Source: Blepharisma stoltei ATCC 30299 (lineage: Eukaryota > Protista > Ciliophora). From it: a stretch of 64,000 nt of DNA. The stretch is taken from positions 62,001-126,000 of the forward strand of contig CBFDEM010000043.1 in the NCBI GenBank assembly GCA_965603825.1, given 5' to 3'. This document shows, piece after piece, positions 1 to 64,000 of the stretch; the stretch's first letter is position 1, and every line of letters starts with the position of its first letter. The notes beneath the pieces were generated by a model. That model was not told the DNA's origin. It did no database searches and worked only from the letters and a program-made list of their open reading frames with translations. The position numbers and the translations under genes are program-made.

Positions 1-175
1 GAGTCCGTAAGCATTATAAACGACCTTTAAAATTTGGTGAAAATGCTGTTTTCAAATCTATAAAGGTTTGGTAAAATAATTAAAATTTTTGTGCATTTTT
101 TCTTTATAATTCATGAATAAATGCTTAATTTTAGACTCTTTAAAAATATTCTTTTAATTTTAAAAATAAGCATAC

Positions 176-862
176 ATGGAGACTAAGTAATAGAAACTTA
201 GACTGTTCCTTACAGCTGACGAAGAAACTAAGGCTTATCAAATGCTAAACCTTCTCGAGCTTCATGACGAGAGCGCCGATTTTCTCCATCCAGTGGATTG
301 GAAACTTCTAGCGATCCCTGACTATCCTTTGCAGATCAAAAATCCTATGGATCTAGGCTCAATCAAAAAGAAAATAAAGAGCAAGGCTTACCATAATTTA
401 TCTGATTTTATTGCTGACGTGCAGCTAGTTTGGAATAATTGCAAGACTTATAATGAATCACATACAGTATGCGATAATTAGGACGTTTATCAACAAGCTG
501 AGTTCTTGGAAAAACAAATGAGAAGATATTGCACAAAATTAAAAATTCCGGTACCAAGAGGCCAAGCTAAGCACTTGAGGGACGAAGAAGAAATAGTAAG
601 GGAAGACCCGAATGTGGTTTCATTTGAAGAAAAATGGGAAATGACTGAACAAATAAAAAAATTAGGCCAATCCACGCTAGAAGAAATTGTACAATTAATC
701 ACGACAAATGCACCACATGCTGTTGAAAATGAAGAGCAGGAAAAAATAAAAGTAAAGCTTGATGAAGTTGATAGGGATACTTTTACGAAAATGCAAGAAA
801 TTATAGTCAGAAGTTTTACTGTTGATGAAGGAGCGCCACATAAAAAGGCTAAAAGATCTTAG
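176..862 (+). CDS. BET-family bromodomain + extra-terminal (ET) domain protein
   Basis: ATG at 176; 15-nt introns 187-201 (gtaatagaaacttag) and 467-481 (gtatgcgataattag) join the track ORFs 242..481 and 506..862. Bromodomain motifs FLHPVD..PDY..IKNPMDLGSIKKK and VWNNCKTYN; ET-like C-terminus (SFEEKWEMTEQIKKL). Confidence 0.9.
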
Positions 863-966
863 ATAATAAAGAAAATTATAGCTTTAAATTATTTTGAGAA
901 TTTAATTAAGATTTAGCATATTAATACGACTTTGATATACATAAAATATTGATATTACAAAATTAC

Positions 967-3111
967 CTAGAATATCTCTTGCAGCTCCACATCATGCTTC
1001 TTGATATCTCTATTTAGCAGCTTAAGAACTGCTTTAGCGCCTATAATTAGCATCTGTTTCTTTATTTTTTGGGTCTCCAGCCCCATAACTGAATTTTTTC
1101 CTAAATTTCTCTCTCCAAAAATAGTTCCTTCCCTAAAATTATTGCTTCCTTTTTCTGATGCAACTGGATCTTTAATAGATTCTTTATTTTGTACATGTTC
1201 TACTCCTTGTATTAGTCTAGATTCCTTTTGTGCAATAGAGTCATCAATCCTTCCTGAAATTTTATAAGTCTTTTTTTCTTCTTCATCTTCTTGGAATTTT
1301 TCATTATTTACGTTTAAGTTAAAAATTTTGATATTTGGCTCTGGCTTGTTTCATCTGGACTCAGAAACTTGTGGCTTGAGCTCAGGAATTTGCAGTTTCT
1401 CTGAGTTATTTTGTGCCTTGTTTTCTGAGAGCGATTTTCTTATTTGTGGAAGTGGAGGACTTTCAAGCTCATTAGACTTTTTCTGCTTCGAGCTTATACT
1501 GTTTTGTTTTATTTCTTCACACATTTTGTTAATTCTGTTTATAATTTCTATTCTTTTTGCTGAATAAATAGGATCTTTCCGCAGCCTATTATGAATTTCT
1601 TCTTCAGAAAACCGTAAAAATTGATTTTCCAATGCAGACACAATTTTTTGTCGAATTTCAGTTAAATATTCATAGTCATAGTTATAAAAAGTTTCTATTG
1701 GAGATGTGTATTTTTCATGAAAGGCTAAATGCGTTTGTCTTTGCATTAGCGGCCTAATCCTGTTTGCAATGTTAGTTTTTTTCCTCTGAGCTTCAAGATT
1801 TATTAGTTTTATGCTTGGAAAATCAACTTGGGTTTCGATATTCTCTTTAGACGCTGCAATTTCTGCAGAGATTTCTTCTTTTTTCTTCGTTTTTTGAATG
1901 GAAATCTCTTCAATGGTTTTGTTGACTTTTAAAGAAGAAATGTTTTCTTGCGATTTTTCGTCTTCGGAAGCAGAATCATCTTCAAGATCATGAGCATTTG
2001 AGCCAAACTTAAAAGGAGACTGTGTATTTCTTTTGCTACTAGGGCTTGAATTATTTTTAAGGTTTCTTGGACTTCTTGATGATTTAGGAACTTTTATTAT
2101 AATTGGCTGGCTTTCTGGTGAAAAATCTATTTTTTGCTCCTCAACTTGTACTTCTTCCAATATGTTTTCTAAATCTATTTTTTTCTTATTAATGATTTCT
2201 TTATTTTCTTTCATTTCATTAATTTTCCTTTCATTTTCCTCAATTTTTTTCTTTTGCTCTTCAATTAAAATCTGTTTTTCAATGCATTCTCTACTTACCT
2301 GTTCTTCTTGTGACATATATAAGCTTCTTTGTTGAGATTCTCTTATTATCATTGATTGAAAACTATTCATTTCATAAATTCTGGACTCATATAGATCTTG
2401 CATTACTTTTATACCCCTAAGATTTGTATCCGCTAGAGTTTGAAGCTGTTGGGCCATAAATGAGTTTAAAGTATTCATTATTGGAACAATATTAAGTTGA
2501 GCTTGCTGGTTTTGAGTTACATTGCTTTGCGAATTTTCTTGGGCATGCCTCCTAGCTTTATGTTTATCTAAGTATTCCTGGGAAACAAACTGTTTAGAGC
2601 AAAGCTCACATTTGGCTGCGGCTGCTTGGGCAGCCTCCTTTCTCATCATTATTGAAGCTAAAGGCTGCTTTAAAAGGCGTTTATATGCCATCACCGCATG
2701 CTTTTTCTTTTGTAATTCAGCTTTTAAATTATTTATTTCTTTTTCATTAGCAGTAAACGATTCTTGCAAATATTGATTTTGCTCAAAATACAATTTATAT
2801 TGAGACTCACATGAATTAGCTTTTATACTGAGCTGATTTTGAGTATACAAATGATATTCCATAGCCAATTGTGATAGTCTAAATACTTTAAGCACACTTG
2901 AATCTCCAATTTTTTCTAAATCTTCTCTATCCAAAGCTGCAAATGTTAAATTTTCAATAATTTCTTGTAAATTATCAATATTTCCAGCTTGAAAAGCAGC
3001 ATCAATATCAAGGGTTGTTATCTTTTTTCAGTTGATTTTTCCTAATCGTTGCTTCCATACAAAGTTCGAGATATTCTCCGGTTCAAGGTTTGGTATTAGA
3101 GGGTTTGACAT
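967..3111 (-). CDS. DZIP1/Iguana-like C2H2 zinc-finger coiled-coil (basal body/cilia) protein
   Basis: ATG 3111 to TAG 967, reading through in-frame TGA at 3028-3030 (KIN-W-KK) and 1351-1353. N-terminus FVWKQRLGKINWKK..DIDA..IDNLQEIIENLTFA..LKVFRLSQLAMEY resembles the Dzip-like N domain, followed by the C2H2 finger CELCSKQFVSQEYLDKHKARRH. Confidence 0.8.
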
Positions 3112-3367
3112 TTTAAATTACTATCTTTTTCTTATACTTTTTAAGCTAAAATTATCAATAAATTGTTTACTTAGCTTATATTAATTTATTTCTCAGCATA
3201 ATAAGGTAAATTTATAAAGCGAATGAGTTATGTGGCATCTACATAAGAATTTTAAATAATTTAGCAGCTAAAATATATAGATAATGATGCTTTCTAACAT
3301 TAATTAATCGTATAAAGTTTAAATAACTTAATTTAACAAGTTTTACACTTATCTTTCAAATTTATAA

Positions 3368-5356
3368 ATGGAACCTGGTGGTGAGAATCAATCTGAAGTA
3401 GTAGGAGAAGTTTTGTCACAAGAAAGTCCTGAAGTGGCTCAAAATAATCCAGAGATCACAGAGCAGGCCCAAGATGTTCAAGCGGAAACTGAAAATCCAC
3501 CACCAACATCAGAAATAGAAGAAGCCAAAAATCCTGAAGAAAAGCATGAAGAAACTTTAAATGAAGAGCCAGCTAAAAATCTTTCTGAAACTGTACAAGA
3601 AAGCAGCGAAATAGTGACTAGTGAAGCAAAAAGTAATGAAAACGAGACTGAAGAAAGCAAAGTTATAAGTGATGAAGCCAAACCAGACACTTTGGAACAA
3701 GAAGCTACAGAGAAAAGTGAAATTCCTATAGACAGCGAGCAAACCCTACCAAAAGAAGAAGAAAGTGCAGAAGCTGCACAATCTGAAATTAATCCTGAAA
3801 ACATTGAAAGTTCGGAAGCACCCATTGTTGAAGAGGTATCCCAGCCTGTCTCTACAGAAGAGATATCTCAGCCTCCTGAAGGAGTATTTTTGCCTCCTGT
3901 AAATGAAGAAATATCCCAACCAAATACCAATGAAGAGGTATCTGAGCCTCCTGTCACAGAAGAAGTATCTCAGAATATTGAGGAGATTTCTCAGCCAGCA
4001 ACAATTGAACAGCCAGTTATTGAAAAGATCTCTCAGCCTGCTATTGAAAAGATTTCTGAGCCTGCTGCTATGGGCGAAGTATCCCAGCCTGTTATTGAAG
4101 AAATTTCTGAGCCTGCCGCTAATGAAGAGATATCACAGGCTGTTGTTGAAGAAGCAGCTCAGTCTGCTATTGAAGAATCAGCTCAGCCTGATATTGAGGA
4201 GATTTCTCAGCCTGCTATTGAAGAATCAGCTCAGCCAGCTATTGAGGAGATTTCTCAGCCTGTTATTGAGGAGATTTTTCAGCCTGCTATTGAAGATTCA
4301 GCTCAGCCTGCTATTGAAGATTCAGCTCAGCCTGCTATTGAAGATTCAGCTCAGCCTGCTATTGAGGATATTTCTCAGCCTGTGGCTGAGGAGATTTCTC
4401 AAACTGTTGTTGAGGAGATTTCTCAGCATGTAGCTGAAGAAGAAATTTCAGAGCCAGCTATAGAGGATAAAACTGCAGAAAATACAAGCCCGGTCAATGC
4501 AGCTCAAGAAATCACTGAAACAGTCACTGATACACAAGCTACCCAAATTGAGGTTGCTCAGGAAGAAAACAAAGTAGAAGAAACTCAAGCTGAGGTATCT
4601 GAGCCAATCCCTGAAACTGAAATTCTTTCTGATTCTGTTGAAAATAACACTGTCCTAGAAACCAGCCAAGTGAACACAGAAGAAATCCCTCAAATCCACG
4701 AAAAGCCTGACAACATAATCCAGCCAGAGCCAAAAATCCCTGTAGAATCTCCCCTTCACGAAGAAATTCAAAATCCTGAGCCAGCACAACCCATCGAGCC
4801 TGCCAAGAATACCTCAACTATTGAAAGCAACATTGAAGAGCCAAAAGAAACCCCTCAAGAAGTTGCAGTTGAAGAAGTTATTGAAGAATCCCTCCCAGAA
4901 GCCTCAACCACATTAAAAAAGAACAAAAAAGTCAAAGTGAAATCTAAGAAAAGAGCAGCAGAAGAAGTCCCTGCAGAAGCTGAACAAGTTAAAGAAGAAA
5001 TCCAGCCACAAATGAAAGCTCCAAATGACCAAGAAAAAATAGCTGAAAATCCTCTGACGAATCCTGAAGCCTCTAGCCCTCAAATAAAAGCAGATCCTCC
5101 TAGAAATGTAGAGAATAAGGACCCAGTCATCACAGCTCCACCTCCTGCTGCCCATTATACTGCCCCTCAGCCTGCTGTTCACACTTATAATGCCGTAAAA
5201 GAAGAAAAAAAAGAAGATTACCATGAATCTCACATAATTCCAGGAAATATCCCGACAAAATATGAAGACCAAGTAGTGAATAGAGAAAAAGTCTCTGACA
5301 AAAAAGCTCCAGATTCTCGAGGGACGACGTCTTGTGGAAACTGCATTTTATTATAA
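3368..5356 (+). CDS. Acidic, low-complexity repeat protein with C-terminal CaaX prenylation motif (CILL)
   Basis: Uninterrupted 662-aa ORF, Glu/Pro/Ser/Gln-rich, with 8-aa repeats (EEISQPAI-like); ends SCGNCILL*. Confidence 0.8.
   Translation: MEPGGENQSEVVGEVLSQESPEVAQNNPEITEQAQDVQAETENPPPTSEIEEAKNPEEKHEETLNEEPAKNLSETVQESSEIVTSEAKSNENETEESKVISDEAKPDTLEQEATEKSEIPIDSEQTLPKEEESAEAAQSEINPENIESSEAPIVEEVSQPVSTEEISQPPEGVFLPPVNEEISQPNTNEEVSEPPVTEEVSQNIEEISQPATIEQPVIEKISQPAIEKISEPAAMGEVSQPVIEEISEPAANEEISQAVVEEAAQSAIEESAQPDIEEISQPAIEESAQPAIEEISQPVIEEIFQPAIEDSAQPAIEDSAQPAIEDSAQPAIEDISQPVAEEISQTVVEEISQHVAEEEISEPAIEDKTAENTSPVNAAQEITETVTDTQATQIEVAQEENKVEETQAEVSEPIPETEILSDSVENNTVLETSQVNTEEIPQIHEKPDNIIQPEPKIPVESPLHEEIQNPEPAQPIEPAKNTSTIESNIEEPKETPQEVAVEEVIEESLPEASTTLKKNKKVKVKSKKRAAEEVPAEAEQVKEEIQPQMKAPNDQEKIAENPLTNPEASSPQIKADPPRNVENKDPVITAPPPAAHYTAPQPAVHTYNAVKEEKKEDYHESHIIPGNIPTKYEDQVVNREKVSDKKAPDSRGTTSCGNCILL
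3830..4470 (+). repeat. Coding minisatellite, 24-nt unit (QPAIEDSA / EEISQPAI variants)
   Basis: Three perfect copies of cagcctgctattgaagattcagct at 4280-4351, flanked by many degenerate copies. Confidence 0.85.
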
Positions 5357-5451
5357 AAAGTTTCGAGTTATCTTATTAATCTTTTTTTAAGTAAAATCAT
5401 GCTTGATTTTTATATAAATGGTGATTCTATAATTATTTGCTGATAAACTTT

Positions 5452-6783
5452 ATGACTGAAGAAATTGATTGTCAGATGTTTGAAAAGTGCGTTGGGTGCC
5501 ATCTGAGGCCAGTCACTCAATATTGTAACTGTGAGTCTCCTTTATTGTTATGCTTATTCTGTGCAAGGAATCATTGAAAGAAAATTAAAGATCTTGAAAT
5601 AAAAAATCATATGTTTGGTAGGGAGGATCAGGGTTCTCAAGAAATGCCAATTTGTCCATTTGAAGAAAAAAGAATTTTAGGGTTTATTAATATAACTCAA
5701 ATTGCTATGAAAAATATTGAAAGTATCCAAACCTCTCTCAAACGTAAACATCATAAATGAAGCGAGCATCTTCCATACAATAATAATTGTTATGCATGTG
5801 AAGAAAAAAATCATCATTATCAGAAACTGAAGGAGTATGAGTATTGAATTAATGAAACTAAAGAAATCATTAATTTTCAGATAGAGAATCAGATAGGCTG
5901 CTACAGTTTGCATAAAAAATTGACCAAAATACTAGACACTCTCAGCCGCATTAGCTTAATCATCGATTATGGAAACGAAGAAAATCAAGCAGAGAAAACA
6001 AATAGCAACCCTACTAATAATACTATAGAAGCTATTCATGTATTTCTTGGTGATTATTCTAATATTTCTTCAATTAGCAACTGATTTGGTGTACTTACTA
6101 TGGAAGATGCTTTAAGTGTTCTAAGGACATTTTTGATTATGAACTACGCCTTTAGTAATAGTTTTATATATCCAATTTTGGAGTTTTTGATGAAAACATG
6201 CGAAAATAAAATAAATGAGCGAAGTCAGAGAGAAATTAACAGATATCAATGAGAATTTTTTCGTAAAATGTACCAGAAGCTGAGGGAAAAGACCGATCAT
6301 ATTACAAATGAGGTTTTAAAACCAATGTTAGAAGAGCTAAAAAGTGATGAAGATAAAGCTATAATTGTTGTTTCAGCTGAGTTATTAATCAAAAATACTC
6401 AATTCGATGGATATTTAGAAGCTTTAACTTTCAATTTGCAATATTGAAAAATTGATAACTCTCTTCTCGTTGTCTATATTCTGATGCTCCAAGCATCTGC
6501 TTACAAAAAGAATAATAATTTTCTAAGAGCTGAGGAATTGCTAAATCATGCCTTGCACGAACTTTATGAAACTACAGGGGGTCATCATCCTTTAGCAAGT
6601 GAATGCATGATTTGGCTAGCTGAATCCTATTTAAATGATCCAAATAAATTGCAATATTCTTTGAAACTATTTGAAAAAGCTTTAGATTTACGAATGAAAA
6701 CTCCTGACTGATATGAGCGAGAACATATGATGCACATAATAACCCGAATACAAGATCTCAGAAATTATTTATTTCCTAGCTAA
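5452..6783 (+). CDS. 443-aa protein with N-terminal B-box-like Zn finger and C-terminal TPR repeats
   Basis: Single frame from ATG 5452 to TAA 6781-6783 with 7 in-frame TGA and no TAA/TAG. CVGC..YCNC..LCLFCARNH at the N-terminus; AEELLNHAL..GGHHPLASECMIWLAESY..LFEKALDLR is TPR-like. Largely missed by the ORF track. Confidence 0.75.
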
Positions 6784-6804
6784 AAATATTAAAATTAATT
6801 TAAG

Positions 6805-7602
6805 CTACTCGTTGCTCTTTAAGTTAACCTCCCCACAGACCACAGTAATATCGTCAGGTTTCCCTCCATATCATATCATCCTTGCTTTCATTGCATTAAT
6901 CATAAACGGGCTCTTAAACATCCTATTATTGCTCTGCTCATATGCAAGCTTCACCAGTTTTTCTGCAATTTCTTTCAAATTAACCTCAGCATTCATAGAA
7001 AGGCTGACAATTCCAGTGATTTGCTCTTCATGCAAATTGTCTCCTACGCCATCTGTGTACATTATAATAATGTCTTTGTCTTGGACTTCAAAAGTCTCAA
7101 AGCTGGCTTTATTAGGGTCATCTCCATTTGTGCCGAGCTGGAATGGGAAATTAAAATCATGGGTAACTTCTTTGCTTTTGGCGACAAGGGTGATATTTTC
7201 GTCTTTTTTCCTGTAAATAATAAATCCAGAGTCACCTATATTGGCTGTATATAGTTTTGGCTCATCTTTGTCAAGGATTGCTAAAGCACAGGTAGAGCTG
7301 CCTATTTCTTTGCTATTTTTGGCAGCTTCTACTAGGATATCTCTAGCATTGTATTTTTGTGGCTCTGGGAGGGCTTCAAATGCTTTTCCTACGTTATTCA
7401 TAAGCTCCCAGGAATATTTAGAAGGGTCAATCCCTATAGTGGTCCACCCGCCTACACCATCTGCAATAGAAATGATTTCTGGGCTTGTAAAATAAGCGTC
7501 TTCGCCTAGTTTATTGATTTTTTCAGGCCCAGGAACTCCATGCTGTGCTGACTTAAAATAATTTTTCAGCTGTGAAAAATTCCTAATTAATTTAGTCAGC
7601 AT
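6805..7602 (-). CDS. PTC7: PP2C-family phosphatase, PTC7 type, with probable mitochondrial presequence
   Basis: GEDAYF, IADGVGGW, ANIGDSGF, FNFPFQLG and YTDGVGDNL motifs. Reading through TGA 6871-6873 restores the terminal GGKPDDITVV motif; TAG at 6805. Confidence 0.9.
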
Positions 7603-7611
7603 TTTATTATA

Positions 7612-8967
7612 TTATCACAAAATACGCTTACTAGGCGGCCCAAATACTCCATATGACGTATCTGGATGATTGATTTCTTCATCACTGTCTTCTTCAATGC
7701 TTATTACTGCTATTGTATTCCTCATCCTTGACTTTTTCTTTCTTATCGGTTTTGGAGACTCCTCTTCTGCAGGTGGCTGGATACTTACTATTTGAGGTTT
7801 AGAAGAATCTTCAGCCATTTGGTGAATTGTCTGTAAGGCTGCCATCAGGTTAGTTAAATGGTATCTTTGTTCACTTGAAGCTGCAGGGCAAATAGAAAAT
7901 TCAAGAATAAATGTCAAATTGGCGTGGATGTTGCGAGGCTGATATGATGCTAAAAAATAAGTTAAAAGGGGGAAATATTGATCAGCTGTAGTTTCCCAGC
8001 GCTCAGCTTTTGGATGATTTTTCAATAGGAGGAAATTTTTGCAGCATTTATCAATTGAACCTGCTAATTTTGTCAGAACTTCTCCTTTTTCTCATGGTGT
8101 TTTAAAATCGTTTATGGAGTTCAGAACTTCTAAGCTCTCATCAAATCTGCATCCTTGTAAATCTGTATCAAACCCAAAGCTATCAATAGGTAACTGCTTC
8201 AGTAATTTTTCTGAGTCTTTTTTGAACTCTTGCTCTTTTTGTATATGAAACTCTATCATATGTCTGAAAAGTTTATCATAAATGTTATACAAAATATTGC
8301 TTTCTACCATCTCACAGGCATATTGCAAAAGATTTTTATTGTTGTCTATCCCCCTCAGCTGCTCAATTTTCAATACCAATGCTTTCATGTCTTTTAGTCC
8401 TGTTTTTACTTTATCATAGCAATCCTTCGCAAATTCTTTGAAAATTATGTAAGAATGGTTAAAATGCTGCACAAAGGCTTGAGAGTACATAAGAGCTGCT
8501 TCTGATCCTTCAACTGCGCATTCTAAGTAGCCGATATATTCTCTTGCGGAATAAAATTTGTAAATCGGCTCAGGAGGCAGCATAGCAGATTTTTGTTCTG
8601 AATCATCCAGTGGAGCGCTAACTAAAATTTGTTTATAAACCCGTCCATTATTATCATGAGCATTTTCTTCTTTTATGATTTGTAAGGTAAACTTGTTAGA
8701 GTAGCCTGTATGGGATTTTATTTCTCCATTCTTTATTAATAGATTTTTCCCAGTCATCGTTTGGAAGAGATGCTCGACATAAGGAGATGGCTTTATCATA
8801 TGATGCACTGATTAGAATTTACTCACAAATCTTCTATCGATCTCTATCCCTACAATTGAGGAAGGTGATGGAATGCATACAATATATTTCTTGTTTATTG
8901 CATGATCAAGAACATCTGCAAATTCTGACGTCAAAGCGTCTAAGAACTTGTTATCCTCTTCTGTCAT
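7612..8967 (-). CDS. VPS9-domain Rab GEF with a VARP/ANKRD27-like N-terminus (no ankyrin repeats)
   Basis: ATG 8967; 15-nt intron 8808-8822 (gtaaattctaatcag); TGA at 8092 (TP-W-EK) and 7615; TAA at 7612. VPS9 motif TADQYFPLLTYFL..NIHANLTFI..YHLTNLMAAL; FQTMTGKNLLIKNGEIK resembles the VARP N-terminus. Confidence 0.8.
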
Positions 8968-9256
8968 AAATATTTTCCAGAATTTTAATTAAAATGAAAT
9001 AGAATTTTCCTTATTACTTAGAATTCTTATAAAATTTGAATTATTTCTCCTTGTAGTTCCTATGTATCTATTTAATTTTCATACAAAAAATATTAAATTA
9101 TTACCAATAATATTTCCACTTAGCCCACTATCCTTAATAAAAATATTTAGCCTAGCAAAAATCAAATAAAAGACATTGCCATACATTACGGAAAAATAAA
9201 TAGCTCAAGGTTTAACTGCCAAATCCATATTTAAATTCATATTAATTCAGATTCAA

Positions 9257-10777
9257 ATGGCAAGCCCACGACCTAATACACATAGAACCCCAGACCAGCG
9301 TGACCCAATCTCTAGCAATACTCGGGATAAGGCTCAAGCTGCTAAAGATTATATAGAGAAAAAATATTCTCGGCTTAAGAAAACAGAAGAATCAAGAAAA
9401 GAAGAATGGCAAGAACTCAACGTCAAAATGGCTGAATTAAAGCTTTCGAACACTGAACAGAACTTAATTCGCCAAGAAATCATGCATAAAGAAGCAGAAC
9501 AGCTTCGTATGGGTCGTCAAAAAATAACAATTTACGATTTCGAACCAATTTCTGTCATAGGGAAAGGTGCATTTGGAGAAGTCCGAGTTGTCAGAAACAA
9601 AAACACTGGCGAAATCCTCGCTATGAAGAAAATGAACAAATCCGAAATGGTCTACAAAAACCAAATCCAGCACATCCGAGCTGAGAGAGATGCTCTAGCT
9701 TCATCAAACAACCCCTGGATTGTGAGTCTCAAAAACTCTTTTCAAGACGAAAAATACTTATACCTTGTCATGGAGTATTTACCAGGTGGTGATCTTATGA
9801 ATTTACTTATAAAGAAAAATGTCCTTACAGAGCCAGAAGCTAGATTTTATATCGCAGAAACCATACTAGCTGTCGATTCTGTCCACAAGATAAATTATAT
9901 ACATAGAGATTTAAAGCCTGACAATATTCTGCTTGACTCCCGAGGACACGTAAAACTTTCCGATTTTGGCCTATCAAAGCACGTCGAACTCTCCGGAGAA
10001 AATGTCCAGAAACTTGAAGACGACGATTTATATATAGAAAAGCTTGGAAAACGAGCTGAAGCCAGAAGGAACAGGAAACTTGCCTATTCAACTGTGGGGA
10101 CTCCTGATTACATTGCTCCTGAAGTATTCAGTAAAGAAGGCTACTGTGAAGCTGTCGACTGGTGGTCTGTAGGTGTAATTTTATTTGAAATGCTTGCCGG
10201 ATATCCTCCATTTTTCGCTGACAAGCCTGCAGACACCTGCCATAAAATTTTAGCTTGGAAAAAGCATTTTTCGATCCCAAGAGAAGCGAGGATTTCTCCT
10301 ATTGCTTCTGACCTTATAAGGAAACTTATATGTCAGCCTGAAGACCGCCTTGGAAATAGAGGGGTAGAAGAAATAAAATCTCATCCTTTTTTCAATGGGG
10401 TTAATTGGGAAAACATCAGAAACCTTGAAGCTCCAAATGTCCCTGAGCTCAGCAGTGAAATCGACACCAGCAATTTTGACAAAATTGAAGAAAATGAGCC
10501 ATTTTACCCACCTGAGAGCTCGAGAAAAAAGAAACAGAGAAAAGACGCGAATTTTATTGGGTATACCTATAAGAGAGATATAGAAAACCAAAGGAATGGC
10601 TTAGTGACTGCTTTAGTGGAGCTTGACGCTATAAAGAAAACGACGCAAAGACAAGTTTTGAAGTCTCCAAGCAATGGGAGAGAAGTATTAAAATCGCCGA
10701 GTAATACAAGAGAAGTATTAAAGTCTCCTACAAATATACTGAGATCACCAGTTAATGCAAGAATTATGAAGAAGTAA
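9257..10777 (+). CDS. NDR/STK38 (Cbk1/Orb6-like) AGC kinase
   Basis: GKGAFGEV, HRDLKPDN, DFG, LAYSTVGTPDYIAPE, N-terminal MOB-binding region and FIGYTYK hydrophobic motif. Confidence 0.95.
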   Translation: MASPRPNTHRTPDQRDPISSNTRDKAQAAKDYIEKKYSRLKKTEESRKEEWQELNVKMAELKLSNTEQNLIRQEIMHKEAEQLRMGRQKITIYDFEPISVIGKGAFGEVRVVRNKNTGEILAMKKMNKSEMVYKNQIQHIRAERDALASSNNPWIVSLKNSFQDEKYLYLVMEYLPGGDLMNLLIKKNVLTEPEARFYIAETILAVDSVHKINYIHRDLKPDNILLDSRGHVKLSDFGLSKHVELSGENVQKLEDDDLYIEKLGKRAEARRNRKLAYSTVGTPDYIAPEVFSKEGYCEAVDWWSVGVILFEMLAGYPPFFADKPADTCHKILAWKKHFSIPREARISPIASDLIRKLICQPEDRLGNRGVEEIKSHPFFNGVNWENIRNLEAPNVPELSSEIDTSNFDKIEENEPFYPPESSRKKKQRKDANFIGYTYKRDIENQRNGLVTALVELDAIKKTTQRQVLKSPSNGREVLKSPSNTREVLKSPTNILRSPVNARIMKK

Positions 10778-10814
10778 TGTTAATTTGAGTAAAGGAATAT
10801 TTTTTAAATAAACA

Positions 10815-12275
10815 TTATGTTTTAGATAGGACAAAATCTCTGAATTCCTGCAAGTCAATTTCCCCGTCTCGGTTTTGGTCGATCTGGTGGATAATTTCGT
10901 GCCATATCTCGTCATTACTCTGATGACCACCTTCTAACACTTTTCTTAGCTCGTCTGCACAGATTGTACCGTTTCCATCTTTATCGAACATAGCGAAGGC
11001 TCCTTTTAAGTTGTCTCGGGACATTACTTTTCGCTGGTCTAGTGTCGCTTTTAGAAATTCTGTATAATTGATATAGTCATTATTCCCGCCGCTGATTACA
11101 TTTAAAATTTTTGCAATATCATCTTCATTGAATGCTTCTCCCATTGTGCTGTTAAAGGCTTCAAGCAACTCGCTTTTACACAGTTTTCCATCACCATTTT
11201 TATCTAAACTTCTAAACACTTCTCTTAGCACCCTTGTATCCTTTAAAGTCATTAACTGGCTAGTTATATAAGTTTGAACTGCATCTTTAAGCTTATTATT
11301 TGTGTGGTAACTTGCCAAGTTTTCGAGGACTTCAGTCACGATTTCTTGGCCTGGGAGGGAAGGGTAAGCACGATTTGCGACTCAGGAATGAGAAATGGCT
11401 TCTTTGGCTGCCAATCGACCTGAGGGAGGGCATAGCAATTTTGAGACGAAATCTTTGGATTCAGTTGAGAGATGTGTCCAAGGCTCTTGGTTGTACCCGA
11501 AATCCATATTTTCAAGGGAAGATACTGATTTCATGTTGTGTGGAGCATGACCACAGAGTAAAATATAAGCAATTATCCCGCAGCTTCACATGTCGCAGGC
11601 TTCATTGTATTCTCCTGTTAAAGCTTCTGGGTCTGTGTAAATTAAGCTATCTTGATCGATAATCATTTTGTAATTTTTTCGGGAAAGGACTGAAGCTCCA
11701 AAATCGATGAGTTTTATATTAAAAATTTCGTTTTTCTCTTCTAAAAGAATATTCTCTGGCCTAATATCTCTATGAAATATCATATTAGTGTGAAGATAAG
11801 AAACTGCTGACAAAAGCTGATACATTATGCGTGCTGCATGAATTTCAGTAAACATCTGACGTTTAGCGATTTCTTGGAATAGTTCACCTCCGCTGCAATA
11901 TTCCATAACAATATAAATATGCCTATCATCATCAAAAAACTCATACATTCTTGCTATATTTGGATGATCTAAACTTTTGAATATATCAATTTCATTTTCA
12001 TAGTCAAATGACTCGTCTTGATACATAAGGAAATCTTTTCTCAGTATTTTAACTGCTCTTTTAGCAGAAGTATCTCGATGGTAACAAATTCTGACCTCTC
12101 CATTGTTCATTAATTTTAGCCTTTTACCTAAGCGATAGACTTCTTGAAATTTTTGCTTGTTTTCACTGACAAAAATTCCTGGGTCGACTTTGATTTCGTT
12201 GACTGCGTTTATTCGTTGCCGGTCTTCCACAAATGTGGACCCTAGCTTGGGTCTTTGAACTGCTGTACATCCCAT
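10815..12275 (-). CDS. Calcium-dependent protein kinase (CDPK)-like, divergent kinase domain plus 4 EF hands
   Basis: MGC N-acylation start, kinase domain, TGA at 11586 (DM-W-SCG, subdomain IX) and 11382 (HS-W), junction region and EF hands (DKNGDGKL, DKDGNGTI, DQNRDGEID). Confidence 0.9.
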
Positions 12276-12696
12276 AATTTTTTAATTCAATAAAATGTTT
12301 TTTATACGGAATTTATTATGTTGGCTTTACATATAAGCAAATCAAGAGGTTGCTAATTTAAATTTAATACAAAATTTTAGGATAATGATAAAAAGATGAT
12401 TAAAAATAAAACAAAAAAGTTTACAGATTATATTGAGTTTTTTAAATACTTATAATTTATGTTTAATTAATAGAAAATACAATTATATTATGCTTAAAAA
12501 ATTAATTAAAACTCAAATTGGTATTTAAATATAAACTTTAAGGCAATATTTTTTTATTAACAAAATATTTTTGTTAAATTAATTATCAAAATGCCAGCGA
12601 ATAAGAATTAGCCTTATTTATGTAAACAATTTCCATAAGGTTAAAAATTCACATCGTTCTTAATGTTTCCATATTTCCTTAGAATAAAAAGAGTGG

Positions 12697-13344
12697 ATGT
12701 CAAAGCTTAACCAGGACCAGCTCAAGAAAGCAATCCATGAAATCAATGTCGACAAGAAGCAGCGCAAGTTCACAGAGACCATTGATTTACAGATTGGGCT
12801 TAAAGACTACGACCCTCAAAAGGATAAACGTTTTGCAGGCTCCATCAGACTCCCTCATATCCCAAGACCAAAGCTCCAAGCCATTGTCCTCGGTGACCAA
12901 GTCCACTGCGATCAAGCACAAGAACTTGGCCTCCCTTGGATTGACGCTGAAGGGCTTAAAAAGTTCAACAAGCAGCGCAAGCCAATGAAAAAGTTCTTCA
13001 AGCCATACGACATCCTCTTAGCCTCAGAATCCATCATCAAACAGATTCCAAAACTCGTCGGGCCAAATCTTACTAAAATCAACAAATTCCCTATCGCTGT
13101 CAGCCCAGCTGATAACTTGCAAGAGAAGATTAATGAAGCCAAAGGAACCATCAAATTCCAACTTAAGAAGGTCTTGTGTTTGGGTGTTGCCGTCGCTCAC
13201 GTTGGGTTATCTGAAGAAGAACAAAGACAGAACATTACATTGTCAATCAACTTTTTGGCAAGTCTTTTGAAGAAGAACTGGAATAACATCAGGACTCTTA
13301 ACATCAAGACGACCATGGGCAAGCCTCAAAGAATTTATGGTTAA
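12697..13344 (+). CDS. RPL10A: 60S ribosomal protein L10a (uL1)
   Basis: RKFTETIDLQIGLKDYDPQKDKRFAG..KFQLKKVLCL..NFLASLLKKNWNN; higher GC and biased codon usage. Confidence 0.97.
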   Translation: MSKLNQDQLKKAIHEINVDKKQRKFTETIDLQIGLKDYDPQKDKRFAGSIRLPHIPRPKLQAIVLGDQVHCDQAQELGLPWIDAEGLKKFNKQRKPMKKFFKPYDILLASESIIKQIPKLVGPNLTKINKFPIAVSPADNLQEKINEAKGTIKFQLKKVLCLGVAVAHVGLSEEEQRQNITLSINFLASLLKKNWNNIRTLNIKTTMGKPQRIYG

Positions 13345-13473
13345 GCTAAGCGCAGCAGCGCCCTTAATTTATACCAATCTTGTATTGGAAGCTGTTTGTG
13401 CTTGCCTAGATAGAATAATTAGGCTTTTGAGCCAATAGTCTTCTTTTCTTAGTTATAAGTCAGATGAGAGATT

Positions 13474-14268
13474 TTAATATTTATTATCTTTTATATGACT
13501 TTTTAATGTTTCAAAGCTTCCGAAAAACATCATTCCTCCAGCCATGGTTAGGACCGTTCTATATTTCCAGCCTAGTCAGAGTCCAGGTAATCCGCCTTCC
13601 TTGTAAATTTTTTTGAGTGTCTGCGTCAATGCGAGATATTCACCTTTACCTCCATCTGTCACTAATTTAGTCTTAGCGAGATCTATAGGAGTTGTTAAAA
13701 AGGCTGCAATACCTCCTGCTATGGCACCATTACGTAAGTGCTGAAATATGGTTGGATCTTTTCCGCCATAATCTTTGCCATTAAGCCATTCATATACAAT
13801 CATTTGGATAATGTTAAAAGGGATATCACGATATATTGCAGTAGCAGTGCCAATTCATAAGCCTTTAAAACCTTGACGTTGGAGTACTCTGCTCAATGCT
13901 GAAGATGTTTTAGTATGAATTCCTACCTGCATTTGCTGTTTCACGACATCAAACGGATTTCTCACAATCCCTGAGCACGCACTGGCGACCATCGCAGAAA
14001 TAGTATGAGAAAGCTGCAAAGAGACATACTGGTTTAAATAGTTCTTAAGCATTGAGTAGCTTGTCCAAAATGCTGCTGCACAAGGAAAAGTGGCTGCTAA
14101 CGAGTAAGGAAGCCCTTTGTAGGCATTGGAAAACTTGAACTTCAAGTTAGAGTTGGCTTGAAGTCTTATTTTTATTGAGTCAAAGGGGAATATGATAGTC
14201 TCCACTGCAGCTCCTGCAGTTCCTCCAGCGACCAGTGAGACATAAAGCGTTGATAACAAATCTGTCAT
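13474..14268 (-). CDS. Mitochondrial carrier (SLC25), S-adenosylmethionine carrier-like
   Basis: Three Px[D/E]xx[K/R] repeats (PFDSIKIRLQ, PFDVVKQQMQ, PIDLAKTKL). TGA at 13855 and 13576 both fall in the GL-W-xG motif; TAA at 13474. Confidence 0.9.
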
Positions 14269-14739
14269 ATTCTTTAATTTATTTTAATCAGTACTCTTTT
14301 CAATGAAATAAAAAATGGATTCTGATAAATCCATTCATATTAAACACAATTTAAATCAGTTAATAAAGAGGATTTTCTTGTTTAGAACAGCCAAATTTAA
14401 GTTTAAATAGAAGTTAAGAGTTAAAGGAGGCTCTGCTGCTTGTAGGTGTAGGGGAAAAATATTGGGTCTAAAGTACTGAATGAGCTTATAAGTGTTATGG
14501 GAAAGCTTATGGGATTGAGATTACTCAGTAACGAAATTGATCAGTAATTCAAATAATTTTTATCCTTTAAGGCCGAACAAGATTTTTGCTTAAGTTAATT
14601 TTTTATTGGTTTTGTATTAATATCATTTCAATAGGGATTTCTTAGCAGACATTAATTTGTAAAACAATTTTATCCAGCTATTTTAATTTTAACATTTTCA
14701 AATTTTAAAATAAGAGAAAACTTATTAATCATATTATGC

Positions 14740-15495
14740 TTAAAACAATTCTCTCTTACTGATAAACTTCAAAGTCACCATTTCTGATAGAACTCTAGAA
14801 AATTCAAATCTTTGCTGCTTACAATATTTGATAACATTTAACCCTTTGATTTCTCTATCTTTGTCGATGGTTTGCCAAAGATAAAAACTTGAAATGGAGC
14901 CTCCACAATGCCAAAGTCCATGATAGATTCTTAAGTAATCTTGGTTTTCATCAAGCGCTTTAATAAAACAAATAACTGCTAAGACCAATATTAAGCCTCC
15001 TTTCACCATATACCCTTTATTGAACCTAGCCCTGCGATAAAGCAGATTTTTGACTCCACAAATGAAAACAAATGTAAGAATAGGGGTAAATGTGTTTTGT
15101 AAGTACCATGGATGGTGAGCTTGCATTAGCATGGTTAAAAATAGCCCAGAGAAGCTTAAAAACAAGTCCAGATCGCAATAAGGGCGGGATGTATAAGTAG
15201 TCTTATCTTTTTGCTGTAAATTGTCCATCCAGTAGATCATAAGAGTTATAAAGCACATGATGGAGCCAATGTTATCGAGCTTATGCCATTCCTGAGATTT
15301 TATATAAAATGAAGACCACAATACACTATCTAATGAGTGATAAACAAAAGACGTAAAGCAAGTGAATAGCCCTATGCAGAAGGGAAAGTAAAGCTTCTTT
15401 TTATAGCAGACATATATTGCTGGGAGGCCAAAAAAATTTGTAATTCCAGTAATGATCAACATTGCAAACTTTTCTCCATCAGATCGATAAGCCAT
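14740..15495 (-). CDS. TMEM8/Myomaker/PGAP6-like 7-TM CREST-superfamily protein
   Basis: Multi-pass membrane protein with SxxxH (TSFVYH), a conserved Asp (KLDNIGS) and HxxxH (DYLRIYHGLWH). Confidence 0.75.
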   Translation of the reverse strand: MAYRSDGEKFAMLIITGITNFFGLPAIYVCYKKKLYFPFCIGLFTCFTSFVYHSLDSVLWSSFYIKSQEWHKLDNIGSIMCFITLMIYWMDNLQQKDKTTYTSRPYCDLDLFLSFSGLFLTMLMQAHHPWYLQNTFTPILTFVFICGVKNLLYRRARFNKGYMVKGGLILVLAVICFIKALDENQDYLRIYHGLWHCGGSISSFYLWQTIDKDREIKGLNVIKYCKQQRFEFSRVLSEMVTLKFISKRELF

Positions 15496-16095
15496 GATTA
15501 TTGAATTTCAATTTATATGACTCAAAAATTTAGGATTTTAATGGTTAAATAGATTTAAACGATTTATAACTAAATAAGATGGAAAGCATCTAGAAAAATT
15601 ATAGGGCATTTCTCTTTTTGACTGAAATTAAAAAAATAATAGAAAGTTCTATTATAAATTGCCTTAAGTAATTCTAATTTGATGAATTTAGCACATTTTT
15701 AGCGATTATATAGAATATAATCTGGTAATTAACTTATCTTTATGACCTTCTCATTTTGTCACCTAACTAAGATTAAGCAGGGGATGAATATTTTTGGGAT
15801 TTTTTGTTTTTGATAATACTGAATTAATTGGACTGCAGGGTAAATCTGGGGGTTTAGCTGTGAAATAGCCTTTTATTAATTGCTAAGTAAAAATATTTTG
15901 CTATCAAAATCACATAATGTTCTAGATTTTTGAATTGCATCTCAAAAGCTAGAATAATATAGCTGCAGCGTATTTCTATTATAAAATTTAAACACTTCAT
16001 AAGATTTTTCTCAAAAAGTAACCCTAAAATAATTTTTGTAGCCTTTTTCAGCGAAATTCTTTAATCTCAATTATTCTCCCCATTAAATTAACTTT

Positions 16096-16986
16096 TTATA
16101 ATATTAAATTATCGCTTAACTTTCTTCCTTTATGTTCATGTGTAGGCAAAGGAGCTCTACACTCTGCATTGATCGAGTTATAAATTGATAGCGTTGCAGA
16201 AATAACTCCTAAAACAGCTGAAAATCTATGACTGATACAAGACGATCCAGGAAGATTAAGTGATTGGCAAGACATAAGCCCTCTCATTATATTTATTGAT
16301 AAATCAATAATCATAAATCTAAATTCGGTTCTATAAGCCAGAAGGGAAAACAATAGATTTTTTAATTTGCCTTCGTTTTTAAAAACTCTACAGGAATTTC
16401 CAAGGAAAATACTTCTAATACCTAGCTGGATTGCTCTGTTCTTTTTGACCATAATATATGCAATTATGATCTGAATAATACACCTTAAAAGAGATGAAAA
16501 ATCTTTTAATTTCCTTATGACTCTTCTGAAATCATCCAAAGGAAACAGCTTGTTATCTAGGCACCAAATAAGATTATCCAGGAAATAATAAACCATACTT
16601 ACAAAATGATACGAAATTTCGGAAATTTTTAGGATTGAAAATTTTGAATTATCGGAAATGTGTTTCTCTATAGCAGCGATTTCATCAAAAAACATAAAAG
16701 ATTTCATTAGCTTCCTCCCATTTTTCATAGTCTTTTCAAATGAGTTTATATACAAAGTTTTTTTTTCTTTTAAGGAAATATCAAATTCTGATTCCAAGAA
16801 ACCATGCTTGTAAAGGGAACTTGAGAATTGAAACAGTGCAAAAATTTTTTCTTTCCCTTTTGCTGTTTTGATCAAAGCGCAAAAAGTTTTGATGATGCTC
16901 ATAATTTTCGATCCTATTGGGGTACAAGTAGAAGTCTGAACTCCACTACGAACTTTGGAGTTTTGAACCTTATCGGCTTCGACCAT
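16096..16986 (-). CDS. PEX11: Peroxisomal membrane protein PEX11 family
   Basis: TAKGKEKIFALFQF..MKNGRKLMK..YYFLDNLIW..LGVISATLSIY pattern. Confidence 0.75.
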   Translation of the reverse strand: MVEADKVQNSKVRSGVQTSTCTPIGSKIMSIIKTFCALIKTAKGKEKIFALFQFSSSLYKHGFLESEFDISLKEKKTLYINSFEKTMKNGRKLMKSFMFFDEIAAIEKHISDNSKFSILKISEISYHFVSMVYYFLDNLIWCLDNKLFPLDDFRRVIRKLKDFSSLLRCIIQIIIAYIMVKKNRAIQLGIRSIFLGNSCRVFKNEGKLKNLLFSLLAYRTEFRFMIIDLSINIMRGLMSCQSLNLPGSSCISHRFSAVLGVISATLSIYNSINAECRAPLPTHEHKGRKLSDNLIL

Positions 16987-18399
16987 TTATTTTATAAGCT
17001 GGACATAAAAATGAGTTCCAAATGGACATTGAGGTTAAAATGTGGAAAACGCATAGCCATGTATAGCCTAGATCTGGCATTATGCTAAGTTAATTGAGGA
17101 TAATCATCAAAATTAGTAGTTTTAAACAAAACAATTAAGAGCTCGAATTTTTGTGGCTACTAAAATGGTCTAAATTAGCTTGAATTATAGATGAGGTTTA
17201 TATAATTTCTATACAAAAGGTATTCAGAAAATTTCTTTAAATATAAGTAAAACGGTAAATTAATTAAGAAATTTATCAAATTTTAATAAATTTACTTTAG
17301 AATATTCGGAAGTCTAAATGCTTGAAATTTTTTTCTTAATTATTAGATTTATTTGACGTAAAGCTAAAGAGATGAGCTGACTAAATCATAGCAATTAATG
17401 AACTTCTTGGAAATCAAGAGGAACTGCTCTTGAGCCTAAGAAAACAACTTTAGAGTCAAAAATTAAACTTCCCGATATCGCAGAGCTGTTTAATAGCTAT
17501 CTATTTTGTATTTTTCTCTTGTATTAGCTTTAACTATGGTGAATCATAAGGTATTTCCAAACTGCAATTCTTCGCCACTTGCCATATTAGCATTTTGCCA
17601 AATTTAGTTCAAAGAAAATTAAATTAAAAGTGTGAATAATAAGAAAGTACTCAATAATTTTCTGCCTTGAAATATGATTTTTAAGCTGATTTATCATCCA
17701 AAATATTTAATTTACTACCAAAATCAGAATAAATAAATTTTAATTTTAAGAAGATCTTTATGATTGAATATACTCTGGGCTTTTACCCGACATCCCATGA
17801 AGGTTAGGATGGAGATAAAAGTGCCTGAGAAAAGTATAATTTAAAATTGTCTGGTTTATGATGGTTGATGGAATGCATCATAAATATTTTTATGGAGCCT
17901 TGAAGCTTATGTTGATGTTATCGTTGAATTTATAAGTGTTTTGAAGTTTTATTCAAGAAAAGAAGAAAAGAAATGACGAATTTCTAAGAGCCTTAAGGAT
18001 TATGCATAATTTTATTATTAAATTAAAATAACTGTCATTTAATATTTTTCTTAGCCTTAAGGAGCTAAGAATTGTATTTTAGTATTGCTTTAAATTAAAG
18101 GTTATACTATTTCACTCTTATAAGCAAATGAAATCTTATCTACTCATAGCTATATCAAAAGTTCATTTTTCTAAAATGATAATAGCTTATTTTAAGAACT
18201 TCAAAAAGAAAATGCTGAATTTTATTTACGTTTAATTCCAGAAACCCCTGATTAAGGCAATTGCATTTTTTGCATTATTTTGTAAATAATCCCAAAATCA
18301 TATGATGGGATAATTTATTGCTTTTAATTATTTTTTTATATCATGTGTTGGAGACATTATACTGAGAAAGATTACAATGGTTAATTAATAATTAAAATT

Positions 18400-21300
18400 A
18401 TGAGTTTTCTGCTTTCTCAACCTTTAGGTTCTTCAGATGAAACTCATATCAACTATAAAAATATCAAAAATACCCAAAATCCATTTAAAAGTGCATTTTT
18501 TGAAGTATTCATCTATTCCTACAGCACAGGTCGTAAAGGAAAAAAGATTTCTTTTACTAAGCAGATTGTTTTTGTAGTTATGAACATTATATTTTGTTTG
18601 CAGACAATCAGTTTTTTATGAAGTCCAGAACTATCAATAAAGCATTGAAATAAGACTTATTGGATTTGAGAGAATTTAGGCTACACTAGATTTGATAATT
18701 TTTGTGCTACTGTAGATATATCTATAACTTGCTTAGGATTTTCAGGTATTTTTCTGCTTTTCTGCATAGCTGAAGTATTGGCTCTTACAATACTTTTTTA
18801 TCTTAAAATAGCAATTCCTCAAAGATTCGCATTTATTCCCAGATTTACCCTATCAATTTTATGCAGTATATTTCAAATACCAATTGTAGCATTATTTATG
18901 ATTACATTGAAATATAACTTGTTTACCTATCAAAATATAAAAGAGTATCATGATAACAACAGCACTGACAAGCTAAAAATCAGTTCGAGCTTCATAATAC
19001 CTATTATATTACTTCTTGCCGCTAATTTTATTATTGCTATATGTAAAATAATGTTTTCAGGCGAAATCAGACATAAATACGCAGAATTTAATATTTCTGC
19101 ACGCTCTCACTCAGAATACCAAAAATTGATTATAATTCAAAATTATTTCCTGATATTTTTATACGTTACCTTACAGAACGACCACTTTATTTATTTTCAA
19201 ATTATTTTTTTGTTAGTCTCTTTTCAATTTTTTCTTATAATTTACCGTAAAGCTCCATACTACTCTAGATTTGCAAAATTTGTGATATCGTGCCAATATT
19301 TATCAAATTGCCTTGTGAGCTCTTTTTTTTTACTCGGATACCTAATTGACGACCCTCATTCTATATATTTAATGTCAATAATCCTAACCCCGCTAGGAAT
19401 ACTATTACTTGGCCATTTTTATATAAATTCAAGAACAAAAAAACAAGATTTAAAATGATTTCTCGCTAAAAATCGAACCCTAAATCCTTTTGATTTTGAA
19501 ATTCATATGAGGAAATTTCTATTAAATCCTACTGACAAGAATATTGACGATATTATCAAAATATTTGCAATTAGTTATTTAAAAACTAAAATTTGGAAAA
19601 ATAAAATTTTCATTATATGAGAAGCAAATTTTTGTTTTTTTACAATGGAAGACCCAAGCTTGGCCAAATTTAAACTCTCTAAAGCCCTTTATGCAGATTC
19701 AAGCATAGAAGGGGATTTTCGTGTCCATCAGTGTTTAATATGGTTTTCAGAAAATGACAAGTTAAATGAAGAAGCAAAATTTTTATATTATTTAAACAAG
19801 CTTGAGCAAGCTAAAAAAGAAGACGAAGTCTTATGCATGAAACTTATGCAGCTTTGGAGTGAAATATCTTCAGCATCTCCAAGGCTAAAAAAATTAAACA
19901 ATCAAATCACAAAAATCTGCAAATCTTTAAGCATTGTCCAGACTTTGTATACCGAGTTGGTGGTAAAGTTTAATAAAAGCGTTGAGCCATATGTCCTTTA
20001 CGGGACATTTTTGCAATCAATAATGCTTGAAAGTGATAAATCCCAACAATTATTAAGTAAACAAGAGTCATTAACCAAGCAGTATTTTCAAAGTCATCTA
20101 AAAGAGATAAATCAATTTAATTTTTACGACGAAAAAAACGGAATTTTATTAGTTTCATGTGAAAAGGAAACACTAGGTGAAATTCGGTATGTAAATGTAT
20201 CAGCTGCACAGACACTTCATACTAAAATAAAAGATCTTGTTGGGAGTAATTTTTCTAGCCTTTTTCCATCACCTTTTGATGTACATATAGTAAGATGCTT
20301 ATATAAACATGCACATTTGTCAACAAATTCTGAGCTTCAATTGCCTGCAACATTGTTTATAAAAAATGCAAGCGGGTTTTTAATTGAAGTTAATATAAAA
20401 ATTCTTCTGGTAGCTATAGACTGCTGACCATTTCTTTTGATGATTTTTAAAGAAAAAATATCTAAAAGCCACTTTGCAGTTATTTCTGAAAAAGGGATAA
20501 TCCACGACTACAGCATGAATTTTGCTGAATTTGTGAACCATAAAGGAATTTATGGCACCAAAATAAACAAAATTCTACCGAATATTGATATAACCAAAAA
20601 TCCACCTTTTACACCTGCATTTACAAAACTGCATGGCGAAAACATCGCTGTTATATGAGGATATAAAGAAATTACAGAATTTAAGATGAATTATTTAGTG
20701 TTAATAAATGATGACGAAGAAATTTTGCAATGAATGAAAAGTTCAGAGTTTTATGGCCGAGAAAATCACAAAAAAAGGTTCAGTTTAAAGCAGGAATTCG
20801 ATGAAGACGCATCCATAGCTAAAGTAAATTTCAATGAAGTGATAGATTACAGCCCATGCCTAAAATATGGAGATGTCAGTATAAGTTATGAATCCAATGA
20901 CACTTTACTCAAATCTGAAGAAGAAGACGAAACTACTACTATCACCCAAGTCCCTGTAAAAAGGGAGCGTGAACGTGAACTATCATTATACGAAAAATCA
21001 TTAACTGGAACTGTACAATCGCAAAGTTCATTAAGCCTCAGCAGAAGTGCTTATGGTGTACAAATTTTGTTTACCTTATCCAAAAAAATTAAAATCTTTA
21101 ATATTTTCCTCATTCTATCAGTAACTTATATACAGATTTTAGCCATAATTATCACTAACAGTGCTGTACTTATTTATTCAGCCCAAGAAGTCGCCAACGC
21201 CAACAATTTTGATGCGCTAATTTATATTTCTAAAATCCAAAATTCCTTTTGTGACCTATCTGCTCATGCTAGAGCTTTATATGCTGCATATTTTCTAGGT

Positions 21301-22701
21301 AGAAACGAAGCTGCAATGGATTTCCAGATAACAAATATTGAAGAAAATATAAATATCCTAACTGATATCCATTCAAATTTATTATCAAATCTAACTGATT
21401 GGAAAACTTGTTCAATTTATGAGATTTTCACTGATAATTTGGTTCCTGTATGGACTGGGGAGAATTTAGACGAGCTCCAAAAAATAAATTTGATTGATAC
21501 AATATCACAGTTTATAAAACATGTATTTTATAATTAGTCAGAATCTATTATATCTGCTTGAAACGACGGCATAGTCCTCGTAAGCTCAATAAGATTCATA
21601 GCTTTAAATGGTATGTCAGGGCCATTTCACTACTGCAAATCCTCGATCTCAAGTCTAGTTTCTTGTGAGAAAAATGATATAGAGTCACTTTCAGACAAAA
21701 TTGATACTTTACTCGCGACTGGGCTTATCATGTTTTGTATCTGCATGCTTATTCTGATACCTTTTTCTTATACAGTTGACACAAAATTAAGTAACTTTTG
21801 AAACCATATAAAAGTGGCTACACATGAGTCTTATTCTGAGCTTAAACATGCCTGTATTAATAGGCTATCTAATATACATGGAGCACTTGAAATTATCCCT
21901 CATGAACATACCAGTAAATTGAGAGCTGGGCCAAGGGATTTTAGAAATTTGTGGAGATATATATGAAGAATAGCGATATTATTTGTGCTTGCGTTGGGGT
22001 TTTATCTTATTATTAGGTTCGCGATATATGAAAAATGCAGCGATTATTTAACGGCTAGGCCTGAGTTTCTTATGATTTTTGCGAATAGGAAAATTTATAT
22101 CACAATTATGTTTTTTTGGCAAGGAGAAGCTTGGCTGAAAAATTCATCATCACAAGACTCACTCGATCTTTTTCTGAATAACCATTATGAGTTTAATCAA
22201 CAATTTATAGAATATCTTAAAGTCTATAAATTAGTAGAAATATCCAGTAAAAAATTGCGTGACAAAAAATTTTCTGATTTTTTTTCTGGCGAATTCACAA
22301 AAAAATTATTTGAAAGCCATGATTCAACAGATCCATATAATAATTACGGAATTTATTCTGCATATTGGATAGCTTTATTTGATGGGTTTTACTTCATCGG
22401 GCAAGATAAATCTTCATTAGTAACTTTAAAAATGATGATGGATGAGCATATAAATCTAGAATTAGGATGGGAAGATACAGTTGACTATGCTAATACTAAA
22501 TCCAAAGAAATGATATCAGATAAACTGATCGAAATGATCATAACGACGTGTTTATATTTTTTTGTGTCTATTTCACTATATGCTATGTTTTATGTCCCCT
22601 ATCTAAAATCTGAGCAAGAGAAAATTAAAAAAATGCGCATGATAGCAAGTTTAATCCCTCTTCAGTCATCTATGGGTAGAAGGTCGTCGATTACTATTTA
22701 G
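18400..22701 (+). CDS. ~1420-aa multi-pass membrane protein with PAS domain (TmcB/TmcC-like)
   Basis: Seven track ORFs lie in one frame joined by 11 TGA codons and 15-nt introns 21121-21135 (gtaacttatatacag) and 21523-21537 (gtattttataattag). N-terminal TM bundle, PAS (GEIRYVNVSAAQTL..LVGSNFSSLFPSPF) and C-terminal TM helices. Confidence 0.8.
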
Positions 22702-22922
22702 TTATATTGTGAATATTATATATTTATACAAAACTAATTTTAACTATCAAAATTATTATTCCTTTAAATTAATGCCATTTATAAAGAATATCAGAAATCT
22801 TTAATTTAAATTTTTTAAAAACTGCTATAAATTGCTTCAAAAGTGATTTTATTGAAAACCTTATAAAAAATAAAATTTTCCGATATCTTAAATTGGCGGA
22901 AATTCCATATTTAAATTAAATC

Positions 22923-23411
22923 ATGTTAGACAATCGAGGACTTTGTAGTGACCTTCTACATCATTCTCTGCTAACCCCAACACATTCCAAATCCTATAGA
23001 AAAAAAAGCTCCCGGAAGCGGAAAAGAAAAACAAATGACCAAATTTTGCTTCTGCAAAGAGAATTCGAGAACAACCCAGAATGGAATAAAGACTCATTAG
23101 CCCGCCTCACAAAACTGACAGGCCTCACTGAAGCTCAAGTGTATAAATGGGGCTGGGACCAGAAGAAAAAGATTGAGTTTTCTTCATATTCAAAGCTTCC
23201 ATCCACACTTAGTTTATCTCAGTTATTCGAGAACGAGTGCACGCAGGTTTTATATAAACCTCAAGAAAATAATATAAGCGAGCTGTTTGTTGATAATAAC
23301 ATGAAGTGTAAAGAAGTCATGCCGCCGCTTGCTGTTGATATGGATTTGCTACTGATTCAAAAATCGTATCGAAGGTCAATGGAAGCCTTTGGGCTTCATA
23401 GAAACATCTAG
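22923..23411 (+). CDS. Homeodomain protein
   Basis: RKRKTNDQILLLQREFENNPEWNK..LTGLTEAQVYKWGWDQKKK. Confidence 0.85.
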   Translation: MLDNRGLCSDLLHHSLLTPTHSKSYRKKSSRKRKRKTNDQILLLQREFENNPEWNKDSLARLTKLTGLTEAQVYKWGWDQKKKIEFSSYSKLPSTLSLSQLFENECTQVLYKPQENNISELFVDNNMKCKEVMPPLAVDMDLLLIQKSYRRSMEAFGLHRNI

Positions 23412-23672
23412 GCCAGTATTTAATGCTATTTCTTTATAACAAAACGGTTTTTTCTTTTCTCGATAAATCCTTTCGAAAACTTTAAAAATATTATCATGTG
23501 GCCATAAGGTCTTTTTCTCCCAAGGGTAAAGTGCGCCTTGTGCAGTTTATTACAAATGTTCCATAAGCTTCTATTTCTTCCCCAAGCCAAAAACCTTTGG
23601 AAAATTGGCTTCTGCAAGTCGTCCTAAAATATTGGTTTTGTAATGAAAATTTATAGTAAGTTGAGAGATAAA

Positions 23673-26600
23673 ATGTCCTCGCCTCAAATGTAATTCTTAA
23701 TTAGCACAAATCTCCCAAAATCGCCTGCCAGAAGTATAAAAAGTGGCAAAAAAGACCCCGAGACGAGATTTTTTGAAAAAAGATTTAACAGACAAGTCCA
23801 TGTGAGGCCAAGCAGCGCACGGCATGACGACAGCTTTTCAAACGGCAGCCCAGGACTGCGAAAAAAAGGGCTTTCAGCCAAAAGAAGCAATATAACGAAC
23901 ACTCGTTATCATTTCAAGCGAGAAGACGATTCCAGCTTTATTAGCAGACTCAGACCAAGAATGGTGCCAATTGATAAAGAGCGTTTATTTGACGAAAATC
24001 TTGAATTAAAGATGAAGCTGAATTCCGTCAATGAATATATTGTAAAGCAAAAAACCAAAATCAGCTACTTGGAAAAAGAAATTTTAAAGCGAGAAGATTT
24101 TATAGACGAGATGCGAAAACAGCCTGTTGAAAATTTATCGTCGCCAGAAATAAAGCAGTATCACCTGATAGAAGGACTGAAAAATGCTAATAAAGGCTTA
24201 AAAAGTGAACTGGAAAAAAAAGAGCACGAAATTGATATGCTGAGGAGGAATTTAAAATGCACGAAATATGAAGAATTGGAGATTGAAAATCATGCATATA
24301 TTGATGAGTGTACAAGACTCAGGAGACATTTAGAAAACTTAATGGGCGGGAAAAAATCCCCTGTGAGTCATATTAATTCAAATAATGATTTTAACCCAAG
24401 AAGCGCACCTGAAGATTCTCCTAGTGAAAATGATAAAGCGATTATAGAAAATTTAAGACAAGAAAATACAGAAATAGTAAAAGCACTGAATAGAGGGACT
24501 GAAGAAATAAAAAAATTAAATGAAAGAATTATTGAGCTCGAAAATGACTCTGCAAATGAAAAAAAATCAGCGACAAAAAGTTTGAAGACGGAGATCCAGA
24601 AATTAAAGCTAAAAATGGATGAAGTTAAGAGGGAAAAAGAAAAAAGTGAAGAAGAAATGGGGAATAGGATGAAAAAAATGAGCATAGAGCATACAGAAAA
24701 AATTGAAAATTTAAATTTGGTTATAAGGAAGCATGAGCTGACGATTTCGACGTTAAAAAGCGAAATTTCAAATTTAAAAGAAGAATTAAAGGCAAATAAA
24801 GAAGACTGAAAGGCTGATAAAGAAGAGCTAAAGAAAAATAAAGAAGAATTAAAGGCAGCAAAAGACGAATTGTCAAAGAAAAAAGAGCCAGAAAAGCCAA
24901 TCATCATGAAAATCCCAAAATTATTTTTAAAAATGTACTTAAAAATGCAAAAAGAAAAAATAAATATTTTACAATTTTTGCAAAAAATAAGCAAAAATAA
25001 CAAAAAATTTGAAGATATATCAGAGTTTGTAGAAGAACTAAAAAGATTTGATATAAAAATAACTGAAAATGAAGCTTTGCAAGCTATTGATAAAATAGGT
25101 GGAAAAATTTCTATAGAAGAAATTATTGCAAGATATGAGCTATTTATTCAAGAAGAAATATATTCTGAGTCAAGCTCAGAAGAGGAAGAAAGTGATGTAA
25201 ATTTTAGCCCAAATGTCAAGCCAATTTCTCCTCAGAGCTCGCCACCTACTTCTCTGCGAACTGATGAAGAGTCAAAGCTAAGCCTAAATACGACAATAAA
25301 ATCTAAGCCTATGATAAAGATTGAAGAAATATCTAATGTTTTAAAGCACATTTCACTAAGAATGCAGCTTAATAGACTACCAAAATCGTCATTATCACAA
25401 ATATTATTTGGCGAAGCTTTTAGTGGGGAACAATTAGTGTCTAAAGTGCAGCTTATAGGGCTATTTGAAAACCCTCCTTTACAATTCCGATTAAATTCAG
25501 AGCTAGATAGACTGTGTCAATATTTAATAGAACAAGAAAATATGCCACAGTCAAATATGAATTCTATTACATCTATTATAAATAAGCTAGAAGCTTCCCT
25601 TGAAAACTGGTTCATTTTTGAACAAAGCGACGAATCTCAATTTGACGAGCTTTTATCAGAAGTTGTTAATAAATACAAAATAGAGCTAGAAGCCGCTTGC
25701 ACCAATAAAGATACTGAAAAATTAGGCCAAATTACTTTTACTGAGTTTAGAGAAGCATTAAAGGAATGTAAAATTGATTTACCAGAAAATGTTTTAAAAT
25801 ATATTTCACTGCTGTTTTATTCTCATAATTATGAGCTAAATTCTGCACCTTATATGAGCTTTATACAAGCTTATGGGGATAATTATATGGAGGATGAGTA
25901 TGAAGAAGCTGGAATTTTGGAGGAAGAACAAGCGGATATAGTTAGACAATATTTAGCTAAAATTGCAGAAAAATTGAGAAATTTACAGAAATCGCCGAGC
26001 GAGGTGTTTATTTCTAATGAATCAGGGCTGATTTCTCCAGATGACTTTTTGGATGGGTTAGAGACTCTGGAGCTAACGAATATTGATAAAGATCATTTAA
26101 ATTTTTTAATGCAAGCATTACAATTTGAAGAAGAACCACAAACTTGTTGTATACAAATAAAAGAGCTTGAAGGTATTTTAAGCCATTATCATGCAGCTCT
26201 GGGAGTTTTCGAAGGTAGTGCCACAAGTTCTACAAGTCACATAAAAAAAATCTCAATGCTAGAAGGTGAAGAAAACCTAGACTACAGCGAAGACTCCCCT
26301 GAAAAATCAAATCAAAACAAACTTTCTCAACAAATAAGTGAGGCTTCTCCATTTGCAGGGGATTTAGCCAATTCTTCAAAATTAAAAAGTTTAGGCTCTT
26401 CTAGAGGTAACATCCCAAGCGGATCAGGGACATTAAAGAAAAGCGATTTAGAAAATTCAGGGACTGAGTCACATAGATTATTAGAAATAAAATATGAAAA
26501 AGGTCCTGAAAATCTGCCCAAAAATTCTGGAGAAAATTCAAGTAATGAAGAATATGAAAATGATATTGAAAGCTACCAAAGCTCAAATACAAGAAGACAA

Positions 26601-27458
26601 AGATCGAGCACAAGGGGGCAGGGTGGAGAAGAAAAAAGAAGTGAAAAAGAAGAAATTTATAAAGAAAGTGAGAATAAAGAGAGGGAGAAAGCAGAAGAAA
26701 AGGAAGAAGGAAATATGAATTGTGTTGGAAAAGAAGAAGGGAAGATAGAAAGAGAGGGAGAAAGAGAGGGAGAAAGAGAAGGAACGGAAGGAGATGAAGA
26801 AAGGGGAGAAGAAGAGCTAGAAGAGCAAGAAGAACAAGAAGAAGAAGAAGGGGAAGAACAAGAAGAAGGAGAACAAGAAGAGGAGCATGATAAAGTAGGA
26901 GAAGAAGGAGAACAAGAAGGGGAAGAAAGTGAAGAAGAAGAAGAAGCTGGGAAAATTCAAGAAGAAAATACCAACATGAATGAGAAAGAAGGAGAAATTC
27001 ACCATGAAAAGCTTGATAAAAACGAAGAAACAAAAGAGATTGATATAAACTCAAACGAAAATAAGCACGAGTCTTTCAGCATGCAAAACTCTATTGAATC
27101 AACCAAAAACAGGCTTTCAGAGTCAGCCCTGCAAGTAAGAACTGTAAGTCTAACTGAATCTGAATCTTCAAATGAAGCTGTGGAGTATCCAAACATCAAT
27201 AAGCCTCCTTATAATGAAATAATAGAAAATGAGCTCGATGAAAAATCGAACAGAAGCTCAAATATTGGCAATACCAATCGAAGCCAAAAAATGCAAGTTG
27301 AAGATCTAAGAGATTCAAGCGCCGAAAATCTAGAAGACGAAAAATTATTTAAACTTGAAGAAAATAAGACATCATCAAGACTGAACTTTGAGCCTGATAT
27401 TGAGCCTACAAGAAGTGATAAATCTCTTGGATCTTCTAAGAACTCTATGATAAGATAA
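23673..27458 (+). CDS. Large coiled-coil protein with IQCE-like N-terminus, EF-hand-like middle and acidic tail
   Basis: ATG 23673, 15-nt intron 23690-23704 (gtaattcttaattag), TGA at 24807. KERLFDENLELK..KTKISYLEKE..LKCTKYEELEIENHAYIDECTRLR resembles IQCE; DTEKLGQITFTEF is EF-like; Glu-rich tract at ~26620-26960. Confidence 0.7.
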
Positions 27459-27501
27459 CTATTATTTTCACATTAATTGCAATATCTTTATAAACATTTA
27501 T

Positions 27502-29220
27502 TTATTTTTCTAAATTTATTGAATATTTTTTAGCCCACACCTCAACTGGATTTGGAGACGCAGGCCTTCCTTTTCTGATTTTCTGTGCATAAGTTTCATT
27601 AGGGTCATCTATTTCTAATTTTGTATACCCAAACCTATCTTTTACATCTACAACAGCTGGGATTTGGCAAGAAACTGTAGGGGTTGCCATAGAGTTTAAT
27701 GATTGTGTCCTGGTCATTGTAGGAATTAATGTAAATCCTAAGGTGCATGCTGAATACAGCTTGGTTTTTAGTGGTTTTTCAGGCTTTTCATTTAATAAAT
27801 TGTTGAGGGAAAGAGCGTGGCTGAGGTTTCTAGTTCCATTAATAGTTATGGCAGAAATTGGGCGGTTTCCAAATGATGTTAATGCTGAAATTGGCCGGTT
27901 TCCGAATGAGGATGTATAAGCCGATATAGGCCTTTGTGAAAAATGTGATGAGCTTGGCCGAAGCCCAGAATTTGGCCTAATAGACGACGCATTGGTTTTT
28001 GGTCTTATCATTAAATTCACTGGTGATTCAATTGGTGAAACTGGGATAGTCATCTGCCCACTTGTCATCAATTCTTGCAGTGGGCTTAAGCTTCTTTTAG
28101 GGCTTTGCCTCGCATTTGGCATAGCAAGCATCTGTTTAACATTAAAATCTGTTTTTTCTAGCTCAATTTTCCTTATATTCAATAGTGCTGATTTTGTAGC
28201 TATTGGATAATTTTTTTCTGTATGGCTAAAAGTTTCTTGGTCCATTACCCCTTCTTCTGAATACACATTTTTCATAATGGTTTGTGAGATATTCTTTTTC
28301 CTTTGTTCCCTCCACAAAAGCTTGTTTTCTAAGTTTGCCCTTAAGGTATTTTGGGTTTCCCTTGCCAAGCTTTCAGAAAACCGCTCTTTTGAAATTTTTA
28401 ATGCTTTTACAGAAGTAGCAGCAATTACAGAAAACTCTATAGGCTTGTTCAGAATAATTGAATCTTCCCCAACCCATTCACCTGATGCTGCAAGGCCAAA
28501 ATTATAGCAACTCGTAGTTCTTGACATCAAGCCTTTAGATGGGGCTGATTCTGGTCTTCGCACTGGATGTCTGGAGCTGACTAATTTACATTCTCCTTCT
28601 TCTATTATAAAAGCGTGGCTGCAGATTTCACCTTCTCTTATTAGTGAATCGCCATTTTTAAACTTGCAGGGCTCAAAGTAGCTTAAAACTTTTTCTTTTC
28701 CAGCTTGGCCAAGCTGTCTTACTCCTGGCACAGTTTTTACCAAAAATTCTAAGAGCCTAGCGTCATCTTGGATTTTTTTTACCTTTTCCATTGCTCTTTT
28801 CATACGTTTTCTGGGGATTTGGATAAGGATTGAATTTTCCCTTGAAGTTACCTTTGAAGGAATTCATTGATTGTGATCCAATAATTTTGTGTAACCAAAA
28901 ATTTGAAATTGGTCAAGAAAGTAGTCTTCTTTTGAACGGTTTTTCACATGAAGTTTTCCACTAAGTACAATATAAAGATCGGGCTTCTTATCTTTTTCTG
29001 TTATGCAAACTTCTAATGGTGCCAACTCTTTCAGCTTCATTAGATGACAAAACTAATTGGAAGTTACCTCAGCTCTTTGGTTCGGTGGAATTTGTCTGAG
29101 AATAGGATTTTCTTTGAATATGTTTTTGAGTCTCTGAATAATAGTTACATTAATATCTCCTTCAGTCTTGTTTGGCTTCATAAGAGCTTCTCTCAGCTCA
29201 TCTGCTGATTTTTTAAGCAT
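27502..29220 (-). CDS. Tandem cyclic-nucleotide-binding (cNMP)-fold protein
   Basis: ATG 29220; intron 29053-29067 (gtaacttccaattag, contains the in-frame TAG) and probable intron 29134-29148 (gtaactattattcag); TGA at 28864. LYIVLSGKL and GDSLIREGE..AFIIEEGEC..GEWVGEDS motifs. Confidence 0.8.
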
Positions 29221-29421
29221 TTTATTTAATAATACAACTGATATTTTTTGAAATAATTACATAAATGCTCAGACTGTATAGAAATAATACACAAAGGAAA
29301 ATTTTACTGAATAATACTAAAGAAAATAAACCATGTAATAAAGAAACGAAAAATATTTTTTAATTTTGTTGACAGAATTTCCTTATCTATATAATAAAAT
29401 TTATCTAGAAACTTAATTAAT

Positions 29422-30579
29422 CTAATATGAGTGAGACCATTTTCTAAAGAAAATCAATGTGTCTATACCTAATAGCAATAAAGGCACATAAAATACTGCC
29501 CAAAATGACAGAACATGCACAATTTTTCTATATCTTGGCTTCTTATCACAATAATAGCTTCTCTCAAAATTTGACGAAAAATGATCCAGGCTGATTTTTT
29601 CTTCAATCAAAATATTTCCATAAGAGTTTCTTATAGACATTTTTAAAAGTCTAAACTGTCAGTCAATCTCTATAAATCCAAAATTTTTAACTGTGACCCT
29701 ATGCCCTACGTTAAAGGTAAAAGGAAGCCATCCATAGAGATAAAGCAATATCAAATTTCCTCCCGTCGTAGTTATTGTATGAGTCATGCCGCTTGACGTA
29801 ACTTCGTAAAATAAATTATCATTACAAGTAATTTTCAATATTTCTGCCATGTGGACATCTCCAGTTAAAAGAATTACTCCTGAGATGTCGTTGATTAAGC
29901 TTAAAAGTTTATTTCTTGAGTATTCATCCCATCTTTCTGCTTTCCCAAAACGATCTTCTGTATAAACTTGTATCCCACTTGCTATCAAAGTGATATCTCC
30001 AGGCGTTTTTAATTGGTTTTCGAGCCATTTTCATTGCTCTTCGCCTAGGATGTCTACATCTTTTTCATTAAAATAGCGATTATCAAGCAAAATAAGCTTG
30101 ACAGTTTTTCCATTATTTCCAAAGCTAAATGAAATATAAATTCCTTTATGGCTTGTTCTATTTATATTGTCTTTTTCATCAATAAACTCAAGAAATAATT
30201 CTTTATAAGCATCTTTTAGAGGAAAATGTTTATCACCATTATTAATTCCGTAATCGTGGTCATCCCAAATCCCTGTTATCATTGTTTTTTCTGTCAAGGC
30301 TTTATATTCTGTATTATTTTTAAAATTTTGGTACATTTTTCTTGTGGCTTCTGGGTCCCGAGTTTTGAAAAAAGGAGGGTGAAATACAAGAACGTCTGAG
30401 TAAATTATATCGCCAAGCCATATAAAAAGGTCCGGGTTTAAATTTTGTATTGATTTATAAAGATCCGGATTATCATTCCCAAATTGATTTGCACAAGACC
30501 CAAATGCAATTTTTGTTAAATCTTTTGATTGGTCAACTTTAAGAGAGGCTGCTAAAATTGGAAGGAAAATCCATATCAT
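29422..30579 (-). CDS. Alkaline phosphatase D (PhoD) family, with signal peptide and C-terminal TM helix
   Basis: IAFGSC, WLGDIIYSD, WDDHDYG, LLDNRY and LTGDVH motifs; TGA at 30031 (LGEEQ-W-KWL) and 29659 (IEID-W). Confidence 0.9.
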
Positions 30580-30756
30580 TTTATTGTGAAAAACTATGGC
30601 TTATAAGTTGTAATAAAAATTGATAAAATTTAAATAATTCGGTAAAATCATTTAAATATTGTCGATATTAGCATTATTATAAGTTCCTGTGGAAATTTAA
30701 AAACAATTATAAATTATATGAGCAATTCCATTTTAATTAGCTAAATATTTTGAATA

Positions 30757-32290
30757 TTAAGCAGCATAGCTACTATATCTCATATTTTCGTAAACTCTGT
30801 TAAGAGCATTCACATATGCAGCGTCTCTATAAGAAATTCCATACATCCTTGCTGTGTTTCTTGTAGATTTCACTGATGTTCTGATAATTTCATCAAGAGC
30901 TGTATGAACCATTTCAAGCTCAGACGGAGGACGATGTACTAATACAGGCCAACTCGTAGCCGCTTTTAATAGAAATTCCATCAATTCAATTATATATTTT
31001 ATATAAAATTTTCTAATTTTAATTAGAGAAAAATAAGCCATTTCTATCTAGTACTATTAATACCCAAAGGAATATTTTTTCATTTGAGTTAAACTCTCAT
31101 CTCCTTATTAGTTTATCAGGACTAATATGGCCAATATTTTTCACATACTCAAAATATGACGTAATCACCCCTCCAGTATTCATTACAATATCAGGCAAAA
31201 TCACAATTCCTTGATTTGATAAATATTTTTCTGCATTTAACATTATTGGCAAATTTGCTGCTTCCGCAATAATTTTGCAGTTAATTTCCCTCATATTTTC
31301 TGAATTAATAGAATTTTCAACTGCAGCTGGTATATAAATATCGCATTTTTCCCTTATAAGGTCTTCCCCATCTAAATAAGTATCTCCTCCATTAAACCCT
31401 TTTACAGTCCTATGTCTCTTAAAATGTTTTAGCAGCCCTGCTATATTTAGCCCATTTTCATTATAAGTCCCTCCATCTTTTTCAATAATCCCAATAATTT
31501 TCGCATTCCCCATTTCCTGTAAAAACTTCGCAATATTTCTGCCGACCTTCCCAAATCCTTGAATTATGACTGTTTTATCATCAAGACACGGCGTCATATC
31601 ATGCCTTTCTATAGTTTCAGGATATTTCAAAAATTCATTTATTGCACAATAAAACCCAAAACCAGTTGCATCATCTCTTCCAGCGATTCCTCCAATAGAT
31701 TCAGGCTTCCCTGTCACAACTGCAGTCGAATTAAGATCATTTGGGGCAAGCTGGACATATTCGTCCATTATTCAGCCCATAACTCTGGAGTCAGTTCCTA
31801 TATCAGGGCCTAGCACATCTATAGAAGTCCCTAAAAATCCGAATTCTTTGAGCTCTCGTGCATATTTCCTTGTAAGCCGCTCTAGCTCAGCTTCGCTGAG
31901 ATATTGAGGGTCAACTGAAATCCCGCCATGGGCACCGCCATATGGGATATCAGCACAGGCCATTTTCATAGTCATCAGTACTGATAAGGCTTCTACATCT
32001 TGGATTTTCATATCTGGGGCATATCTGACGCCGCCTTTTAAAGGGTAAGTGTGGGCTGAATGATGGGCTCGGAAGGCTTGGAAACATTCAATACTACCAT
32101 TGTCAAGCTTTATAGGAAGGGTTAATTCAATTGTGTGGGATGAGCGTTTTAATGCATTTAAAAACTCTTTAGGAATTCTTGTGAATAGAGAAGAGCGGTC
32201 TATCAAGCCGTGAACAGTACCAAGGGAGCCTATATCAACGTCATATTTGGTTTTGAGAAATTTTGATCGATATATGGCTTTAAGTGCCAT
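30757..32290 (-). CDS. Glutamate dehydrogenase-like protein (catalytic Lys->His), interrupted by an 82-bp insertion
   Basis: AFRAHH, KGGVRY, PDIGT, VVTGKP..GG, IIQGFGKVG, EAAN and SYFEY motifs; TGA at 31772 (MG-W-IMDEY) and 31097. The frame breaks in the AT-rich insert at ~30991-31075. Confidence 0.85.
30991..31075. mobile_element. Putative retained internally eliminated sequence (IES), 82 bp, TAT direct repeats
   Basis: TAT at 30991-30993 and 31073-31075. Removing 82 bp and leaving one TAT restores the GDH frame (WEFNSNEKIIELMEFLL). The ends read TATATATTTT and, on the other strand, TATTCCTTTG. Confidence 0.65.
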
Positions 32291-32590
32291 TTTATTGGAT
32301 AGTTTAACTTAAACCAATAGCTCTCAAAGAGTATCCTATTTGTTATTAAAAAATAATAAATAATACTTATATTTCTTATGAATAAATTTTGTATACTTCT
32401 GAGGTAAAAATAGACTAATATTATATAGTTTGACTAAAAAAATATCTTGTAATTTTTATTTTATTTCTAAAGATATCAATATTTAGTTTAATTGCTATAA
32501 ATTTACCCCGTCACTCGTTTCGTTCTAATCTGCATTAAAATCTTTATATCCACTCTCTCTTTTTTACTTGATTCTGACTAAAATACTAAA

Positions 32591-35500
32591 ATGAATGGAG
32601 CTATAGCAAATGTTCTGAACAAAGTTTTAGGAGATATTACAGAAAACTTAAACCCAGAACAGCTTAAAATCTCTGTCTTTAATGGTGAAATGAGCTTAGA
32701 AAATCTGAAATTAAAATCTGAAGCAATCAAAACATTAGGCTTACCTTTTGAGCTGAAATATGGGTATATAGGAAAGCTGCATGCAACAATTCCGTGGACA
32801 AGCCTGACATCAAGCCCATTGAAAATTGAAATCAGTGATGTATTTATCCTGCTAACCCCTAGACCTTCATCAGACTGAAATGAAGACTTAGAAAAAGAGA
32901 TGGTAATGTCATCAAAAAATAAGTCAATCGAAAACTTCGAAGTTTTAAACTCGTCTGAGCTGTCTGTAAATTCTGACCCTGGCTTTACAGAAAAACTGGT
33001 CACAAAAATCCTTGACAACTTGCAAATTACCATAAATTCAGTCTACATCCGCTATGAAGATTCATCATCAAGTATATCCAATTTTGCAATAGGTTTAGCG
33101 ATAAAAAGTGCCCAAGCAATTACCACGAATTCTCAATGGAATAAAGAATTTGTCACAGACAGCGCTATAACCTATAAACTAGCATTATTAGAAGATATTA
33201 GATTCTTTATAGACCATGGCGATTCTCTAATAAAAAGTGATGAAGTAGGCGGCTTTGATTCTTTGGCAAGGCTAGAAATGAGTTCTCCACTAAACCATAG
33301 GTTTATCCTTAGCCCTTCAAATTTTCGCCTAGAGATGGTCATGAATAAAAACCCAAAAGACTTGACTATGCCTCAAGTTTTAGCAAATTTATATAATACA
33401 GAAATAAATATAGGGATTGAGACAAATCAATTGACTCATCTGTTTAAATTGGTCGATTTTATGACATTGTACACGAATTTTAGGAATGGAGTGGTCACTT
33501 CTTTTATTGAAATTCCGTTTACCAACGAAGAAGCCTCAGCTTATAGGGATATATATAAGCAATGAAAAATTTACAGCAAAGGAAAAGACCAAAATAAAAT
33601 AAATGGGCTTCAAAATCAGCTAGAAAAGTGGGAAAAAGGGTATAAATTGGATTCTATATTAAAAAATCGTGACGCTGTTAATAAAGAATTAGAAATTATT
33701 AGAAGAGAAGAAGCAGTCAAACAAGAAATCGAAAAACTTGAAACAGAAAACAAAGGAGGCAGACTTTCTGCATTTACTGGGTATTTTTGGGGAAAAAAAG
33801 AAGCTGATAAAAAACTAGAAGAAGAGGAAAAACAAAGGAAAAGGAAAATAATCGATGAGCAGCTAAAACAAATTCTCCATGAAAAAGAAAAATTTGCCTC
33901 AGACGTCGACCAATTCATAGCCAACGCCGAAGTTTTTGCAAACTTGCCTAGCACTTATTCAAGATTTATAGTAAAACTCCGTGTAGACTTAACAAAAATT
34001 ACTATAAAAGACAGTGAAAAAGAATTTTTGGTGCTTTTGGTCAACAATTTTTCAGTGGAAACTGGCATAAGGCCATCCTCTTCCTATGTGAAAATTTATG
34101 TAAAAAACACGATTTTAGAAGACAGAATTGTAAAAAGCCAAGCATTTCCTTACCTTATGTTCAATGAATTTTTAAACATAAATTTTGACCAACTTCCACA
34201 GCCAAAACTTATAATAGAATCAGGAGGGTCGAATATTGTGCTGAATATTCGGTCATTCTTGGCTGTTTCTGATGCATTTTCTTCAGCCATTGCACAAAAG
34301 GTGGATTTTAATAAATATCTAAAAGCGGCATCTGATAAAACAAATGAATATATAATAATGGGGCAAAATTATATTGGAGAATTAGTGAAAACAGGAGCAA
34401 AAGCAACTATTGAGCTTGATATTAGTATGAAAGCGCCTGCTATTTTTATTCCGTTGGATATCTATAGTTTAGATGAAGGAATATTGGTGGTAGATCTTGG
34501 TAATTTTAAAGGAAATTCCAGCATACAACAAATTGATGATACAGATTATGATAAATATCATTTTTCATTAGAAGATAGCAAAATTGCTGTTATAAAACAC
34601 TGCGATAGCTTAGTTTCGTGGAGATCTGGATCTTTCCAAGACTTTCTGCCTTCCCACAACTTAAACTTAGACCTATTTAACTGCAAAAACAAACAAGAAA
34701 ATGTGCCAGGATTCATACTAGAAGCTAAATTCAGCGCTATGCATTTTGACTTAGACGAGTCTCTGCTTCTTTTTTCTTTAAAGCTCAAAGACAGCTTACT
34801 TGAATTACTACCAAAATCTCCTCCTGAGCCAAAAATAGAAGTCCCTGCCATTAATTCTGAAAATATGTTAGACGAAGCTTTAAAAGACAAAATGAAGCGC
34901 ATTGACAATATTATTGGAGTCCTCGCAAAGGCAGAAGTAGAAGGAATTTCTTTAAAACTCAGAAGAGGGTCAAGCGAGCTCGGGATGCTAAATATAAATT
35001 CTTTAAAAATGGGTGTCCAGCTCAACAAAAATGGAGACGTCATCGGAAATCTAAGCCTAGAAAGAATCGAAATGAGAGACCTCAGAGACGGAATCGAAAT
35101 CAGAGAAATTATTTATAACCCTATAAAATTCGTAAAAGCTGACGAAGACGAATTTGTGGACGCAGTCGAAGAAATAATCCAGATATCTGTCAAATTTACG
35201 TTAAAACCTAGAGAAGACTCTTTAGAGCTATCACTATCTTTGAGTGATTTACGTATAATGGCGACCCCAGATTATATCGAAGACATCATGAAATTTTTTT
35301 CTTATCAGCTGCATGAAGCTTCAGTTTACCACCAAGAAAAAATAGACACAATGGTAAATTCTCACTACACCACTGCTTTTAATACAAAATTATCAGCAGA
35401 AATGTCAAATTTCGAGCTCTGGGTTCCAATTGATCCTAGAAACCATCACAAAAGAATAGGCTGTTTCCATTTTGGGCTGTCAATTATTTATAATTCTTCA

Positions 35501-38500
35501 CAGGAATATACCAGCTATTTTAATTCAAAAAACGAGATAATTAAAAAAGATTTTATTTCGATTAATGATGAAGCCACAATTGAAATCACACATATTGGAG
35601 GACTTGTGGGGCTTATTCATAAGAGCCAAATACATTTAACAGAAGAAAGGTCTCAAGATTTATTAAAACCAAGCAGAATCAGTATGAATTATTTTTGCAC
35701 AAAAATGAAAGATAGAGAAACCCAGATTAAAATTTTGGTAAATTTAGAAAGTTTATGGCTTGATATTGGGTTTAGAGATCTGCAGTTTTTCAAAGCTTTA
35801 GCTGAAAATTGGAAAAATTTTAAGCCTGCTGAAGCGGTGGAGGATGAAGAAATTCTGTTAGAAGAAATCCATACAGTTGAGACTAATATGGATATATTTA
35901 TAGAATGCGATTCTTTTCAAATCAGAATGCTTGATGACACTGGATTAAAAGCTTACTCTTTGCTGCATTTACATTTAAGCAATTTTTCTTCAAAAATTAA
36001 CCTGAAAGGACCATATCTTGATGTAAACTTGTCAGCGTTTATTTTTGCTGATTATTATAATTTAGAAATTGCTGTATGGGAGCCACTATTAGAAGAATGG
36101 GACTTTGAGCTAAATGGGAAAAGAGAAACTGCTGATTCTGTGATGCTAATTGAATTTGTATCGTCAAGAATCTTTAATATCAATTTGACCCTCCATAATT
36201 TAGAAATGCTTGGGACTTTAATTACAAAATTAAGCCAAGATAGCTCGTTTTGGAATGAAGAAGCTATAAGACAGTCACTTACTGATAATTCTCAAGAAGC
36301 GTCCTATGGGAATTTCATGTACGTCCTTCACAATAATTTAGGAGAGACAGCAAATATTTGGCTTGATGTCCCTGAAACTACTGAAAAATGGCTAATAAAT
36401 CCTAACCAGTCTATAGGCTTTGGCCAAAAACTAATAGATAAGCTATTTATGGGCTCCCAAAGCATAAAACATGGGATTATGGAAGATTTCCAGCCGCCAG
36501 CTTCTATTTCTCTAGAAATCGAAGGATATCAGCCTGCATCAGGAATTATAATAGAACGTGTTGGAATAAGAGGTTTTTCATTAAAAGGCAGAGATTCAGA
36601 ACTTTCGTGCCTAATCTCAGTAAAAGCTGTAGATAATGAAAAACATATCTATATTCAATCAGCTACAGAATTTGTGAACTATACCTCAGAAATCGTAAAT
36701 TTGGAATACTCGGGAGAAATATTGGCTGTTCAGGGAAATTCTTCATTACCTTTACCGTTAAAATGGTCAAAGGAGATCGGCGGATATCCGCTAATCAGCA
36801 CACAAAGTGAGCAGAAACCAGTGATAGAAGAAGGCTGCATTCAGCTTAATGAATCTTCATGGGCAATTCTTGAAATCGACCATTATAAAACAGAAACAGA
36901 TATAGACCAAAGGCTTATACAGCTAAAACCACCTTACGTTTTTTCCAATTTTCTACCGTGCCCTATAAATGTATTTTTCAATCACATCGATTTTCCTGCA
37001 GGCACAGTAAACCCTGGAGAATATTTTTCAACCTTAAATATCGACCCAAGACGAGAAGATAATATTCAAAAAATCCAGTTAAATATAGACCACAAGTTTA
37101 CTTTAGAAACTGAATGGTCAAGCCTCTGTGATTTCCAATACACTCAAGCCCTTCTTCAAGGTAATTTTTCAGGAAATTCTATCACATTGGACCAAAGTCA
37201 CAATACCGAGAAAAAATCCCAAATAATAAATCTCTCTGAAAGAAAAATAGTAAAAAATGAAATAAAAAGAGTCAATGAAAGCAAGCTGATTGATATTTAT
37301 AGCGAATACTGCATCGTAAATCAAAGTAATTATTACCTTGACTGTGGTATAGGCGAAATGAGAATAAATCCTCACTCAATAGGATTTTTTGACGATAAAA
37401 CGTATTTAAAGATAAAAGCAGCCGAAGATGAGCTAGGACCAACAAGTTCATGGTCAAAAGATTTTAATATTGATGCAGTCGGGGTGTCTGGGTTAATTAC
37501 CTTAGACAATTCTCAAGCGAGACAGCTAGACCCTAAAGCTCCAGAAGTAATATTGCTAGGCGTCCGTGTAATTGACGCTCCTCCACCTTTAATCAAAAGC
37601 AGAATTGTCTATATCACTCCACGATTTATGATAAATAACTACCTAGGCTACGAAATCTATATAAGACAAGTATCAGATTCTTCAGAAAACATAAAAACAC
37701 TAGAAAGCTCAGCCTCTTTGCAATACCAGCTTGACTCTGCTAATGATTCCAAATTAATCCAGATTTCCCGCAATGGTGTCCACTGGTCATCTCCATTTAA
37801 TATCCAACAAATTGAAGATTTTCATATAAAAATCCAAGCTAAGGAAGAAGAAAAATCTGAAATTCAGCAGGACTGGTTTCGACCGTCAGCTCAGAACAAT
37901 TTTATGCATTTTATAAGGGTAATTGTAAGCACTGAAGATGAGTCTTGTATTCATATATCATTAGTCACACCTTTAGAGCCTGAATTTAGGATATGTAATT
38001 ATACAGAACAAGAAATTACGGCGTATCAAATTGGGTATAGCCATTTAGTTATTCCACCAGGAGAATGTGCCCCATGGGCTTTTGATAACTTATGTAATGA
38101 AAATGTAATACAGGTCGCCTTAGGGACTGCTATTAAAGGATATTCTTTAGAAAATATAGAAAAACTTGGAGATCTTGGCCAGTTCTCAGCAGAAGTATTT
38201 ATTAATGGAGTTACGAGGGAGTTGCATATTTCTCCACCAGAGCCAAAGCTAAGGCGGCAACAGACAATTTCAAAGAAAAAAATGCAGGGTTTTAAGTTTA
38301 TTATATCTTTAGCTGGAGCCGGAATATCAGTTATTGATAACAACCCATCAGAAATGTACTATTTAAGTCTGCAATACCTCAGGCTTAAATTTGTATCCAA
38401 ACAGAAATTCGTAGAAGACGGAATTGAAAACCTATTAAAATTCGATTTAAGCTTAAAATCTTTACAATTAGACAACATGCAAGCAATTGATGATATGTAT

Positions 38501-40084
38501 CCTGTCATTTTCAGTCCAAAAAAACTCCCAGCAGACGATGACCCTCCTTTCATTCAAGCAAAAATCCATAAAAGCCGCATAACTAGAACGGAAAATGAGC
38601 AAGAAATTTCTTCAATAGAAAAATATTCATGGCTTGAAATTTTGGTACAAGAAATGCAATTTCAGCTGAATTATGAAATTTTAGTAACATTAGCTTCCCA
38701 TCTAAAAGTTTTGCAAGATAAATTAGGAGTAAAGCCAGATTATAAGAAAAAAGACCATCAGTTGACAATACTAGAACTATGCCCACTTTTAGACGCTTCA
38801 GATCCAAAATTAAAAGCCAACCCATCACAGGTTTCGAAAAAAAATTATTTCCAATTTATTCGGCTTTGCGCGATGAAAATTTATGTTTCTTTTAAAATTT
38901 CAGCAAAACATATTGAGCTTGATCCAGGCTTGGCGTTTGGGATTTTTAGAGCGATAGCTTCAATTAGCTTATGGCTTGTTAATACAACAGACACTCCTCT
39001 ATATTTTAAAGAGCTTTTAGTCGAAAATTCATTCCAAACCATTTCAGACCTCTCCAAACTCGTCATTTCTAACTATATCCGCCAAGGAATCTTTCAATTT
39101 TACAATCTTATCGGCTCCATTGACATTCTCGGCAACCCTATCGGTCTTATCGACAAGCTTGGAACTGGTGTATTTGAGTTCCTTAACGAGCCTGCCAAAG
39201 GTGCCTTAAAAGGTCCCAAAGCTTTTGCCCACGGCATCGAAAAAGGAATCCGCTCACTTGTAGGAAATGTCATATCAGGAGGTTTTGGAAGTGTCTCAAA
39301 AGTGACTGGAAAATTATACGGAATTGTCAGAGAAGTAGGAGGGGATAATAAAGCAGCTGAAAGGATTAATGACAGTGATAATGCAATACTTGACATTTAT
39401 GGAGGAGTTAAAGGCGGAGTTAAAGACCTCGCTGAAGGAATTACTGGGATTTTTACGAAGCCCATTTCTGGTGCTAAGGAAGCAGGAGCTTCTGGGTTTC
39501 TCAAAGGGATTGGGTCAGGGATTATTGGTGCATTTTCAGCACCAGTCTCTGCAGCTTTGAGGCTAGGCGTCGGGATTGCTTCAGGAATGACGAGCGCAGG
39601 GACATTAATTGCCCAAGGAAAAGTAAATCCTCGTGGTAGAGCTCGTTTTCCAAGATATTTTAACATGAGAAAAGTCCTTGAGCCTTATAATAATGAAACA
39701 GCCCAAGCACAAGACTTAATCAAAAATATTCCAGAGTTCAGCAAAGAACAAATTGTATTTTATTTGCATTTAGCTGAAAAAGAAGATATTATTGTAATAT
39801 TGACGCTGGACCATTTATTAGTGCTTATAAATGCAGAATTAGCGAAATTCGTAAGTATTGGAGATATAAGTTCGTTGGAAATCCATAGAACAGGAGCAAA
39901 ATTCACATTGTGTGCTGGGAACCCAGAAAATCAAATAGTTCTGAACTCAAGCTCGTTTAGCTCGTTGGCAAAGCTATATTCAGCTATATCAAGCTTGCCT
40001 TCATTTAAAGCTTCTGAGCCAAATATCAAAAAGATTGCATTCAAAAAGGGTTATAGGTCTAGCTTTTTAAGGAATCATAATTAA
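32591..40084 (+). CDS. VPS13: VPS13-family bridge-like lipid transfer protein (~2497 aa)
   Basis: Chorein_N start (AIANVLNKVLGD..GYIGKLHATIPW), WEPLLEEW, GSIDILGNPIGL and the ATG_C-like Gly-rich region; TGA at 32876 and 33563. Confidence 0.93.
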
Positions 40085-40182
40085 TTTAAGGTTAGTAAAT
40101 TATGAAAAAATATTCCATGCCTTTGCCATTATATAAAATAAATTAAATAGCTAACTTTTAACCTAAGAAATTAGTCTATAAC

Positions 40183-41406
40183 CTATTTCAGCTTCAAATG
40201 AGACTTGAATAGCCGAATTACATCATCAAAATAGCTCATATTGCAGGACATTAAAAATCCGCCATGGTCTTGCTCATAGTCATCTTTATAAAACACTAGC
40301 ATATCTTGATTTAAACTTTCTTTTAATAAGATTGAATCCTTCTGTGGGACAACCAAATCATACTTCCCATTCATCACTGCTAAAGGTGTCTGGCATTTTT
40401 TAAAATCTACTGTTGGAGGAGTTTCTTTTCCATATTTCTTTAGATTTCCTTCTTTTCCATAATCATAAAGATAAGGCTTCGTTGAGCTATTCACCTGATA
40501 CTGCCTCATAAATTTCAAATTCTTTATGCTTGTCCCACCTCTAATTCTGTGTACATAAACTGGTAGATGAAGCTCTTTATTTCCTCCATGAAGGCTCATA
40601 TCAAAAACATCGCTACCAATCCAGGACGAAATTGTAGGAAAAGTCGCTATAAATTTGGCAAAAGATAGATCATCTGTCCAATCTGACCAAATTTTCATCC
40701 CAAGTAAGTCAAAAATGTTATGAACAAGAGACGATGCTAGGAGATTTATATATAAACTTTCTGGCTTAGAAATTCCTCCTGGTGTGGCTGATAATATTGC
40801 GATCGCTACATCATTTTTCATTTCAGGGTATAGTGAAAGCATCCATAAGACAGCTCCAGATCCTTGGCTGTGAGAAAAAATACCAATTTTTTCATAGCCT
40901 GTTTTTTCTTTTACAAATTTAACGAGGGGTGGAAGATCGTATTCTATGACTTCAGCGACGCTCCAGTCCCAATATTCATGAGAATTAGGGTCAAGCTTAG
41001 TGTGTTCTCTACTTAAATGGCTTCCTCTATTATTTCCTAGCCAAACGTCATAATTCTCATCTGCAAGCCTAAAAGCAGGAGGCGTTGTGCATTGATTTAA
41101 AATAAAACAATGCGCAGAATTGCTCAGCCCATGAACCAGCAAGACTGGAGGGCCTGGGTTTTTATTTTTTCCAGGAATCCTATATAATGACAAAATATAC
41201 CCATCATCTGTAGTGACAGAATATTCCTCATATGGGTATCCATCTTGTTCACAATGCTGCTTAAATGTGTAAGTAACGTATGGAGACAGCTCTGCTTGAT
41301 CTATTTTGACAGAAATCAAGTAAGCGATGCTGAAAGGAATAATAATTCATTTCAAAAATTTTAAGAAAGGGCGTCGAGGATTTTCTTCGACTTCAGAATT
41401 TTCCAT
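40183..41406 (-). CDS. Acid/lysosomal lipase-like alpha/beta hydrolase with N-terminal signal anchor
   Basis: ATG 41406, TGA at 41347; VTTDDGYILSLYRIP, LLVHGL, DVWLGNNRG, SHSQG nucleophile, GKYDLVV and DHGGF. Confidence 0.9.
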
Positions 41407-41832
41407 ATTAAAATAATTGGCTAAATTCTAGAATGGGTCATTTTATTATGAAATTTTAGATAAAAAATGCTTCTGTGATTACCATAAATAAATAATAAAT
41501 ATTAGAAAGTTTAAGTGTGAGGATAAAAGAAGCAAATATTAAATTTTTTATATAGAAAAGTAATAGTAAACGTTATAATTTTAGAGTATCTCAATTAATG
41601 TTAAATAAAAATAATATTTATTGATGGTAATAGTCACTATTTAGAATGCTAAAATTAATTAAAGAACTCGATGCTACTAAATAATGAAATTTTAGCTAGT
41701 CTTATAATGATTATCTCTTAATCATAATTTCTAACAAAATATGAAAAGAATGAAATAAATTCCTATAGCAAAAAATTATTATCAAATAATTTCACATCTA
41801 ATTCAATAGCATTTCCAAAAATCATACAATAA

Positions 41833-42750
41833 ATGGCACTGCATGATTTGCTATTTGTAATTGGCATAAACTTCGGTGTTCACCGTTTTATTATTCAAAA
41901 CCCCACAATTTCACACAAAAAATTCACAGTCCTCGCAATCGCTTTTCTTTATGCTGCTTTTCTATTAGGCATCTATCTTAGTGACAAATCTCCAAATGCA
42001 TATCAAGAAACAGGAATTTCACGATTAATGTCAACTGAAGAAATAAATAAAATCTACAAATACGAAGTTCGCCAAAAGCACCCTGATAAAAACCCCAGCC
42101 CATATGCCCAACAAGAATTCATAAAAATGCAGAAAAACTTCGAAATTATCAAAAATTCTGACTCAAGGTACAAATATGAGCTCTATAAAACTACTGACGA
42201 TAAAGAAATCCAGCACGCAGTGGTCCAAGCAATTCCTTTTTATTTATCAAATTTTCTGCTTGCTAATGGTATTACTTATTCCAAACAAAATGGCTATGCA
42301 GGAAGAAATGCGTTGATAATGATAGCTTTTATTGCAATTTATGAATATTTCACCAAAATAAAGCAGAAATTTTTGATTTTTATGCCGTTTTTGCCTTTGA
42401 CAATTTGTGAACAAATTGAAGCACTCCAAGCCATTTTCCCGTCTTTAATCCTAGGCATGATGTTAGCAAATAGTGTGGATTTTGTGGCTGAGCTAGAAAA
42501 AACAAGGGCAAAATTCATGGCACTGGCAAGAGATGAAAAATTTAAAGAATCTGTGATCAAGCTTGTCCAAGATATACAGACTGGCCAAATAAGCCAAGAA
42601 ATGAAAAATTTTATTAAAGAAGCCGCTGACATGCAGAGCGCAAATGAAAATTCCCAAAAAAATACAGGACGAAGCTTGGCGGTCCGAATGCTTATATTTA
42701 TGGTGATTTCTGGCTTTATTAGGTCTATTTTCCAAGAAACAAATGTATAA
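41833..42750 (+). CDS. Membrane-bound DnaJ/J-domain protein
   Basis: J-domain with HPDKN flanked by hydrophobic TM segments. Confidence 0.85.
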   Translation: MALHDLLFVIGINFGVHRFIIQNPTISHKKFTVLAIAFLYAAFLLGIYLSDKSPNAYQETGISRLMSTEEINKIYKYEVRQKHPDKNPSPYAQQEFIKMQKNFEIIKNSDSRYKYELYKTTDDKEIQHAVVQAIPFYLSNFLLANGITYSKQNGYAGRNALIMIAFIAIYEYFTKIKQKFLIFMPFLPLTICEQIEALQAIFPSLILGMMLANSVDFVAELEKTRAKFMALARDEKFKESVIKLVQDIQTGQISQEMKNFIKEAADMQSANENSQKNTGRSLAVRMLIFMVISGFIRSIFQETNV

Positions 42751-42766
42751 GCTAATTTAATTAAGC

Positions 42767-44233
42767 CTATTGCTGCATTTCTTTAAGATCAGAGGACACT
42801 GTAAAAGCGCATCCTGTGATGTCTTTTATATGGCTTAATGTCGACCCTTTTGCGATTTCTATCAATGTGATTTCGTCTTCTCTATTAAAATCGAACACCC
42901 CGTGCTCAGTGACAAGTAGATCTACACATTTTTTGGCTGTGATAGGGAGGGTGCATTCTTTTACGATCCTTGGGATACCTTCGTGGGCATGCAGCATTGT
43001 GACGATGACTTTGGACTGTTCGTGGATGACGGCGTCCATGGCAGATCCCATACCTTTTATGATTTTTCCTGGGATTATCCAGTTAGCGAGATCTCCATGT
43101 TTTGATACTTGGAAACCTGGGACGACGACTGCATCCATGTGGCCTCCTCTTAGCATATTTAGAGAAACACAGCTAGAAAAGGTGGAGCCGCCAGGCAAAA
43201 TTGTGATTGGTTCTCTATTGGAATTTACTAAATCAGGGTTTCGGTTTCCATTTCGAGGAGATGGACCTACTCCTAAGGCTCCAGATACTGAATGGATCCT
43301 AATCTTCAAATCTGGAGGCAAAAAGTCAGGGATTAGGCTTGGAATTCCTAAGCCTAAAGTGACATACATTCCATCAGTTAATTCTTTGATGACTCTTTTA
43401 GCAATTCTGGCTCTTAAATCATAATTGTCAACTTGAGTTTTATCTTCACTTGAAGGGTGGTAAACATATTCAAAAGGCTTTATGTATTTTTCGCCTTTAA
43501 TTAATCTGTGAACAAAAATGCCTGGGGTATGAATTTGGTCAGGGTCCAGCTCGCCTTCTTCAACGATTTCTTCAACTTCGGCAATGGTCACTTTGGAGCA
43601 CATAGCGACTTCTGGATTGAAATTCATTGCTGTGTTTTTGTATATTAAATTTCCTCTTGTGTCTGCTTTCCATGCCTTAACCAAGCTAAAATCTGTCCTA
43701 ATTGACTCTTCAAAAAGGTGTTCTTGGCCATCAAATAGCCGCCTTTCTTTTCCATCAGAAATAATCTGGATTCCTTTACCTCCCGGCTTGTATTTCAATG
43801 GAAAACCGCCTTCTTCAATTACAGTGCCTACCCCAGTTCTGGTCCAGAACCCAGGAATTCCTGAGCCTCCAGCTCTAATACGTTCAATTAATGTACCTTC
43901 AGGGACTAATTTTAGCTCAATGACTCCTTGATAATATTGATCCTCTATAAGAGTGCTTGAGCCTAGATAAGACGTGATGACTCGCTTTAATTGGTTTGAC
44001 TCTAACAATAAATCAATCCCATAGCCTGGAGCCCCACAGCCCATAGAATATACAGTGAAATCATAGTTTCCGTAGTCTCTGAGAGCTTGGATAAGGTTTT
44101 CAGGAACTCCACAACAGCCATACCCACCAATAGCAATTGAAGTGCCTGTGTTTATGTCTTGGATAGCTTCGATGGGGTTGGAGTAGATTTTTGTCATGAG
44201 GAAACGACGGCTAAGATTGCTGAGCCGCAGCAT
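42767..44233 (-). CDS. Succinyl-CoA:3-oxoacid CoA-transferase (SCOT/OXCT)-like, catalytic Glu absent
   Basis: Mitochondrial presequence-like start; GGYG.CGVPENLI, GTLIERIRAGGSGIPGF, VKAWKAD, IHTPGIFV, GDLANW.IPG and CTLP motifs. The SENG motif reads SVSG. Confidence 0.9.
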   Translation of the reverse strand: MLRLSNLSRRFLMTKIYSNPIEAIQDINTGTSIAIGGYGCCGVPENLIQALRDYGNYDFTVYSMGCGAPGYGIDLLLESNQLKRVITSYLGSSTLIEDQYYQGVIELKLVPEGTLIERIRAGGSGIPGFWTRTGVGTVIEEGGFPLKYKPGGKGIQIISDGKERRLFDGQEHLFEESIRTDFSLVKAWKADTRGNLIYKNTAMNFNPEVAMCSKVTIAEVEEIVEEGELDPDQIHTPGIFVHRLIKGEKYIKPFEYVYHPSSEDKTQVDNYDLRARIAKRVIKELTDGMYVTLGLGIPSLIPDFLPPDLKIRIHSVSGALGVGPSPRNGNRNPDLVNSNREPITILPGGSTFSSCVSLNMLRGGHMDAVVVPGFQVSKHGDLANWIIPGKIIKGMGSAMDAVIHEQSKVIVTMLHAHEGIPRIVKECTLPITAKKCVDLLVTEHGVFDFNREDEITLIEIAKGSTLSHIKDITGCAFTVSSDLKEMQQ

Positions 44234-44436
44234 TTTGAATTATTAAAAAATTAACTAATTACTGAAATAGTTTTTTAGTATTAAAATATTATTTTGTTTA
44301 AATGAATTTTCATATTCTAAGAAGTATTAATTAAAAAGAAAAGGGCAGAATCTTTTATCGTTTAAAGAAATCTGATATTGCCGAATAGAACAGATATTAT
44401 CACAAGATGTCTTTACAGCCAAGATAAATAATATTA

Positions 44437-45795
44437 ATGGCGGAAAAGCCGAAATTCAAGCAAACTTTTACTACGCAGTCTCAAGCAAAGCCAAATTATG
44501 GGTTACCTGTGCAGAATATATCATTTCAGAAAAAATCATCTGAAAATATAGAGAAATCAAAATGGGCAGAAGATTCTGATGCTCATATAAAACAAATAAA
44601 TATCGAATCAAATGACAAAATATACACGAAACCAATCCGTGAATCCAAAAATGAAAATTTGCCTTCAAAAATCCCAGAAACAAGTACTCTCACAGACAAA
44701 AATTCTTTATCTTCTCAATCATCATCAAATCTTTCTGACCAACCTAGAAATTCTGATAAACTTTTCTCTTCAATCAGCACAGACTGCCAAACTTCATCAA
44801 ATTCATTTCTTAGCCAATCTGACCCTAAGCCTACTACTCTCGGAAAACTAAAATCCACATACCATAAATTTTTAAAAAAAACATCACAAAAAATCTCATC
44901 AAAAAATAATTTTTTAATCAGATCTGCAACAAAAATAAAATCCAAGCTTCAAAAAATAGCTAATGAAATACACCCATGGAGCACAGTAGAAGAAATCGAC
45001 GTTTTATGTATCAATTGCTACGAATGTGTCCCATTAAGCCAAGTCAATTCTCATTCAAAAAGTTGCACAAAAGCCAAAGAAGAGTCAAAATTAGAGGTCG
45101 TCAATATCAATGAAAAAATAAAAAAACTTCTTGAGGCAATAAATAATAAAATCTCAGTCCTTGCTGGGGTAAAATTGATTTTCTTTTCCAAGCTCCAAGA
45201 ATTAGCAATTTCTGCTATAAATTGTAGTGATTATCCTAATACTATAATAAACAACATCAAAAATTTGATGATGGCATATCCAGATATTGACGAAACAAGA
45301 GCTTGTGAAATTCTTGCCTATAGACTCTCAAATTTGGTTGAGCAAAAAACTCCATTTTTCCCTGAAAGAATGAGTTTATATAATGAAAATGCAGAACTAA
45401 AATATGAAATTGAAGCAGAATCACAGAAAAAAGAGCTGGAAAAATGAAAACTCCGGACAAATTTGTTGCTCAATATTGGTGGAAACCCATTGCGAGAAAG
45501 TATTGAAGAAATTCATAGTGAAATTGACCCAGACGAGGATTTATTTTCTTCAAGTCTATCTACTATTGATGCACAACCCGACTCAGACAGTGAAGATTAT
45601 GACGATGGGGATGAGGAGCTTGATGAAGATCAAATAGAAAAATATTTTTATGCAATTTGTTTAAAAAAGAAATTAAAATCACCACAATCTCGGCCGTCTA
45701 AAGATATATCAATAGCAGATCTTTATAAAAAGTGCCAAAAAGAAAATATAGAGTTTTCTCAATGGGAAGACTTTATTGACCAAAATTTAGTTTAA
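44437..45795 (+). CDS. Hypothetical protein with a Cys/His Zn-binding motif and acidic region
   Basis: Two track ORFs joined in frame by TGA at 45445; CINCYEC..HSKSC motif. Confidence 0.7.
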
Positions 45796-45819
45796 TCAGA
45801 ATTTAAAGAATTTGAGTAG

Positions 45820-48423
45820 TTAATTACTTTGTATTTTTACTCCATTAAGAATTCTATTGAAAACTTCTTGCTCGTTTTGGCTATAAAGGCTAAGAAAATT
45901 GATCCCTCTGCCAGCCAGTCTTTCTATCATAAACTTGAACATTTCTAATAAGTTTATTTTAAGATATGGATCGTTGGCTATAGAATTGTCTATTCTTTTG
46001 CTTTGGATAAATTGGCTGCTTCTAGGCTTTTTATTTCGAGAATTTTGGATAAGCGGCTGTTCAGAATAAAAATAATTTTCTATATAAGGAATAGTATAAC
46101 TGTATATAAATGATGAATATTTTTGTATTGTATTTATAGGAATAAATGGTAAAACAGTTAATAATGCTGCACAATTTATAATTTTGTGAACTGGATTTGA
46201 AATTAATGACATTTTTTCTATCCAAAAATCATAGTCTAGATGTTGGGTAAAGTTTAATGAAGAAATACAGCATTTATTTATAAGCAGCAAAGCTTTTTCA
46301 ATGCATAAAGCTGAAAAAGTATCAGAATTTTCTATATGAAGATACGAAATATATGAGGAAAGTCCATTTTCTATATAAGAAATATGGATCAGGGCTATTT
46401 TTTCCAAAAAATCAAAAGCAAGCAAATCTTCTTCTAAGTTTCCTGTTAAGCTGCACAAAGGAAGGCACCAGTTTTTAATGAGCTCATCTGTCTCTTTTTC
46501 CATATTTCCTGCCTGCCAATAAAGAAACATATGTTCCTGAGCAATTTTCTGTGAATATTCTTTATCCTCCTCATTATGAAAATTCCCTAAATATTTCATT
46601 AATTCTTTAATATATTGAATATTCTCCTGTTTTCCTTCCATATTTGCTATTAAAAAATGCCATAAAGCTAGCGCAGAAGAATTATCTGGTTTTGATAGCC
46701 TAATATTTAAAAATTGAGAAACAATTTCAACTATGATTTTTTGATCAGGATATGCATAAATTAAGCCTTCAAACATATCAGATAGCGCCAGCACAATCAT
46801 TTCATTTTCCTCATAAATAAGCTCAGCTAACCCACTTACTTGAAAAGCAGAAATCAGCTCAGGCGATTTTTGGCCTGTCGATTTATCAACTAAAGCTGTA
46901 ACAAAAGATATCATATGCCATATTATTTGTGGGATTGTGATAGTTTTAATGATATTAAACACATCTGCACAGCTTTGCTGAAGAATTGTTAAAGAAAGGT
47001 CACTTGAAATATTCTTGTAAAGCATTTCTTTTAGTGTTAAACAGTATTCATATACTATGATTAAGTCATTTTCGCAGCTTTTCCTGATATTTGAGACTAA
47101 TAAGTATAAGTTGTTATAGTCCATGATATATTTAATTCATTTACGAGAAAGCCATAAAATATCTCTCAGGATAATTAATTTATCAAACCCGTTTATCGCA
47201 ATTGCACTGAAAATTCCTATAATGTTTTCAAAGGTTATTGGGGAATTGTATCCTAAATTCATCATTTTTGGGATTAAGCCAAGTAGTGTGCAGACTGCGT
47301 GATTTTTTGGGAAAGGCAAAAATATTAAATTTCTGACTAATTCTAAGGCTTTTCCTAATATTTCTGGATAAGTTTCAAGTAAAGTACTTAAAACTTTGAT
47401 TAAGTATTCTTCGTCGTTTTCGTCAGAATTTTCTAAAAATGCTATTGGGTCGTTTCCTATCCAAAATTCCCATTTTTCTTTTCAGGCTGACTGGTCTAGA
47501 ATAGAATTCAATAAAAACTCTGATTTTTCCTTCAGAATTTCTTTGGATAAAGAATTATTTTCAATTAAATATCTAATCGACGAGCAAGCTTTTTTCAGTA
47601 AATCAGTTTGCTGTGTGTTTGTTGGGTTTAAATTTGCTATTAAAAAGCAGCAAAGATCAAGATAAGGAATCAATAAATCAGAACTAAAAATTTCAGGATT
47701 ATTCCCACAGACAAGCAAAAGACCTTTTAATAGAACTTTTACAGGGATTTCTCCATTTGGCTCATATAAAAGAATTTTTGATTTTTGGAGCATTGAAATT
47801 ATAAGCTCAGTATTTGGGGTAAGGATCATTATTTTCAGTAAAACTTTGTCAAGTAAAATTGAGCTTTGTGTCTGCCAATGTATTTTTAAATTATTAAATA
47901 AAGTGCTATATAACGCTTTTAGCTGATTTTTAGCGGATGTATGTGTTTTGTCTTGTAATTTCAATATTAAATTGATAAGCTTTAAAAAATCTTCATCAGA
48001 CGATCTTGATTTTTCAATTAAAATTTCATTTAACGCCTTTCAGCCTTGTAAAAACACAAATTTATTGATATGTGCTATACATATTCGAAGGAATTCCCTC
48101 AATTTTGGATCAGGCTCAATATTATTGAAATATTTATTTAGCAAAAAAATTTTTATTTGTTCTTTTTCTTCATCTGTGATTGGGCTAGGTTTTGAAGGTC
48201 TGGGGAGGGTATTTCACTGTTTTATTAATAAATTTTTGGCAATCAAAAGAGCAGAGAGCTTGATTTTACTATCAGAGGAATTTTCGTAGATTGAAAATAA
48301 TTGAGATAAAAATCCAGGAGATTCTGCTAAACTTGTAATGTAATTTTCTGCTTGGATTCTTTTAGGATTATCGGAGCTGAGAGCAAATATTAATATCTGC
48401 TCATCCATATTATGGTAAATCAT
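45820..48423 (-). CDS. Importin-beta family karyopherin, importin-11-like
   Basis: IBN_N-like RIQAENYI..PGFLSQL..AKNLLIKQ-W; TGA at 48214, 48040, 47482 and 47137; WIGNDPIAF and ILWLSRKW motifs. The start could alternatively be the ATG at 48408. Confidence 0.75.
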
Positions 48424-48602
48424 AACTAAATAGAAAATAGCTAAATAAATAAAAGAAATGGCATTTTATTAATAGAAAATCGGCTATTTCAAAAAATATT
48501 TATTTAATTCTTCTTATTGAATCTAATTTTTTGTTTAAATTTATAATTTACTATATTTAATTGCTCGCAGACTGAATATATCACATAGCTTCCAATCATC
48601 AT

Positions 48603-49238
48603 CTATTTAAATAATGGTGAAAGTGTAATAAGCGCAGTGCTTGAAAAGTGCGATTTCTGCCTACTAGAACTTGTGTTTGCTCTTTTTAAATTTTCTGTAC
48701 TTTGTCTGACATTTCCTTTGTGAAAATACACATTACTCTGCCGTCTTGGCCATATATTTTCAATAGGAATTAATTTCATTTGGGAAGAACTTTTTGACCT
48801 GCTTACTGCTGTTTGAAATCCATCCCTGCTCCTATAATCAAAATCTCCATTCATTTCTATTGTCACATTTTTCTTCTTTAAAATACCTCTTCGAGAATGT
48901 GATTTCTGAATTGCTTGGGGGTGCATATCTCATTCTGATGCTTCTCCAGTTCGTAAATCAGTACAAATTCCATCAAGGTCATATCTTTTAATATAATAAT
49001 TATTACTATGAATTTTTCTTCCATCAATTTGACTTCTGCATAAACCTTACGCTTTTATAACTCCTAAGGCAATATTTTCTAATTGCTTTATTGATGAAGA
49101 CGCTCCAGTCTGACTATCCTTGATATTTGGGATTTCAAAAATCTGAATAATATCATGAAATTTTGTTTTCTTTTTTTTATTAAATGAATTATTCTCTTCT
49201 GGTCTTTGCTGCAAAAAATACATCACTTTAATTTCCAT
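48603..49238 (-). CDS. Hypothetical basic protein
   Basis: Track ORFs 49047..49238 and 48603..48926 join through the 15-nt intron 49036-49050 (gtaaggtttatgcag) and one TGA at ~48930. Confidence 0.6.
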
Positions 49239-49372
49239 TTATATGTGGATATTTCACAGAATTAAATCTAATTTTTATAATAATTCTAATTTTCTCAATT
49301 TTACACAAAAAAACTCCTCATTATTATATTTTATTTTGCCACGGTTAATAATCTTCATCAATTATTTAAATA

Positions 49373-50945
49373 ATGACTACACTCAAAGGATCATATCGTA
49401 TTATAAGACCATTAGGATCTGGAACTTTTGCCAAAGTCAAACGTAATTTTTTATGCAGTCGGCGAGCATTTAATCACGAAGCAAAAAGTTGCAGTCAAAA
49501 TGATTAAGAGAAGCTTGATCTCTGAGCAGCAATTATACAAAAAAATCCAAAGGGAAATCAAAATCCTCAAAGTCTTGCATCATCCTCATATAATAAAGCT
49601 CTACGATGTGATATATACTGAAAAAGAAATTATTTTAATACTAGAGTATGTATCTGGTGGAGAATTATATTCATTGATTGAGAAAGGAAGACTCCTAGAG
49701 GCTGAAGCTAGGAAATACTTCCAACAAATAATATCCGCAATATCATATTGCCACCACCGTAAGGTTGTGCATCGAGATATCAAGCCAGAAAATCTTTTTC
49801 TCGATGAAGATTCAAATGTAAAACTCGGCGACTTTGGCTTATCTAACATCATTAGAGATGGAATTTTTTTCAAAACAGCTTGTGGGTCGCCTAATTACGC
49901 AGCTCCAGAAGTAATAGCTGGAGACAGATACTGTGGCCCAGAGGCTGATATCTGGAGTATAGGTGTTGTTCTTTACGCATTATTAGCTGGTTACCTTCCT
50001 TTTGATGAAAACAATATTTCATCTCTTTTTGCCAAGATCAAAAGTATTTCATAAATAGACGCGAAATTTGATATGCCTCATCATTTTTCTAGACAGGCGA
50101 AAGACTTAATCAAAAGAATGATAACTGCAGACCCGCTTTCAAGAATAACGATTATGCAAATTAAAGAGCATCCTTGGTATAAGACAGATCTACCACTGCA
50201 TTTGTCTGTAACTGGGCTTAATCTAGATGCGATAGATAATGGAGATTTATTAGCTATATACCGAGCTTATAGATTTCATAGCGAAATTGATGAAGAAATT
50301 TTGAATACTTGTTTGGAGTATCCTGAGCTGCAGCAATATGCGTCTGATAAAGATACAGCTAGAAGAAATATTATCAAAAGAAAGTATGATTCATTATCAG
50401 TTACCTATGAAATTCTTTTAAATATCAAATTAAGATCCAAAAGAATTTCTCTTGAAAAAGCTCATGTCGAGCTAAGACCTACCTTTGCAAAACATTCCAG
50501 TTCATTTATAATTGCAGACCATGGGATAGAAAATTCAGAGCATTCTATTTATTTAGGAGAAAATAACTCTGCAGATGAAAAAGGAGAGAGCCCACATAAT
50601 TGGAATTATTGTATTAGAACAAAACTAGAGCCTTATAACCTGATGTGCTTATTGTTTAATGCTTTTAAAGAATGCGAGCTGGAGTGAAAACTAATGAGCA
50701 ATTTCCATATAAGGGCAAGATCTGTAGGGTATCAACTGCTTGTTGAAAGATTGTCTGATCAAAAGCCAATTTCTCCAATTATGTATGGGAAAATTATTAA
50801 ATTGGATATAATTATTTACAAAGTAAGCGTTATGTAGTGTGGAGATAGCTTTGCATTGGATTGCTTATTCTTGGAAGGCCAAGTGATGATGTTCCTAGAT
50901 ACTGTCATGTTTCTGCATAAGAAAATTAGCCTTACGGCTAACTAA
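49373..50945 (+). CDS. SNF1: AMPK alpha / SNF1-family kinase
   Basis: ATG 49373; introns 49443-49458 (16 nt), 50044-50058 and 50823-50837; TGA at 50685 (LE-W-K in the C-terminal domain). LGSGTFAKVKL, HRDIKPEN and KTACGSPNYAAPEVI..YCGPEADIWS motifs. Confidence 0.92.
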
Positions 50946-51139
50946 TATTTAGGATGTAGTTCAAAGCAGCTTAGAGCAATTTTAAGCATAAGTAATTTTT
51001 AATGATAAATAATTAGATGTTGAAAATAATAAGTATTTCATTTGATTTTTATAAAATCAATATTTGAATACGCACAAAATAAGAAATTTTATAATTATCA
51101 TGACTTAACATCTCAAAATCTCTTATAAATTTAAATTAA

Positions 51140-51637
51140 ATGGATATAAGCTATATAACTCCAAGAAAAAATCACTATCTTTCTCCACTCTTTGAAGAAA
51201 AACTCAAAGCAAAATCTGAATTTATTAGACAAAAATTCAAAGAAAGAAATAAAAAATTAAGAGAAAAAAGTGAAATTATAGAGAAAAAACATAAGGAAGA
51301 AATAGCAAAATGATCTGCATGGAGATACAATAATAGCCCTTTTGCAGTCAATCATTTAGCGAAACTTGAGATTTTTGAGCATGGTGTACAGATGGAAAAT
51401 AGGCTTAAAAGATCGAGAAGATGCAAAAGTCAAGCTGGGCTTAGTTCTTGCAATCCAAAACCGAAAATATTATTTAATTTGCAAAATAAAATGAGAATTT
51501 TGCATCAAAGTAAGAAAAATGCTGAAGAAAAATTATTAAATTCTCCAATTACCTACAGAAATAATAGTCCAGATCTAAAATTTGGTAAAAAACGAATAAG
51601 AATCCCTAGCCTTGGTGATTATTGAAAAATTATTTAA
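51140..51637 (+). CDS. Hypothetical basic coiled-coil protein
   Basis: Open frame from ATG 51140 to TAA 51635-51637 with TGA at 51311 and 51623. Confidence 0.6.
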
Positions 51638-51738
51638 TAAGTAAATCCTTAAATCAGATTATTATACATACAACTAGCAGCAGAAAATGGTGACAAATTA
51701 AAAGAAACAAGAGTTTAATTTTAATCCTCATATTAAAT

Positions 51739-52794
51739 ATGCTGGTATTTCTATTCTTAATCAGCTATTCTTCAGCTTTGACATGCCCTTCATACTCCTG
51801 CAAAACTCAAGCTTACAGCTTCCAGCCTCAGCAGTGCATTTATTATCAGAGTAATCACTATTACCTCAATCCTTGCCAAAGTAAAGTTGTCCCTTTTTGT
51901 CAACCAACATTAGGATTATCTAATATTACCTGTGTAAACACTCCTAAGCCTCAACTAATAGGAATTTCTCTCCCAGGCGAAATGTGCACTAACGATTTAT
52001 CATGTGATTCAGGAGTCTGTGACAATGGAATCTGCAACTCTTTAAACTACCTCGGAAATTGCACCATACATGATGAGTGCAACCCAGGCCTTTACTGCTC
52101 AGCTGGCATGTGCATTTTTCAGCTGCAAGTCGGACAGCAAGGCTGCACAAGTGATTATATGTGTATTAACAGTGCTGGGTGTTTATTAAATACTAATGGG
52201 GTTGGAGTCTGTAAGCCATATTACAGCATTGCAGCAGGGACTCAAATCCCTTCCTGTACAAATAATGTCAACCTTTTGTGCAGCTCAGGACTTTGTGGGA
52301 CTAAAGCTGGGGTTGCTTATTGCGCTCAGTCTGTAGCTTCTAGCACTGCTTTGCCGATGGCATGTCAGACTAATGCCGACTGTGTCTCTAAAGCTGACTC
52401 TTCCTTAGGGATTACTTTTAACTCAGTCTGCCAGTGCAGCTATAGTCCTAAAGGCACCGCATACTGTGGACTTTTCCCTGGTGACTCAGCATATGCCCAA
52501 TATATAACCTCTTTAAAAGCATGGTACACCTCAAACTACCCAGGTCTCTGCAACACAGTCAGAAGAAGCCACCCTCAATGCATAAAAACTTATTTATCAG
52601 CCCAAAACGCAAACCAGCTGATTTTATCTCAAAATTATATAGCGTCATACTCTCAAATCCAGCAAAACGATAACTGTACACAATATGTGTACAATCAGAA
52701 CTATTGGCAACTCTATAGAGAAGTTAATAACCCCCCTCATGACAGCTCAGCAAGATATGTGCTTATATCATTTCTTTTAATTTTATTCATATAA
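51739..52794 (+). CDS. Secreted cysteine-rich, probably GPI-anchored surface protein
   Basis: Signal peptide, periodic Cys motifs (PGEMC..DLSCDSGVC, CTIHDECNPGLYC) and a terminal hydrophobic GPI-signal-like tail (DSSARYVLISFLLILFI*). Confidence 0.85.
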   Translation: MLVFLFLISYSSALTCPSYSCKTQAYSFQPQQCIYYQSNHYYLNPCQSKVVPFCQPTLGLSNITCVNTPKPQLIGISLPGEMCTNDLSCDSGVCDNGICNSLNYLGNCTIHDECNPGLYCSAGMCIFQLQVGQQGCTSDYMCINSAGCLLNTNGVGVCKPYYSIAAGTQIPSCTNNVNLLCSSGLCGTKAGVAYCAQSVASSTALPMACQTNADCVSKADSSLGITFNSVCQCSYSPKGTAYCGLFPGDSAYAQYITSLKAWYTSNYPGLCNTVRRSHPQCIKTYLSAQNANQLILSQNYIASYSQIQQNDNCTQYVYNQNYWQLYREVNNPPHDSSARYVLISFLLILFI

Positions 52795-52796
52795 GA

Positions 52797-53420
52797 TTAA
52801 TATCTTCTTATTCTATTAGGCATAGGAGTACCTATTGTATTAATGGTGATCCCAGCCAAGACTTTTTTGAAGAGAATTTTGGACTCCTCGTCTTGGATTT
52901 CGTTCCTAGAATGGCTTATTAGGAATTTGACACCTTCTGATGTAGTTATTTTGAAATGCTCTCTGGAGAATTCTTCGATTTTTTGGATATCTGCAATATT
53001 GATGGTTTCTGTATGATAAAAACTCTGTATTTATGTTACTGTAAAAGCACTATGGAAAGTCAATAGAAGCTGCCTACCATTTTGTTTGAGAGATATGGTT
53101 TTGGCGAATTTTCTTGAAACATATTCGACGGAGAAAGCCATTAATGCCCCTAGAGCGTTAAGGGAGACATAGGTTATCAAGAGGCCAAATCTACCTGGGA
53201 CTAGAGGATATAAATATTCTGTGAATGATAAATAGGTATGGATTCCTATGAAGCCGACATTTAGAGGGGCAAATATCTTGAGAAAAGTCTGAATAAAATT
53301 TACATTAGCGCTTTGTGTGCTGTAAATCGTTTTCTTCCCTGTTGGGTCAAACTGGATTTGAAAAGGAGGTCGCCATTCAGAAATTGATCTAAGAGGGACG
53401 CGAATTAAATATCTATTCAT
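52797..53420 (-). CDS. TMEM70/TMEM186-like mitochondrial two-TM protein
   Basis: Presequence-like start, two TM helices, then FAKTISL..GRQLLLTFH. The 15-nt intron 53025-53039 (gtaacataaatacag) extends the frame to TAA at 52797. Confidence 0.65.
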
Positions 53421-53613
53421 TATATGTAAATTTTAAATGAAAATTCAGTGCTAGTTTAATAAAAAATGTAATAAATCCCCTAATTAAAATTTATTTCAGA
53501 TAATTAATTTTCTCAGAAAAATAAATTGGTCACTTTTATGCATCTCCTGACTCTAAAATAGAATAGCAGCTTCAAGTAATAAATTCAGGCATAAAAGTAT
53601 ACGTTATATTATA

Positions 53614-53907
53614 ATGAATATCAAAATGGTGGCATTTTATCTTCTTCTCATATTTCAAGTACAAGCTAAAGGTGGAATTACCTCGAAAGTTGAAGAAAAC
53701 AACATCTTGCATTCACCTTGGAAGTGACTGGGGGATTTTCTCATTAATTATCCAGTAGTTTCCACAATTCTATCTGTATTAATTTTAATGACGCTTTTTG
53801 TTCTGATCGCAAGGTGTAGAAAAAGCTGGCAAAAAGAATCAGATGTCAGCATCATACTAGGCTCAAGATCTCTTAATAGAAAAGAAAAGAAAAGCCTATT
53901 GGGTTAA
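53614..53907 (+). CDS. Small (97-aa) type-I membrane protein
   Basis: ATG 53614, signal peptide (MVAFYLLLIFQVQA), TGA at 53725, one TM helix and a basic tail ending KSLLG*; absent from the ORF track. Confidence 0.65.
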
Positions 53908-54485
53908 GACACTAATAAAAAATTTGTTCAATATTAAAAATAATCACTAAGTAGCTTATATTATAAATGTGACTAATCTAAACAATATGTAGAAAGGAAA
54001 AGGAAGTAAAATTATGATTACTGATATGGGCAGCAGTTCAAGAATTTAGCTATTTTAAAATACTCAGTATTTTATTAATTTGATATTTTGTTTAAAAAAT
54101 TGATTTGATCTTTAATGAATCTTTAATTTAATTAGATTTTTAAAATATTTATAAATAGATAAGAGGTGGTACTAAATTATTTGCAAAATATTTGAGCTTT
54201 CAAGCTTTTAGTAATAGTAATCATAAACATTTTTTTTATTTAATTTGATAAGCTATTGAAATTATCAATGATTTATTAATAATTAACTTTTTCATCATTA
54301 TAGGCTGCTCTTTACTATTTTTTAAGATGAGCATAATAAAAAATGCCTGAGTATTAAGAAAAAAAGCGGGATCTTTACTTTCAATCCTCAATCAATCTCA
54401 GTTTTCTATATTCATTTTAAGAATTACCCAGAAAAAATGAGAGTTCTATAACTCATAGTTAATCAAACTTCATTATATTAATTAA

Positions 54486-54791
54486 ATGGGTTGCTGTAAT
54501 TCTAACACCAAAGAAAAAGCAGAATTCTTATTACACGAGCAAAAGCAAACAGATAGCGAAATGACGACTGGTTGCGATTCCCCGAATTTCAAATATTTGC
54601 AAAATAATGAAGCTGAATCTCCACTGTTTTTCAAACCATTAGAAACTCCTAAGTTTGGAAGGTTCGATTTCAATGAAGCGTTCGCAGAAGAAGAGGAAAC
54701 TCTTAAAATTAATAGCAGGGATCATTGTATTATAAAAAACCTCAGGAAAGATTTCGAAATAGAAGCAAATTATACAAAGAGTGATAATTAG
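54486..54791 (+). CDS. Small protein with MGCC N-myristoylation/palmitoylation motif
   Basis: MGCCNS start; 101-aa ORF flanked by AT-rich DNA. Confidence 0.6.
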   Translation: MGCCNSNTKEKAEFLLHEQKQTDSEMTTGCDSPNFKYLQNNEAESPLFFKPLETPKFGRFDFNEAFAEEEETLKINSRDHCIIKNLRKDFEIEANYTKSDN

Positions 54792-54917
54792 TGTGCCAAT
54801 ATTTTAAGCAATTTTATTTTTTGAATTTTATGTATTAATAATTCTTTTTCCTCTTTTATTAATACTCAATTTTCTGTCAAATATCTTTAACCATCACATA
54901 AACTGAGAATAATCAAA

Positions 54918-56717
54918 ATGGCCTATAGTCAAATCTATAAAGAACTGGGCGTTATTGGCCGAGGGAATTTTGGTGATTTTTATTCAGGTTCAGCTCATCT
55001 TGTTGAGCACCAGTCAGAGCATCTTAAATACGTCGCAAAAAAGATCCTCTTAGGTGGTATGACTGATAGAGAAATCCAAGGAGCCCATCAAGAAGCTGAG
55101 CTTCTTTCTCGTCTCAATCATCCGAATATCGTGAAATATAAAGAAAGCTTTTGTGAAGAAGGCCTACTAATTATTGTTATGGAATATTGTGACGTTGGAG
55201 ACCTCAGCTACCATATCAAGCAAAAATCAAAAAAGCATGAAATTTTCACTGAAACAGAAATCATGAATTGGTTTGTGCAAATTTGCCTGGCACTTCAATA
55301 TATCCATTCATTAGGAATTTTACATAGAGATATAAAAAGCTCGAATATTTATTTAACAGGAAATAACACTGTGAAACTTGGAGATTTTGGGATATCAAGG
55401 GTGTTGCAAGGCTCTGAGGCAGCTAATACAGTGGTTGGGACACCTTATTATATGAGCCCTGAAGTCTGTGAAAATAAACCATATAGCTATAAAAGTGATG
55501 CATGGTCACTTGGCTGTGTCCTCTATGAACTCTGCACTCTTAATTATGCTTTTAAGGCTGACAACCTATTAGGTTTAGTCTTCAAAATCGTCACAGAAAG
55601 GGCTGAGCCAATTCCTTCTCATTACTCCCCACAGTTGCGCACCTTAGTCCAGTAAATTTTACATAGAGATATCCTTGTAAAAGACAGTGGCCGAAGACCC
55701 TCAGTTTCTGATATTTTAAATGACCCTTATACGCTATCTTTTATGCAAAATTTCATTGATACTAATGGACAAAGCTTAACAAGAATTAGGTCACTTAATA
55801 TAAGAAAAGCGACTGCAATCGTCCCACAAAGGCCAAAATCCCCAGAAAATGAAACCCCAAAGCAGAGACTAATAAGGAAAAAGAGGGAACAAGCAGAACA
55901 AGAAGCGGAAAAATTGAAAAATGCAGCGAGAGAAGCATATATCCATAATCAAGTGTAAGAGTTATATAGGAGTAAACAAAGAGCTCATGATATGCTGTAT
56001 TCTTCGCCTCAACAAAGATATCAAAATCAAGCTGCAATTCAAAAAGCTATGTCCCCACCAAGCAATTTCAGCGGAAGTGGGTCGACTATAGCTTCCCTTG
56101 TGTTTACTAAAGAAAATTCGTATGATAGACAAGGAAATTATGGAACATTGACTGATGGGTTTAATTTAACTGAAACTCAATATTCTCAAGTAAATAATCA
56201 GGGATATAATCAAGATTACTTAGAAGATTCTTTATCATATTCTAATACCTTTGAAGCTTCACAGTATGAAGAAGCACAACAGTCACCTTCTTATATAAAT
56301 CCAAGAGATGAGCAGCCTATTAAAGCAGCAGGATATTATAATCTGAATTTTACTGACGATTCTTCAGAAATCGCAGAAAATAACGAAGAAGAGCTTACAG
56401 AAATTGTAAGTGTCTACAGAAATCAAATGCGAGGAGGAAGAAGGCTTGATACAGTTCTCGAAGCTTCTGGAGAGTCCGCTTCTTATGAGTCTCCTAGAGT
56501 TGCCCCTGCAAATAAAAAAGATTCAATGAGGCAGCAGTGCATTGAGAAAATGGGCAGCAAGCTTTTTGGCGAAATTTATGAGTATTTGAAGAGACAAAGA
56601 CAGATAGGAACTGCTGATGATGTTATTATTGGAGAAGCCAAAAGAAGATGGGGAAAAGACGCAACCACTTATTCATTTCTTGTTGACCAGCTTTTATTTT
56701 TGGAAATATTCCATTAA
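54918..56717 (+). CDS. NIMA-related (NEK) kinase
   Basis: Introns 54973-54987, 55652-55666 and 55955-55969; HRDIKSSN, KLGDFGISRVL, TVVGTPYYMSPE and KSDAWSLGC motifs; NEK-type C-terminal helical domain. Confidence 0.93.
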
Positions 56718-57389
56718 TGAAAAAAATTAAATTTATTTGTTTTCAAAAATTTTATAATTAAAATTATTTACTAACTTTAGACATTTTTTGATTGATAATT
56801 ACAGACGATTCTATAAAAATAATATTTCTGATAAGATGGCTATATAATTTGCCTGAAGAAAAAGGTTGGAGTTTACATTGTCACAATATAAACTCAAGCT
56901 TTTATTTAAATAATTAAATTTTAGTTTTATTAAGTTTTCTTACATAAAAAGGATTGATATAAACAAATTGAATCCTTTATAAAATTTTCAACTTTCCACA
57001 AGCATTTGCTCACATAAATTTGTGTTTTAATCTTCTGAATTTTAAATAATTTTTAATACTGAAAATTTGACAAAAGCTGAATAAATATCTTCTATAATTA
57101 AATATTTATCTCCGAATTATGGATAACTAAAACGTTTTTGTTCAATATTTGCTTCTCATATTGAAAATTAAAAATTCTATTTGCTTTAACTTCATTAATT
57201 AATAAATTATAGAGAAGCCCCCTTCAAGCCTGCAAGCCAGTACTCATAGCCATTAAAGCTAGTATTATAGTTTAAGACTAAAAAGTTTATAATTATAAGT
57301 AATTAAGCTCATTTTGAGATTTTATTTACCTAGTTTTGTTAGAAAGAATTATATTAAGATTTAAATTCATTATTTCTATAAATTTCTAT

Positions 57390-57759
57390 ATTAGATTCGT
57401 GCACTTCTCTGTTTTTCATCAAGTTCAATTTTTAGGCAACTGCTTATAAAGATAAAGATGGATTAGGTTTCATAATTAACAAAAATGGAATGTTGAGCAA
57501 TTGTGCCAATAAAACTGAAATGAGGTAGGAGAATCTTGATATTAATAGTATATGGTAAATCTTCTCCTCCAAGTCCTTTAAATAATTCTTTAATTTTTGA
57601 TTTTTCGATTGAAAATATTTTAAATTCCTTGCTTTCAATCAGCCATTTCTCTTTTACACAAATTAAATTAATCCCCCAACTTCTTTTCAATTGATTTGAA
57701 AATAAAATTGCTTAAAGACTATACTTTCTGGAAAAAACAGAGAAGTGCACAAATCTAAT
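57390..57759. mobile_element. MITE-like element / candidate inverted-repeat IES, 370 bp
   Basis: 27-bp terminal inverted repeats attagatt[c/t]gtgcacttctctgttttt at 57390-57416 and 57733-57759 (1 mismatch), flanked by TAT direct repeats (57387-57389, 57760-57762); no transposase ORF. Confidence 0.75.
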
Positions 57760-58551
57760 TATATAATGTTTTTGATCTTGTTTTCAGCTCTTTAAATATC
57801 TAATTTATTTCTTATTTTGGCATCAAACATTTTACTTTCTTGCCAAATAAGAAATTATATTAATATGTTTCTTTTGCTTAATGGGTAATCAGGATGACTG
57901 AATATACAAAGAGTATTCTAATGCTTATACTGATTTTCTCGACCTTCAAACCATTTAAAAATATCTACTATGAATAAAGTTCTTGTAGTTCTTATGCAAT
58001 GGCCAAATATCATAAAATTCTTGATATAGTAAGAGATGTTACACCCAAACCGTTTCAATTATCATCGAAAATATGAACAGCATGGGTTTAAAGTTTTTAC
58101 AAATTTTGGATATTTTGGCTCAAGATACTACATTATGATTTGTGAAGCATTGATTTGTGGTATTCTGAAAGGATTATTCATAGAGACATAAAAATCATAT
58201 ATGCAATAAAAATTGAGACATAAAGGGAATCAAAATAATATTTTATGGAAGGAATTCAGAATTTGAGCTTAAAAATTTTTAATAAAATAATTCATTTAAT
58301 AAAAATTAGATTGTTTTCAAGATTTGATTAATTCAATAAAATAGCAGATGCCTAGTAAATAGTAAATAAGCGTTTAAATAATTTATGCTATTATTTTAAA
58401 ACAAAAATATCAAGTGAGACGAAATAATTATTATAATATATTTGGGTTGACATTTCTCAAATACTTTGTATTTAAATAGATAATAAAATAAGGTTAAAAT
58501 GTATTTATATTGGTGCTGTAAAACGCTATTTAGTCTTATATTTGTAATTAT

Positions 58552-60038
58552 AGAAAGCCAAAGATTCTGCCTTGTTCACATACTTTATGCACATTCTGCA
58601 TAAATGACTCATTAGAGAATAAAAAGTGTATTCATTGTAATTTATGCAGAGAAGATTCAGGGGCAAACATCTCTGATCTGCCAGATAATGAAAGAATTCT
58701 AGAAACGCTTAAAGAAGACTATATTGGATGCTCGCATCATGAAGGAGTTCCTGCAACACATTTAGACTCAAAAACACTGGAATCGTTGTGCGAAGAGTGC
58801 TATAGCGCTCGATCTCAAAAAAATCTGATCAATTTAGAAGATATAGATTTTAGTGAAATTTTGCAAAATAGATGGCGTGATTTGTCTTCAGAATTGAATG
58901 GATTGCCTTATATTCTCAAAAAGAAATATTCAAACTATAAATATGACTCAAATCAAAAGAAACTCGAGTTTTGCTACAAAATTGCAGCATTTAAGTCGAC
59001 TGAAATTTTATGTGATACCCATCCTTTTGTTTCTGCTAAATGAATTTCTAGAGCTACTCTAGAACCATTATGTGAAAATTGCAGCCAAAAATACGAAGAA
59101 ATTATGCCTATAGAAGATGATGATACTGAGGAATTTATAAATGGCGTTCTTTATCAAAAGATCTATTCGTCTGATTTAGCCTGCATTCCTTCTATTTATT
59201 ATGAATATATTAAAAACTATGGGTGGAAGTTGAAAGATATGATAGATCTTCATCGATTTTTAAAAGAATCAGAAGGAAAAGAAAAAATCACTGAAAAAAC
59301 AAAATGCCCTATTTGCCTTTCAAACTTTGGCTTTGGTTGGGATACTCCTATGAAATTATCATGTTCTGAAGCAAATCACGCAGTTTGTCTAAAATGTTTC
59401 AGTAGCGCTGGAAGCAACTTTAGATGCCCATTGGATAATAAGGAATGTGAAATGTCAAACCCAACACCCTTGGAAGTAGATGATTTATTTTCTTATCCAT
59501 GATGCAGAGGCTGCAATGAGATTATGGGGAAAAATCAAAATATCCCTGTAAAATCAAAATGCATTCATCCTATGTGTAAAGAATGCTCATTTTGCAAAAT
59601 TTGTAAAGACTATGTTATTGAAGACAAAAATGTTATTGATAAAAATCTAAGCAAAAAGTTGGAATTTATGGAAACATATTGTTTAGAACATGGAGAGCCA
59701 GCAATAAAGTTTAAAAAGGTTCTTTGAGAAATCCCATTGCATGACATTGAAATAAGAACATTTCCTAAAGTTTGCTGCAGTTATTGTAAAGGAGGCACAT
59801 TTATTTTGAGAAATAAAGATTATTTCAAGATGTTTGACTCGTCAGTTCAATATACTTTTTATTGTTTAGTTGAAAATCTATCCAGATTAGATATAAGGTA
59901 TCAAGAAATTGCTGAGGAATGGAAGAGCAATTTTCTAATATTTACTTATAATCAACGCCTTGAAAAAATCCAAGAAATCGCACAGATATTAGAAGGTTAA
60001 AGTCAACCTATCAAATGATAAAAAGAAAAAATATTAAC
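58552..60038 (+). pseudogene. Truncated pseudogene copy of the RING/B-box/PHR gene at 60958-62976
   Basis: Near-identical to 61014-62504 (offset 2463 bp). Lacks the start and first RING cysteines, has TTA->TAA at 59998-60000 followed by indels, and lacks the PHR domain. Confidence 0.85.
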
Positions 60039-60627
60039 TAGCCTAGTCATTTAATAAATAATTTCCAACAATAATTTTTCTTATAATCTATAAATATCTG
60101 CTGATAAAATTATTAATGAATCATCTTAGATTTATTTAAGCACTATTTATTTTTACCAATAACTCTTGATTAATCTTTTCTTCTTACCAAGATCAGTCAT
60201 TATCTTTTAAATTGAGCGCACTCAGATTTTGGTTATCACACCTTAAAAGTCTAAGCCAAGATGCTCCATCACTTCATGATCCCCATAAAACAGTTTAGTT
60301 CTGATTTTGATATCCCATAAATTCTTTCAAATATGCCTTCAAGTCTCTGAATTTAAAATTGAGACTTATAGCATGGTCTTTTCTCAAGCCTTATATGTAC
60401 CAATGCTTCTGTGGGCGGTGCTATACATCTTTATATTATAAAAGTATTTAATATTGATACTGGATGCACTCATTGAGCCTGTAAAGTGGAAAAATATTGA
60501 AAGAAAAAGATAAAATAACGGTAAAAATCAGGCATCAGAGACCAAGACTATATTGACCCATCTGATGAAATTAAAAATACCTCCTCCCAAAGTTTTCATA
60601 TCGAAAAATTGACTCAAGATTACTTAT

Positions 60628-60830
60628 AAAAAGATTCAATGAGGCAGCAGTGCATTGAGAAAATGGGCAGCAAGCTTTTTGGAGAAATTTATGAGTATTT
60701 GAAGAGACAAAGACAGATAGGAACTGCTGATGATATTATTATTGGAGAAGCCAAAAAACGATAGGGAAAAAACGCAATAACTTATCCATTCCTCATCGGC
60801 CAGCTAAATTTTTGGAAATATTCCACCAAT
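60628..60830 (+). pseudogene. Duplicated, decayed 3' fragment of the NEK kinase gene
   Basis: Copy of ~56515-56717 with TGG->TAG at 60762-60764 and a small deletion near its end. Confidence 0.85.
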
Positions 60831-60957
60831 TAAAAAATTAAATTTATTTGTCTTCAGAAATTTTATAAAAATTATTTATTAACTTTAGAAAATTTCTGAT
60901 GAATAGATGCCAATTAATATCGTAATTTCCAGAGACAGCAGATTCTATAAAAATAAT

Positions 60958-62976
60958 ATGTCTGGCGTCGACAAATCCTGCCACAGCTGCAAACTAGGCT
61001 TCGATCTTAATGTTAGAAGGCCAAAAATTCTACTCTGTTCACATACTTTATGCACATACTGTATAAACGACTCATTAGAGAATAAAAAGTGTATTCATTG
61101 TAGCTTATGCAGAGTAGATTCAGGGGCAAACATCTCTGATCTGCCAGATAATGAAAGAATTCTAGAGAAGCTTAAAGAAGACTATATTGGATGCTCACAT
61201 CATGAAGGAGTTCCTGCAACACATTTAGACTCAAAAACACTGGAATCGTTGTGCGAAGAGTGCTATAGCGCTCGATCTCAAAAAAATCTGATCAATTTAG
61301 AAGATATAGATTTTAGTGAAATTTTGCAAAATAGATGGCGTGATTTGTCTTCAGAATTGAATGGATTGCCTTATATTCTCAAAAAGAAATATTGGAACTG
61401 TAAAAATGAGTCAAATCAAAAGAAACTCGAGTTTTGCTACAAAATTGCAGCATTTAAGTCGACTGAAATTTTCTGTGATACCCATCCTTTTGTTTCTGCT
61501 AAATGAATTTCTAGAGCTACTTTAGAACCATTATGTGAAAATTGCAGCCAAAAATGTAAAGAAATTATGCCTATAGAAGATGATGATACTGAGGAATTTA
61601 TAAATGGCGTTCTTTATCAAAAGATCTATTCGTCTGATTTAGCCTGCATTCCTTCTATTTATTATGAATATATTAAAAACTATGGGTGGAAGTTGAAAGA
61701 TATGATAGATCTTCATCGATTTTTAAAAGAATCAGAAGGAAAAGAAAAAATCACTGAAAAAACAAAATGCCCTATTTGCCTTTCAAACTTTGGCTTTGGT
61801 TGGGATACTCCTATGAAATTATCATGTTCTGAAGCAAATCACGCAGTTTGTCTAAAATGTTTCAGTAGCGCTGGAAGCAACTTTAGATGCCCATTGGATA
61901 ATAAGGAATGTGAAATGTCAAACCCAACACCCTTGGAAGTAGATGATTTATTTTCTTATCCATGATGCAGAGGCTGCAATGAGATTATGGGGAAAAATCA
62001 AAATATCCCTGTAAAATCAAAATGCATTCATCCTATGTGTAAAGAATGTGAATGATGCCAAATTTGTAAAGACTATGTTATTGAAGACAAAAATGTTATT
62101 GATAAAAATCTAAGCAAAAAGTTGGAATTTATGGAAACATACTGTTTAGAGCATAAAGAGCCAGCAATAAAGTTTAAAAAAGAATTTTGGGAAGTCCAAT
62201 TACTTAACATTGAAATAAGAACATTTCCTAAAGTTTGCTGCAAAAATTGTAAAGGAGGCTCATTTAATTTGAGAAATAAAGATTATTTCAAGATGTTTGA
62301 CACATTAGTTCAAGATGCTTTCTATTGTTTAGTTGAAAATCTATCCAGATTAGATATAAGGTATCAAGAAATTGCTGAGGAATGTAAGGGCGATTTTACA
62401 ATTTCTAATTATAATCAACGCCTTGAAAAAATCCAAGAAATCGCACAGATATTAGAAGGTTTAAGTCAGCCTAATCAAATGATAAAAGAAGAAAAAATAT
62501 TAAACAGATTTGAAGGGATTTATCCTTATGATGGCAGACCAACAAAAGGTTGAAGAGTTTCTAAAGATCAAGTTGAATCAATCTCTTTAACATGCAGTAG
62601 AAATATAGCACTTCTGGGTCTGATATTGGGTGGAGATGTTTCAGGAGCTACGATTCATGCAGATATATATATAGCTTGCTCAGAAAATATTATAGTCGAT
62701 GATCAGAGCCATATAAAAAATTTTGAAATAAAAAGTAAAGAAGAGCAGATTCGATTTGCAAATATGATTGAATTGACAGCAGAAACGAAGTACACTATTT
62801 CTGTGATTTATGACAACATTGGTGGAATATTATTTAATGGAATCCCAGCAAAAAGAAAAATAAAGTTAGAATGCTCAATATATGAAATAGAAGTGGAAAG
62901 CCCTAAGAACAATGGCCAATACCGCCTATATAGAAATGATATCGGAGGGCCAATATTAGGTTTTATTATTTCATAA
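60958..62976 (+). CDS. Multi-RING / B-box E3 ubiquitin ligase with C-terminal PHR-like domain
   Basis: One frame joined by TGA at 61504, 61963, 62053 and 62551. RING (CHSC..CSHTLCTYC..CSLC), B-box-like (CSHH..CEEC; CDTH..CENC), further RING-like units, then RFEG..G-W-RVS..ESISL..GGPILGF (PHR-like). An upstream in-frame ATG at 60907 is an alternative start. Confidence 0.8.
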
Positions 62977-63176
62977 GTAATAGTCATATTTCTGAAATTT
63001 TCTATAATTTAAATATATTATGGTAATGTTAATTAATAGTCCAGATAATTGATTTAGATTCAGCATGCTTGAATGCATTGCTTAAACTACTTATTATAGA
63101 TAAAGAATTTGGTAATTCATATTAATGATCAATTTTATTATTTTAAAACAAACATTATTTTAACTTCAATAAAATT

Positions 63177-64000
63177 ATGTATAATTCTCGTTATGGTAGC
63201 CAAAAACTCATGCAAAATCAAAGAAATGCAGAAACTCTTCTAGAATTTCTACTAGATAAACTCCAAGAAGAAACTAAATCAGAATGTGAGCATCTTGGAT
63301 TTGCAATTGAAGAGCTTTTTCCATTGTAAATTTCAATATAGGAACGCAAAAGAGTTTAACGATAAAGAAACTTCTTCCAAACTTTCTTTACCCCGCTATA
63401 ATCACTATGAACAGAAAAGATTTGTCAAACTTTTAAAAGTTTCCACAGAAATCTGTCAAAAATTAGAAGGAAAAAACCCTTTAGCTTTCGCTAAACTACA
63501 AAATCTTATAAATGGGATAAATCTAAGTGAGTCTTTATCCCCTGTGAAGCCAAAAGGCAGCCTAAATTCAGTATCACATAGCGTTACTTTTCAGTCCCCG
63601 CATGATGTTATTGATTATTGTTATACCAGAGAAAGAAAAAAATATAATCAAAGCTTAAGAGTCCTCAACAATATTTCTACTATAAAAAAAGAAGAATTTG
63701 AAAAAATCCAAGAGAAAATTTCACAATTTGACTTAAAAGAAAAAAAAATTAAAGCAGAATTACAAAAAAAAGAAGAAAAGCACGAAAAACATACAGAAAT
63801 TCAGAATATAAAAAGACATCAACATTTAGAGAAAAAATCAGAAATTGAAGAAATTTTCAAAAAACAATGCGGAAGGCATTTTTTAGAGTTGGAAGGAAAA
63901 ATGAAAAAATTGTCTGAGGCAAACAAAATAAAAATCCGAGAAAAATTAAAAGACAAACACGAGGAGATAAAGAAAAAGATTGAGCAGGATTTTGAAAAAA
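63177..64000 (+). CDS. Coiled-coil protein, 3' end beyond the window
   Basis: ATG 63177, 16-nt intron 63326-63341 (gtaaatttcaatatag), then an open Lys/Glu-rich frame to the window end. Confidence 0.7.

Follow-up and report, generated by a model that had tools for sequence, protein, structure and literature searches.

How does a somatic genome come to carry a GDH-like gene that runs into a stop codon within AT-rich, non-GDH-like DNA, and is this DNA a retained germline segment, an intron or neither? The question arises in the somatic (MAC) assembly of Blepharisma stoltei ATCC 30299 (41,464,486 bp in 64 contigs, UGA read as Trp), of which one stretch of 64,000 nucleotides (contig 43, 62001-126000), here called the window, was analysed. 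A GDH-like open reading frame on the minus strand begins with ATG at 32290, passes the residues RRWEFNSNEK, enters non-homologous residues and ends after 423 aa at a TAA (31021-31019). The C-terminal GDH segment lies in a different frame, which terminates at TAA 30759-30757. Gene models based on reads (RNA-seq) divide the locus into genes of 423 aa and 74 aa and call no intron. The predicted GDH-like product is truncated and would lack the C-terminal helices.

A previous reading of the same letters, made from the sequence only, had noticed the stop in an AT-rich stretch and had ascribed it to an unexcised IES of 82 bp. The stop indeed falls within this insert, and deletion of the 82 bp between two TAT copies (30991-30993 and 31073-31075) restores the frame, as that reading had claimed; the single frame has 483 codons. 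The deletion can be placed at four equivalent starts (30991-30994). Its three intact paralogues have 487-488 aa. The spacing of the restored segment, said to match that of GDH, is close but not exact: 23 aa lie between SNEK/SNEA and S[DE]L, 2 aa more than the 21 aa of the paralogues. According to an alignment of a paralogue with mammalian GDH structures, the insertion site corresponds to the segment KYERDSNYHLL, which we take to be the start of the antenna in mammalian GDH. On paper, the frame is also restored by dozens of other TA-bounded deletions, which makes frame restoration alone a weak proof; its use as stand-alone proof of an IES was dropped. The features of the locus are collected in Table 1.

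Table 1. Coordinates of features at the broken GDH-like gene (window numbering)
Feature	Position	Strand	Remarks
GDH-like gene, 5' part, codons 1-406	31073..32290	-	PF02812, PF00208; UGA codons 173 and 398 read as Trp; GGAHGG replaces GGAKGG
Insert, 82-bp, TAT-bounded, AT-rich, single-copy; probable retained periodic-class IES	30991..31072		second TAT at 31073-31075
Premature TAA in insert, end of annotated 423-aa product	31019..31021	-	
Gene, 3' part, 77 codons + TAA: remaining antenna-equivalent segment and C-terminal helices	30757..30990	-	annotated as separate 74-aa gene, ATG 30981
16-nt GT-AG stretch, proposed rescue intron, judged a chance match (without branch A)	31048..31063	-	
Empty site (15-bp direct repeat) of 573-bp IES in the same gene	31188..31202		IES annotated in MAC+IES assembly; internal control, both forms in run X6

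Independent evidence comes from relatives. Four public runs were compared over 30500-32400 as assembled contigs. Run X12 belongs to the same species, differs by about 2% in the gene and is probably strain HT-IV, judging from the study layout; its single contig skips exactly 30991-31072 and joins 30990 to 31073. Run X13 represents a second species, probably B. japonicum (inferred; the run carries another species label), and its single contig has the identical 82-bp skip and joint. At both joints three letters fit either side, and no further gaps in the coding region are listed for either contig. Relatives lacking exactly this segment, whose absence had been named among the grounds against an IES, thus exist in both cases. 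The IES at 31202 has likewise left no trace in X12, so that the germline of the second strain is not visible in this run. Nearby, a 144-bp intergenic stretch (within 30603-30748) is replaced in the second species by 222 other letters, and gene order is conserved.

Run X6, from the same strain as the assembly, has one unbroken contig across the insert with zero differences. At 31188-31202, about 115 bp from the insert, X6 gives separate empty-site and filled-site contigs. The library is therefore able to show both forms, yet it shows one at the insert, and no excised form was found among the X6 contigs. Assembled contigs lose rare variants and a minority excised form could escape notice, so this result means that the insert is mostly or wholly retained, not that retention is 100%. 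X6 is possibly source data of the assembly and hence not independent. Its contigs cannot separate the nuclei; the germline fraction presumably has the insert as well.

These data bear directly on the suspicion that the break is an assembly artefact, either a 1-bp error or a normally excised IES that entered the assembly through contaminating reads of the germline. Some MIC DNA is present in MAC preparations (PMC9942856). However, the relatives differ by 82 bp and not by 1 bp, the X6 path is unbroken across the insert though it branches at the true IES nearby, and six same-strain DNA runs contain all sampled words of the region, a seventh 0.99 of them (these runs may also be source data). We regard an artefact as very improbable.

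The anatomy of the insert agrees with that of an IES. Its length is the centre of a published periodic peak (80-84 bp class, 1035 IESs; PMC9942856 Table S1), in line with its earlier assignment to the periodic short-IES class. The previously noticed TAT-nnn-TTT is present at both ends, with TAT intact at each; this pattern at both ends was found in 10 of 24,399 background stretches and in 1 of 35 IESs. Compared with the published end consensus of Blepharisma periodic IESs, TAT rrr ttt t, the insert has TAT and TTT and leaves the purine triplet unmatched. Its GC content is 15/82 (18%) versus 38% upstream and 37-38% in the flanks (binomial p = 1e-4), a value as low as in 0.6% of coding 82-mers of the window; the median of neighbouring IESs is 0.16 versus 0.18 here. 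Stop codons occur in all six frames. The MAC genome, the only one searched, contains no second copy, and a repeat or MITE origin was rejected on that account.

An IES-likeness model was built from 35 short TA-bound IESs of the neighbourhood, with the 24,399 TA-bounded MAC stretches as background. Among the 35 IESs the insert takes the 23rd percentile for its ends, the 49th for its body and the 37th combined. Only 0.6% of background stretches score as high, i.e. the insert stands above 99.4% of them, but this background contains coding DNA, and AT-richness thus explains part of the contrast. Like a periodic IES, the insert is flanked by direct repeats that contain TA, one copy of which is left at the empty site, and it has a length (82 bp) on a periodic peak within 65-115 bp, a weak end consensus and an AT-rich, non-repetitive body. 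What was not seen is excision in this strain's own MAC: X6 has no excised path and the MAC assembly keeps the insert, although excision may still occur rarely. It is therefore filed as a retained IES-like element and not as a working IES. Observed at the locus are an insert that ATCC 30299 DNA contains and that is precisely missing from contigs of another strain and of another species, its IES-like anatomy and the premature stop it brings in. The idea of an unexcised IES in an otherwise somatic assembly is well supported by the X12 and X13 skips, the length, the ends and the composition, though neither an excised molecule of ATCC 30299 nor a germline copy from another strain was seen.

That the surrounding assembly is somatic had been argued from the VPS13 gene, and this holds: VPS13 is an unbroken frame of 2497 aa in the MAC, while the MAC+IES assembly GCA_914767885.1 places 10 IESs inside it. 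Across about 50 kb of the window, that assembly adds 71 IESs, 42 of them 64-115 bp long. The 82 bp are treated there as somatic sequence, with no IES annotated. Standard IES calling seeks insertions relative to the same MAC reference and is for this reason blind to retained inserts.

Several other elements of the window were recorded. At sites 30124, 30154, 31202, 33460, 20420 and 11045, the annotated IESs have long direct repeats (6-15 bp) of a non-TA kind and a GC content of 40-50%; this group differs from the AT-rich TA-bound class, and its member at 31202 is the one seen in both forms in X6. An annotated 76-bp IES at 28850 is an almost perfect GC-rich palindrome, with related ends at 38647 and 47503. 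An inverted-repeat element of 376 bp (57387-57762) is kept in the MAC and has partial relatives (91-94%) on contigs 29 and 39; an 86-bp IES is annotated at its right edge (57763) and a 76-aa gene within it.

Besides DNA excision, a second way of rescuing the gene had been proposed: splicing of a 16-nt GT-AG stretch inside the insert (31063-31048), which would give a protein longer by 22 aa, so that excision and splicing could yield alternative products from one locus. Removal of the stretch does restore the frame, with 22 additional residues in the predicted protein, and the stretch was correctly described as lacking a branch A at -6, where T is found. Its GT-AG ends and its length are those of published introns, 97% of which have 15-16 nt, and the extra residues would fall into the antenna-equivalent region, variable in length among GDHs. 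Nevertheless, the 16-mer has A at positions 3, 6, 7, 9, 12 and 15 and G10 and T11, whereas A at position 10 or 11 is present in 498/499 published 16-nt introns; the single exception (1/499) has A at position 9, as here. The -6 rule had been said to hold in all 17 other introns. We could fix 8 introns in the window unambiguously and found A at -6 in 8/8, so that the rule stands and the count of 17 was not reproduced. Short GT-AG stretches are, moreover, frequent in AT-rich DNA, the read-based annotation has no intron at the site, and none of the homologues compared has the 22 extra residues. We consider splicing of this stretch hardly credible, and the alternative products find no support either: the only DNA form seen in ATCC 30299, as represented by X6, contains the insert. 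Two longer GT-AG introns, of 82 nt (31094-31013) and 79 nt (31122-31044), were rejected: both restore the frame but delete conserved residues, and neither has the 15-16 nt of most introns.

Run X8, probably an RNA run as guessed by the analysis software, has shallow contigs of both the window-type and the X12-type allele over 31178-32257. A gene contig is absent over 30564-31177; the 3' 420 bp are uncovered for either allele, a hole that proves nothing, and read depth in the bin over the site is fully accounted for by a paralogue contig.

Whether the insert is an old IES or a younger intruder depends on the history of the gene. B. stoltei has eight GDH genes; four form the clade of the broken gene and three of these are intact. 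In the window gene (31772-32290, minus strand) and in all three clade paralogues, the lysine of GGAKGG, which we take to be the Schiff-base residue of GDH, is replaced by His. Stentor-type homologues have His, Ser or Asn at this position and the other four B. stoltei GDHs have Lys. The clade of the broken gene is conserved and well supported, its GDH-like proteins are probably altered in catalysis, and the His does not reflect decay of one gene.

Within its clade the broken gene shows the longest branch (0.63). Its RNA contigs are fragments of low depth, although the depth of contigs reflects expression poorly. Both would suit an ordinary germline insertion specific to the ATCC lineage, or an IES that has genetically lost its excision, in either case no longer excisable, fixed in both nuclei and leaving a young pseudogene; so would the missing excised form in X6 and the end score of the insert, in the lowest quartile of IESs. 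A fresh insertion should, however, have a recognisable donor, and the insert is unique in the MAC genome (the one searched) and decayed. Its length on the periodic peak and the intact TAT at both ends likewise speak against this origin.

The pattern of substitutions points in the same direction. Changes specific to each lineage were polarised with X13 as outgroup, with 21/25 differences of the X12 piece listed; exact look-ups and homology searches returned no orthologue DNA of a second strain or species. Downstream of the insert, all window-lineage changes among those listed are synonymous (4/4; expected synonymous fraction under random change 0.22-0.29, p about 0.002-0.007, small numbers), as are 5/6 of the listed differences from X12. 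Upstream, 2/3 of the listed lineage-specific changes are non-synonymous. The synonymous downstream changes suggest that translation of the 3' end continued through most of the period after the strains split and that the gene end was in frame until recently. Together with the decayed, unique insert, they fit an old IES with a recent excision failure; a long-dead gene or a new insertion would account for them less well. A germline insertion or a genetically dead IES is, in our opinion, rather improbable.

We propose as the likely explanation that the insert is a true short IES of the periodic class, still carried unexcised by most if not all MAC copies of ATCC 30299, where it truncates one of four GDH-like paralogues. 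It would be located in the germline and would formerly have been excised from TA to TA at MAC development, leaving an intact protein of 483 aa, and its retention would be recent. The broken gene is probably a truncated, non-functional somatic allele and not a regulated switch; the locus shows no sign of a gene switch.

Retention may have come about by drift over the long time in culture, by maternal lock-in or by a defect in cis. Most likely, we infer, the route was partial retention with drift, possibly followed by maternal lock-in; this is favoured over a cis defect. Excision would have been incomplete at some past MAC development, and insert-containing copies could have drifted to fixation by amitotic divisions over decades of vegetative growth. 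Retention could afterwards be perpetuated by maternal RNA scanning. ATCC 30299 has been cultured for more than 50 years and its MAC is nearly homozygous (PMC9942806), which would fit drift; selfing would fit too. The published low scnRNA coverage of short periodic Blepharisma IESs weakens the route through maternal lock-in. Loss of one GDH-like gene would be tolerated owing to the three intact paralogues of the clade. The stronger proposal, that the IES is still excisable and its retention is epigenetically inherited through the old MAC, making the locus a naturally occurring epi-knockout, in the soma of a heterotrich, of a metabolic gene and one of many loci of this kind by which the two crossable strains differ, we consider unlikely.

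As a single locus this is a modest case of a known kind of editing failure, in which a redundant gene is broken by a retained IES; no published description of it was found in the literature. More generally, the reference MAC genome contains at least this gene-breaking IES-like insert, invisible to standard IES calling, and annotation turns the broken GDH-like gene into two false products. If X12 is HT-IV, insert-keeping and insert-free strains are crossable and the insert becomes a natural genetic marker. Such a marker could show whether maternal control of IES excision is exerted by the 24-nt RNAs of Blepharisma, so far 'likely scnRNAs'. Should epigenetic inheritance prove true, it would be a ready-made marker for Paramecium-style maternal control in an early-diverging ciliate class.

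Among known systems, the periodic IESs of B. stoltei (82-bp class; Seah et al. 2023, PMC9942856) are the closest: they share with the insert the TA/TAT repeat, the 82 bp, the TAT-nnn-TTT ends, an AT-rich and non-repetitive body, intragenic position and a precise empty site in relatives. Excision during MAC development, by a PiggyBac-type excisase, belongs to the definition of this class. The reported retention scores of its members in MAC DNA are, however, <=0.02, whereas the insert is kept at a high level and is not annotated as an IES. The 16-mer inside it resembles the tiny 15-16 nt introns of heterotrichs (PMC9942806) in its GT-AG ends and length, but differs from them in lacking a branch A at 10 or 11.

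Partial retention and cryptic IESs have already been described for Blepharisma. The 'cryptic' IESs of the B. stoltei MAC comprise 10,048 sites with a median retention of 95% and length peaks at 72, 82, 92, 101 and 110 bp (SI of PMC9942856). Like them, the insert is an IES-like segment of the MAC reference with a length on a periodic peak. Cryptic IESs are, in contrast, interpreted as MAC-destined sequence cut by mistake (PMC9942856), while the insert is non-coding, gene-breaking and absent from orthologues, and its excised form is therefore the functional one.

IESs whose retention leads to premature stops are known from Paramecium, and the insert is similar to the weak IESs of that genus, intragenic IESs that are retained in the MAC and introduce a premature stop (PMC8354472, PMC8670300). 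Paramecium belongs to a different ciliate class, and maternal control is not known from Blepharisma, whose short periodic IESs have low scnRNA coverage. With the maternally controlled IESs of Paramecium (Duharcourt et al., as related in PMC4132734), the insert may nonetheless share inheritance through the old MAC.
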